Shown piece by piece: positions 1 to 64,000 of a stretch of DNA of 64,000 nt. The stretch spans positions 24,800,001 to 24,864,000 of the forward strand of contig JANJGN010000009.1 of assembly GCA_026770705.1 (NCBI GenBank), written 5' to 3'. The first letter of the stretch is position 1; each line of letters opens with the position of its first letter. The stretch comes from Isurus oxyrinchus (Eukaryota). The position numbers and the translations under genes are program-made. Below the pieces are notes generated by a model, which did not search any database, was not told the DNA's origin, and worked only from the letters and a program-made list of their open reading frames with translations.

Positions 1-906
1 GGGGTGTCTTATGACTTAAACGACTTATCACCCAGCCAAGACATCAACATAATTCAATCCAGTTGCATCTTTTGTTAGAATTCCTCAGATTTGCTGAAAT
101 GAATATGCTTCAAGTGCCTCAAGTAAGCCACACTGAGAATTTCTTTAGCAGGTTCAGTCATCTTATTAAGAAATGCTTGTTCTGCATCATTCAACACTGC
201 AGACTTAATAATTTAAAGCTAGTAAAATTGCAATCACTAGTTGTCATTACCTGGCCTAGGAAGTACAACTTTGAAGTGCAAGAAGATAGTGTCCTGAGTG
301 CCATACATTCATCCAGTACCTAATTCCAATTCCATATGGACAGGGCTACATAATTTATAAAAAGATGGTCCTTTCAGCTTGGCATCTCCAGCAATGAACA
401 GTTACTTAATTATCCAACTTATGCAACCTCATCAATGATCTGGATGCATTTGAACTTCTCACATTTGGTTTGACCCATTTCTTACCAGTTGATTCAGTGC
501 CCTCCCCATTATTTCTATGACCTGCGCATGGCATAAAGTGATTTCAAAATTAATTCTACATGGCATTAATTTATAGTACATAAAATTCAGTATGTAAGAT
601 CTCACACTTGGATCTCACCTTATAACCTGCTGGATTGCGGCCATAATTTGCACCTATTTAAAACCACATATGTGTGGATCAGCGGAATGGCAGGCCTTGG
701 AGTTCTGCTTCTAATCTTTAACATACACAATGTTCAAAAATTGCATCTATGCTGCTGAGATTTCACAGGGAGGGAAAAGAAAGGGAGGGTCGTCTCTGGG
801 TAATACTCATATACTTAGTGGAGGTTAGTTTCACCGTGGAGTAGTCCTGATGAAAAATTGCCCAACATTTTCACTATAGATGATTTGTTGCAGAAGGCAA
901 TGATAT

Positions 907-921
907 GAGAGAGAGAGAGAG
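907..921. repeat. (GA)n microsatellite
   Basis: Direct run gagagagagagaga. Confidence 0.8.
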
Positions 922-1229
922 AATATTCACATTCTATAACATCAATTGTTTCATTCTCGGGTCTCTTTCTGTTGATATTATTCAGCCTGTAGGAGGTGTA
1001 AGCCAACTTTTTCTGCCCTCCTGTAGAAAAGCACTTTCTGTGGCTCATTCCAACCAATTGCCCAGCTGAGATCTGGAACGAATAGCGGAATCACAAATCT
1101 ACCAAAGACATGATGGGCTGAGTGACCTCCTTCTTGTGCTGTAAACCTCTATGGTCCTGTGTCCAGCCATCACTGTGGAACAGAACAATGGTAAACCAAC
1201 ATCATGCACTATGAAGGCACTTTACTTTT

Positions 1230-4200
1230 CAATTGTTTCTAGAATGGTCTACAGCAAAAGAACCGTGATTATTTAAAAAGAAAATAATTTTAAAAACTGT
1301 CTTTCCAATATAGATTTAACAGGCAGCCCCAGCATTACAAAAACTACCAATAAACAGTGTGACATTGCTGAATGGACTGTAGGATGTCTCTGAACTTCTA
1401 AATACCTCAGGCATATATGCATGTGATTTGTACTTTTTGCATTTTTATTTGATATACCTTTAAAGAAACATGACATACTTCAGCACAATGATAAGGTTTC
1501 TCTTTGTGAGCTTAAGGGGAAAAATTGTTGATGCCATATAACAAAATAATGGTAAATAACATTTCCGATCATTCCATCAAACCGTGATTGCAGGCAATAG
1601 GTAAGGTGCAGACAATAAAATAAAAATCACTAATGAGTGCAACCATTTCACAAGCTTTATACAAAATAAATATTTAACAATACTTGCAGAAAACTGTTCC
1701 TTCAAACACACACTCATAAACAACTACTGAAAATTAAACCCAATGGGTCCATTAAAAAGCTTACAGAGGCAGTGCTTTTTAGAGCATTTCCTGTATTCTT
1801 CTGAATTTCCCTTCAAAGTAGATTTAAAACTGCAGTATATTATATAATTCAGAATCAAATTACTTGATATAGATTAAAAAGATAGCAGAAAAGAAACAAA
1901 TGTCAAACTTTTCATTCAGTTTCATATACTCTGCATGTTACCTGAAGTATATAATCACATTTTCTTACTGCAGTTTTAGAACATATAATATATATATATT
2001 TATATATATACACATGTGTATACTTACTGTAAAATATGGTTAAAAATGCAGAGTTGGGACATGTTACAAAGGCTGTACTACATATTACAGAATTTGCATT
2101 AAGTTCCACAAAAACAGGACTCAAGTAGCTTGCAAGTGCTGTATGAATTTTCTGACTGTGTTACAATCTTATGTTATGATCAATTTACTCAGTTTACATT
2201 ATACTTCTTTAAAGAAAAATTGCTGAGGGAGATTAGCATGCTTTAAAATACACCACTCAATCTATTGACCTTGCAACTATCCAACAGTATTTCGAAAAAA
2301 AAGGTTACTTGGTCATGCAACAGGCAACAGAGCAACAGTTGTGTTGTAGGTCCTCAGTTATTATGCAAGAGAAAGGGCCTGTGAAATAGGAACATTTTTA
2401 CCATCGCAAAATTACCATCACTATATGATATATGAGTGAAACAACTTGCACTTGTTGGGTAACAAATTTGCAACACCTGCCACTTTCAAAATATATTTTA
2501 CATATGCATTCCGTATATTATATAACATACTGCAGCTTTAAATAATAAGATTAAAGCTGCCTTTTAGGGAATTGTATTCAGTAGCAAAAACAGGAGCTTA
2601 AAAATTAGAATTCTATCAGCATCAACACCATAAAAACAACAAAACGTACTTCCAAGTACTGTAAAAATGTAATATGTTTGACTTTGAACAACTTTTATTT
2701 AAAAAAGTAATATACACCAAAAAAGTCAATTAGCTAAATTTTTTGATGCAGGTCTGTTTCTGAACAGTAGCTTAAGCAGTCTTCGTAGAGTCATTCTTTC
2801 AAAATGTTAATTCTCATGTTTTACATTTATTCGATAAATGACAGTATTACAAAACTCATCAAGTTAACAAGAATGACATTTACATGTACCGTACAGCATT
2901 TAAAAGCACAAATATTTAAAACCTTTGCAACAATTACAACGAAAACTGAATGTCAGAATAATTTACAAGAGAAAGAAAGGGTCTATAAAATAGTAAAGAG
3001 CCCACAAATTTTTTGCAAACATTTTTTGTCTTTTTTTTCATTTTTTTCACTGTTTCACTACACTCTTTCACAACATAATTTAGCTTATTACAAAACCTTC
3101 AACAAAATGCTTGCCTTTTTTTCTCTCTCTTCAGTATTTTGGTTTTCCAGAGCAGTTAATGTAACTCTACGTCCTTTTATTAACACCCTGAGGAATAAAA
3201 GGGTTACGCACACATCCAAACACATCACATCACTTCTAAGAAAAATATACACTTACAAAATATATTACAAATTGGCACACTGAAAAATATACAAGAATTT
3301 ATAGACGTCAAAGTTCATTTAGAATTTTCTTTAACTCTACAGATCAATATTTATAAAGCTCGTTCTAAAGAAAGGCAAACAATACTAAAATGTTTTAGTA
3401 TTGTATTTGATACATCTCAAAACATTTTATTTTTACATTCCTGTGAGTTTTTTTCTCTCCTTCATTTAGGAAATGCATCTCTTTTAGCACCATGAAACAC
3501 TAGCAGCTCAGTGGTACCTCTACTTCTCTTTAAGCTCTGTATGTACATTCAAATCTCAGTAGGTAGAAGTTTGAAAGGCAATAAGCAAAATAATAGCCAG
3601 AATTGCAGGCAGCTGAGTTCAGTGTAGCAACCCATTGAGTTTCACCCTGGTTCCTGATGTGACTGAAGAAGTCAGAAAAACAAAAAAAAATGTTAAAGCC
3701 AAAGTTAAAAAGACATTGAACACGTGACCCATAGAAACAGTCTATTTATCACACTACAACACAGTATATCCTTTTTTTTGGTAGGCAAGTACAATTCAGG
3801 TGATGGTACCAAATTACCATCAATGTCCCTTCCAAACTTCATTTTAAAAGAAAATGCTTGGACAGACTAGCCTCAGAGATGGCATTGAGAGAACTTACAT
3901 AGGCTGTTTTCATTTTGGTGTTTTAGTGTTCGAAACAGTATGATATTACTGACCATTTTTCCTATTTGTGGCCTGATAGTCCTACAGGTATATACATAAC
4001 CCAAATATATTGCCCAGGCAGGAACTGCACAGAACACATGTAGCTATTCGCAATGAAAAATGAAGCTTCGGGTGCCATGTCCTGATTCCAGAATGAAAAT
4101 GTTCCATATTGTTTTATTAAAGCCATTTGTTTTTGAAAATTAGAATTTTAAAAATACTTATTTAGTAAACTCCCCTTTAAATCATGTTTTTATGTCTTGT

Positions 4201-4296
4201 ACATAATCACCACTTGCTTGTTTACTTCACTTCTTTTTACCCAGGATGTTTCCAGCACCAATAACCTTGAAACAGCACCTGCTTTGAGACATGATC
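1230..4296 (-). other. Putative 3' UTR / terminal exon block of the minus-strand gene (probably nexmif)
   Basis: About 3 kb with no recognisable TE in a TE-dense window. U-rich on the minus strand, several AATAAA (plus tttatt at 1444, 2694 and others), Pumilio-type TGTANATA motifs (2005, 3540, 3989). Candidate acceptor gttcttgagtttacag|G at 4297/4296. Inference; no transcript data. Confidence 0.45.
1985..2010. repeat. (TA)n-rich microsatellite
   Basis: atatatatatatttatatatata run. Confidence 0.75.
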
Positions 4297-4559
4297 CTGT
4301 AAACTCAAGAACATTATGTTCCAGCCCTTGCTGGGGCTTATAGGGCAAGGACACAAAGTAAATATAGATGAGGAAGGCCATTCAGATCTTCTTAATTCAT
4401 CCATTCAGTGAGTTCTCAACACCACCACTACCACCACCCCTCCCCCACCCCCACCCTCAATTATTGCAAAACCTGGGCTGTTTAAATGATTCCAAAGTTT
4501 TTGTCTCCAATACTCTATCCAGAAGTCTGTTCTTCACAAATGATCATTCAGTAAAGAAA

Positions 4560-5060
4560 AATTCCTTACAATCTGGAATTACCTTCTAGTAGGTAGAACC
4601 CTTGTGCTAGCCCTGCAGGCTGATTTAAAATAACCTTGCAAGTTAAGCACATCTATACTCTCAACTATCTTATTTGCCTCCATAATATCACGTCTCAAAT
4701 GTCTAATTTCCAGGCTGAAATACCCAAGTCCCTACAGTCTTTCCTCATAACTCATACCTTTGACATTGAGGATCAGCATCATGGCTCTTCTCAAAACTGC
4801 CTTCAGCTCTTGAATGTCTCTCTCATTTCCTGGAGACCAGAACTGGACACAGTATTCAAGATACTGCCTCACCAAAGCACATTTTTGACTGATTGTTATC
4901 TCATTTGATCTACATTCTACCCTTTTGGCCATATTATTTAATAACCTATTAGCTCCATTGGTTGCTGCTCTGCATTGACTCGACATGCTTAGTGTTGATT
5001 ATTAAAACTACAAGGTCTCTTTCAGTTTCACCTGTAGCTATTTCAACACCATTCATGCAT
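4560..5060 (-). mobile_element. CR1-like LINE 3' fragment (degenerate)
   Basis: ORF 4732-4986 reads ALVRQYLEYCVQFWSP..DIQELKAVLRRA..KGMSYEERL, matching the CR1 ORF2 C-terminal motif LVRPHLEYCVQFWSP. Confidence 0.85.
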
Positions 5061-5747
5061 GTCATCTATCTCAGACAATCTATCTCAAATCATTGTCATT
5101 TTAGCTGACTACAAGAGGCTGTAAATTACTTGACAAAACATTCAGCAATGTTATATAATTAATCGGATTGGCGATATGACTCAAAAATAATCACAAGGTT
5201 TCTACATTAAAATATTTAGGAAATTTTACAATGAAATTGGCAACTTTGTGACAGGGTTTGTGTTTGAGCCATATGTTTAATGGATGGTTGAAATTGCAGC
5301 TGGTCAGGGTGACTAAGGGTCAGGTGTGTGTAAATTAAGAAGGTCTTGTGACACAGTGAATAGCATCCTTGGCTCTGAGCCAAAAGCTCGAGTTCAAATC
5401 CCACTCCAGGACTTGTTGGTCAAGCAAGGTGCCAAAGTGTGGCCAAACAGGTTGAGCATCAACTTGTAAATCCTTCCAATATACGTCAATGGCAGGTGGT
5501 AAGAGCAGGAGGTATGCATGTAAAAGTGCATGTTGCCACAGCAACTTGGACTCTTTGTGGGCTGGTTGGCTCATTTGGCTGGACAGCTGGTATGGATCAG
5601 ACCCGGCTGGGGGAGATTTGGGGCCTGATTCCTTGCCCACCCAATAATAGAAGTTGTGCTGTTGTGGGTTGGGCCTGCCCTCAGGCAGAGAACTCAAGAA
5701 GGTGGTAAATTGGATACCCCATCAGTTTAATGTATTGAGACAGCACT

Positions 5748-5937
5748 AGAAGCAGAAAATACTGTAAATACACAGCACATGCATCAGCACCTGAAAAAAA
5801 GGTAGTTTGGGTGGACCCCCTTCGTTAGAATTTGGGTCTTGTTCTGGAAAATGACCCCCAAACAAAATGTTAAGCTGTCTTCTTTTTCAAGTGTTCACAT
5901 TTTTTTTATTTTAGATTTCCAACATATGTAGTTTTTC
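5748..5937. mobile_element. Old fold-back miniature Penelope-like element
   Basis: Left arm agcagaaaatactgtaaatacacagc.. and right arm ..tttttattttagatttccaacatatgtagttttt resemble decayed inverted PLE 3' ends seen intact elsewhere in the window. Confidence 0.45.
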
Positions 5938-6107
5938 CTTTAATCTCGTGTGTTATTACAGGACTCATGTTCTGTCATTACATAAATAACTAAATAACTA
6001 CATCAAATTGACAAAGCACTCTAAAGGCACTCAAGGCAGAACATTATTACTGAACCACTTTTACTTCACTCTTCCTCCCTGAACCCAAGAATAGACTCTT
6101 GTATATG

Positions 6108-6515
6108 TCAGTCTTGGCTCAGTGATGGAAATTTCACCTCTGACTCAGAAATCTGTGGGTTCAAGACCCACTCCAAAGACTTCAGCACATAATCTAGGCT
6201 GACTCTTCAGTCCAATTACTGAGGGAGTGGTGAACCACTCTTCCAGATGAGACTTTAAACCAAGTCTTTCCTTTCCAGGGGATGTAAAAGATCCTGTTGC
6301 ACTATTCAAAGAAGAGGACATTTCTCCCTGGTGGCTTGAGTAACATTTATCCCTCAACCAGCACCCAGAACAGATGAACTGATCACATATTTCACTGTGG
6401 TTTGTGGGAGCTTGATATGTGCAAATTGGCTGCAATGTCTTCTACATTGATCTTTTAACATTCAACAGTATCTAAAAGACTTCATTGTGAAAGCATAAAA
6501 TAAATAGAAGTTTTC
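6108..6515 (+). mobile_element. Deu-domain tRNA-derived SINE (SacSINE1/AmnSINE-like)
   Basis: tRNA-like head (tggctcagtg..ggttcaagaccc) followed by Deu core gatgtaaaagatcc..gcactatt..atttatccctcaacc..tttgtgggagcttg..gcaaattggctgc. Confidence 0.8.
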
Positions 6516-6525
6516 TTTATTTCTT

Positions 6526-6561
6526 AATTAAGATAATTAAGATTAAGATAATTAAGATAAT
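6526..6561. repeat. Short tandem repeat (AATTAAGAT)n
   Basis: aattaagat aattaagat taagat aattaagat aat. Confidence 0.7.
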
Positions 6562-9500
6562 CAGATACTTGAATATGACTAAACTCTTAGTTTCAGAATT
6601 AGAGATAAAGTAGTGGTTTAATTCCACCGCAAACGGTAAAAAAATCTCAACTTTACTTCTTTAATCTATGAGAAATAATGCTTAGCATTCTGGTGTGGAT
6701 AGGCATAGAAACAGGTACCAGCTGTAAATATGTAGAGACAGCTGTGCTGTCAGTAACTATAATCATTATTATTACCTTCACTTTCCAGTTTTTTGTGTTA
6801 TTTATAATTGCTTTCTATATAGATTTTCTTTCAGGGTGAAGAAGTTCAGTGAGAACCTGTATTTGGGAATGTTTTGTTCCAATTAAGATGCACTACTGGG
6901 GTTCTGGAAAAGATGATATTTTAATTTTGTACTTTATGTCAGAAGCCAGGTCACATATAAAGAATGCCATGGAAAGTGCACTTTCATACACTGACTTAAC
7001 TGCAGACTTTCATAGACCATTAAAAAGAAAGGTGATGTCCTCATTGAATGTGGACGCAGACACTTCCCAGCAGATGACACTGGATGGCAATAGGAGGAAC
7101 AGCCTGTTACCATATCTGATTTTTCTCCTTCATTATTCCAGAGAAGACACAGCCAATTAAATTGGCTATAATCAGCTTACTCAGGCAAAATTAGGGATCA
7201 AATTTGGGAGCTCCTTTGTCTGCCTGGTTCAGCATTACACTAGAGTTGTGGACCAACCAACTCAGCCATTAAAGGAAGTCCACTTTATTTACTGTTTAAG
7301 CATTTTTTAAGAAAACGTAGAAATCACTGAACAAAAATCATAAAGGTGTCAAAAGTTGATTCTCAATCTCTTTAGCCGATGGTTTTTTACAATGGAAGCT
7401 GATGCAGAAACTCCCCTTTTAAACCACTGCCCAATGTTGCATTAAACTAGATATTAGTAATGATGTTTTAGACAGATGGCAACATTGGTCCATTTAATCT
7501 CCTCTTCCAAACTTCTCATCAGTTTCTTTACTGTGATACCTATAAAGCTTATAATCCTTTCCCTAAAAGGTATTTATCCAGTCCTTTCTTTATAAAAATC
7601 TGCTCTGGTTTTCTGTTTCACCATCTCCTCCGGCAAGCTGTACCAAAAATCTACCACACCCTTGCTTAAAAAATATTGTTTAGATTTCTCACAGCCTGTT
7701 TACACTCTTAACTTTTAACTGTTCCCCCTTGTTCTCAAATCCTTTGTTCAAATTCAACATAGCTTTGAAAATTTTAATCAAGTTCCCTCTCTTACCCAAT
7801 ACCTCTTCAGAGAGTAATTTGCCAGGATAGGCAATCTTTCTTTATGATTCAGCCCATTGTTCAAGAAATAGCCTCACAGGCCTCCAGTGGACTCCATTTT
7901 TGTTTAACTCTATGGGACTGACTTTGGTTTGGCACATTAAGCAGGGATTGGTGGGTTGAGCACCTGTCATGCCTGCCTAGTGGCTTTACCACTAGGCTCG
8001 AAATATTTTTGTGGTTGGAACTCATTTTGGTGTTAAGGACAAGCTGTCAGTGTGATTTGCAATCTATTGGCAGCTCGTCCATTAGGAAACTAATTGGTAC
8101 CAGAATCCAACACAACTAAATTTCAGGCTGTTTGATCAGAAACAAATTTGCTCAACTGGGACCAGTTGCACTGGCTTTGTGATAAACTTTAAAAAAAAAA
8201 CAATTCCAGTGCAATCACCCATCACTTAGGATGCATTGTTCAACAATGCAATACTATTGTATTTTTTCAAGTAAATTGAAACTAAAAATAAACTGCAATT
8301 GGGCACTGGATAAGCTAGATGGAAATCAATGTGCTGGCTCTCTCTGCACCAGTTTTACAAGTAAAGCATGGTTGGAATGGGAATTGCATTTCAAACTGAT
8401 TTCAGAGCTGCTCCAGTTTACAAAAGAACAATATCATCACGGTGTCAGGCTCCCGTATTCAATCTTCATTCTTGCTTTGATTCAAATGTGCTTTCTTAGT
8501 GGAAATTAAAATTTACGAGTGACAGGTATAACCACTAGGAAATATTTGCTGCTTCTGAAAATTATTAAATTTGAGTCCTAGATTGGGTCCATCGAGATTC
8601 CTTCATTCAATTAACTTATAACTCCCTACAATAATCGATCTATGAGCAGAGATCCTCATCTTTATCTTCTCTCCTAGGAACAGGCTGAAGCACAGGTCTC
8701 CAAAGTTGAAATGTGATGAATCAGATTAGTGATTAGTTACTGCATCACCTCTCCTGCACAGAGAGCTCAAGATTTGAACCTCTTGAGGTGTTTAGTGGCA
8801 CTATCAATCCACAACAGCACACTGTAGGCATTGGGTAAAACAATTTGCTGGCAGCCAATAAAGCCAGTTAACGATTGGATCAAAAAGCTAATTAAGACTG
8901 TCTGATTTTCACTTTAAATTTTAGTAGACCATATCTTTTTGAAAATTCAAAACATCGGATCAGGCAGAAGCATTCTCTTCCAGATAAACTTGTTAAAAAG
9001 GGAAGGAATCTCAATCTTAGCATTTTTGGAATTACTTAGTGATGCGCTATTTCAAACTCAATTGAGTACCTCAGTCTTTAAAAGTTATCACCTATAGCAA
9101 CATTTATATTTGACATTGGTGTACACATTCATCAATTTCATTTTGGAAATTGACAAGGGAAACATGGTGCAAAAGTTGTGAGGCTGTTTGAGAGGCTAAG
9201 GCGCCAAGGTTCAGCTCCATGCTTTGCACTGTGGCCAGAAATGCTCAGTATTGGGAAGAGAGCATTGCAATTTCTATTGTGTAAACTGTAATTAAGTAGC
9301 ATTTAAGGCATTTGTTTAGGTGGGACAAAGCTGACGGACAAAAATGTTGGGAGTTAGTCCATTAGATCTAAGATTTCAGTTTGATTATATCTGACCAAAA
9401 AAATACCCTAATATACAAAAAGTGTTTATAGATTTTAAGGTACCTATATTCAAATTAATAGCACAAACTGTGAAGAAAACCTTCAGCATTCTTATCTACA

Positions 9501-9686
9501 GAATTTTATCCAAGGTGATTTAGGAAACATAGACCGGGAAATAGTGTTGTGTCACTACAGCATGGATGCTTAATGCACTAGTTTGCAATTCTTTTTGAAG
9601 TGGAAACTTGCTTATTTTAGGAAAGAATTTAATAAATATGTTAAGTTTTGAGACACTTGTATTCAACAGCATTTTTCCCAAGACCA

Positions 9687-9863
9687 AGGGTAATCTTCAT
9701 CTTCACCGCTTGTGCAGTAATCCGGCAGAACGTATCACTCACCTGTTACAGAACTTGCCTGATTTTCACCCTGTTAAATTCAGTGGAATGAAAATCGGGC
9801 AGGTTCAACAATGGGTGGGTGATCCAGCGTGCCAGATTATCATGGTAAAGTGAAAATGACCCT
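9687..9863. mobile_element. Palindromic MITE (probably Harbinger-type, non-autonomous)
   Basis: Inverted termini agggtaatcttca../..tgaaaatgaccct; inner arms acttgcctgattttca/tgaaaatcgggcaggt; no ORF. Confidence 0.65.
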
Positions 9864-10849
9864 GTGTATGGAATCAGATTCTGGTCTGTGCAGATGCATC
9901 TGATCTCATCTGGAGCAATGCCTGGAGTGCTTTAATGGTCTTCAACCCTGCTGACGCATGAAGGGGTGAAATGATAAACCAGAATTCTTGCTTCTGATCA
10001 CTGTCCTGTGACTTTTGTTGGAAAGTGTGTACACATGTAGAAGTCAGGTGAGGAAAAGATCAAGCTCAGTTGTGATAATTCCAGCAGTTGAATAGCCTTC
10101 AGCCATTTACCATCTAGAGTCAGATAGCAGCAGCCAGGGGATTATTCTTCACCTTTTTGTTCCCTTTGTTTAAGAAAATTTATATTCCAGTTATTCTTCT
10201 TGCTCTAATAGTCTTTTTAATACTTTGTGCAAATAATTAAGAAGGTAATCATAAATAATGGTAATAAATTGCAGCATAATCTCATAAAAGGGTACATTTA
10301 TCATTTGAAATATCATTGATTTTATCTCAGAATCTATATAGTTATGAACCTAGACTGCCCTCCTCCACTGCTATCATAGATACAGTCAGTGCACAAGTAA
10401 AAAGAGTGGCATTTTTTTCCCAATTTGTTACCAAATTGTTTCTCATATTAGGTCGCCAACATCTACACACTTTCCATTCAACCTGAGGATGGAATAGTTT
10501 GGAAAGCAAACCTGCCCCGCCTTTAACAATGCTGTTCAATTATTTACTGACTGAGGGTGCTTTTCTAAATGCCAAGACTGGTCTCCACTAGCTTATCCTT
10601 CCTGAGATAGTGCATTTCAGTAGAGTGCAGTGTTGCAGCACATAGCTCAGTGCATAGAATCAAATTCAAAAGACAGTTCACAATGGCAAGTGCATAAAGG
10701 CAAAACCAGGAGCAAGGAAAAATAATTTGGTCCATCATGCTGGTTACCTCCAGAATCCAAAAATGATGATTCTATCATGGGCTTCCCTTTCCCCACCAGG
10801 TTCCTTAATTCCTTCCCCAGGGAGAAAAAGCAAGAAGAAACATCCGCAA

Positions 10850-11190
10850 TATTGCACTTTTAAAGTAGAACAATAAATCCTTAGGTATCCCACCAAGGAA
10901 AACAATGAATGTCAAGGTAAAGAACATATTAAGATAGATAATCAATTGTTGGTCAAAGACGTGTGATTTAAGGAAGGTTTTAAAGGAAGACAGGGGCGGT
11001 AGCGAGGTAGAGGGATTTGGGCAGGGGATTCCAGAGTATGGAACTATAGCCCCCAAGGCTGGTCATAGGGAGAGGGTTGCACACAAGGCCAGAGTTAGAA
11101 GCCAAGCTTTCTGGGAAGGGGTGTGTTGGGGAGAAGATTACAAAGATAATGAGGGATGAGTCTATAAAGGGCTAAATAACTTTAAATTCC
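10850..11190 (-). mobile_element. L2-like LINE 3' fragment
   Basis: Minus strand reads ..SGIPCPNPSTSLPPLSSFKTFLKSHVFD, like the L2 C-terminus (LWNSLP..SFKTLLKTHLF); similar to 45050-45130. Confidence 0.6.
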
Positions 11191-11580
11191 TCAATACCCA
11201 TTCTCAATAAATATCGGTCCAACTCCCTTTTAAATACAGGCACAGGAGAACATTTGACCATACAGCTTAGAGTCTGTGAAATTGGTACCTGTATCTGCTA
11301 GTCTTAGCTTACTGTCCGACTTAAACAATCTTCTTACTTCAACTTTACCTGCTTCTTTCACTATGTCCTCCCTCAGTATTTTTTCCAATGAAAGTGAAGG
11401 TAGTTGTTTAAACCTTCCTTCATAATTTCACCGCACCAAAGCCTGAAATCATGGTTCAGCCTAAACCCAGTCTTACTTATTATATAAAAACAAAAAACTG
11501 CGGATGCTGGAAATCCAAAACAAAAACAGAATTACCTGGAAAAACTCAGCAGGTCTGGCAGCATCGGCGGAGAAGAAAAG

Positions 11581-11619
11581 AGTTGACGTTTCGAGTCCTC
11601 ATGACCCTTCGACAGAACT
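11581..11619 (-). ncRNA. Minimal type I hammerhead-like ribozyme (variant core CUGUCGA)
   Basis: AGTT-CTGTCGA-A-GGGTC-ATGAG-GACTC-GAAA-CGTC-AACT: stem I AGTT/AACT, stem II GGGTC/GACTC, loopless self-complementary stem III as known for PLE hammerheads. Confidence 0.7.
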
Positions 11620-12222
11620 AGGCGAATCCCAGGAAGGGGTGAAATATAAGCTGGTTTAAGGTGGTGGGGGGGTGGGGTTGGGTGGGGGGAGAGAAGTGGA
11701 GGGGGGTGGTGTGGTTGTAGGCAAAAGCAGTGATAGAAGCAGATCATCAAAAGATGTCACAGACAGCAGAACAAAAGAACACATAGGTGTCGAAGTTGGT
11801 GACATTATCTAAACGAATGTGCTAATTAAGAATGGATGGCAGGGCACTCAAGGTATAGCTCTAGTGGGGGTGGGGGGAGCATAAAAGATTTAAAAATATT
11901 TTAAAATAATGGAAATAGGTGGGAAAAAGAAAAATCTATATAATTTATTGGAAAAAAAAACAAAAGGAAGGGGGAAGTAACAGAAAGGGGGTGGGGACGG
12001 AGGGGGGAGGTCAAGACCTAAAGTTGTTGAATTCAATATTCAGTCTGGAAGGCTGTAAAGTGCCTAGTCGGAAGATGAGGTGTTGTTCCTCCAGTTTGCG
12101 TTGGGCTTCACTGGAACAATGCAGCAAGCCAAGGACAGACATGTGGGCAAGAGAGCAATCCCAGCCCCAGCCGTGTATTCACTATACCCCTTGACCTTCC
12201 CCTCTCCGATGCTGAACGTTCA

Positions 12223-14366
12223 GTGCTCAGCAAAGGACTTAGTTTCATACCCCTATGCCCTCACCTTAATGAATTTCAGGCTCGGCACGATGCTGAACTC
12301 TTCTTCCGCTGTCTTCGTCTCTGGGCTCACTTCTTTGGGCAGGAGTCCTCTCCCCGTTCAACGGATCCTTTTACCCACCTCCAATATTCTCCCTCCACCT
12401 GGACCCCTCCCTCTGGATTCTTACCATCTCTTGATCTTTTCATTGAGAACTGTCGGCGCGACATTAGTCGTCTCAATTTCTCTGCTCCTCTCACCCATTC
12501 TAATCTCTCTCTTGCTGAACTTACTGCACTCCATTCTCTCAGGTCCAACCCTGACATCATCATCAAATCCGCTGACAAGGGTGGTGCTGTTGTTGTCTGG
12601 CGCACTGACCTCTACCTCGCGGAGGCTGAGTGTCAACTCACAGACACTTCCTCCTACCTCTCGCTGGACCATGACCCCACCAATGAACATCAAGCCATTG
12701 TTTCCAGGACTGTCACTGACCTCATCTCCTCTGGGGATCTTCCTCCCACAGCTTCCAACCTCATAGTCACCCAACCTCGGACAGCCCGCTTCTACCTCCT
12801 ACCCAAAATCCACAAATAGAACCGTCCCGGTAGACCGATCATGTCAGCTTGCTCCTGCCCCACAGAACTCATTTCTCGTTATCTTGACTCCCTTCTCTCT
12901 CCCCTTGTCCAGTCCCTCCCCACCTACATCCGCGATTCCTCTGACACCTTACGTCACATCAACAATTTCCAGTTTCCTGGCCCCAACTGCTTCCTCTTCA
13001 CCATGGATGTCCAATCCCTCTACACCTCCATCCCCCACCAGATGGTCTGAGGGCCCTTAGCTTCTTCTTCGAACAGAGGCCCGAACAACCCCCATCCACC
13101 ACTACTCTCCTCCGTCTGGCTGAACTTGTTCTCACAGTGAACAATTTCTCCTTCAACTCCTCTCACTTCCTCCAAATAAAAGGTGTGGCTATGGGTACCC
13201 ACATGGGCCCCAGCTATGCCTGTCTCTTTATGGGGTATGTGGAACATTCCTTGTTCCAGTCCTACTCCAGCCCCCTTCCACAACTCTTTCTCCGGTACAT
13301 CGATGATTACGTCGGTGCTGCTTCATGCTCTCGTCAGGACTTAGAAAAATTTATTAATTTTGCTTCCAATCTCCACCCCTCCATCATTTTCACGTGGTCC
13401 ATCTCTGACACTTCCCTGCCCTTCCTTGACCTCGCTGTCTCAATCTCTGGTGATAGACTGTCCACCAATATCCATTACAAACTTATCGACTCCCACAGCT
13501 ACCTTGACTACAGCTCCTCACACCCCGCTTCCTGTAAGGACTCCATCCCATTCTCTCAGTTCCTTTGCCTCCGTCGCATCTGTTCTGATGATGCTACCTT
13601 CAAAAACAGTTCCTCTGATATGTCCTCCTTCTTCCTTAACCGAGGTTTTCCACCCACGGTGGTTGACAGGGCCCTCAACCGTGTCCGGCCCATCTCCCGT
13701 GCATCCGCCCTCACGCCTTCTCCTCCCTCCCAGAAACATGATAGGCTCCCCCTTGTCCTCACTTATCACCCCACCAGCCTCCGCATTCAAAGGATCATCC
13801 TCCGCCATTTCCGCCAACTCCAGCATGATGCCACTACCAAATACATCTTCCCTTCACCCCCACTGTCAGCATTCCGTAGGGATCATTCCCTCTGGGACAC
13901 CCTGGTCCACTCCTCCATCACCCCCTACTCCCCAACCCTCACCTATGGCATCACCCCATGCCCACGCAAAAGATGTAACACCTGCCCCTTCACTTCCACT
14001 TTCCTCACCGTCCAAGGGCCCAAACACTCCTTTCAAGTGAAGCAACATTTCACTTGCATTTCCCCCAACTTAGTCTACTGCATTCGTTGCTCCCAATGCG
14101 GTCTCCTCTACATTGGAGAGACCAAACGTAAACTGGGCGACCACTTTGCAGAACACCTGCAGTCTGTCCGCAAGAATGACCCAAACCTCCCTGTCGCTTG
14201 CCATTTCAACACTCCACCCTGCTCTCTTGCCCACATGTCTGTCCTTGGCTTGCTGCATTGTTCCAGTGAAGCCCAACGCAAACTGGAGGAACAACACCTC
14301 ATCTTCCGACTAGGCACTTTACAGCCTTCCGGACTGAATATTGAATTCAACAACTTTATGTCTTGA
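12223..14366 (+). pseudogene. Disrupted PLE reverse transcriptase / GIY-YIG endonuclease ORF
   Basis: Three ORF pieces (12223-12819, 12841-13050, 13137-14366). RT motifs LFTMDVQSLYTSIP, KGVAMGTHMGPSYA, FLRYIDD; Cys linker CPRKRCNTC; GIY-YIG region NLVYCIRC..LLYIGETKR..EH..GLN. Stop at 12817 and a frameshift near 13045. Confidence 0.92.
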
Positions 14367-14755
14367 CCTCCCCCCTCCATCCCCACCCCCTTTCTGTTTC
14401 TTCCCCCTTCCTTTTGTTTTTTTCCAATAAATTATATAGATTTTTCTTTTTCCCACCTATTCCCATTATTTTAAAATATTTTTAAATATTTTATGCTCCC
14501 CCCACCCCCACTAGAGCTATACCTTGAGTGCCCTGCCATCCATTCTTAATTAGCACATTCGTTTAGATAATATCACCAACTTCGACACCTATGTGTTCTT
14601 TTGTTCTGCTGTCTGTGACATCTTTTGATGATATGCTTCTATCACTGCTTTTGCCTACAACCATACCACCCCCATCCACTTCTCTCCACCCACCCAACCC
14701 CACCCCCCCACCACCTTAAACCAGCTTATATTTTACCCCTTCCTGGGATTCGCCT

Positions 14756-14794
14756 AGTTCTGTCGAAGGGTCATGAGGACTCGAAACATCAACT
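14756..14794 (+). ncRNA. Minimal hammerhead-like motif (CUGUCGA; stem III G>A)
   Basis: agtt ctgtcga a gggtc atgag gactc gaaa catc aact; inverted counterpart of 11581-11619. Confidence 0.6.
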
Positions 14795-15866
14795 CTTTTC
14801 TTCTCCGCCGATGCTGCCAGACCTGCTGAGTTTTTCCAGGTAATTCTGTTTTTGTTTTTCTCACTTATTATATGCTCTGTGAGGCACAATGACCCAAACT
14901 GCATAGCATTTTTCAAGATTGTCCTCACCATAGACCTATATAATGCCAGTATAAATTGTCCTGACTTGCAATCCAATACCTTCCAGATGCATTCCATATT
15001 TGATTTGCCTGATTCATAAGCACCTTACATTGACGAACTTCTTCAGGGTATGATCAATGATCACTGGCTTACTCAGAATCTCTGAACAGGCCACCAAACG
15101 TTAACCGCCAGAACCTAGCCTATTTTGAATTTATAAAACCGATCAACAAGAACCATTGGAAATATTATGGTGCAGTTTTACTTCTTTTTAAACAAACATT
15201 TCTCTACTTTACCAAAACATACACTTACCTTAACCATCTCCAATTGTCCATTATGACCTTGCCATAGGTTTGAATGAAAAGGAAGTCTCCATTCGGTACA
15301 TCAACAGCACTTCCTGCTTTTCTCAGGCTTGTTCCAAACACAGGATATATCTCTTGCTTGAACTTTCGACAAAGCTCAGACTGAACACAAACCAGTTAAT
15401 TCCATCTAGACTCCCCAGAGTGAGCTTGCGAGTTGCCAAGCAGATGAGGTAAGCATATTTGGCAAACTGGAACCAGTGCTGAATTTGTTAGTCGTCAGTG
15501 TTTTGGTAATGATTGAGGTGCCATAATCCACAATGAGCTGCAGGTGCTTCAAGGGACTTGCCATAATATTACTGGAATAATAAGTTCAATTTGTCTTTAT
15601 TTCCCTCTTTTTTTGAAAACATATATAAAGAAAAAAATAACATCAAAGTTGTTATGTTCCTATTGTCATAAAACTATCTTTACACTTGTTCATGGTTTGG
15701 CACAGATTTTTGCAAGTAGTGCATGTGTTATTGTACATTATCACCGGTGAAGAAGCTCTATTGCTCTTAAGAGCATAGAGCCTGCAGTCTTACTACGATA
15801 TTTAATTTTTCAAGCTAAACAACAATTACATCTCTTCTAATTCCAGCACTTCCATTTTTTGTTTGA

Positions 15867-16029
15867 TCACTGACAAGGCCTCTGAATAATTCTTCTTTTG
15901 TGAAACATTATCCCGAAGAATACTAAACATAAGCGCAATTGTTTTGCTGGAAAAAAATTAATCTTCTTCAAACATAGGTAAAACTCAAAAGGCCCCATTT
16001 TTACTGAGAGCAAACTGCAGTCATTTTTG
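15867..16029 (-). CDS. nexmif: Candidate NEXMIF terminal coding exon (homolog of human exon 4, frame shifted)
   Basis: Acceptor ttgtttccctgcag|C at 16030/16029, 380 nt from the exon 3 donor. Spliced frame gives SKNDCSLLSVKMGPFEFYLCLKK...RPCQ*. Another frame gives F*VLPMFEED*, matching recalled human FWVLPVFEEE. Confidence 0.55.
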
Positions 16030-16409
16030 CTGCAGGGAAACAACCAAATAATTTATTCCATGGTTCAAAGGGTTTCAATTTTTTTTTTTGCAGAAGCTGT
16101 AGAAAATGTAGAGAGTCTACTAAAATGTTGTCAAGGATTAAGAAAAACTGAAGAAGTGAAATAGCAGTACTAATGGCAACCATGTTAATTATACCACAGC
16201 CAAGCCAGAACAAAGGTTATCCCTCAATTAGTTTTCCATTCTAGGAGATCTCATGCAAATAATTCCTTTCGAAAAGGGGGGAAAAAAAACTGCCTCTGGC
16301 ATGCAATTCGTGCGTCAAAAAAGGGGGGGAAAATAAGGGGACAGTGCCTGGGCTTAGAAGGTGCTGGGAAAGCAAAGGGTGCATCACAGCCACTGCAGTG
16401 CTGTATTAC

Positions 16410-19400
16410 CTCAGTTTTTCAAGAGAGGCTGTCACAGATGGGCTCTTGTGTTGCTGTTCGTGCTCTGCTCTCTTTACCTTACTCTTTTCATCCCCTGACA
16501 ATTTTAATGTTGCTTTGTGACGGTACATTTTTTTGTGGATGGGACCGTTACTGGCAGGAATACTTGAAGTATCAGAGCTTCTGTCAAAAATGCCACCTCG
16601 CATGCCAGAACTGAAATGAAATTCATTGTTAGGACCGGTTGGTGCAGCAATATGAGGAACTGTGGATTTTGCAGGATTTTTGTTACTTAAGGCCTTGGCT
16701 GTTGCTCTCCGGTTTTTAGCAGGCAAAGAACTATTTGATTTCTTTTTGGATTCTGACATTGTACCACCCAAAATATTCAAAGTTTTCCATTTCAGGCTGT
16801 TTACCTCAAGTGACTGGCAAGTACCTGAGGCAATGCTATGCCCCCCGGGGCTCCAGATCGGTTCAATAGAAGCCATCATAAAACGCTGAACTTCAGCCAT
16901 TCCAGAGGCAATATTAGAAAGTATATTACTGGGTTCTTCAAATTCTCTCTGGTCATCAACTAAGAGATTATTATTGTTTGCAGCACTCTGCCCACACCAA
17001 CCAACACTGGCCTTTTTACTCAAAGGCCAGGTACTATTTCCCCCATTTTGTTTTCTACCCCGTACAGCGGCAGGACCGCGGTGTGGAAGGGTCTCATTAA
17101 GCAGCTGAACACAAGGTGATATGCTGTTTTTATTAACAAGTGCATCCAATGACTTGCTGTTAGCTGAAGGCAGCTGCGCCTGATCATTCCTTTTAGCGTG
17201 CGTTGCACTGATTGATTTTTTCGAGTTTTTGGAAGTGCCAGGATTCTGACGCGAATTACTTTTGTTTTGAGTTTTCTCGGTAGCTTTAGCAGATTTTGGC
17301 TTCCTTGGTTTTTTTGCACCTTTTGGGATTGCACTTTGGTTTGGGCCCACATGCTTACTTGAGGTGCTTTTCTTCTTAGCTTTTTGTCCCCTATTACTGT
17401 TGTTTAATTTCAGCATGCCAGCTTGTTTTTCAAATGGGCTTGTTTCAGTCATCTCACTGGTATCTTCGCTATTAAAGGTATGAAATTGAAACTGATGATT
17501 ATTCAAAATAAATGTCTCAGTTGATTGATCATGTGTCTGGGGTACTGAGCCCCATTTCATTTTATTTGCATCTCCAAGCATTGTTTGAGCCTGGTCCTGA
17601 AAGTCTTTGGGTTTGCCTGATGTTTTGGCCTCTGGTCCCACCATTTCCGGTGAGAGGTCGGGTGTAATTGGTGGGGAAATTTCAGACAGTGTCACTTGCC
17701 TGAATCGATCGGGAGTAAAGTTTGAAATGTCAAGGAGATCAGCAGATTCCTTTAGAGGTGCAACTTCATCAACACTTTGCTGAATTACTAGCTTTGGGCT
17801 GCAATGGGCTAAAAAGTCATCACTCATATCATCCTCACCATCATTTTCACATGACTTCAAACTTAAAGAGCTAAAATTATTGGTGCTTGCTGACAAAGAA
17901 CCTACTGAATCAAAACTGATGAGTCTGGTGTCATCTGGAGCTACTGAATCTCGATGGAGCTGAAAATTGCCATCACTGTCTTCTATTATGCATGATTGAT
18001 AGCTGGTATTTGACTGCAATGGCTGGGTATGGGAATAATTCTTGCTAAGCACAAGTTCATCACTCTGTATTTCTATTTGTTGATAATTGTCATTAATGGT
18101 TCTTGAAAGATTAGTGCCTTCTATTGGTAGTGATACTACACCAACCATGCTAGTTGACAGAATGGCAGGTGCTCTGCCAACAGCTGAATACTCCTGTTTT
18201 GCATGCCACAATTTTTCAAAGCTTTGTTTATCTTCCTGATAAAGAGGGGACTGTTGCTGTTCGGATTCAGAGGGAGGGGACATTACACAACTTTGCGTGA
18301 GGTTTGAAGGGTTGAAATGATTCAGTTGCTTGGAAGCAACAACAGAATGATGTGGGAAGTAGGACAGCCCAGTATGGTTTATGGAATCGGATGCATCCAG
18401 CAGTGTCTGCAAATACCCCCCAGGGATTACTTGCACAGTAGAGGCAGCATTAGCAGATGGCACAGTCTTCTCAGAAGAGCAGGTGGCGGGTGAAAAAGTA
18501 GAATTCTTAGCAGCAGCCTTTGCATGGCACGATTTAGATAAATGGGAGTTGTCTGGGACACAATGAATGGCATTAGTCAGAAGGCTACCTGAACTACTCT
18601 GTCTCGTTACAGCTGAATCCATTTCGCTTGCATTTGTCATTGTCTCAAAGTCATTATTTACTGCCATCTTGATCTTTTTGCTGGTGTTTTTCAGTTTGGC
18701 TTCTGCTTTTAATTTCAGTCTTTTTAGCCTGCCTTTCTCCTTTACTCTGTTGTCAAACTTTCCTTGCGATTTGCTTCTCATTGAAACAGTCCCTGATGTA
18801 ATGTTGGTGGAACATGAACCATTTGCACAGCTAGGGATTTCTATTGCAACTGTCTGGGCATCGGCAAAGTCCACCTCTTCTCTATCAGCACAGGTCAGCC
18901 TTTGCGTTTCAGCCGGGTCAAAAGAGCATGCAATCTGCTTGTTGGGTCCCAACTCAAGTCGAACTCTACGTGCCCTGTGTCTGTTTGCAATTTGTTTGCT
19001 TTTCCTCTTGGCAGGATGAGAAAGAAACACATTAGACACCGCACTATTTAAATGCAGCCTCTTCCTTCTTTCAGTAGGCACTGACAACAGATGCTTAGAT
19101 TGTTTTTGGCACCAAAATTCTTTTAAAGGTGCAAGTTTTTCATATTTACCTAGTGCTTCAGCAGTCAAATTGACACTTGTCTGAGTAGCATCAATTTTAC
19201 TGACTTTCACTCGCATATCCTTTTGACCTTTGAACCTATTGATGATTATATATTTAATAATAACCGGCGGTCCTCTCCGAGCTGACTTTCGGCGCTTTCG
19301 TGGGCACCATTCATCATCATCTTCTTTCTTAGGACCATCAGCCGGCCACTCTTTCTTTCCAGAAATCTTTTCACTTTCTATGGAGTCAACATCGTACAAG

Positions 19401-20712
19401 TAGTCATCACTATACCGTACTTTCCTTTTGGCACGCAAAGCATAATTTAGTTGACCAGAGCAATTTGCATTTTGTCTCGAAAGATACCTAATACTATCCA
19501 TGTTCCCTTTAATGGTGTCATAAGAGGAATCTGTTCCATAACTGTCATCACTGTACTCTCCTGAATCTTCTACGGAATGATTTGCTTCAAAGAAATGATT
19601 TCTTTTAGAAGTTGCATACAGCTTTACATCCACTGTGCTACCATATTTTTGCATTCCCGCCCTCTCTTCCGATTGGTCATCTTCATCCCAGATGTCAATC
19701 TCATCAGATTTGATTTGTGATGGATCTGAGTTCATTTTCAGGGACGCTTTGCCTTCCTTTTTTGTGCAGTTTGAGATGACATTAGGAAAAAAGCTTAACT
19801 GTGCTTCTTCCTGAAGTACATTCGTCTTTTCCCTGACATTGTCTTGAAAGGATTCGTACCTAATCTTTAAAGAGCAGACATCGCTGCTGAGAGTCGATTC
19901 ATCATCAAACATGTAATTGTCCACCTCTTCCTCTGCAAAAAGATTGACTGAAAGCTCATTTTTTGAGCACAGGTCGAGCAGTTCTATTTTGCTTTCGCTA
20001 ATAAAAGACTCAAAATAAGCCCAATCCTGGCTAGGATTCGACAGTAAAGCTTCCTCTCCGTTGCATTTGTCCAGCAGTAATCCTTCGTAGTAATGTTTTT
20101 GAGTAATATCTTCCGACTCACTGTCAGATTTCTCCACATCTCTTTTGTCTGTAGTCCTAGATTTGTGCACAGTAAAGCTTAACAGTTGGTCTGAAAGCAG
20201 CTGATCCCCATATCTTGCACTTTCTCCTGTACTCATGCACTGAATCCCTATGTCAGAGACCGAACAGGTGTCACAATCCTTGTTCATGTCACCTATTTTC
20301 ATGCTTATTCCAGGTTCTGCATCAATGCTTTCTTTTGACTCAATGAAGCAGCCCAAACAGGTTCTGCTCTGCTGCATCAAACAATCGTCAGACAGCGCCG
20401 AAATGCCTTTGGGCTCCATATACCTGAATGGGGCTTTGTCAGAATCCTCTGGTACGGACAAATAACTCACACCCTTTGTAACACAAGATGTAAGGGAAAT
20501 GGCATGCGTGGAGGAATCATTTGAAGTATGTTCAGGCACATCAGCTAGTCTTAGAGGAGAGGGTGGGTCCAACAGGCAGGCCTCTTTTGAAGTTGGTAAA
20601 GATAACACCCTGTGGCCCAGTTCATTTTCTTTTGGTGAAATGAAAGATGATAAGGTAACTGCAACATCTGCTGCACTGTAAGACTTCATAATTTTCCCTG
20701 CACCACATGATT
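16410..20712 (-). CDS. nexmif: NEXMIF / KIAA2022 (neurite extension and migration factor), large coding exon
   Basis: 1427-aa ORF with NEXMIF blocks SRTCLGCFIESK, FISESKIELLDLCSKNELSVNLF, LRAKRKVRYSDDYLYDVDS, PPVIIKYIIINRFKG, VIPGGYLQTLLDASD, DDFLAHCSPKLVIQQS, ILSNIASGMAEVQRFMMASIEP, ..EKLR. Phase-1 acceptor ttcttccttccatgtag|AA at 20713/20712; donor AG|GTAATA at 16410/16409. Confidence 0.97.
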
Positions 20713-22847
20713 CTACATGGAAGGAAGAAAGTTAAATAATTTCAATATACAGTAATACAGTTCCCATTTTAGGCTATGGAGATAAACATTTTAAAGTACA
20801 TGACTAAAGAGAGATAAGAAAAATTACACATAAATGTCTTCAATCTTGAACCAAGAGGAATAATTTTGGCATAAGGGAACTGAAGTAGCCAGCATACAGA
20901 ATTTATTATTGCTATCAAACTACAATTATCTCAACAGAAGCTGAAAGGATATGGCAGAACTTGTTAAAATCTCATTATGATTATGGCTATAGCTCAGTTT
21001 TCATCCAGGCTCCAATTCAGTGTTATTCTGAGAATTATTCATTCAGTTAATTTGTTAATTAATCTTTCATTAAAATGTGTCATTGGGGCAAAAAACGAAT
21101 GATCACAGTTTTGAAAAACTGATCACCTAAGTAAGTATGGATGTAAACTGTGAAATTTTAACAGATTGGAATCTGCTTTTACAACCACAACAACAAAAAG
21201 GAAGGTTTGAGTGGAATGCTAATTCTGCTGACCTTTATGTTTCGACCATTTTTATCCAATGACTTACTGTTTATATATCATATACACTATACGCATACAC
21301 TGTCAATCTCATCAGTTGATTGTCTGTATCATTGCACACTAAGACTCAAGCCCAAGTGCAGTCTTTAGGGAAAACAAGATTAGAGGGGGAAATAATTGGG
21401 TGCGCAGACACTTAAAAATTATACATTCTGCATATATTGTTATATTTGCCAACACGTCTATATTGATAAAGGAAGCTGCATACATAAAATTGCCAATGTT
21501 ATCACACCCTCCTACCAGTGGTGTTGCAGTAGGGGATGTGTGGCGGTGGTTGGGGAGGGGTAGGGGGAGGGTGTGGGAGGATCAGGGCAGGGATTTTATT
21601 GCAGCATGACAAGTTTATACAGGAAGTTTTTGTTAAATTGTGGACAAAATGATTTACCATATTAAAAAAAAAGTTGACATTCAATGTGCACAAACAAAAT
21701 ACTGGTTGACATCCTATAGTCAAGATCAGGTATAATATTCAGGTGAAGTGGGTTTTGAAGACATTGGACAATTGAAGAGGGGTGCATGGGCATGATTCAG
21801 TCCCCATTTTAAAATCAAACCTCCTGTTATTTTTATACTTTCATTATAAACTCCTATGCCCACATGCATAATGCAAACTCCCTATGTAAACTTGTCATGC
21901 AGTATCACACCACCCCACCTGTGGTCACTGCAGCATCTGCATTGAGGCATAAAGCAAAACAAAATAACATAGCCAAATTTTATTATATGTGGTCATAAGA
22001 ATTTATAATGGAATATGTTTACAGGACGAGCAAGAATTTTGATATGTTATAGATAAATGTTGTAATTAAAAATTCTAAGCATTGCTTGCAATTTTCTCAG
22101 CAGCAAGAAAAGCAGTGAATCTTAATAACTACTCATTTTCAACAGACATTTCTATGTTCAACCAGAAGTAGCAGCCAACTTCTGGAACATTTTTAAATAT
22201 ATCGACAATCCAAATGCCCGATCTTTTAACAAAAATTTTAAAGCTTAGCATTTTTTCGGGAATGCTTAAATGTGAAGAAAATGTGAAGAAAATTTAACCA
22301 TTACATTTTGTCCCTAATGCTACAATGGTGACAAACAAGGAAAGATTCCAAATCCATCACACATCCTTGACTGCAACCAAACATGGTCTTCACTTTTGAA
22401 TTAGGTCAAAACGACTTTTTTAAAAATAACAATTTTTTGAAGGTAAGGCAATAATATAGTCCATTAAAAAAAAACACCAAACCATGGCACAGAGCATTAG
22501 ATAGTTTTACATCCATGAGACCCTGCTGTCAGTCATGCCATTAGGAAGGTTAGCGAGCCCGCAGCAGTAAGTTCACTACAGTGAGAGGATGAAAGTTGGT
22601 GACCAGGCCCTCAGTCGATTGTATCTCCTGGCAGCAAATTACGGAGCAGAACTGTAGAGGTTTAGGGAGAGAATGCTTTGCCAAGATTGATGCAAAGGAT
22701 TAAAATAGGGGAAAAATAGAAATGTTCCCTTAGCCATTTTTAAAATATATTCTAGTTTACATTTTTCAATTTAATTTCATGAGTCATCACTCTTTTCTGC
22801 TCAACAAGTTACCAGTGCTGTGAAACTGAGTACTTCTCTGCCTTAAT

Positions 22848-23635
22848 ATAAAAGTAAAATACTGCGGATGCTGGGATCCGAAATGAAAACAGAAAATGCT
22901 GGCAACATCTGTGCAGAGAGAAACAGAGAAAAGACACGATAAATAAAGAAGGGAGAATATATCAAAATGGACAGAGTTCCTGGTCTCAAGTTGTTGAACT
23001 CAATGTTAAGTCCAGAAGGCTGTAAAATGCCTAATCAGAAGATGAGATGCTGTTCCTCTAGTATGCGTTGGAATTCACTTGAACATTGTAGAAGGCCGAA
23101 GACAGAAATGTGAGTATGAGAGCAAGATGGTGAATTGAAATGGCAAGCGATAGGAAAGTCGAACTGAGCAAGGATGTTCCACAAAGCAGTCACCCAGCCT
23201 ACATTTAGATTTCTTTCCCCAATCCCATCCCCTCACCTCCCCTTCTCCCTGTCCATAAGTCCTAGCCTTTGCCTTGTTCCCATGTTTTGCTTTCAGAAAG
23301 CATGTCCCCTGTTCTGCTTTCAACATATTCTACCAACTGATGTTAGGCTACTATTAACACCTGCTTTAGTCTTTAACACCATCAATACTACTCTCTTTGT
23401 CTTGTGTCCATGACATCTTTGTCATTTTATCCCTCCTGACCTCTAACCTATCCATGATCTTCTATTTTTCTCCACCCATTCCACCCCCACGCTTGTCAAC
23501 AGCATAAAACCCATCACATCTCTACTTCGCTTCAGCTCTGAAAAAGAGTCGTATGGACTTGAAATGTTAACTTTCTTTCTCTCTCCACAGATGCTGCCAG
23601 ACCTGCTGAGTTTTGTCAGCAATTTCTGCTTTTAC
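22848..23635. mobile_element. Degenerate fold-back Penelope-like element
   Basis: Left part is a minus-oriented PLE 3' end with tail (actgcggatgctgg) and GIY-YIG C-terminal remnant. Right part is a plus-oriented 3' end with a mutated hammerhead at 23534-23572 (ctgaaaa a gagtc gtatg gactt gaaa tgtt aact). Confidence 0.8.
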
Positions 23636-24218
23636 TTCTTTACATTTGTCATCCAGTATCTACATCAAACATTCCCAAAATCACCAAAGCAGGGATGGTA
23701 AAGTTCCTTCTTTGTCAGTCAAGTATATTGTTAGAGCAGCAATCGCAGATAATCATGCCCAGTGCACTGTACCAGGGTGATGTTTTCATTTTCCATAGTA
23801 GCCATTCTTGTGGCTTCTATGGAGAAACGTGTCAATTCTATGCCAATTAAATGTAGGGGGTATCATGTTTAATGCCCACAAGGTTCTGGGTAAATACTGA
23901 CCAAAATTATCTCATGGAGACTCTTACAACTGTGAAAGAGAGACTTTTATGTTATCAGCATGAGATTCAAAATCCAGTCTCAGAATTTAAAGTTACTAAC
24001 TCATTGTACCACCCAGTCTCCCATTTTCATTCACAGATTTAGTATAGATTACTACTTTAAAAAAATCCAATCAACCAAAAGGAGTACAAATATTATCAGC
24101 AATGACTCAAAGCTAACATTACCATTTTCACAAACATACTGAGCCTTACCATTACATGACTAGTCTCTTTCCAAGCTCTTTCGTGCTATCTCGCCAGCTT
24201 GTTTCCCAAATAAGCCTA

Positions 24219-25479
24219 TGGCAGAATCATTCCAAATATGCACTAAACGCGGTAGCGGGCAGTTAAAATGATGTTTTACCCGCCGGCCACAATGGTGGCT
24301 TTTCACACCGTAGCATCCCAAACCAGCCACATTAATTATGCATTCCCGGGATACATGCCATTTCGATGGGTGGGCAGGCTCTGATTTGCCTGCCATGCTG
24401 TCACCTTGTTGCTACAGCACGCCAGTCACCACATTTAAAGTAGAGCCGCACTCAGTGCTTCCAGCCCAGGACTGCAGCAAAGAAGACATGGCCCCGAAAG
24501 GCAAGAAGACTGCAGCCCTCAAGCACCTTTTGGATGCCTGGAGGCCTGCTGTGATGTCCTCTACCCCAGCTCTGGCCACAGGAGCGGCAGCTACATTACC
24601 ACTCCGCTTGGCAGGTGATGGCAGTGGTGATCAGTGCCAATGTTGCACAGAAGAGGTTGGCCATCCAATGCAGATAGAGGATGAATGATCTCATCTGTGC
24701 AGCCAGGATATGGCAACCATCTCACCACTCTCAACTCAGATACTCAAGCCCATCACTCATTCACTGGCATCTCACTCACTGCCAGCTCAAGGGACATTAC
24801 CACCCATTCTCACTCTCATACCTTCACATATCCATCTGGCCTCATCTCCTCTGGAGATTGCCTCCTCACCCCTCACTATCTTGAGGCCATTTGCATAGAT
24901 CAACATGAGCCCCACACGCACCCTGGGATACCCTCCTTCCCAAGTACAGCTCTTATCCTGCAGGTCTTCCCTTGTCTGAGGCCTCTTCTCCCCCTTCCCT
25001 GAGCAAGACTTTGCCCTGCAGCTGTTGAAAAGCCACCCACATATGGCTGATCTGGTAGGTAGAGACCTACCAGGGGCTCCCCTAAAAGTGTCTGTGAAGC
25101 CTGGCGCTGATGACTACGAGTGCTGACCGAAGCAATGTAGGCAAAAAAACCTTGAAGTCCCGAGCAAAGTGCAGCCCGCCAAGTGCACGCTTTATATATG
25201 CTGTTGTGAAACACATTGGCGTGTTTTCCCACCGACGCGGGTGGATGATCCAGCTGGGGAGGGTTGAGTCTGGCGGGCTGGCCTTATAATGATCTGCTGA
25301 TGTATTACAATGAGGTTCCCAACATCCGATGGTGGGGAAGGCAGCCCACTATCGACGGGCGGAGCGGACAATTGCAAACTGGTTTCATGTCATGAAACCA
25401 ATTTTTGGCCTTCTCAGCATATTGTCCACTCACGCCACCGAACATGCCCAATGCCAGTGGGCACGGAAAATCCCAGCCC
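24219..25479 (+). mobile_element. PIF/Harbinger-type DNA transposon derivative with decayed Myb/SANT-like ORF
   Basis: GC-rich; termini (t)ggcagaatc../..aatcccagccc followed by TAA. 24488-24710 translates with frameshifts to MAPKGKK..LLDA..DVLYP..AWQVMAVVISA..KR..IQC..RMNDL. Confidence 0.7.
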
Positions 25480-25654
25480 TAACGTTTAAGCAACAAGTTT
25501 TTTTAAATGCAGACTGTTAAAACCTTTCCTCTCAGCGCTCACACTCCTTTCATTTTATTGTAAGAAGTCTGTATGGAAAGGCTCAGAAGAAGCCCGATGG
25601 GCCATCTTCTCTGATATGTTCTCTAACTTGAAAATATAATAATTTTCATAATAT

Positions 25655-26683
25655 TGTGGTGATTTATTGTAAAGGTTGGTTAATAATGAAATTTGGATTA
25701 ATTTCTCTGTGTGTATGTGTGTGTGTGTGAGGGATTTAATTGAATTAGAGACAGCTGGTCTGGAGCTTTTGAGTGATCAGAAGGTAAGCTAGATTTGAAG
25801 TGCTAAATACCTAAACATGGCTGAAGTTTTCAAATGTGAGGTGTGAGGAACATTTGCATTTTTAGGTAAAACAGAGTAGTTTGAATTTCAAAGATGATAA
25901 GATATTACACGTAGCCATATGAAGCTAAGTCAAACAGTGTGTTTATTTTTGCCAAAGGTTACTGATAATATGAGTACTATGGAAGATTTATATTGTGGAA
26001 AAAGTAAAGTTGCAAGGACATATTGGAATAATGGAATTTATATTAAAAAGGGAAAAACATGATTAAAGGAGATGAGGTTATGTGTGAGGAGCAAGGCCAT
26101 TCTAAGATTTAACAAGTGTGAAAAACTTCCAGCCTCTGGATATCAAGTTGCTGTCTACAGGAACTGAAGCTAAGGAACTCACTGTGAATATCACTCTCCA
26201 GGGTACTGTGTGCTTTGCCTGGGTCTGTTGAAATGTATTTGTTTTTATTGTTGCATATTTTCCTGCCAACGTGGGTGGACGATTCAACAGGTGGTGGTGG
26301 GTGGGGGTGGGGGGGGGAGGGGGGTTAGTGGTATGTGGATGAGTCCGGCGGGGTGGCCTTATAATTACATGATGATGCATTACAACCAGGTTCCCAACAA
26401 TTACACCAGAGCTGTAACTGGGGCTCAGATTAATTAGGGGAGCTAGGAGTTATCATAGTAGTAATTTGTAAACCTATGTATATGCTTAAAATCTTTTCTT
26501 CTGTTAATAAATGTTTAAGTTAGTTTTGCAAAAACCTCTAAGTCTTGGTGGACTCATTATTATTGAATTCAAGGCACTCATCTTAAAATAAAATACAAAT
26601 TGCTAAAACAGTTGTGGCAGTTGCTTCAAGTTTCCCTCTGGGATTTCAGCAGCTTAGCATTTACCATCTGCTGTGCCATAACA
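25655..26683 (+). mobile_element. Probable solo LTR, interrupted by a Harbinger-like fragment at ~26250-26400
   Basis: TGT...ccataACA termini and internal AATAAA near 26506; no TSD found. Confidence 0.45.
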
Positions 26684-27263
26684 CTCTCCACTTTGGAAAC
26701 TATGAGCCTTCTGGAAATTTCCTGACTCTTTGGATTTTCCTCGGTAGAAAGTACCCCAAATTGCTCGATTTTCATTCCGGAGAGGTGAGTGTGGAATGGG
26801 GTTGGACCTGCCAACTCTGGAAGCAGAGCATAGGTGGCCAACTCAATTCCAACTCATGTCCCCCACCCCTGCCCCCAATGGCCCATCAAACCCTCCATAC
26901 CAACTCATGCCCTCCACCAACCTCATGGCCCCTCATACCCTCCATAACCACTCACCCAGTATCTACCATAGGCAGACCTCAGAAGCCATGTGGAGATGAA
27001 AGAAAATAAAGTTCTAACAATCTGCTACAGCTCTCACTCATACACACTTGATAGTGAAAAAAAACTCCCATTCATAAAACCCATTCAGAGTTTTTAAATC
27101 TCAATTGGTTAATCTCTTATGAAAAGAACTTCTCTTCAGGCCCCATGTTAAAGACAACTAATCCTTTAATAACCTATTTAAATTGCCAATCGCACTGTGA
27201 ACTCAGAAACCCCTAAAATAATTGTGGCTTTTGAAACTCAGCCAAACATTCATGGTGATTTAA

Positions 27264-28214
27264 TGTTACAAATATAAGGTTATGATGTTTTGGGGGGGTG
27301 TCTTTAACTTATGGCAAAATAAAAGGGGGTCATGTGACCTGTTCTGAAGTCTGCCTGACAGCAAGCCTGAGTGGTTTGATTGTTAAAGATTAAAGGTTTT
27401 TCTGGGAATAAGATTCAAGGTATTTACATTTGGAGACAATTGCTGCAGCCTGTGCACTAACAGTGGATAGACTGTGAGTCTCCAAAGTCCCAGTACAGCA
27501 TTGAGAATGTTTGTTTCTAAACAGTTGTGCTTTAAAAGATGCATTTACTGCCAAGATAAAAAGAATTGGGGTCTCAAGGATAGCTAATCAATACCAGACT
27601 CATGTGATTCACATTGCAATGGAGATGGGCTTTGAGAAGGGATGGATCCAAGATATCCCTGAAAACTCTCAGACAAAATTAGTCTACCAGGGTTCCAGAG
27701 GAAGAACAGCTATAGGCAGCAAGACACTGTGGGTCACCATGCAGGAATGAGGGTGGCAGTTCACATTCAGATTGAAAAGACTAAATTCATTAGGAGTTAT
27801 AACGAGGCTAGAAGATTTGCCTGGTTTGCACTGGAGGATGAATCTCCAGATGAAAAATCTTCACTGTGAAAGACAATTTTGTGATTAAAAGTTCCCAGGC
27901 TGAGAGAGATAAAGAACCTGGGAGCTAAGAATCATCTTGGATTAGTTCCAAGAGAATTGAATGTCTACTTAAAGGAAGTGTAAAGGATACCTGTGAAGTG
28001 TGTTCTTGGTTGCACTAAAAGAAAAAGGGGAACGTTCTGTTTCGTGGTTTAAGTATAAGCTGTCTAAAATATAACATTGAGTCAATAGTGTTTTTAGTCC
28101 TTTGTTACAGTAGAAGTCTTAAAATGTGAAATCTTATCATGTCTTCCTTTCAGCTGTTAACTTTAAAAAAGAAATTCAAACTTCCAGTTATCAGTCTCCA
28201 TGGAGACTGTAACA
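27264..28214 (+). mobile_element. Solo LTR (Gypsy-like)
   Basis: Perfect terminal inverted TGTTACA...TGTAACA; flanks ttaa/gtaa are a 4-bp TSD with one mismatch; 951 bp; no long ORF. Confidence 0.6.
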
Positions 28215-31200
28215 GTAATAATAGCCCTTGGGGAAATGTCAATAAAGAATTCTAGAACAGATGCATGAACAGATGCTACTGTTTTTTTCTAATCTGCAGC
28301 AGATGGTCTGTCAATCAAAGCAATCCAGCAGAGTGTTTTTTCTAAAACTCTCAGTGACAGCTACTGCCTGTTTCTTTTAAAGTTTAAAGAGCAGAGGATC
28401 TAAAAATCTTCACATCATGACAGTTATACAAATCTTATCCACCCTCCAAGAGGGCTTACATCTACTCCATCAATTCATGAGTCCCACATTGTGGTTAAGG
28501 CCTGGCCAAAATGGGGTCTATTGAACTCAACACTGAGTTCAAATGGCCCTGCAGAATTTGGGTTTCCTGCCAGTGTGAATCATGCCCCGCCTCCTTTCCA
28601 CTACCAGCAATAATTGGATCTGTTGGAAATGGGGGTCGGACTTTCATATCTGGGCCCTACCCACAATTTTTTTTAAGGTTCGCAGAGTTGTAAGGACTCT
28701 GTGAAAATCCAGTGCCATGATTTTCTACATTAAGACAGTGACTACACTTTAAAATTGGCGATAAAGTTTTTGGGACTTGTGACATCATGTAAGGAATTAT
28801 ATAAATGCAAGTTTCTTTTTCTTTCTATGATGGCATCCAGAAAACTTACCTAAGTTGATTACAGCAATAAACAGAACAACTTTTCTGTCTGATGCTAGGC
28901 CCTGCAAGAAAAGGACTTCACCACTTGGAGTCTTTCTGCCTATTAGGGATTTTGCCAGAAGTATAGATATGGGAGACCAGCAACTAGCAACCAAAATGGT
29001 TGACAAAATTATCTGAAAATCTCAGGTGCCTTTGATGCATTGCTCAACGTCCTACTCTCGAGTGAGGCCATTTATAAAACTTTTGTTGAAATGTATATCA
29101 TGGAAACAGCAACATATGTCAAAGTTTTGGCACATTAAAAAAAAATCTGCAACAGGGATTGAATAATTTATGAACTCATTGACATACCTGCTGTTTCCAT
29201 GTTCTGTGCTTCGACAAACATGAAATATTGGCTGGGTTTAAATTCTCCCTGTAAAGTTAGCCAAAGTATTGTGAGCCTGCATCATGCTGGTGCACATGCA
29301 CTGTTTATATCACTGTCACCAACAGTTTTCAGAAAAGTTCCCCTGCAAAAACAAAATCAAAGCATTGTTTGGCCAAAGAAACAATAAAAGAATAATGCAT
29401 TAATATTCCAGCCATTCATTTTATACACAAATCTAAAAAGAGTAGGATATGTAGATAAAACTGAATCTTAAGCTATTCCATGTATGTCAGCTGGATTCCA
29501 GGATAAGCTTCTCATTCACAGGCATTCAGGGTAGGAATCAAAATTGCAACAACTTCTCTCACTCCGTCAAGACCAATTCAACTGATTAATCTCGAAACTT
29601 CAATCCTCATTGAGGATGGGTTATGGTACTGCATCAATTGGTTTCCCACTTATACTCATCGCACCTCTGAAGGAGAGCTCAAAAGAAAATGCAGCCAGGT
29701 CTCCCTAATGCTTGGATAACTTAGCTAAATGGGAATGGTCTTCTAAAAAGGGGAAGGTTGAGTTGATTCAGTACACTGGAGGCTTGTCACAGCTTGCTTC
29801 ATGATGCTTGGATTTAATGGCCTCTTCCAATCACTCAAGCCACTATTCTTTTCAACCATTGCTGGAATGATTGAGTAAATTCATGGTTGAGTGACAGCTA
29901 CCACGCAAAGGCTTCTTGCAAATTCAGTAACTCTAAATTCTAAGCAGTCTTGTCGTTTGCTAAGGAGCATAAAATCTTACTCAGGGATGCAATGTTATCA
30001 TATCTATGACAGGATTAATGGAACATCGTGACAGCTACTCATTATCCCTAAACCAAAAGTTTTTTTTCCCCATAGGTTAGCAAAGTATGAACAAAGCAGT
30101 CCATTTAACTTTTTACCATTTTTAATTATCTAAATAAGTCAAAAGACTGTTATATTGAATCAAATTAAAGATGCCTGCCAACATGGTGTAATTTTGACAA
30201 CAGGTTTCTCATACTATAGAAAGAAAGCAGCAATGAGTAAAACAATGCACTATACAAAAATTAACAGGGAAGAGGTCACTTATAGTGCCTTGGCCCCAGA
30301 TGAATTTAAACAAGAAACAGAAAACAAATCCTGTGACAGCTTCCATTGTGGAAATTTCAGCCAAATCATGGAAATTTCAACCAAGACGAAATCTCTCCAA
30401 ATCTGAGGTCCCTGATTGACAGTGCTACTTAGCATTTTAAATTCCAGATACTGTTCACTGTCACTGAGATTTACTGCTTCATCCGAACTATTTAGAAATG
30501 AAACTGTATGTAGAGAGCAGCTGCATCCACTCTCGTGATGCACAGCAATCTGTGTTTTGCTTGTCACCACAAAGGACAGAGTGAGAGGAGCAATCAAAAG
30601 GTGTGAAACTTCAGGGGACTCCTCTCTTTTCTGTGACTTGTGAAAATAAAGGCAGCATTTCCTGACACCAGTGTCAGAATTTCTCCTCACGGAGGGAGAA
30701 TTTTTCCCCATACAAACGGTATTTGCTTATTGTTGCATACAATAGGTCAGAGTAATGTAATTGTTTATTATTGAGAACCTAATGTGAAGGGTCCAGGTTA
30801 ATAAGTGCAAGGCACCACCAAGGTTGAAAAGAGTAAAAGAGATGAGATAAACCAAGAAATAGGAACTAGGTAGCACCAAGCTTGTAACGGGGGTATTGAT
30901 AGGTGCTTCTGGATGAATGAATTACAATGAACTGAAAGGATTCTTCCTTCCATAATTATTTTGTAATCTTATACAAGCCTGAGGATTGGAGAAGGAAGAA
31001 AGATCAAGAGGGGTAAGGAACCACAGTTCTGAAAAAATGAACTAGAATGAACTAAACCCCTGCAATTAGTCTGAGAGGATACAGGGAGAAGAAAGAACTT
31101 GTATCTGCACTTTGAAAACAGCTAGGCAGGAAAGTTCAGAGGAGCACCGAATATTGCAGTAGTAGTGAAATAAAGAGAAACAAAGAAGGTTGCAACATAT

Positions 31201-31414
31201 AGCCGGAAGCTGGGAATGACATCTGGAGCACTTAGTGGTTAATTTGTTTGTTCCTGAATCTACAAAAAGTGTTATGTGACTCCAGATTTGGGTTGAACTT
31301 TATGGATAATTAATTGATGGAAAATGAAGGGCTTAACTTACTTTAATCTAATAACTCACAATTTGCATGCATTTAGTTTCTATATATGTATTTATAATCT
31401 GTTTATGTTTATGA

Positions 31415-32290
31415 GCATTTGTGGCAAGGCCAGCATTTATTGCCCATTTTTAATTATCCCTGAGAAGATGGTGGTGAGCTGTCTTCTCAAACTGCTGTAG
31501 TCCGCGAGATGTAGGAACCCCCATTGTGCTATTAAGTAGGAAGTTCCAAAGTTTTGACCAAATAACAGTGAAGAGATGATGATATATTTACCAGTCAGGA
31601 TGGTGTGTGATTTGGAGGAGAACTTGAAGGGAGCATGTGCCGGGGAACATACTGAGCTAGCACAAGCTGAACAGAAGGTTTTCAAACGTGACAAACAGAT
31701 GGTCAGATTGGTGGCATATGATGCAGAAGAGCAGCACTGAGAACAATGAACTTGAATAAAAACATTGCTAATTTGCATCATTAGATCAGATATGGGAAAA
31801 TCCGCTGTCTCAGGAAACCAATACCATACATAGATTTTGCAGTTGGCGGTTCCCCCATGTGCTTGTTTCCCTTATTTTTCTTGGCAGTAGAATTCACAGG
31901 TTTGGAAGGTGCCGCTGAAGAAGCCTTGGTAACTTGCTGCAGTACATCTTGTAGATGGTACATACTGCAGCCGCAGGTAGAGGGAGTGAATGTTCAAGCT
32001 GCTGGATGGAATGTCAATCAAGCAGCTTGTTTTGTCCTACATGGTGTCAAGCTCTTTAACGGTGTCAAGTTTCTTGAGTGTTGTTGGAGTTGCACTCATT
32101 CAGGCAAGTGGGGAGTATTCTAACACACACGGGACTTGTGCCTTGTAGATGGTGGAAAGACTTTGGGGAAGTAAGTTACTCACCACAGAATACTCAGCCT
32201 CTGATTTGCTCTTATAGCCATGGTATGTATATATGTGGTACATATGTGTCTAGTTAAGTTTCTGGTCAATGGTGGATACATCAGGTAGTC
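31415..32290 (-). mobile_element. LINE 3' fragment (CR1/L2 group), interrupted at ~31640-31850
   Basis: Tail gggcaataaatgctggcct shared with SINEs at 44650 and 47495; related pieces at 35060-35400 (-) and 37380-37690 (+). Confidence 0.6.
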
Positions 32291-33082
32291 CTCTCTGTAC
32301 CAGTTGGAATGAAGGGAGAAAATGAGCAGGGAGCTGGTGTCAGTCACAAGTTTACCTATGCTCTTGAACATCTATATCAATGTTGGCATGAAACCCAAGA
32401 GAAGCTGAGTGAGTGAGTGAGTGACTGCCTCAGCTAAAAGAACCTTCTGTGCAGTCAACTTGTTCTGAGCCAAGAACCAATGATGAATTAGCATCCTGAA
32501 AGAGAAGGTTTCTAAAACCTATTCTTTTCTGGAGGAACTTCCTGACTTAGCTCTTGTTGATAGAAATTAGAACCCTCTGGTACTGATAGCAAAGGAAGCA
32601 AAGACTATTTCTAACTGATTGAAGCTCAATAAAAATAACATATCAAGATTGATGCTTTATCAATCTAATAATAGTAGAAATTACAATAATGGCAAAATCT
32701 AAATGCTGAATGTTTTAATTTTCATGATTATAATAGTAGTTTGATGCCAATGCTTCTTCATTAAAGTGCATTAAGGCTACCCTGTTTCTCCTAAGACCAG
32801 AAAAATAAAACAGTTTGTTTCTAATTATTTCAAGTTCTTTTAGGAAAAAACACCTTATAATCTGTTATTACTTTATAATCTGTGATGCAGGCTACTTTCT
32901 CCAGCCTTACCTTATGTCCATTAAGCTAGATTTGGTGTACTGTTTGTAGCTTAAGTTTTCGTCAAAATATATGAAATGTAATACCCTTTTATGACATTTT
33001 TCAAGGGCTAAATCCATTAAAAATGTAAATTCTTCTTTTAAAACTATCAAATAATCATCTTATGCTGTAATTAATTCCTTAC

Positions 33083-33205
33083 CATGTAGATTGACCCCAT
33101 TAAGCTGTGCCATACTGTGGTCCTGTCCATCCAAGTCTTTTTCTTATTCATCCATCAATTTTGCACATTATTCTTTATTTCATGAATCACTTGTTTTCAG
33201 CCACT
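33083..33205 (-). CDS. nexmif: Candidate NEXMIF exon 2 (first coding exon); usable CDS 33113-33083
   Basis: Acceptor tgtacttacag|A at 33206/33205 and donor G|GTAAGG at 33083/33082, phase 1, in frame with the large exon. Reads MDE*EKDLDGQDHSMAQLNGVNLH|E versus recalled human MDNQQDK...LINGVKEN|D. 123 nt with a 50-nt leader, similar to recalled human exon 2. Confidence 0.65.
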
Positions 33206-33984
33206 CTGTAAGTACATTAAAATAGTCTATTTATCCAGTACAAAAGCCACACAACTGTAACTGCAGACATAAAAAAACAGCTCATCCAGCATTTTACTGC
33301 GGTTAATAATACAAGCTTGTCTATTGTCTTCACAGGGACACATATTTCACCACTAGTTCACTTGCAACAATAGTTACATGGATTGCAGGGAATGTTTTTA
33401 TGAGTGATGTTTTTATATATACGTGGAGGTTAGGGGAGCACAAGGTTAATGTCTCCATTGTTCTACAAAACAATAGTGGTGTAATTACTATCACTCCATC
33501 TATAGCAGATATGAACCAAATCAGACTGCACTGATCTCTGAAATGAATGGATTTATCGCCATCATTGCTGCAGCCGTTCAGAAGATATCACTATCATAGG
33601 CAGCTCAATCTCAGTAATCACAGAACAGGTGTTTTTTCTAAATGATTAATATTATTCAGTTCTTCTGATTTCACATTCTTCTAAAAGCAAATGTTTTAAC
33701 TGTTAATGCATTCATTTGATCACCATGAAGACCCTTACTACGCTATTTTCCTTTTATACATCTACATGTAGAAAGATAATGAGGGTAATGTCGAGAATTC
33801 TTAAGTTTTGTTGAGATTTTCCCAATTTATATTCAAGCAGACTGTCAGACACAGTAGGTATGCTATACTTTGACCAGGTAGTTACTATTCACAAGTGGAC
33901 TCACATAGCGGTGTCAGTTGGCTATCCATATGTGAGGCATTGGGGCTAAGATTATTCAGTTTCCATACTCAAGAATTTTAGAAA

Positions 33985-34265
33985 GAAAAAGACTTACATT
34001 CATATAGCATCTTTTATAACCTTCAGGACATGCTTTACAAATTTTTTTTGAAAGAGTAGTCACTGTTGTAATGCAGGAAATGCAGCAGCCAACACGTGCA
34101 CAAGAAGCTCCCACAAAAGCAATGTGATAACAATCGGATAATATGTTTTCAGTAATGGTGATTGGGGGATAAATATTGGCTAAGATAGTGGGGATAACTC
34201 CCCAACTCTTCTTCAAAATATTATTTTACATTCACTTAAGATAGTAGACAGCGCCTCAGTTTAAT
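33985..34265 (-). mobile_element. Deu-domain SINE fragment
   Basis: Reverse complement of the Deu core and tail (gtagtcactgttgtaatg..caagaagctcccacaa..gggataaatattggc). Confidence 0.8.
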
Positions 34266-35409
34266 AAGAACCCTGGCTGATTTTCCCTTGTCTTGAAGAC
34301 ATCTGGCTGTCCTATCTAGGATTAGTCACCTCAGTACCAAACTTGCAGCTTTCACTTTGATGGTATTGCATCATGCTACAAACTGTCTACCTATTGAGAC
34401 ATTAGAGCTTTAAAACAAGCCAAAACAGTGTTCTCACCAGGGAAATAAAGTGATTGTGCTAGCTAAAGAGTTAACTTTCACCTGCCATCTGACTTGCTGC
34501 ATCAGTGATTAAACTTCGTATTCACAATATCCCTTCTAAAGGTAAATTAAATAGACTTGTTTCAGATCCCAGTTAACTGTCTTAATGTTAGTTACATGCT
34601 CCGCTCTCTTAAAAATAGATTGCTAGTGACCTGGGGGAAAAGTTCAGCCCTGATCCACCTCACATTACATGGTAACACACATGCATTGTGCACATTGTGG
34701 GATTAGATGCACATCTGCCCACTGGCAAAAACAATATGAGACACTGACATAACCAGTTTCGTCCAGCACCTGCCAGGTTGCATTAATGCACCAAAGCCAC
34801 TTCCCAGGAAGCAAACAGAACTGTTTATGAAATTCAGCCTTTACTTTTTTTTCTCCCTTTGTACAGGTATGATCCCTCTTTTGTCTGCTGCTTAAGTCAG
34901 CTAGTCTTCTCATGCATCACGTACTATTCATGGCCAAGCTACTCAAATGCAAGGTCCTCCTTATTGATCTAGGGAAATAGGGAACCAGTAGGTAAATTGG
35001 AAGAGATATCCATGATACAGCTTTAAAAACTTATACCCTTAGGATGCAGGCAATGCTTCTATTACCCCTCGACCCTAGCTGCCCTGAGAAAGTGATGGAG
35101 GGCCTTCTCCTTTAATTGCTGCACACCTTGTGAAAACGGTGCTTTCATAATGGTGTTAAGTATGGGACTCTTGGGCATTCGCCCAGGAATGATGGAAGAA
35201 TGGTGATTAGGTCCAAATAGAGCACTGCATGAATCGGAAGGAGACTTTTGAGGTGATGGTGTTCCTGTCATAATGCCGTTCTTATCCTTCTTGATGGTTG
35301 ATACCAGTGGAGAAAGTAAACTTGATGTGTTGCTCAGTGCATCTTGTAGATACTTCAACCATAGTGTCCTGGTGATGAAGATAGATAGAATCCAATGGGA
35401 AGCTTCACA

Positions 35410-36310
35410 GAATCACAGAATTGGTACAGCACAGGAGGCCGCCATTTGGCCCATCACATCTGTGCCAGCTCTATAGAAGAGCAATTTACCTAATGCCACT
35501 CCCTCGCCTTCTTCCCATAGCCCTGCACACTCTTCCTTTTCAGATAATAATCCAATCCCCTTGAATGCCTTGATTGAACCTACCTACCCCACAGTACATT
35601 CCAGATTCCAATCATTCGCTGCGTGAAAATGTTTCTCATGTCTCCATTGTTTCTTTTACCAAGTATTTTAAATCTTTGTCCTCATGTTCTCGATTCTTCC
35701 ACCAATGGGAACAGTTTTTCCTCATCCACTCAGTCCCGATCCCTCATGATTTTAAATACCTCCATCAAATCTCCTCTGAACCTTTTTTTTCTCCAACAGT
35801 CCCAACTTCTATCTATTGACTTAACTGAAGTTTCCGAGCTCTGAAACCTTTCTGTACTCTCTCATGCCTTCAGTTCTTTCCTAAAGTGTGGCACCCAGAA
35901 CTGGATGCAACACTCCAGTTGAGACCAAATCAATGTTGTACACAAATTTAACATAACTTCCTTGCTTTTGTACTCTATGCCCCTATCAATAAAGCCTAGG
36001 ATGCTGTATGCTCTATTAACTGCTCTCTCAACATGTCCTACCACCTTCAATGACTCATGCACTTATACACCCAGGTCCCTCTGTTCCTGCACCCAGTTTA
36101 GAATTGCAAGCTTTATTTTATATTGTCTCTCCACGTTCTTCCTGCCAAAATGAAATATTTCACACTTCTGTGTTAAATTTCATCTGCCACTTGTCCATAC
36201 ACTCCACCAACCTGTCTATGTCTGTTTGAAGTTCTACATTATCCAGTTCACAGTTCACAATGCTTCCAAGTTTTGTATCATCTGCAAATTTTGAAATTGT
36301 GCCCTGTACA
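35410..36310 (-). mobile_element. CR1-like LINE 3' fragment
   Basis: ORF 35862-36062 ..ILGFIDRGIEYKSKEVMLNL..QLECCIQFWVPHFRK; tail cacagaatcacagaat. Confidence 0.88.
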
Positions 36311-37833
36311 AGGTTGATCAAGGAAAGTGATCTGCGCTGGATAGTATCAAGCTTGAGTTTTGTTGTTCCATTTTTGGCACTACAAAATACAAGCCTACCA
36401 GCTTATGTTGTTTCAACTACAAATATCCAGTTTCTCCTGGAGCTTCCAATCTACAGCCAACATTCAGGACTACCTGGTCATCCTGAACCACTTGGGATTG
36501 TCAGTATGCTTGTGTCATGGCATAAAGTGGCTTTTAATTTGTTGCTAAATCAGCCTCAAAAGGAATGTAAGCAGTGGAGGATGGAGAGAAGTGCAAAGTG
36601 GTTCATTTGGCATCAGATTTCCAAAACCCTGAGAAAAAGGGAAAGTGCCTGCACTCTTCTGCTTTGTGATGTGTACTGGCCAAAGTGTTATCCATTTGAA
36701 AATTACCTGTTATATGTATAATATCTGTTTTACAAGCTCATCTTAAGTAACTTCAGAAGCAAAAGAGTGACAGGATTGCCACTCCCATTGCTTAAACTAT
36801 AAAGGGTGTGTGGGTGTACAATAATGTAGAACTCAAGATAAGCTTCTTGACAGAAAGATTGGTAGGTCGCATACATCAGTCCAACAACTTAATCCTTCAA
36901 TTTCATACTGATGTAAATTCACAAGTATATTACCACTACTTAATAGCAGTATGTGAGAAATATTGAAGATATAATGTATGTAGTGTTCAAGAGCCATGAT
37001 GTTGAATAGTTTTATCATGCTGTAGTGCTAGGTGAGGTATTTTAGCATTAGGATAATACAAATGAGGTGCTCTAAACATTATATGAACCTATTATAAAGT
37101 CAAGAGGTTACTATAATTTAAAACATCTAATTATTTTCATAGATACAGAAAATGCTGGAAACATGAGCAATTTGATTAGCGACTGAACAAAACTAACAAC
37201 ACAGGCAGGAATTGTATCAGAATCAGGGCTGTACTTTAGCAGCCCGGCTGAAGCATTAACCAAGCCATTTCATTCAGGTGCGGAATGACCAACTGTCCTT
37301 TTAAGGGTATTTTACTCTTATTTCAGGTTTCCAATAGTCATACATCTAAGTAGGCAGTTGGATTGGTAGCCCATCTACTGAATTAAACATCCGTTCCCTC
37401 TACTGTGTGTGTGCCATAGCTGCATCTACAGGATGCCCTGCAACAGCTCAAAGGTTTCTTTGACATGTCCTCCAAACCTGTGACCTCTCCCACCCTGATG
37501 GACAAGGGTAGCAGGTGCATGACAACACCATCACCTCCAAGTTTCCCTCCAAGTGACAAATCATCTCAAAAAAATCTATCCTTAACTGTTGCTGAGTCAA
37601 ATTCTCTACTATGAGCATTGAAGGAGTATCCTCACTATATGGGCTGTAGTAATTCAAGAAGGGCAAATGTTCCCACATCCTGAGAATGAGTTTTTAAGAT
37701 ATAGAAAATGCAGACCTGAAATCTATATGCTAAAATTTTACAAGGTCCTTTGCCATCAGCAGGGTGGCAGATCAAACCAGCACAAATTGGAATAATTGCC
37801 TGTGATTTTTCATTACCAACTGGTCATGTGTGA

Positions 37834-38524
37834 TAAAAGCAAAAAACTGCGGATGCTGGAAATCCAAAACAAAAATAAAAATACCTGGAAAAACTCAGCA
37901 GGTCTGGCAGCATCTGCGGAGACGAACACAGTTAACGTTTCGAGTCCGTATGACTCTTCAACAGAACTAAGTGAAAATAGAAAAGAGGTGAAATATAAGC
38001 TTGTTTAAGGTGGGTGGGTGGGGGTGGGGGGGGGGGCGGGGTAGAGCTGGATAGAGGGCCAGTGATAGGTGGAGATAGCCAAAAGATGTCAGACAAAAGG
38101 ACAAAGAGGTGTTGAAGGTGGTAATATTATCTAAGGAATGTGCTAATTAAGGGTAGAAAGTAGGACAAGCAAGGTACAGATAGCCCTAGTGGGGGTGGCC
38201 TATTTCGATTCCTTCACCCCACTCCACGCCCACTGTATCTTGCTTGTCCTGCTTTCTACCCTTAATTAGCATATTCCTCAGATAATATTACCACCTTCAA
38301 CACCTCTTTGTCCTTTTGTCTATGACATCTTTTGGCTATCTCCACCTATCACTGGCCCTCTATCCAGCTCTACCCCCCCTCCTCCCTTAAACCAGCTTAT
38401 ATTTCACCTGTTTTCTATTTTTACTTAGTTCTGTTGAAGAGTCTTACGGACTTGAAACGTTAATTGAGTTCCTCACTGCAGGTGCTGCCAGACCTGCTGA
38501 GTTTTTCCAGGTATTTTTATTTTT
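37834..38524. mobile_element. Non-coding fold-back Penelope-derived element (~690 bp)
   Basis: Two inverted PLE 3'-end arms. Hammerhead motifs at 37930-37968 (-) and 38427-38465 (+), both CUGUUGA. TSD gtcatgtgtga at 37823-37833 and 38525-38535. Confidence 0.9.
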
Positions 38525-39059
38525 GTCATGTGTGAGACCTCACTGACTGGAGAGGGCCTCAAATTTTACCTTATGTGTAAAGGAATATGATGGCAGTTAA
38601 CTTTATCAACTAGGTCTGGAGTTGTGCAACTTTATCTTACAGCTTTCCCAATGGCTCAGTGGTTTTGCTCAGTAAGTAGCTGATTGTCCAGGGTTAGGTT
38701 CAGTCCCTAGACTATGCCAAGGTACCACTTCTCAGTTGGGTGGATTTAAGAGCATTACAATTGATCTAGAATTGCTGATGCTGATTGGATGTATTCCAGG
38801 AGTTATCACATGATTTCTTGCCTCCATCCTCTTCACCACACCCCCCTGCCATTGGTCACCTGGCATGTCCACCCTCATGATGCACCACCTTCCTATTCTA
38901 TTATAAAGTAAAATGGCTCTTGTGCATTATTCAACTTATTAGTTGAATCTTGACTGTCAAGCAAACAGCCTTTTTACCCCCCAGCATCTCCAATATTAAA
39001 CAAAAGCGTTAAAAGAAAATGGAAAAAAATTCCATGCAAAGTAATTGCTGAAGACTAGT

Positions 39060-39705
39060 GGGTAGGTACAATAAACAATTTAAAAGGCCAGTGGAATATT
39101 AGTCTTTATCTTGAAAAAATTGAAATACAAATTGTGCTACTGTTGTAAAAGAAGTTTAGGTTTACCACATGTGGATTAGTGCATTCCGTTCTGAATGCTG
39201 TTCCTCAGGAAAGTCCTGAAGGGATTGCAGTATAGATTTACCAGCATAATATCAGGGCTAATAGGGTTAAATTATGAGAACAGGTTGCATAGACTAGGCT
39301 TGTATTCCCTTGAGTTTAGAAGATTAAGCTGTGAACTAATTAAGTGTTTAAGATGATTAAAGAAGTTGATAGGGCAGAGACATAGACATCGTTTCCTCTA
39401 GTGGAGGTGTCCAGAACAAAGCAACATAATTTTAAATTAAGAACTAGGCCATTACGGGGTGAAGTCAGGAAGTACTTCTTCACAAAGGTTAGTGTAAATC
39501 TGGAACTCTCCCTGAAAAAGATGAAATTGAGCCTTGGAGGATCAATTGAATATTTCAAAACAGATTGATAGAAGATTTTTCTCAGGTAAAGGTTTTTGGG
39601 GACATGGAACCAATACTTGTAAATGGACTTAAGATGCAGCTCAAGTCATGATCTAACTGAATAGCAGAACAGGGGGCTGGATGGCCAGCCCCCATTCCTA
39701 TTTTT
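39060..39705 (+). mobile_element. CR1-like LINE 3' fragment (old)
   Basis: ..aaattatgagaacaggttgcatagactaggcttgtattcccttgagtttagaagatta.. (NYE.RL.RLGLYSLEFRRL) followed by a CR1-type 3' end. Confidence 0.8.
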
Positions 39706-41364
39706 TTTCTTCTGCCATGGTGTGAAGTTCTTTATGAACAGTGTAAATGGCCACATCTTCATGCTTGCCTCCCAAATCTGTGCCCATCTTTCCCAGAACT
39801 CCATATTTCAATTCCTCCAATAAGATTCCTGCCTCTGCCAGAGTACCAAAATAGCTCTTATAAAAACCCCAACATCATATCAGTGACAATGGTAAACTTT
39901 CCCTCCACATCCTTCTCAACCTGCCTGCAGCCTTTGACACAGCCAACTATCCTCCTCCAATGCCTCTCCTGTACCATCCCGTTGGTTGGGACCTCTCTCC
40001 CTGGTTCCATTCTTATTTGTCTAATCATATCCAGATTACCACTCACAATGGCTTCTCTTCCTCCATTGCACCTATACCCTTGGTATTCCCCTGAGGATCT
40101 TTCCCTGGCCCTCTCCTATTTTTCATCTACATGTTGCCCTCAGCAACATTATCTAAAAGCACATTAGTTTTCATATGTACACTGATGATACCCAGCTCTT
40201 CCTTACCCTCACCTTTCTCGACTCCACCACTTCTGTTAAATTATCAGACTGTTATCCAGCATAGATGATTAGAAAGTTCCTCCAATTACATATTGGGAAG
40301 GCTAAAGCTATTGTTTTCAGTTCCCACCCCAAACACTATTCCCTAGCAACTGACTCCATCCCTCCCTCTGGCAAAATTGTTTGATTAAAATAGTTTGTTT
40401 GCAACCTTGGTCTCACATTTGACCCCAAGATTAACTTCCAATCATATATTAACATCACTGCTTCATGGAGGAAGACACAAATAACTTCCCAGAAATACTA
40501 GGGAATCGAGGGTCTAGTGAGAAGGAGGAATTGAAAGAAATTAGTATTACTAAAAAAAGTGCTGGGGAAATTAATGGGACTGAAAGCTGATAAACCCCCA
40601 GGGCCGGATAATCTACATCCCAGGGTACTAAAGGAGGTGGCCATGGAAATTGTGGATGCATTGGTTATCATCTTCCAAAATTCTGTAGATTCTGGAACAG
40701 TCCCTGCAGATTGGAGGGTGGCAAATGTAACGGCACAATTTGAAAAAGGAGGAAAGGAAAAAATGGGAATTACAGGCTGGTTAGCTTAACATCAGTGGTA
40801 GAGGAAATGCTAGAGTCTATTATAAAGGATGTGATAAAGGACACTTCGAAAATGTCAGCTGAATTAGAGAAAGTCAACATGGATTTATGAAAAGGAAATC
40901 AAAAAATGAGTTTTTTGAAGACTTACCTAGCAGTATAGATAAAGGAGAGCCAGTGGATGTGGAGTATTTAGATTTTCAGAAAGCTTTTAATAAAGTCCCA
41001 TATTAGGGGTTAGTGAGTAAAATTAAAGCACATGGCATTGGGGGTAATATATTGGCATGGATTGAGAATTGGTTAGCCGACAGGAAACAGAGTAGGAATA
41101 AATGGGTCCTTTTCAGAATGACAGGCAGTGACTAGTGGGGTACCGCAGGGATCAGTGCTTGGGCCCCAGCTATTCACAATATATATCAATGATTTGGATG
41201 AGGGAATCAAATGTAATATTTCTAAGTTTGCTATTGACACAAAACTAGATGGGAATGTGAATGGTGAGGAGGATGGTAAGAGGCTTCAAGGCATTTAGAC
41301 AAGTTAAGTGGTGGGCAAATACATGGCAAATGCAGTATAACATGGATAAGTGTGAAGTTATCCA

Positions 41365-43451
41365 ACACAAACATAAAATTTGCTGGAAAAACTCAGCAGG
41401 TCTGACAGCATCTGTGGAGACGAAGACAGAGTTAACGTTTCAAGTCCGAGACTCTTCATCAGAACTGAAGAGAAATAGAAATGTGGTGAAATATAAACTG
41501 TTTAAGGACAGGACAGTGATAGGTGGAGGCAAAGGAGAGATTGCCAAAGATGTCATTAACAAAAGGTCAAGGGGTGTTGATGGTGGTGATTTTAGCTAAA
41601 GGATGTGCTAATGGTGACATTAAGGGTAGAAAGCAGGATGAGCAACTAACAGGTGGTCCTAGTGGGGGTGGGGTGGAGGGAAGGGATTGAAATAGGCTAT
41701 AAGGTAGAGATAAAACAATGGACGGTAATAAATTATAAAAATAATAATAGAAATAGGTGGGAAAAGAAAAATATATATATAAAATTAATAATTATTAGAA
41801 AAAAGGTGATCAAAAAGGGGGTGGGGATGGAGGAGAGAGTTCATGATCCAAAGTTGTTGAACTCAATATTAAGTGCAGAAGGCTGTAAAGTGCCTAGTCA
41901 GTAGATGAGGTGCTGTTCCTCCAGTTTGCATTGAGCTTCACTGGAACATTGCAGCAGGCCAAGGATAGACACGTGGGCACGAGAGCAGGGTGGTGTGTTG
42001 AAATGGCAAGCGACAGGGAGGTCTGGGTCATGCTTGCGGGTAGACCGAAGGTGTTCCGTAAAGCGGTCACCCAGGCTGCGTTTGGTCTCTCCAGTGTAGA
42101 GGAAACCACATTGGGAGCAGCAACTGCAGTAGACTAAATTGAGGGAAGTGCAAGTGAAATGCTGCTTCACTTGAAAGGAGTGTTTGGGCCCTTGGACAGT
42201 GAGGAGGGGGTAAGTAAAGAGGCAAGTTGCACCTCCTGCAGTTGCATGGGAAGATGCCGTGGGAGGGGGCTGAGTTGTAGGGGGTGATGGAGGAGTGGAC
42301 CAGGGTGTCCCGGAGGGAGCGATCCCTACGGAATGCCGATGGGGGGTGAAGGGAAGATGTGTTTGGTGGTGGCATCATGCTGGAGTTGGCGGAAATGGCA
42401 GAGGATGATCCTTTGAATGCGACAGCTGGTGGGGTGATAAGAGAGGACAAGGGGGACCCTATCATATTTTTGGGAGGGAGAGGAAGGTGTGAGGGTGGGT
42501 GCACGGGAGATGGGCCGGACATGGTCGAGGGCCCTGTCAACCACTGTGGGTAGAAAACTTCAGCTAAGGAAGAAGGAAAACATGTCAGAGGAACTGTTTT
42601 TGAAAGTGGCACCATCAGAACAGATGCAATGGAGACGAAGGAACTGAGAGAATGGGATGGAGTCCTTATAGGAAGCAGGGTGTGAGGAGCTGTAGTCGAG
42701 GTAGCTGTGGGAGTCAGTGGGCTTGTAATGAATATTGGTGGATAGTCTATCACCAGAAATTGAGAGGTCAAGGAAGGGAAGGGAAGTGTCAGAGATGGAC
42801 CATGTGAAAGTGATAGAGGGGTGGAAATTGGAAGCAAAAGTAATAAATTTTTCCAGGTCCAGACGAGGGCATGAAGCGGCATCAAGGCAGTCATCGATGT
42901 ACCGGAGAAAGAGTTGTGGAAGGGGGCCAGAGTAGGACCAGAACGAGGAATGTTCCACATACCCCAGAAAGAGACAGGCATAACTGGGGCCCATGCGGGT
43001 ACCCATGGCCAAATCTTTTATTTGGAGGAAGTGAGACGAGTTTAAGGAGAAATTGTTCAGTGAGAGAACAAGTTCAACCAGACGGAGGAGAGTGGTGGTG
43101 GATGGGGATTGTTCAGGCCTCTGTCAAAGGAAGAAGCGGAGTGCCCTCAGACCATCCCGGTGGGGGATGGAGCTGTAGAGGGATTGGGCATCCATGGTGA
43201 AGAGGAAGCGGTTGGGGCCAGGGAACTGGAAATTGTTGATATGTTGTAGGCCATCAGAGGAATCGCGGATGTTGGTGGGAAGAGACTGGACTAGGGGAGA
43301 GAGAATGGAGTCAAGAAATGAAGAAATGAGTTCTGTGAGGCAGGAACAGGCTGACACAATTGGTCTGCCAGGATTGTGGATCCTGTTTGTGGATTTTGGG
43401 TAGGAGATAGAAGCGGGCCTTCCGAGGTTGGGAGACTATGAGGTTGGAAGC
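41365..43451 (-). mobile_element. Penelope-like retroelement, 5'-truncated, disrupted RT + GIY-YIG
   Basis: ORF pieces AMGTRMGPSYACLF, FLRYIDD, NLVYC..FLYTGETKR; exact 14-bp TSD tgtgaagttatcca at 41351-41364 and 43452-43465. Confidence 0.93.
41430..41466 (-). ncRNA. Minimal type I hammerhead ribozyme with canonical core
   Basis: AGTT-CTGATGA-A-GAGTC-TCG-GACTT-GAAA-CGTT-AACT; predicted cleavage after GUU; palindromic AACGTT stem III. Confidence 0.75.
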
Positions 43452-44649
43452 TGTGAAGTTATCCACTTTGGTAGGAAAAACAGAATGGCAGAGTATTATT
43501 TAAATGGTGATTGATTGGGAAATGTTGATGTACAAAGGGACCTGGGTGTCCTTGTACTCCAATCATTGAAATCAAGCACACAGGTGCAGCAAGCAGTTAG
43601 AAGGCAAATGGCATGTTGGACTTCATTGCAAGAGGACCTGAGTACAGGAGCAAGGATGTCTTACTGCAGCTGTACAGGACCTTGGTGAGACCACACCTAG
43701 GGTATTATGTGCAGTTTTGATCTCCTTACCTAAGAAATGATGTGCTTGCCATTGAGGGAGTGCAGTGAAAGTTCACTAGATTGGTTTCTGGGATGGCAAG
43801 ATTGTTGTATGAGGAGAGATTGGGCTGACTGGGCCTGTTTAGAAGAATGAGAGGGGATCTCATTGAAACATATAAATGTCTGACAGGGCTGGACAGACTG
43901 GATGCAGGGATGGTGTTTCCTCTGGCTGGGGGGGCGCTAAAACAAGGGGTCACAACCTCAGGATATGGAGTAGGCCATTTAGAACTGAGATGAGGAGAAA
44001 CTTCTTCACTCAGAGGGCAGTGAACCTGTGGAATTCTCTACCATAGGGGGCTGTGAGGCCTAGTTACTGAATATATTTAAGAAGGAAATAGATAGATTTC
44101 TGGACTCTAAAAGCGTCAAGGGGTATGGGGAGAGAGTGGGAGTACAGCATTGAGATAGAGGATCAGCCATGATCATAATGAATGGTAGAGCAGGCTCAAA
44201 GGCCAAATGACCTACTCCTGCTTCCATTTTCTATGTTTCTATGCTAAGATAGCCGATTTCCACCTCTGAGGCATCACAAGACTTTGCCCCTGCCTCAATT
44301 CATCTGCTGCTGAACCCCTCATTTATGCTTTCATTACCTCTAGACTCAACTGTTCCAATATACTCCTGCTTGGTCTCTCACATTTTACCCTCCATAAACT
44401 TGAGGTCATCTAAACTTTGCTGTCCCTGTCTTAACTCACACCAAGTTCCATTCACCTATCACCCCTGTGTTCGCTGACCTACATTGGCTCTCAGTCAAAC
44501 AGCGTCTTGATTTTAAAATTCTCATCCATGTTTTCAAATCCCTCCATGGCCTCACCCTCCCTATCTGTGCAATTTCCTCCAGCCCCACAACTCTCCGGGA
44601 TATCTGTGTTCCTTTAATTCTGGCCTCTTGTGCACCCCCAATTTTAATT

Positions 44650-45010
44650 GGCATGGTGGTATAGTCACTGGATAACTAATGCAGAGACCCAGGATAATGC
44701 TCTCGGGACCCAGATTCAAATCCCGCCATGGCAGATGGTGAAATTTGAATTCAATAAAACTCTGGAATTAAAAGTCTAATGATGACCATGAAACCATTGT
44801 CGATTGTTGTAAAGACCCATCTGGTTCACTAATGTCCTGTAGGGAAGGAAATCTGACATCCTTAGCTGGCCTGGCCTACATGTGACTCCAGACCCACAGC
44901 AATGCAGTTGACTCTTAAAAAGGCCCTCTCAACGAGGGCAATTAGGAATGGGCAATAAATGCTGGCCTAGCCAGTGACACCCACAACCCACAAATAACAT
45001 ATTAAAAAAC
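44650..45010 (+). mobile_element. tRNA-derived SINE inserted in L2
   Basis: B-box-like gattcaaatccc, core aaagacccatctggttcactaatgtcc..agggaaggaaatctg, tail gggcaataaatgctggcct; second copy at 47495-47860. Confidence 0.85.
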
Positions 45011-46889
45011 CCTTGGCAGTCATTGCCTTGAGTTACCTAGGCTTCAAGCTCTGGAATTCCTTCCTTATATCTCTCCGCCCTTCTACCTTGCTTTCCTGCT
45101 TTAAGACACTACTTAAAACCCACCTCTCATCTGATCTAATATCTCTTTATGTGACTTGGTGTCACATTTTGTTTGTAATGTCCTTGTGAAGCACCTTGGA
45201 ACATTTTATTTCATTAAAGGTGCTATATAAGTTGCTGTTGCACCCAATATAGGCAACATATTTTTATTTGACAAATCTCATTTCCAATTATAGCAACAAA
45301 ATAATTAGACAACAGTAGAATATCAACACCCACGAAAATCCACAGAACAGCGACATTATCTCAGATGACAATTGGTTTACCAAGAACAAGTCTATGGAAG
45401 ATGTCAGCACTGATATTCGGGAAGATTGACTGTGAATCCAACAAAGGTGATCTCAAATGGGCAAAAGGTCCTGATGTCTAGTACGGATACAGTCTTCAGC
45501 AGTGGTGCAACAGTTATTTCCCTGATAATCTTTTCAGTGTTTGTGTACTGGAGATGCAATTCACAGTACAGTACATCAGTAGGTAGATACAAGGTCAAAG
45601 CTGTTGAAAGTAGCCCTGAAGGGCAGGAAATGACCAAGATGACAACAAGCCTATATTGTGCTTTCTTAAATTGTGCTCATGCGTATTTATGGTTAAAACT
45701 TTTTAAATTATTTTATCATGTAGAGTAGTACAGATACTTAATGTATTGAATTCTTGAACTCTACAACTGGACTCTCTGAAGTACATTCCATTTTTCATTA
45801 CCATATTGGTATGTGGGTGAACATCACCCAAATGATCTCACAGTTGGAGTGGAGTGTTTAAAATTTACCCACCTAGGTGAAAGACAATAGCTTTAGTGCA
45901 GCCAAAGTTGAACAAGAATAGATGAGGCAAATAAAGGTGTAGTAGTGATGCTAAGGTTAAGTAATGTTCTGAAGAACCTCTCCCTACTGGTCTATAAAGT
46001 GCATAACTTGATATTCAAGTCCTTTAATCAAAACTCCAAATTAAACTGATTTATTTCACCATATTCTCATTCCATTTTAAAACACCTCCTGTGAAGCACA
46101 TTGGGATTTACCATATAAAATATACACTCAGCATGTAAAAGGCATTATTTAAAAGTTGTGATAATTATAGAAACTGAGACATAGTGAAAAAGAGGGTGGG
46201 GGAAAAATGGTGTGGCAATCACCCCAGAGCATTAGAACCAACATGTAGGACTGAGCAGTGTCTATGAAGGGTAGCTGGGGTACTGGCTCATAAATAAAAC
46301 CAATTTAGACTTCTACCACCTAACATACCGGTTCCCTAAAGGATGAGGGAGTTATAGTGAAAATAATGAATCACCTCCCCTTTCTACATTTAAGAGAGCT
46401 AAAGAAATTATTTCCCTGATTTAGCAAATATATTGATCTGGTGCTTTAAGCAGATCTATCCCCATGGATCTATAGTATTACATAACTTAATGAATGTAAG
46501 ACCCAAATTACCTGATTGCTTTCGCCACATTATCATTGCACTTTACTCTACAATAGATTTTTTTAAAATAAGTAAAATGACAAAGTGTACAGGAAATATC
46601 CAATGAGTCATACAATACAGGTTGATAGGATGGCTAGTTAAAATAATGAAAATTGTTTCAAAATATTTTTAAAGAGGCTTCTGCCTACACCCAAGCCTTC
46701 TAACATTTGAGGAGCACGTTTAATGCATCATTTTTGCCACAACCATTCTGCACCCAAATGATACATTTTGATGTAATGTATATGACAGTACACAAACAAC
46801 AGGCACTGCAAACACTTTGCCACTTGACAATAGCGAAATCGCCGGTGTTTTTCACACTGAAAGTAAAAAGACTGAATGGCACTGAAAGA

Positions 46890-47950
46890 TAGGATATGGC
46901 AGCAGAAGTTTGGATGAGCCAACAGGTGCAAGGTGGGAAGGTCAGCTGGGAGATCATAGGAATAGTCTAATCTGGAGGAGACAAGGGCATGGATGAGGGT
47001 ATTGGCTACAAGCATGCTGAGGCAGGGGCACAGATGAGCAATGTTACAAAGTTGGAAGTAGGTGTCTTTGTGATGGAAAGGATATGAGGCTGGGTTCTGA
47101 ACAGCCAGGTTCAGCGTAAGCTAGTGACTGAGGAGGCAGAATGGGTTGGTGGAGACAGGACAGAGTTGTAGTCCAGACCTTGATTTCCCAATGTTTAAGT
47201 AGATGAAATAGTGCCTCACTCAGGATCAGATCTCAGCCAAGCAGTCTGTCAATGCAGAAGCAGTGAAAAGATTGAGAGCGCTGGTGGAAGGCAGGACTGG
47301 ATATCATCATGAGGAATCTGGTGTCACCAATGAGCATCATGTAGATGAGGAGAAGGGTGGGGGGTGGTGGGGCAATGCTAGATTTTTGGATTCTAGGGGT
47401 AGCAGTGCAGTGGTGGAAGGAGAAACTACTGCTGGAAGGTTATGACTACAATTGGATTGGTGAAAATGAAGCCAAGTGAGGGGGGAGACAGTGACATTGT
47501 GGTAATCCAGAGGCTCAGGTTAATCCTCTGGGGTGGAAGGGTTCGAATCCAAGGCAGTTGGTAGAATTTAAGTTAATAAAGAGTGCAATTGAAAACTAAC
47601 CTCAATAATGGTGATCATGACAACTATTATCGATCGTCATAAAAACCCATCTGGTTCAATAATGTCCTTTAGGGAAGGAAATCTGCCACCTTTACCTGGT
47701 CTGGTTTGCATGTGATTCCAGGCCCACAGCAAAGTATTTGACTCTTAACTGCTCTTTGCAATGGTCCAGCAAGCCATTCATTTCAAGGGCAATAAGGGAT
47801 AGGCATCAAATGCTGGCCTTGCCAGCGACACTCACATTCCATGAAAAAATACATTTTTTATAAAAGTCCAAATGAGCTGACAAAGGAGGAGAAGCATTGG
47901 AGGAGGTTGGTGCGGTCAACTATGCCAAAGGCTGCAGAGGCTTAATTTTT
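46890..47950 (-). mobile_element. L2-like LINE fragment interrupted by a SINE
   Basis: Minus strand ANTLIHALVSSRLDYS (ORF 46728-47015); RT motif remnant near 47900-47940. Confidence 0.7.
47495..47860 (+). mobile_element. tRNA-derived SINE (same family as 44650-45010)
   Basis: gggttcgaatcc B-box; aaaacccatctggttcaataatgtcctttagggaaggaaatctgcc core. Confidence 0.85.
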
Positions 47951-49499
47951 TACATTTAAAATTATTCTTTTCATCACCTTATAATTTACATCCTTGCTGT
48001 ACTTTGAAATGATATTCTAGTGTAAATCGTTTAATATTTAACATACCTTGATGAGGCTTCCACTTTGCCACAATGGAAATTCTCTAACCTTTCCTGAGAA
48101 CTCATTTCCTTCACACTTTTATTATGCCTGGTTGCTTTTCCACATACTCTGAGCAAAGCATGAAAATTTTTGTTGAAGTGAGAATTTAATATAGAGCAAA
48201 TGTAGTCTGAAGAGTACATTGTAAAGGTTTAGAATAACCTCTATAGACTTGTAATCCATAGGTCCAGGAAAATGTCCATAATATTAGAGTACATTATCCT
48301 GTATAAATGCTTCACCACACTACCTAGATATTAAGCATGATGAATCTACAATTGTTACCATGTCCTTTACTAAATTTTTCTGCAGCAATCCAATTCTGTT
48401 TCTGTATGCTTTTATAAAATCACAGAAACCATAACCATTTGGCCAACTGTGCCAGTGCTAGTTCTTCAAATCAAACAATCTAGTTCAATCCCGTTACCCT
48501 ATGTCCTTTTATATACTTCCTTCCAAGCTATATATCCAATCCTTTTCAAATGATGTTGTAGCCCCTGCCTCACTGGCTCATGGTTAAGCATTCTATGTTC
48601 TAGTGTAGTCCTGTGAAAAATCATAAATGCTTGATCTTTTAATGATAATCCCGGAATTAAGCCCACTAGATTGTGATTCACACACTGTCTTAGGCTCTTC
48701 CATTGCGTGCAACTACTTTCACATTCAAATAGCATCTCAATGACCACATCAAACCTCCACATTAATTAGGCAGGCTGAATAATAGATAACATAAAAGTAA
48801 TTATAAAGCTGCGAACCAATCATAATGGTTTGCCTAATATAAATCACTGAAGCATGCTGCTAGTTTGATGAGGAGGTTTTCAGACGTCTGAAGGTGAAGG
48901 TGGCGCCAAGTGATGCAAGACTTTAAGAAAACAAGAAATGACGAAAATCCATTCAGCCCATTTCTCCTGCAGGCAATGCACAATTTCCGTGTGTCTTCTA
49001 AGGGTGGTAGCTTGCCTGAGGAAAAACTTACGAGACGACAAACCTCCCTGGCCCCAAAAGTAATCAAAGAAAACACCACGATATCAATCTAATATTATCA
49101 ACCACATTATTCAACCCTGGCCAGTTTAATTTCATAGATGACATTTCCCAGGTCCCAGGAGCACAGAAACCATCATGAACCCTAAGCCTGTAAAGTATTT
49201 GATTGTCTTTGTGTGTTATTTCCTTTCAATCCTCTTCTTATATGTTTTTTTCCTCAAGCCTTTTCTTTTTTAAAAAGGAAACATCATTGACTTGAAGTCC
49301 TCTCTATTCCAACTGATTCATGCAACAACTCAGAACCTGAATACCTATTGTTTTAGAAAGATTTGAAGCAACACTAGGTAATTTTGAGCAATACATTATT
49401 GGACTTGAAGGAACAGAAAAATCCCAGGGCAGATTTCACAGCCAATTTTCACTTCCTATTCTAAAGTTAAGTAATAGCCTTTGTCACCCGAACAGGTAA

Positions 49500-50250
49500 A
49501 CGGAATCCTGTAGAATATACACAAATTGAGGACGTAGAGCGCCTAATCCCCCCACGCCCAGAAACAATGTCGAGGTCTAACCGACATGCTCCACGCTGAT
49601 CCGCCCAGCAGCCATAAAGTGTGCTGGGGCAGAAGTCCCGCCTAGTGGAGCTGCCGGTCAATCCAATTAGTCAGCAGCTCCACCAGGCCCAACAACACCA
49701 TGAAAGTGTCAGTGGCCACTGCCAGGACTGCAGAAGGAAAAGAAGATCAAGGCCCATGGATGCCCAGACCAGGTAAGTCTGGAGTCTTGGGCCAGGAGGG
49801 TTTGGGTAGGTTAGGGAGAGGGGCGGGTGGTGGGAGGGGGTGGTCGGGATGGATTCAAGGGAGAATGCGGGTAGGAAGGAAAGGGGGTTTGACCTAAGGG
49901 AGGGTGGGGGGGCAGCTCTGTGATTGACAAAGGGCTTTGAGTGAAGAGTGCCCCACTGCCTTCTCACATTTTAAACATTTAGGTTAAAAAATCAGCCTTC
50001 CCATTCCTGCCCTGCTGCCCATGCCAAACATTTTATAGCGTGGGCAGTGTATTACCAGGGCCAATTAGCTTGAGAATAAGCCTAATTGACTTTTAATTAT
50101 TCATTTAAATATGGTGGGCAAGCTACCGATTTCAGTCCCTGTCCCCCCTCCCCCCTCATTATGATGGTGAGCTCAGTGGTGGGACGGATGCCCACCTTAC
50201 TTCACACCATGGGAAACACACCTGCTGGGGGCCTGTAAATTTCAGCCCAT
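49500..50250. mobile_element. GC-rich non-autonomous DNA transposon remnant (Harbinger-like)
   Basis: GC-rich island ending aatttcagccc, similar to the 25470 and 53655 termini; left end unclear. Confidence 0.45.
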
Positions 50251-52818
50251 AAATTCCAGTGTATGCAATGCAAATGAACTAAATGGGGAATGTGTAAGTT
50301 GGAAAAAAGAGATTTGTTAAGAGACATCAGTTGAGAAAGTGAGTTTGGATAGTGTAAGACAAGCTTTAAGTTGGAAGGGAAATGTCTTGAAGGAATTAGG
50401 AGAGAAGCCCTATGTTTCTATGTATGATTTAATATACTCACTGAAAGCAAGGAAAAGCCAATTAATAGTTGCCTGATCTACAGGTAATTGGTAATTAGCC
50501 ACACTCCTTGAACCAGATCTGGAACTAAGAGCAAAATCAAGGCTATAGGACCAAGTGACGAGATAAACCTTTTTGTCACATTTATTTGCCAAGCTATGGC
50601 AGGTGATTTAAGAAAGATGAGCTGGTTTATATTTTACTGCTGCATTACACTGACTAAATCACAGATGCCCTGGTTTGATTTGCTGGTCAATATATTACAA
50701 TCAGTACAGGTATGCAACAGCAAGAGACATTGTCACATTTTCTGTTAAATGTGGCATCCTGAGGGTAAAGGCTCTACATGTATCTGACCTATATGCATCT
50801 ATGCAACATCCCCTAGTAGTCACCAACATAAAAGAATACCAATTATAAATGTGCAAGTATAATCACTGCCAAAGAATTCTGTACATCAATGCACAGGTTG
50901 CAGGGAGTGCCCACAACAATGCTCATGTGAAGAATTTGTCAGTATCCCCCTCCCTTATTTGAAGACAAGTTTGCCTGTTGTATTCTCAGGTAAACAGGTG
51001 AGCCACTCAAAAATATGACTCATGGCACAGGAGAAGAATGAGGGTGGGGAGGATGTGGATGAAGAGCTAGCAGAAGGTCAACAGCCACTGCTGGATTCTC
51101 CAGGCTCCCATTCAGCAGCTCTTTGCTTCAATTGATGTTTTTTTGTTTTAAAAAAGAAACCATTATTCAGCAGTGCAAGTTACGTAAAAGCCATTAATTG
51201 TCAAAGCAAATGATAACTCTAAAGTTTAAAGTAATAAATATTTAATGCCTTAAGTTACACAAATTAAGAGAAAGAGATGGACAAGTATGTACACATCTAG
51301 TGCCTCATCATCTCTCTCATGTCTTCTCATCCAATGATTTACTTTTGATGTGTTGTTATTATTGCCAACAAATGTGACAGTCATTTTACATGCAGTAAGA
51401 TTCCAGAAACTGAAATGAGAAGAACCACTTCATCGATTTTGGTGGTGAGGGTTCACACCAGAATTTTGGCAGAGGCAAAACAAGGTTTTTTTATACTTAG
51501 CTGATCCAATGGCCAGCAGATCTAAGTCTCTGTTTAATGTCTCCTGAAAGGCAGCACTCCTCAGTATTACACTCAAGAGACACAAAACATGGAAGACAGA
51601 GATAGGGAGATACAAAGAATCAGAGATTGGGTGATGAAGTTATATGAAAAGAAAGAGATGCAAGTTTTATCTTTGTCTGTAAGCAATGCCATTGATTAAC
51701 TGGTTCTCAGTAAATGAAGTAGCAAAATGATTGGAACTAATGAATTTTCTATGATATCCCTTAATCACCACACACTGAGGTGCATTATGAAGATGAAGAT
51801 CACATCTGAAAATCAGTTAAAACAAGGGCAAAAATGTCCCTAGGTGCAATTTTAGCGGTTTATCAACATCATCCAAAGTCAGATAAAATATAATCCTACC
51901 TGTTATAATGTATTAACCATGGCGTACACTTACAATGTGAAATAAAACCAAACATTGCTTTAGTTCAAAACAATTAGTACATCAGCAATGCAGGTGAAAT
52001 GATGTGATTTAATCAGAAGAGCCTGCTGTCTGCTGACGTCTATCATAACACCAAACAGCAAAAGAAATGTCACAGTAAAAGGAATAAATTACTCCCAATA
52101 TCTCTGCCTCTGGTGGTTATAAAGAGGCTGTTCGTGTTTTTCAAGAATGCAGTGTCTCTCTTCAGATGGCATTGAATAAACTACTCAAACTTTGCTCTTG
52201 CCATTTATGATTTGCATCTAAATGTAGCAAAGTGTCACTATGGTTATTGGTCCCCCTAACCTGCAAAGTGTTCAATATGTACCTCTATGTCTCTACATGT
52301 TGTAATCCAGACTCTTCATACTGTCTCCTACTCACACCCCAATCTTTCCCAGAACCACAAAACTAATTCCATAGTTAACCATACTTAACTCCCTCAGTCT
52401 TTTCTTCATCTATTTTTTCAGCTTTTAAAACAAAAGCATGATGTCAACTAGTCACTACTTTCTAATTTACCTAGGCTTCTATTTTCAAGCTTGATAATAT
52501 CCTGAACATGGCCCTTCACCCTTGTTGTTCAACAAAAAAAATCTTCAATCCCCACATTAATATACCTCAAAGCATCGGTATTAACATCTCTCTTCATAGA
52601 ATGCACAGCACAGAAATGGGCTACTCGGCCCAACTTTTACATGCTGGTGTTTATGCTCCACATTATCCTCCTCCCTTCCTACTTCATCTTACCCTATCAG
52701 CAAAGGGTTATAACATAGCAATGAGATATTTTCATGCTAGTTTACATTACTGTTTGTGAGAGCTTGCTATGTGCAATTTGGCTTCTGTGTTTCCTACATT
52801 ACAACAGTGGGTACACTT

Positions 52819-53039
52819 GAAGTGAAGGTCGCCGTAGTCCTAGAGAACCGTGGACTGGTCTCTCATTAGAGAGTGACGACTGGTGGTGAGTTTAACCTGA
52901 GGGTCACCACACATCAGGCAAGGGGCGAGGTTGAGAAGGCCACACCTTCATGGATGACCTCAGCCAGTATGGGAATTGAACCTGCGATGCTGACGTCACT
53001 GTATCACAGTCATCCGGCCAACTGAGCTAACCGACCCCC
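52819..53039 (-). mobile_element. tRNA-derived SINE nested in a Deu-SINE tail (52730-53095)
   Basis: Minus strand head GGGGTCGGTTAGCTCAGTTGG (A box) ..GGTTCAATTCC (B box); TSD tgg(g/c)tacactt at 52808-52818 and 53041-53051. Confidence 0.85.
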
Positions 53040-53263
53040 ATGGCTACACTTCAAAAGCACCTCATCGGCTTCAAAGAACCTTGGGACATCTTCAGCCGCC
53101 CTTTGACATAGCTAGATCCACTGTTGTCTGCACTGCTATCCAACATATTGTTTGGAATCAAAATTACACAATTTCAGTCCTTCAGTAGAAACTTCCATGA
53201 AGTTCTCTCCAGCTTTCTGATGACTGGTTGACTGAGTCACACACTCGGCTTTCAGGATCCACT

Positions 53264-53665
53264 GGGTTGAATTTTACTGCAAGCTTCAGGGCTCCGACAT
53301 CAGGCTGAAAAACGGGTCCTGAGCCCACAGTGTGCTGACAGTGGGAATGGCTGTGGAGGCTGCCTGCCATCCCCCCTTTAGGCCAAGGAGGCTCCAGCTC
53401 TGATGCCCCCCTGCTCCAGGGAGGTCACCTCCATGAAGTTGGCAGCCTATTCACATGGTGTGTGCACCCTGCTGTCAGCCCTGTAAAGTGGCCCATAGTT
53501 ATGCAAACTGGCTGCCTGCCTCCATGAAGTGGGCAGCTGGTCCGCCATTGGGAGGCTTCCCTGGTAGTGGGACTGTAATGGGTAGCCATGCTGATGTGGC
53601 TGCCTCCTATTCTACCAGCATCCTCGCCTCTATTCCCACCATTCAGGGGCCAGAAAATTCAGGCC
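53264..53665. mobile_element. Harbinger-like MITE
   Basis: Inverted termini gggttgaatttt../..aaaattcaggcc; GC-rich interior. Confidence 0.6.
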
Positions 53666-54174
53666 AATGTTTCTGTTAACACCACTGAAATGGTCCTAGA
53701 AAAATGATTTACAAGGTAACATTCTCTGTGCACTGATTTTACCATAGAACAGATCAGGACCTTAGCTTAACTGGAAAAATAAACTGATTTAAAATGCAGT
53801 AAAATGAACCAAGTTACAAATTTCAAAACCAAAGTACTCCTTAATTGGAACTGGTGGAATAATTACAAACACTCTGAATTTACCACGAGCACCAAACACT
53901 AATTTTAAATAAAAATCTTTTTAAAAAGTATAAAGTGCTCTCCAAAAGCAGAAATAATAATGAACCCAACTAAGTAGCCACACTTTAATTGTGTCCTATA
54001 ATGAGCATCAGTGTGTTAGTTGACTGTATGGATTTTCATCCAGCACCCAAACACATTCACTTTCAGGCCAATCAGGAAAAGGACCTCTGGCCAACTCCTT
54101 CCCCATCCCAATTTCTCAGGCCAACAGTGATGTCCAAGATGTTGCCCCAGCTAAGGTCAGCTAACTCAGTCAAG

Positions 54175-55010
54175 ACAGGAATAACTTGCATTTTATATAG
54201 CAACTTTCGCATCTCAGGGTATCCCAAATCCCTTCACTGCTACAACTACTTCTGAAACACAGTCAAACGACAATGTGGTGACCAGTTTGCAATTTGAAGT
54301 GCCAGTCTTGGTTCAGTGGTAGCACTGTCACCCGAGTCCAAAGCTTGTCGTTTCAGTTCCACTCCAGAGATTTAAACATCAAGGCTGACATACCAGTGCA
54401 GTGTTGATGTGTGCATCTTTTAAATAAGACTTTAAGCCAAGGCCTGGTCTGCCCCATTCATATGTACATAAAATATTCCAGGGCACTATTTTGAATAACA
54501 GTTGTGCTCTGTGGTCTTCTGGCTATAATTTATCCCTCAAACAACATTACTTAAATGACCAAAGCATCCCAATTTCCTTTTTTGTATTTGTGGTTCTTAG
54601 CTGTGTTCAAATTGGTTGACATGTTTGTTACAACATTTGACTATAATTAAAGTACTTCATTGACTTAAAGCGCTTTGGGACGTCCTTAGATCATGAAAGG
54701 CTCCATAGAAATGCAAGTGTTTTTTTCATACAGAAAAATCCTACTAACAGAAATGAGGCTAATTTGTTTCAGTGATGTTCGTTGACGCATAAGTGTCGAT
54801 CAAGACATCTAGAGAACTCCATACTCTGCTTCAAATGGCACCATGAGAGGGCAATCAGGTCTCGGTTTAACATTTCATCCACGTATGGCAACTCCCTCAG
54901 TACTGAATGGAAGTATTAGCATAGGTAATATGCTCACATCACTACAGTGGAGCCTGAACCCACAAGCTTCTCACTCAAAGAGGCAAGAGTGCTACCCAGA
55001 ACCAAGAATG
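54175..55010. mobile_element. Deu-SINE (+, 54300-54725) inserted into an antiparallel Deu-SINE (-)
   Basis: Minus copy tail at 54175-54295 and head at 54730-55010 flank a complete plus copy with tRNA head and Deu core. Confidence 0.75.
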
Positions 55011-56711
55011 TCACCTTACAAAAGAGTGCGTGAGCCTGGTACCTTTTGATCTGTCCCACATCAAAGCTTTACCAACTGGGTCATCAAATAAATATTTTGA
55101 GCACAGTTTTTGAACAGTAAGTTTAATGGCTGAAGCTATGATACATGGATAGTGTGGTTTGTGGGAAAGTAGTACCATCAGAAAAATGTTATAAATAATA
55201 TTGAGAGTATGTATTGTTCCTGCAGGTTAAACAGTGCCAAAGTAGTGAATTAGACACTTAATTATTAAGCTGGCACCATCTGGCTATAGCTTTGTTTGGA
55301 TGACATTTTATTTTATTACAGCCCAATTCCCACAATAAGTCAACTGGTCACAGAATTGACTGACATCAGCGCCAATGTTAGTTCATTCTTTAAGACATAA
55401 TGAAAATCTTGTTTCATTTTTCTTTGCAATGGTCAGATCTTTTGCTATCATGTGAAATTCATTATACAAAAGACCAGTTGAACAATTATAAAACTTGACC
55501 CCTGGATGAAAAGACTCAAAGTTGCCAAGATCTATCACTGGGACCATCATCAGGACAGAATTTTTCTGGTCACTAGTTAAATTATAATCCTATTACTTTA
55601 AAATACAGATCAAAGGAAAGTTTCATGAATCTTTTTTATGATGTCACAGTTCTTTCTCCAGGTTGTCTGAAGGAGCTTTTACACTATATAGGAGAGCACA
55701 TAGCTACAGGAGCAACTGTCTCCCTGAGCCAGCTGCACTCCTTGGTGTACACAAGCTCAATGACATCACCAAACTATCACATTTTAATTCTTTCATTCAG
55801 ATAAACCAGCAAAGTCTAGTGCTTTCATTTGTTGTGGGTTTATATAAAAGTGGAGTTTCGTGTGTCTATAGGGACCATCTGCCCAACCCAAGTGCAAAAG
55901 TAGCAAAGTAGCATAGGGTTATGGCTCTACTGAAACTGAGTACTAATTAAGTATAAGTGTACAAGGTAGGTTGAAGTGACTAATAGACCACACCTGTTGA
56001 ACAGCAAATTAAGTTAAAACATATCAAAATTCTAATATCAGTATACAGTTTGAAATTTTATTGCTTATGTATAATTTTTTTTCCCAGTGAGGTGAGAATG
56101 AAAATGTCAGAATTCTCTTCAGTCAGAATACCTTTATTAGATGTAAGGTTCTGCAGCTACAATGTTTTTTCTGTTATCGTAATTGTTGTGTTACAAAGAG
56201 TTATATTTTTTTAATATAATTGTGATGAGGTGTTTGTAACTTTCATGTATTTTAAGGTTCATCAAAATCTACTATGGTGATGTATTTAAATAAGTTGCAG
56301 CTGCTGATTGCAACACCATCCGTAACAGCTGGCTTCATCTTGTGTAGATGAGGGCGAGGTCATGGAGTTATTCAGCTGTTGTTAAGTCATTGCTATTAGA
56401 TGTTTTCTATTTTAGATTGCTTTTTGTTTATGTATATTTATTTCATATTGCTGCCTTCTAATAAATCATCAAGACATTTTTTCAATAACAAATTTACAGA
56501 TGAGAACATTTTGTGTGCATTCATCTTCGTTTTGCTGCAAATATGTTTATAAACAGAAATTGTACAAATTCTCTCATAGCATGAATGAGAGATAAAAGCA
56601 CAAAGCCGATTTTGTTAAGAAATACCAGTCTATCAATGTCATCGACATTGCTGTGAGAAGTCAATAAGCAGCAGTGGGGTGATAGGAGAGAAAGTGTCTG
56701 ACAAATGCGGA

Positions 56712-56760
56712 GACACAGACAGGCAGACACACACACACAAACACAAACACACATACACAC
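56712..56760. repeat. Imperfect (CA)n microsatellite
   Basis: gacacagacaggcagacacacacacacaaacacaaacacacatacacac. Confidence 0.8.
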
Positions 56761-57726
56761 AGAATTGAGTCACTCATATGCACCTCCTAACAGCTGGTAC
56801 ACCATGACATTGGCAGAAGGCCAAGAGGTGTCACCTTCCTGTCCTTCACACCCTTGGAAAGCATGTGGCTCAGAGAGACTTGAAGGGGAGAAATTAGCGG
56901 GTGGCATATAATGGAAATACATATATATTTTAAGAACAGAGAAGTGCCGACATTTTGTTCACCAAAATGAGAGTTATATTATGTTTTAATTAGTAATAGT
57001 GTGTTGTCATGTAAAATGTAGATTAAGCTGGATGTCTGAAATGATGAAGCTAGATGTCATATCCCAATCTAGCAAGACAATAAAGATTTTTTTGCTATTC
57101 AATTGCATTTGTTTAAAAAAAAAAGTGAATAAATGTACCTCTGTGTGTAGTGTTGAGCCATGCAGACAAGGAAGCTTGCAGGTTCAATTTCAGTCTTTGC
57201 TAAGTTAGATTGCCTCAGCGATGAGAACTACAATGCAGCTCAGTGCTCTTGAGGCAAGGGGGGGGGGGGGGAATCAGCTGGGAATCCCACTCCTATTATT
57301 AACTGATTACACCAGATGATAACTACATGTTTGGTTGTTGAAGTAGAACAGAGGATGCAAATGTCATGTACTGCATAGTCAAACAGAATGCAATCTTCAT
57401 GTATTAAGGTCACCCATGATGTATGGGCACACTTGGCTATACCATGCTGCCATCTTCAGAAGAAGAGAGAGGGAAACGAATGATGGTTGCGATACCCCAA
57501 AATAGTAGAAAAACCTGCTGACACTCAAGGCCAAAATACCCAATTGAGAAGGATAAGGGAGAGCAGCAGGCACCATAGGGGCATAATCCACCAAGAAGTC
57601 AATTTCTAAAGGAGGAGGAGAGGAAGGAAAGAGACAAAACTGATTAAGAATTAATTCAAAGATATACACAATACCGTGTTGTCTATGCAATGCCCTGCCA
57701 TCCCAAAATAATTTATATGTGGCTGA

Positions 57727-57826
57727 AACAAAAACAGAATTACCTGGAAAAGCTCAGCAGGTCTGGCAGCATCGGCGGAGAAGAAAAGAGTTGACGTTTC
57801 GAGTCCTCATGACCCTTCCACAGAAC
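57727..57826 (-). mobile_element. ~100-bp hammerhead-containing PLE mini-element
   Basis: Minus strand GTTCTGTGGAAGGGTCATGAGGACTCGAAACGTCAACT...GTAATTCTGTTTTTGTT; TSD atttatatgtggctga at 57711-57726 and 57830-57845. Confidence 0.9.
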
Positions 57827-59069
57827 AATATTTATATGTGGCTGATCCTGATATAACATCATATGTTAAAACACATTCTATTCAATTTAACAGTTTCAAA
57901 ATTACATTTAAGGACACCTTTATGTATTCAGACAAAGTGCTCCTTTTTCTCTCCAGTTTGTTTCATCTTCCGTCTTTCCAAATTTACCAGTTGCAACCAA
58001 TGGCAATGCTGGTGTGAAACAGCCGGGCCTGCAAACGCAGAGCTCCCTTACAGCACTCCAACATGAGTCCACTACTTCCAATGTTTTTTAAATTGATCAT
58101 CCCCCTCCTAAGTGAGGTTACTGAATTAGAGCTAGCTGTGCACAATATTGCACTATAAGCTGACGTTCACTGGGGACTAAACTGAGTCGTCAACAGATGA
58201 AGACAGAGGTTTAATTCCATCTCTCTGAGGTAGATTCAAATCCAAGTTGCAGAAGCAAAGAATCAAGTGTTTTAATTACTAACCCACCAGACCACCCAGT
58301 TCCTCCTCCCACTTTCCATTTTTAAAAAAATGTCTAATTCACCAACCTACTGAGAAAATGAGTGCTTATTTAAAATTTCTAAGACAGTTTACTTCCTCCA
58401 TTTGGCTACAAAATTGAAAATTTGTCCATGGTTGAATTAAACAGACTGTTAATTACTATATCCTATCGTAAACACTTGACAGCTGTGAGCCATATATTAG
58501 TACACTAACAAAATCAAACAGATGTTTTAAAAGGTGCATTGCAGTGTTTAGAGGCTTGAGAGGCTGATCGCAGTTTTAGGATTAGGGCCACAGAAATCCC
58601 AAACTATTGCGCAAATAGAGCAGTAATGTTTATACAGAACAAGATTGAAAAAAACGATGGTGAAAGCTTGTGTTTTAAGTGAAAAAGCAATTCCCCAAAT
58701 TCCCGAAATGGAACATTTTCCATTTTAAATTATCTCTCACTCCTGAGGTAGATATAGCACAATCCACTATGGAGTAAAGCCCCTTTGCTTTGTCTCTAAA
58801 TTGCAACCTCAGAACAATCCTGCTACACCCAATTCCAACAACAGCAGTTCTGTTCACTCCATCCCTCCACCAACCACCAACCCCCCACCGCCCCTCCATA
58901 ACCCCGATGTGACTGCCAATTTAGTGCCAAGTAAGGGGCAATTGTGCATTGTAGGCCCTCACCTACCTGGCAACAGACTACCAATACTTAATAAACAGGA
59001 CCCTCCCAAACCAGCAGAGATAGACGACCTTCATTTCATCAGCCCTGGCTTGTTTCCAACCAAATTTTC

Positions 59070-59171
59070 GTTCTGTTGAAGGGTCATGAGGACTCGAAAC
59101 GTCAACTCTTTTCTTCTCCGCCGATGCTGCCAGACCTGATGAGTTTTTCCAGGTAATTCTGTTTTTGTTTT
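59070..59171 (+). mobile_element. ~100-bp hammerhead-containing PLE mini-element
   Basis: gttctgttgaagggtcatgaggactcgaaacgtcaact...gtaattctgtttttgtttt; TSD caaattttc at 59061-59069 and 59172-59180. Confidence 0.9.
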
Positions 59172-59524
59172 CAAATTTTCTTTTTTAGTACAAAAATAAA
59201 TAAAACTATTTTACTGTAAAGAACTCTTTAATAAAAGTAAATTATTTTGGAAATGTGCAGAGCAACCAGCATCTAACACTTCACATTACAGCATAGTTAG
59301 CATTACAGGTATGACCCAGCAACAGAAGTGAGGGGCATTTTGGGTACTTGTAGTACTGTAGTTGCAGTGGGCCAGCAACTGTATCATAAGGAGTTCAAAT
59401 CCCACCATAGCAAATTGTGTAAGTGAATATAATAGACCTGGTCTATATAAAAAAAACCTGTTGTTTGGAAACATCCAGCTCCCAAGGGAACTCATAAAAC
59501 ATTAACTAGCCTAACAAGTTATTC

Positions 59525-60081
59525 ACAACAAAAATACCTGGAAAAAATCAGCGGGTCTGACAGCATCTGTGGAGAGGAATACAGTTGACGTTTTGAGTCC
59601 GTAAGACCCTTCATCAGGACTAAGGAAATAGAGAAATGAGGTGAAATATAAGCTCGTAGAGGTGGGTGGGACAGGTAGAACTGGATAGAGGGCCAGTGAT
59701 AGGTGGAGGCAAAGAGAGATTGCCAAAGATGTCATAGACAAAAGGACAAAGGGGTGTTGACGGTGGTGATATTATCTAAGGAATGTGCTAATAGGGACAT
59801 TAAGGGAAGCAAGCAGGACAAGCTAGTGGCAGATGGCCCTAGTGGGGGTGGGTTGGGGGCAAGGGATTGAAATGGGCTAAAAGGTAGAGATAAAACAATA
59901 GATCAAAATAACTTTAAAAATAGGTGGGAAAAGAACATTTTTTTTAAATTATAGGAAAAAGGGGGATCGGAAAGGGGGTGGGGATGGAGGAGAGAGTTCA
60001 TGATCTGAAATTATTGAACTCAATATTACGTCTGGAAGGCTGTAAAGTGCCTAGTCGGAGGTTGAGGTGCTGCTCCTCCAG
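59525..60081 (-). mobile_element. PLE 3' fragment joined to a CR1 element
   Basis: GIY-YIG C-terminal codons and 3' region homologous to 41365-41925; hammerhead at 59583-59621 with CUGAUGA but GAAA changed to AAAA. Confidence 0.88.
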
Positions 60082-63000
60082 AGAAGAAATTCTTCCTCAT
60101 CTCTGTTTTAAATGGGTGACCCCTTACCCTGAGATTATGCCCTCTGGTCCTAGACTCTCCCACAAGGGGAAACAAACTCTCAGAATCTACCCTGTCAAGC
60201 TCTCTAAGAATCTTATATGGTTCAATAAGGTCACTTCTCATTCTTCTAAACTCCAATGAGTACAGGCCCAACCTACTCAACCTCTCCTCATAAGAAAATC
60301 CCTCCATCCCCGGGATCAACCTAGTGAACCTCCTCTGGACTGCCTCCAATGCCAATATATCTTCCCTAAGATAAGGGGACCAAAACTTTTCGCAGCATTT
60401 TCAGTGTGGTCTAACTAGTGCCTTGTATAGTTTTAGCAAGGCTTCCCTATTTTTATACTCCATTCCCTTTGAAATAAAGGCCAACATTCCATTTGCCTTA
60501 CCTATTACCTGTTGAACTTGTATGTCCGCTTTTTGGGGTTCAAGCACAAGGACTCCTAAATCCCACTGTGCTGTAGCCTTCTGTGGTCTTTCTCTATTTA
60601 AATAATATTCCTCTATTCTTCCTGCCAAAGTGCATAACCTCACATATTCCCACATTATATTCCATCTGCCACTTTTTTGCTGACTCACTAAACTGTCTAT
60701 GGACCTCTGTGGACTCCTTGTGTCATCCTCACCACTTGACTTCCCATTTATTTTTGTATCATCTACAAATTTGGCAATGGTACATTCACTTCCCTCATCT
60801 AAATCATTAATATGTATTGTAAGTAATTGAAACCTCAGCACTGATCACTGTGGCACTCCACTAAGTACAGGTTACCATCCTGAAAATGTCCCCCTTATCC
60901 AAAATCTGTCTTTTATTAGTTAGCCAATCCTCTATCCATGCTAAAATACGACCCTAACACCATGGGCACTTATCTTATTAAGCAGCCTTACATGCAGTAC
61001 CTTAGCGAACACCTTTTCGAAATCCAAATATATTACGTCTACTGGTTCCCCTTCATCTATCCTGCCAGCTATCTCCTCAAAGAATTCTAATAGATTTGTC
61101 AGGCATGATTTCCCCTTCATGAAGCCATGCTGACTCTGCTTGATTAGATTTGTAATTCTAAATGCTCTGCTATTACATCATTTATAATAGACTCCAACAT
61201 TTTCCCAACGACAGATGTTAAGCTAACTGGCCTTTAGTTACCTATTTTTTTGTCTCCCTCCCTTTATTAATAAGGGTGTTACACTGACAGTTTTCCAATC
61301 CTCTGGGACTTTTCCAGAATCTAAGGATTCTTGGAAGATTATTACCAGTACATCCACTATCTCTGTAGCAATTTCTTTTAATATCCTTGGATGCAACTCA
61401 TCAGTCCAAGGTCTTTAGCCTCATTAGGTTCCCTGGTACTTTTTCTCTAGTAATAGTTATTGTATTTATTTCCTCCCCCTCTTTTGCCTCTTGATTATTT
61501 AGTATTGGAATGTTATTAATGTCTTTAACCGTGAAGACTGAAGCAAAGTATTTATTCAACTCCTCTGCCATTTCCTGGTTCCCCATTATTATTATTTCCC
61601 TAGCCTCATTCTGTAAGGCGCCTTTGTTCACTCTTCCTTTTTATATATTTAAAGAAGCTCTTACTGTCTGTTTTTATATTACTTGCTTGTTCACCGTCAA
61701 AGTTTATTTTTTCCTTCTTTATTTATTTTTTGGCCATCTTTGTTGGTTTTTTAAAATTTTCCCAATCCTCTGGCTTAACATTAATCTTTGCCACATTGTA
61801 TGTCAATTCTTTAAATTTGACATTATCCTTAACTTCCTTAGTTAACTATGGCTGGTTCATCCCCTTCCTTGAATCCTTCTTCCTCATCGGGATATATCTT
61901 TGTTGCGAGTCATGAACTATTTTCTTAAATGTCTGCCATTGTTCATCAACCCCTTTTTCTGCTAAAGTCCTATCCCAGTCCACTCTAGTCAACTCTGTCC
62001 TCATTCCTTTGTGATTACCCTTATTTAAGTTTTGCACAGTTGTTTCCAACCCAAGTTTCTCACTCTTAAACTGAATGCTAAATTCTACCATATTATGGTC
62101 ACTGTTCCTTAGGGTATGTTTTACTCTGAGATCATTTATTAAAACTGCCTCATTACACATCACCAGATCCCAAATAGTCTGATCCCTGGCTGGATCCACA
62201 TCATATTGTTCAAGGAAACTGTCCCGAATACATTCTATGAATTCTTGCTCATGGCTACCGCTGCCAATTTGATTTTCCTAATCTACATGAAGATTAATGT
62301 CACCCATGAGTAATGTACTACCTTTTTTACATGCCCTCACTATCTCCTGATTTATTCTCTGTCCAACAGTTTAGCTGCTGTTTGGGGGCCTATAAACTAC
62401 TCCCACCAGTGTCTTCTTCCCCTTGTTATTCCTTAACTCCACCCATATGGATTGTACATTTTCCAATCCAATATCCTTTCTTGCTATCATACCTATTCCA
62501 TCTCGTACTAATAAAGCTACCCCATCACCCTTTCCCTCGTGCCTGTCCTTTCAAAAAGTCATATACCCCTGAATATTTAGTTCCCAGCTTTGAACTCCTT
62601 GTAACCGCGTCTAATGGCTATAAAATCATACTCTATTTGTGCCGTTAATTTATGTATTTTGTACCGAATACTATGTGCATTTAAGTAAAGACCATTAATT
62701 TTGTTTTTTTTAACCATTTTCTCCCCCTTTGACCCTATTTGTTGCTGGTTTTTTATGTTTGTACACTCTGTCCCTTCCTGTCACACTCTGGGTATCATTA
62801 CTGAAATAGCTGCCCTGCAAGGCTACCATATCCTTTTCCTTTGTAAGCCTACGTATACTCTCTCCAGAACCCTGCCGCCCCCTGATTAGTTTTAAGCCCT
62901 CTCTACAGCCCTAATTATTCAGTTTGCCAGGACACTGGTCCCAGCATGGTTCAAGTGAAGACTGTCCCACTGGAACAGCTCCCTTCTGCCCCAGTCCTGG

Positions 63001-63850
63001 TGCCAGTGACCCATTAACTGAAACCCATTCCTCCAATACCAATCTTTGAGTGACGCATTGAACTCCTTGACTTTATTTGCCCAATGCCAGTTTGCTTGTG
63101 GCTCAGGTAATAATCCCAAAATTATTACTTTGGAGGTTCTGTTTTTTACTTTAGCTCCTAACTGTACAAATTCTTTCAGGGCTAGAAAGGAGGTTCTGCT
63201 AACAATGTCATTGGTACCAATGTGGATGATGACAACTGAATCCGTCCCTTCCTACTCCAAGTTCCACTCCACCCCGAGGAGATGTCCTTAGACCTGGCAT
63301 TGGGCAGGCAACACAGCCTTTGGAACTCACACTCACGGCTGCAGGAAACAGTATCTATCCCCCTAATTATACTATCCACGACTGCGACAATGTTCTTATT
63401 TCCTCCTCCCACTTGACTGGCTCCCTGTACCACAGTGCTGTGGTCAGTTCACTCATCCTCCCTGCAGTCCTCGGTCTCATCGACACCTCATAACTATTGG
63501 ACAGTTTCAGGGGCCAAGGCTTCTCGAATGCCCTGGGCCCGCATACCTGCTTCACCTGTAGTCACACCCTCCTATCCCTGATCCCAGGCCAAATTTCAAT
63601 TACCTAATCCGAGGGGTGTGACCACCTCCAGGAGCAAACTGTCCAGGTAACTGCCTCCTCCCTGATGTGGCGCAATGTCTGCAGCTCGGACTCCAGCTCC
63701 TTAACTCGGATCCAAAGTTCCTCGAGCCGCAAACACTTGGTACAGATGTGTACACTCTGGGTCACCTTAGTGTCCAGCAGCTCCCACATTCTGCAGCAGC
63801 AAGACATCACCCGTCTTACCATCACCATCATATTTTATTCAAATTATTAA
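60080..63850 (-). mobile_element. Near full-length decayed CR1 LINE (ORF1 zinc-finger/esterase + ORF2 APE-RT)
   Basis: ORF1 C..MWE..HICTKC..LE.EL.TLR.IRE and SGNH-like VVDSIIRGID..CCLP.A; ORF2 DLVMCNE..SDHNMVEF, INDLDEG..KFVDDTK, ALEAVQRRFTRLIPG..YEERLSRLGLYSLEFRR. Many stops and frameshifts. Confidence 0.93.
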
Positions 63851-64000
63851 TTAATTACTCTCGTATCCCCTCTCTTTACACTTTAATATAACTATTTTTT
63901 ATACATACCAGTATTGATCTTATACTTAACAGGCTATCGATAAGAGAAATAAAAGACTAGCGACCTAAACACAACTAAAGACCTTAGTTTTACTTTAAAG

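Follow-up and report, generated by a model that had tools for sequence, protein, structure and literature searches.

Short hammerhead-bearing inserts in the Isurus oxyrinchus genome as probable copies of the 5' leader of a Penelope-like element

Truncated, tailed, and inverted ends of Penelope-like elements (PLEs), as well as dispersed minimal hammerheads, are already known (PMC4209133, PMC8557442, PMC3846280, PMC6765202). Accounts of endonuclease-bearing (EN+) PLEs describe insertion units made up of a pLTR, an optional tail of 30 to 40 bp, and an inverted 5' arm (PMC8557442, PMC3846280). PLE transcription starts have been located in the pLTR (PMC2377424, PMC8557442), and TATA plus Inr-like motifs have been reported (PMC3846280); the contrary case is the D. 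virilis Penelope promoter, which is internal and TATA-less (PMC2377424). An anole PLE protein was found to begin reverse transcription at two places inside the RNA, which lie just 3' of the hammerhead and delimit the tail; uncleaved RNA was the main substrate, and 5' truncation of the RNA shortened the product (PMC11167929). Dispersed minimal hammerheads have been described as "probably related to truncated PLEs," with a circular RNA model proposed for tandem ones.

We analyzed a window of 64,000 nucleotides from Isurus oxyrinchus (contig JANJGN010000009.1, positions 24,800,001 to 24,864,000) that carries two inserts of about 100 nt, here called minis, and followed their family through the genome. 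The family resembles the EN+ PLE insertion units of the Neptune/Nematis type (PMC8557442, PMC3846280) in parent architecture, 3' ends with or without a tail, inverted arms, variable target site duplications (TSDs), and partial tandems. In the available text of those papers 5' truncation is variable, whereas here about one-third of insertion events end in a single 17-nt stretch, and leader duplications also occur. The anole PLE belongs to a different clade but likewise has two tail-bounding starts of reverse transcription and a product length set by the RNA 5' end; in the shark family the ORF starts after the tail, the available text on the anole element describes no genomic leader-only inserts, and no reads ending at the hammerhead cut were found (PMC11167929). 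Like the known minimal PLE hammerheads, those examined here are of type I, have a palindromic stem III, and mostly occur as dispersed single motifs, but in the young subfamilies A6 is U; clustering of 5' ends and cut-site junctions are not described in the available portion of that literature. Metazoan non-LTR retrozymes are, like the minis, short, noncoding, PLE related, and equipped with a type I hammerhead, but they are described as tandem whole monomers with canonical hammerheads and circular RNA (PMC7229834; bioRxiv 10.64898/2026.07.22.740005). The minis are instead single or inverted, carry one motif each, and begin elsewhere than at the cut site. The literature covered (mostly main texts of open-access papers) yielded no account of leader-only run-off inserts or of cut-site junctions, and the leader duplications whose upstream piece ends at element positions 573 to 577 are new here. 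The minis are best read as a by-product that exposes the RNA start of the element and not as a new parasite.

The two inserts and their parent family

Element positions are counted on a natural copy at window positions 11484 to 12157 (minus strand), in which GTTCTG begins with G540. On this scale, the hammerhead is predicted to cut after C573, untailed copies have their 3' end at ∼641, and the tail reaches ∼674. Mini-insertion A (57727 to 57826, minus strand) spans element positions 540 to 639, comprising the leader with its hammerhead motif and ∼62 nt more, without tail and with a G547 variant. It is flanked by a 16-bp TSD (ATTTATATGTGGCTGA; copies at 57711 to 57726 and 57830 to 57845). Three extra bases (57827 to 57829, minus strand) separate the element start from the TSD and are either non-templated or part of a longer TSD of 19 to 20 bp with one indel. 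Mini-insertion B (59070 to 59171, plus strand) spans 540 to 641, again without tail, and has T547 and A609 variants and a 9-bp TSD (CAAATTTTC; copies at 59061 to 59069 and 59172 to 59180). The two differ at three positions (97% identity). An earlier, sequence-only reading of this stretch had taken A and B for separate inserts, each beginning at GTTCTG and each with a TSD of its own, of 16 and 9 bp; this was borne out, with the extra bases or longer TSD at A as the one refinement. It had also called their ends identical, which stands for the shared GTTCTG start but not beyond it: the 3' ends lie 1 to 2 nt apart, and the genome-wide peak of 5' ends is 17 nt wide.

The same reading had placed both minis in the subfamily of an 11.5-kb element. 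A and B are 97 to 98% identical across 100 nt to a parent-family copy at 11484 to 14858, but the size given is wrong, this being a 3.4-kb, 5'-truncated copy located at window position 11.5 kb. Its inverted arm (11484 to 12157, minus strand) holds the 3' untranslated region (UTR), the leader, and a 33-nt tail (11484 to 11516), and its direct arm (12158 to 14858, plus strand) holds a 5'-truncated, frameshifted RT/GIY-YIG ORF that ends near 14363, the 3' UTR, and the leader up to 641. A TATA-like TATATTT (14727 to 14733, plus strand) lies 30 nt upstream of G540 (14757), and an Inr-like CTAGTTC (plus strand) surrounds A539 (14756); both are putative promoter parts. In total, the window contains nine copies of the leader module, four of which are 97 to 98% alike.

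Elsewhere in the 5-Gb genome, many copies have a 926-codon open frame within 3.34-kb tandem units. As in EN+ PLEs, a single ORF combines an RT, with a YIDD motif, and an endonuclease of the GIY-YIG type at its C terminus (Pfam RVT_1, E = 1e-6; GIY-YIG, E = 9e-4; both just short of the curated cutoffs), and the pLTR derived from partial tandems, the 33-nt tail, and the inverted arms agree with EN+ architecture. A linker motif, CPSKRCNTC (CX4CxxC), stands at residue 792 before the endonuclease. Such a CX2-5CxxC linker marks the Neptune and Nematis clades (PMC8557442), and by this motif the parent family fits Neptune or Nematis. Because the 926-codon ORF is intact in dozens of copies (among the best 150 matches), the family has been active very recently. 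Exact-pattern searches of the genome gave 75,034 matches to a 49-mer (element positions 583 to 631) and 3,726 to a 33-mer unique to the pLTR-ORF junction.

The window also holds older subfamilies of this PLE family, at 37866 to 38526 (an inverted pair), 41364 to 44010, 59516 to 60081, and 23351 to 23633, some with canonical CUGAUGA cores. ORF fragments of another retroelement, with RT-like text, occur at ∼60080 to 61540 and 39270 to 41360; by resemblance, we take them to be of CR1/L2 type.

Distribution and origin of the 5' ends

To describe the ends, we used the first 100 genome matches of the 3'-side 49-mer (C1, 0 to 5 Mb), unselected for the 5' end. The 5' end fell at 531 to 547 in 38 of the 91 copies at risk (3.1% per nt), at 548 to 582 in 9 of 100 (0.27% per nt), and at 500 to 530 in 8 of 53 (0.53% per nt), which places the peak at 6 to 12 times the flanking rate; one x-drop end (L161) was shifted out of the peak by hand, and ends further upstream are unreliable in poly-C. 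By eye, 14 of the 38 peak copies were solo inserts (7 without tail, like A and B) and ∼24 were arms of inverted pairs, so that ∼32 independent events remain if each pair is counted once. Scaled to the whole genome, there would be ∼28,000 short arms, and solo minis would number ∼10,000, both lower bounds given the exact pattern. The 3' ends formed two classes, at ∼638 to 642 and ∼673, in agreement with the two anole RT start sites that bound the tail in vitro (PMC11167929). That the 5' ends would prove nonrandom had been proposed from the window, and the genomic 5' and 3' ends support it: they show a peak near GTTCTG and not a continuous spread, although the peak is broad and not confined to one base. 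The hammerhead cut was rejected as the source of the minis, as 1 of 100 terminal copies and 0 of 69 ORF-linked copies had their 5' end at 574.

The explanation we prefer, with a probability of roughly two in three, is that the minis are dead-end copies of the element's 5' leader, made by RT running off from an internal priming site to the RNA 5' end. The Penelope RT would be primed at the nicked target, begin inside the RNA at either of two tail sites of the upstream pLTR (641 or 674), and run off the 5' end of the transcript ∼100 or 135 nt later, the 5'-end peak then representing the Pol II start. Priming at the first tail of a transcript that starts in the pLTR would thus yield a 100- or 135-nt cDNA ending at the RNA start, much like a mini. 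Whether full-length or truncated, any copy that carries the promoter could serve as the source. Retroviral minus-strand strong-stop DNA is likewise a short cDNA, which spans the stretch between a priming site close to the 5' end and the start of the RNA, and it can jump. The run-off product would resemble it by analogy only, being target primed and integrated rather than extended, without tRNA primer or RNase H. A start site was among the causes suggested earlier for the 5' ends, and we consider the likeliest to be a defined end of the RNA at the base of hammerhead stem I.

The arrangement of the TATA-like box is consistent with this. TATATTT lies at −30/−31 in long copies of the YYA type (mostly T547) and at −33 in those of the TCAA type (mostly C547), and in the YYA type A539 falls within YYAGTT, presumably an Inr-like motif. 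In older subfamilies, a TATA-like box is retained at −27 to −33 by most long copies despite changed sequence in between (88 matches in 864 kb of unselected DNA, with a few long copies lacking a box match). BLAST edges at ∼540 in these old subfamilies were not taken as ends because the upstream sequence diverges between subfamilies. The 5' ends move with the box, the peak being displaced upstream in the subfamily with the box 3 nt more distant; this shift is qualified by the marker at 547 being only ∼90% pure and by the greater age of T547 copies (96.6 versus 98.8% identity). A non-A base preceded G540 in 2,248 of 21,834 T547 copies (mostly YYA; 10.3%) and 2,578 of 65,873 C547 copies (mostly TCAA; 3.9%). 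With true junctions at 22 of 30 and 19 of 20 inspected loci, respectively, a junction exactly at 540 with a non-A base in front occurs in ∼7.6% (T547) and ∼3.7% (C547) of copies reaching 540. TCAA copies reaching 539 (all C547), 536, and 531 numbered 63,295, 48,238, and 40,803, and the loss between 536 and 531 was 15%, compared with a background of ∼4.5% in long copies (5/111). G was commoner than C before G540, both among 200 listed matches counted by hand (65 versus 28) and among checked junctions (12 versus 5), a weak hint of a cap-derived G.

Copies joined to the ORF start behaved differently. Among 69 of them (four x-drop ends corrected by hand), 5 of ∼48 at risk stopped in the peak, compared with 38 of 91 terminal copies (Fisher P = 1e-4). 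Since ORF-linked copies mostly pass the peak, most long copies used templates without an end there, and because full-length copies so seldom stop at the start, the run-off explanation has to assume a second template class. Longer and tandem copies would mostly derive from multi-unit transcripts or from hammerhead-cut unit-length RNA, the latter read as a circle or by end-to-end jumping. The same observation could be turned the other way, in that ORF-linked copies may pass merely because they are preselected for processive runs. This would suit the view that copies primed at the 3' end are truncated at a hot spot, by RT stalling at the hammerhead or by fold-back of the cDNA; a protein-bound or dimeric hammerhead, or short palindromes (CTAG, TGATCA) at 535 to 540, might be responsible. 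The ∼24 peak copies that are inverted-pair arms have palindromic centers, and inverted 5' arms are known in PLEs (PMC8557442, PMC3846280). However, solo TSD-flanked minis end at the same place, leader duplications restart there, and the ends shift with TATA spacing. An RT moving 3' to 5' would also meet the 3' strand of stem I (577) before its 5' strand, and no stable fold was found at the boundary that could block it (z, +2.0), the stable hairpin lying at 590 to 660, over the tail. We therefore consider a hot spot unlikely.

The minis had been proposed to be a minimal retrozyme- or SINE-like parasite. Taken as a rival explanation, this would be a self-propagating, nonautonomous short element whose own transcripts, started at an internal promoter, are copied back in trans. 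Their very high copy number would fit, the 590-660 hairpin is kept in tailed minis, and there are precedents in the internal promoter of D. virilis Penelope (PMC2377424), the nonautonomous PLE derivative Chlamys MRC1 (PMC8557442), and retrozymes proposed as PLE derivatives (bioRxiv 10.64898/2026.07.22.740005). Against this, the TATA-like box lies outside the span of the minis and is absent from them, and their ends follow the upstream type of the long parents. In a small sample of 97 short and 158 long copies, no variant above 6% in 540 to 641 was private to the short ones, as an own lineage would have it, and short and long copies were equal in identity, type by type. Arrays of whole monomers were not seen among the solo and inverted-pair minis, and the sole short tandems were rare 35- to 40-nt half-ribozyme leader repeats. 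A mini-only G547 lineage was rejected, as G547 also occurs in one long copy (L375). The proposal of a parasite was thus not supported, and we give it little credence.

Splicing, another cause suggested for the 5' end, is highly improbable and already largely refuted. An AG does precede TTCTG in long copies (AG/TTCTG), and helix I is where the intron of D. virilis ends (PMC4209133). Use of this AG as an acceptor would fix the end at 541 behind a shared exon, and neither was seen: minis as a rule retain G540, often together with A539 and further bases as far as 531, and short copies have no common upstream exon. In the commonest subfamily the sequence is TCAAG, without a pyrimidine tract, and no GT-AG joint into 541 was present in contigs of 8 runs, a weak test since their RNA nature was guessed. 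A donor-like CAG/GTAATT was found downstream of the hammerhead instead (59150 to 59158, plus strand; element position 623) and, judged from its sequence, is a putative 5' end of a pLTR intron. Candidate acceptors lie near the ATG and ∼100 nt into the ORF (L210:1980-2175); the same contigs contained no GT-AG joint out of the site at 623, and they gave no signal of transcript starts that could be used. Both priming sites would fall inside this putative intron, which would explain its retention. With no shared upstream exon, splice joint, or mini-specific variant, run-off of the leader is more likely than a spliced or self-propagating SINE.

Several further features of the junctions were recorded. 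At five loci (L299, L306, L312, L391, and L392), the first 5 to 10 nt are recopied at the 5' junction (e.g., GTTCT before GTTCTG), in a manner like slippage at a template end. Inverted pairs (e.g., L015, L267, L355, L173, and L170) usually have one tailed and one untailed arm of closely matched length, and the arms often differ at 547 (C/T, C/G, or T/G), which hints at two RNA templates head to head and not at one folded-back cDNA. Two core-region pieces, GGACTCGAAA and CAACTCTTT, recur in the 33 nt that precede the hammerhead in the TCAA subfamily (L210:1860-1900), perhaps as relics of an old jump that gave rise to it.

Hammerhead motif and leader duplications

The minimal type I hammerhead motif of A lies at 57789 to 57826 (minus strand; element positions 540 to 577), with a predicted cut between 57793 and 57792; its stem I lacks A539, and A6 is U. 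That of B lies at 59070 to 59107 (plus strand), with stem I GTT/AAC, stem II at 551-555/561-565, and a self-complementary ACGT as stem III. Stems I and II, GAAA, a palindromic stem III, and a GUC cut site are all present, as in minimal PLE hammerheads. By the GUC rule, we take the cut to follow C (59103 in B; element position 573). This general rule was combined with the minimal hammerhead layout in PMC4209133. The core in the family of A and B reads CUGU(C/U/G)GA; with U at A6, the young subfamilies depart from the canonical CUGANGA, and older subfamilies have CUGAUGA or CUGAAGA. An Rfam scan of the window gave no hammerhead match at E ≤ 1. Activity of a natural A6C hammerhead variant is described as low or slow but detectable (PMC3088659).

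A single locus that suggested a jump from the leader start onto 573 prompted a genome-wide pattern search for the core followed by a new leader start within 14 nt. It gave 68 matches, of which 30 were fetched as loci and 20 more as regions. We excluded 17 within-array repeats or apparent segmental duplicates (three not fetched), 5 chance flank matches, and 6 old-subfamily matches without a junction (3 inspected), leaving 40 loci with 41 junction types. The statistics that follow rest on hand-read counts in a window of 569 to 583, a simulated uniform null, and bins picked after viewing the data. The upstream piece ended at 573 to 577 in 32 of the 41 junctions, compared with 17.3 expected (P = 3e-6). 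Taking the right-most possible position, landings fell at 573 in 7, 574 in 8 (most sharing the leader's own first A), 575 in 3, 576 in 11, and 577 in 3; the remainder fell at 578 in 3, 571 to 572 in 4, and 581 to 583 in 2, with none at 569, 570, 579, 580, or 582. The counts exceeded expectation at 573 to 574 (15 versus 7.0; P = 0.002), at 573 alone (7 versus 3.3; P = 0.045), and at 576 (11 versus 3.4; P = 4e-4). One further junction, outside the 569-583 window, lands at 592. The upstream piece itself begins at 531 to 551 in 36 of 40 loci, and a long upstream piece with its end at 572 to 574 was seen at two loci and also at L055. Several loci consist of 3 to 8 units of 35 to 40 nt, some with alternation of two sequence variants, which suggests two template RNAs. 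Among L371 to L419 (e.g., L395, L406, L410, and L377), runs of 35- to 40-nt units end at 573 or 576 before a normal mini.

Within the run-off explanation, RT would on rare occasions jump from the RNA 5' end onto another leader piece of 35 to 40 nt. The simplest reading is that it jumps to a free 3' end, that of the hammerhead 5' product (start to C573), and the duplications may then preserve, as fossils in the DNA, both cleavage by the ribozyme and jumps between templates. Several features count against this reading: the 576 mode coincides with the closing pair of stem I and not with the cut site, the core has U at A6 and a natural A6C variant is slow to cleave, the 5' ends show no peak at 574, and 0 of 158 long copies had the indel scars at 573/574 that sloppy end-to-end jumps should leave. 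Promoter-proximal RNAs of 35 to 45 nt, or a restart in second-strand synthesis, could give similar duplications. In contigs of the 8 runs, back-joints from 573 to 526 (X6 and X15) and from 576 to 539 (X3, X6, and X15) match the genomic modes but may be transcribed genomic copies, and we excluded them from the support.

A broader reading, to which we give about one chance in three, is that the genome preserves a fossil record of the Penelope cycle, in which minis in their tens of thousands mark the transcription start and the rare duplications show RT jumping from the RNA 5' end onto 3' ends left by hammerhead cleavage at GUC573 and onto the paired end of stem I at 576. If true, PLE ribozyme cutting would have its first in vivo trace here. 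The templates of full-length and tandem copies would then be unit-length RNA cut by the hammerhead and read either end to end or as a circle. This would explain how an RT with its start 100 nt from the 5' end can copy a 3.3-kb element. The family supplies coordinates for tests: the RNA would start at 533 to 541, priming would occur at 641 and 674, and jumps would land at 573 and 576. For annotators, what looks like a 100-nt "SINE" present in tens of thousands of copies can be a Penelope by-product.

A different kind of joint was seen at L241, L248, L235, L251, and L328, where a 5' part of the ORF ending at ∼810 to 830 is joined to a new leader or to a piece of the 3' UTR. These joints may mark another RNA end or another site of priming, ∼140 nt beyond the tail and close to an acceptor-like pyrimidine tract.
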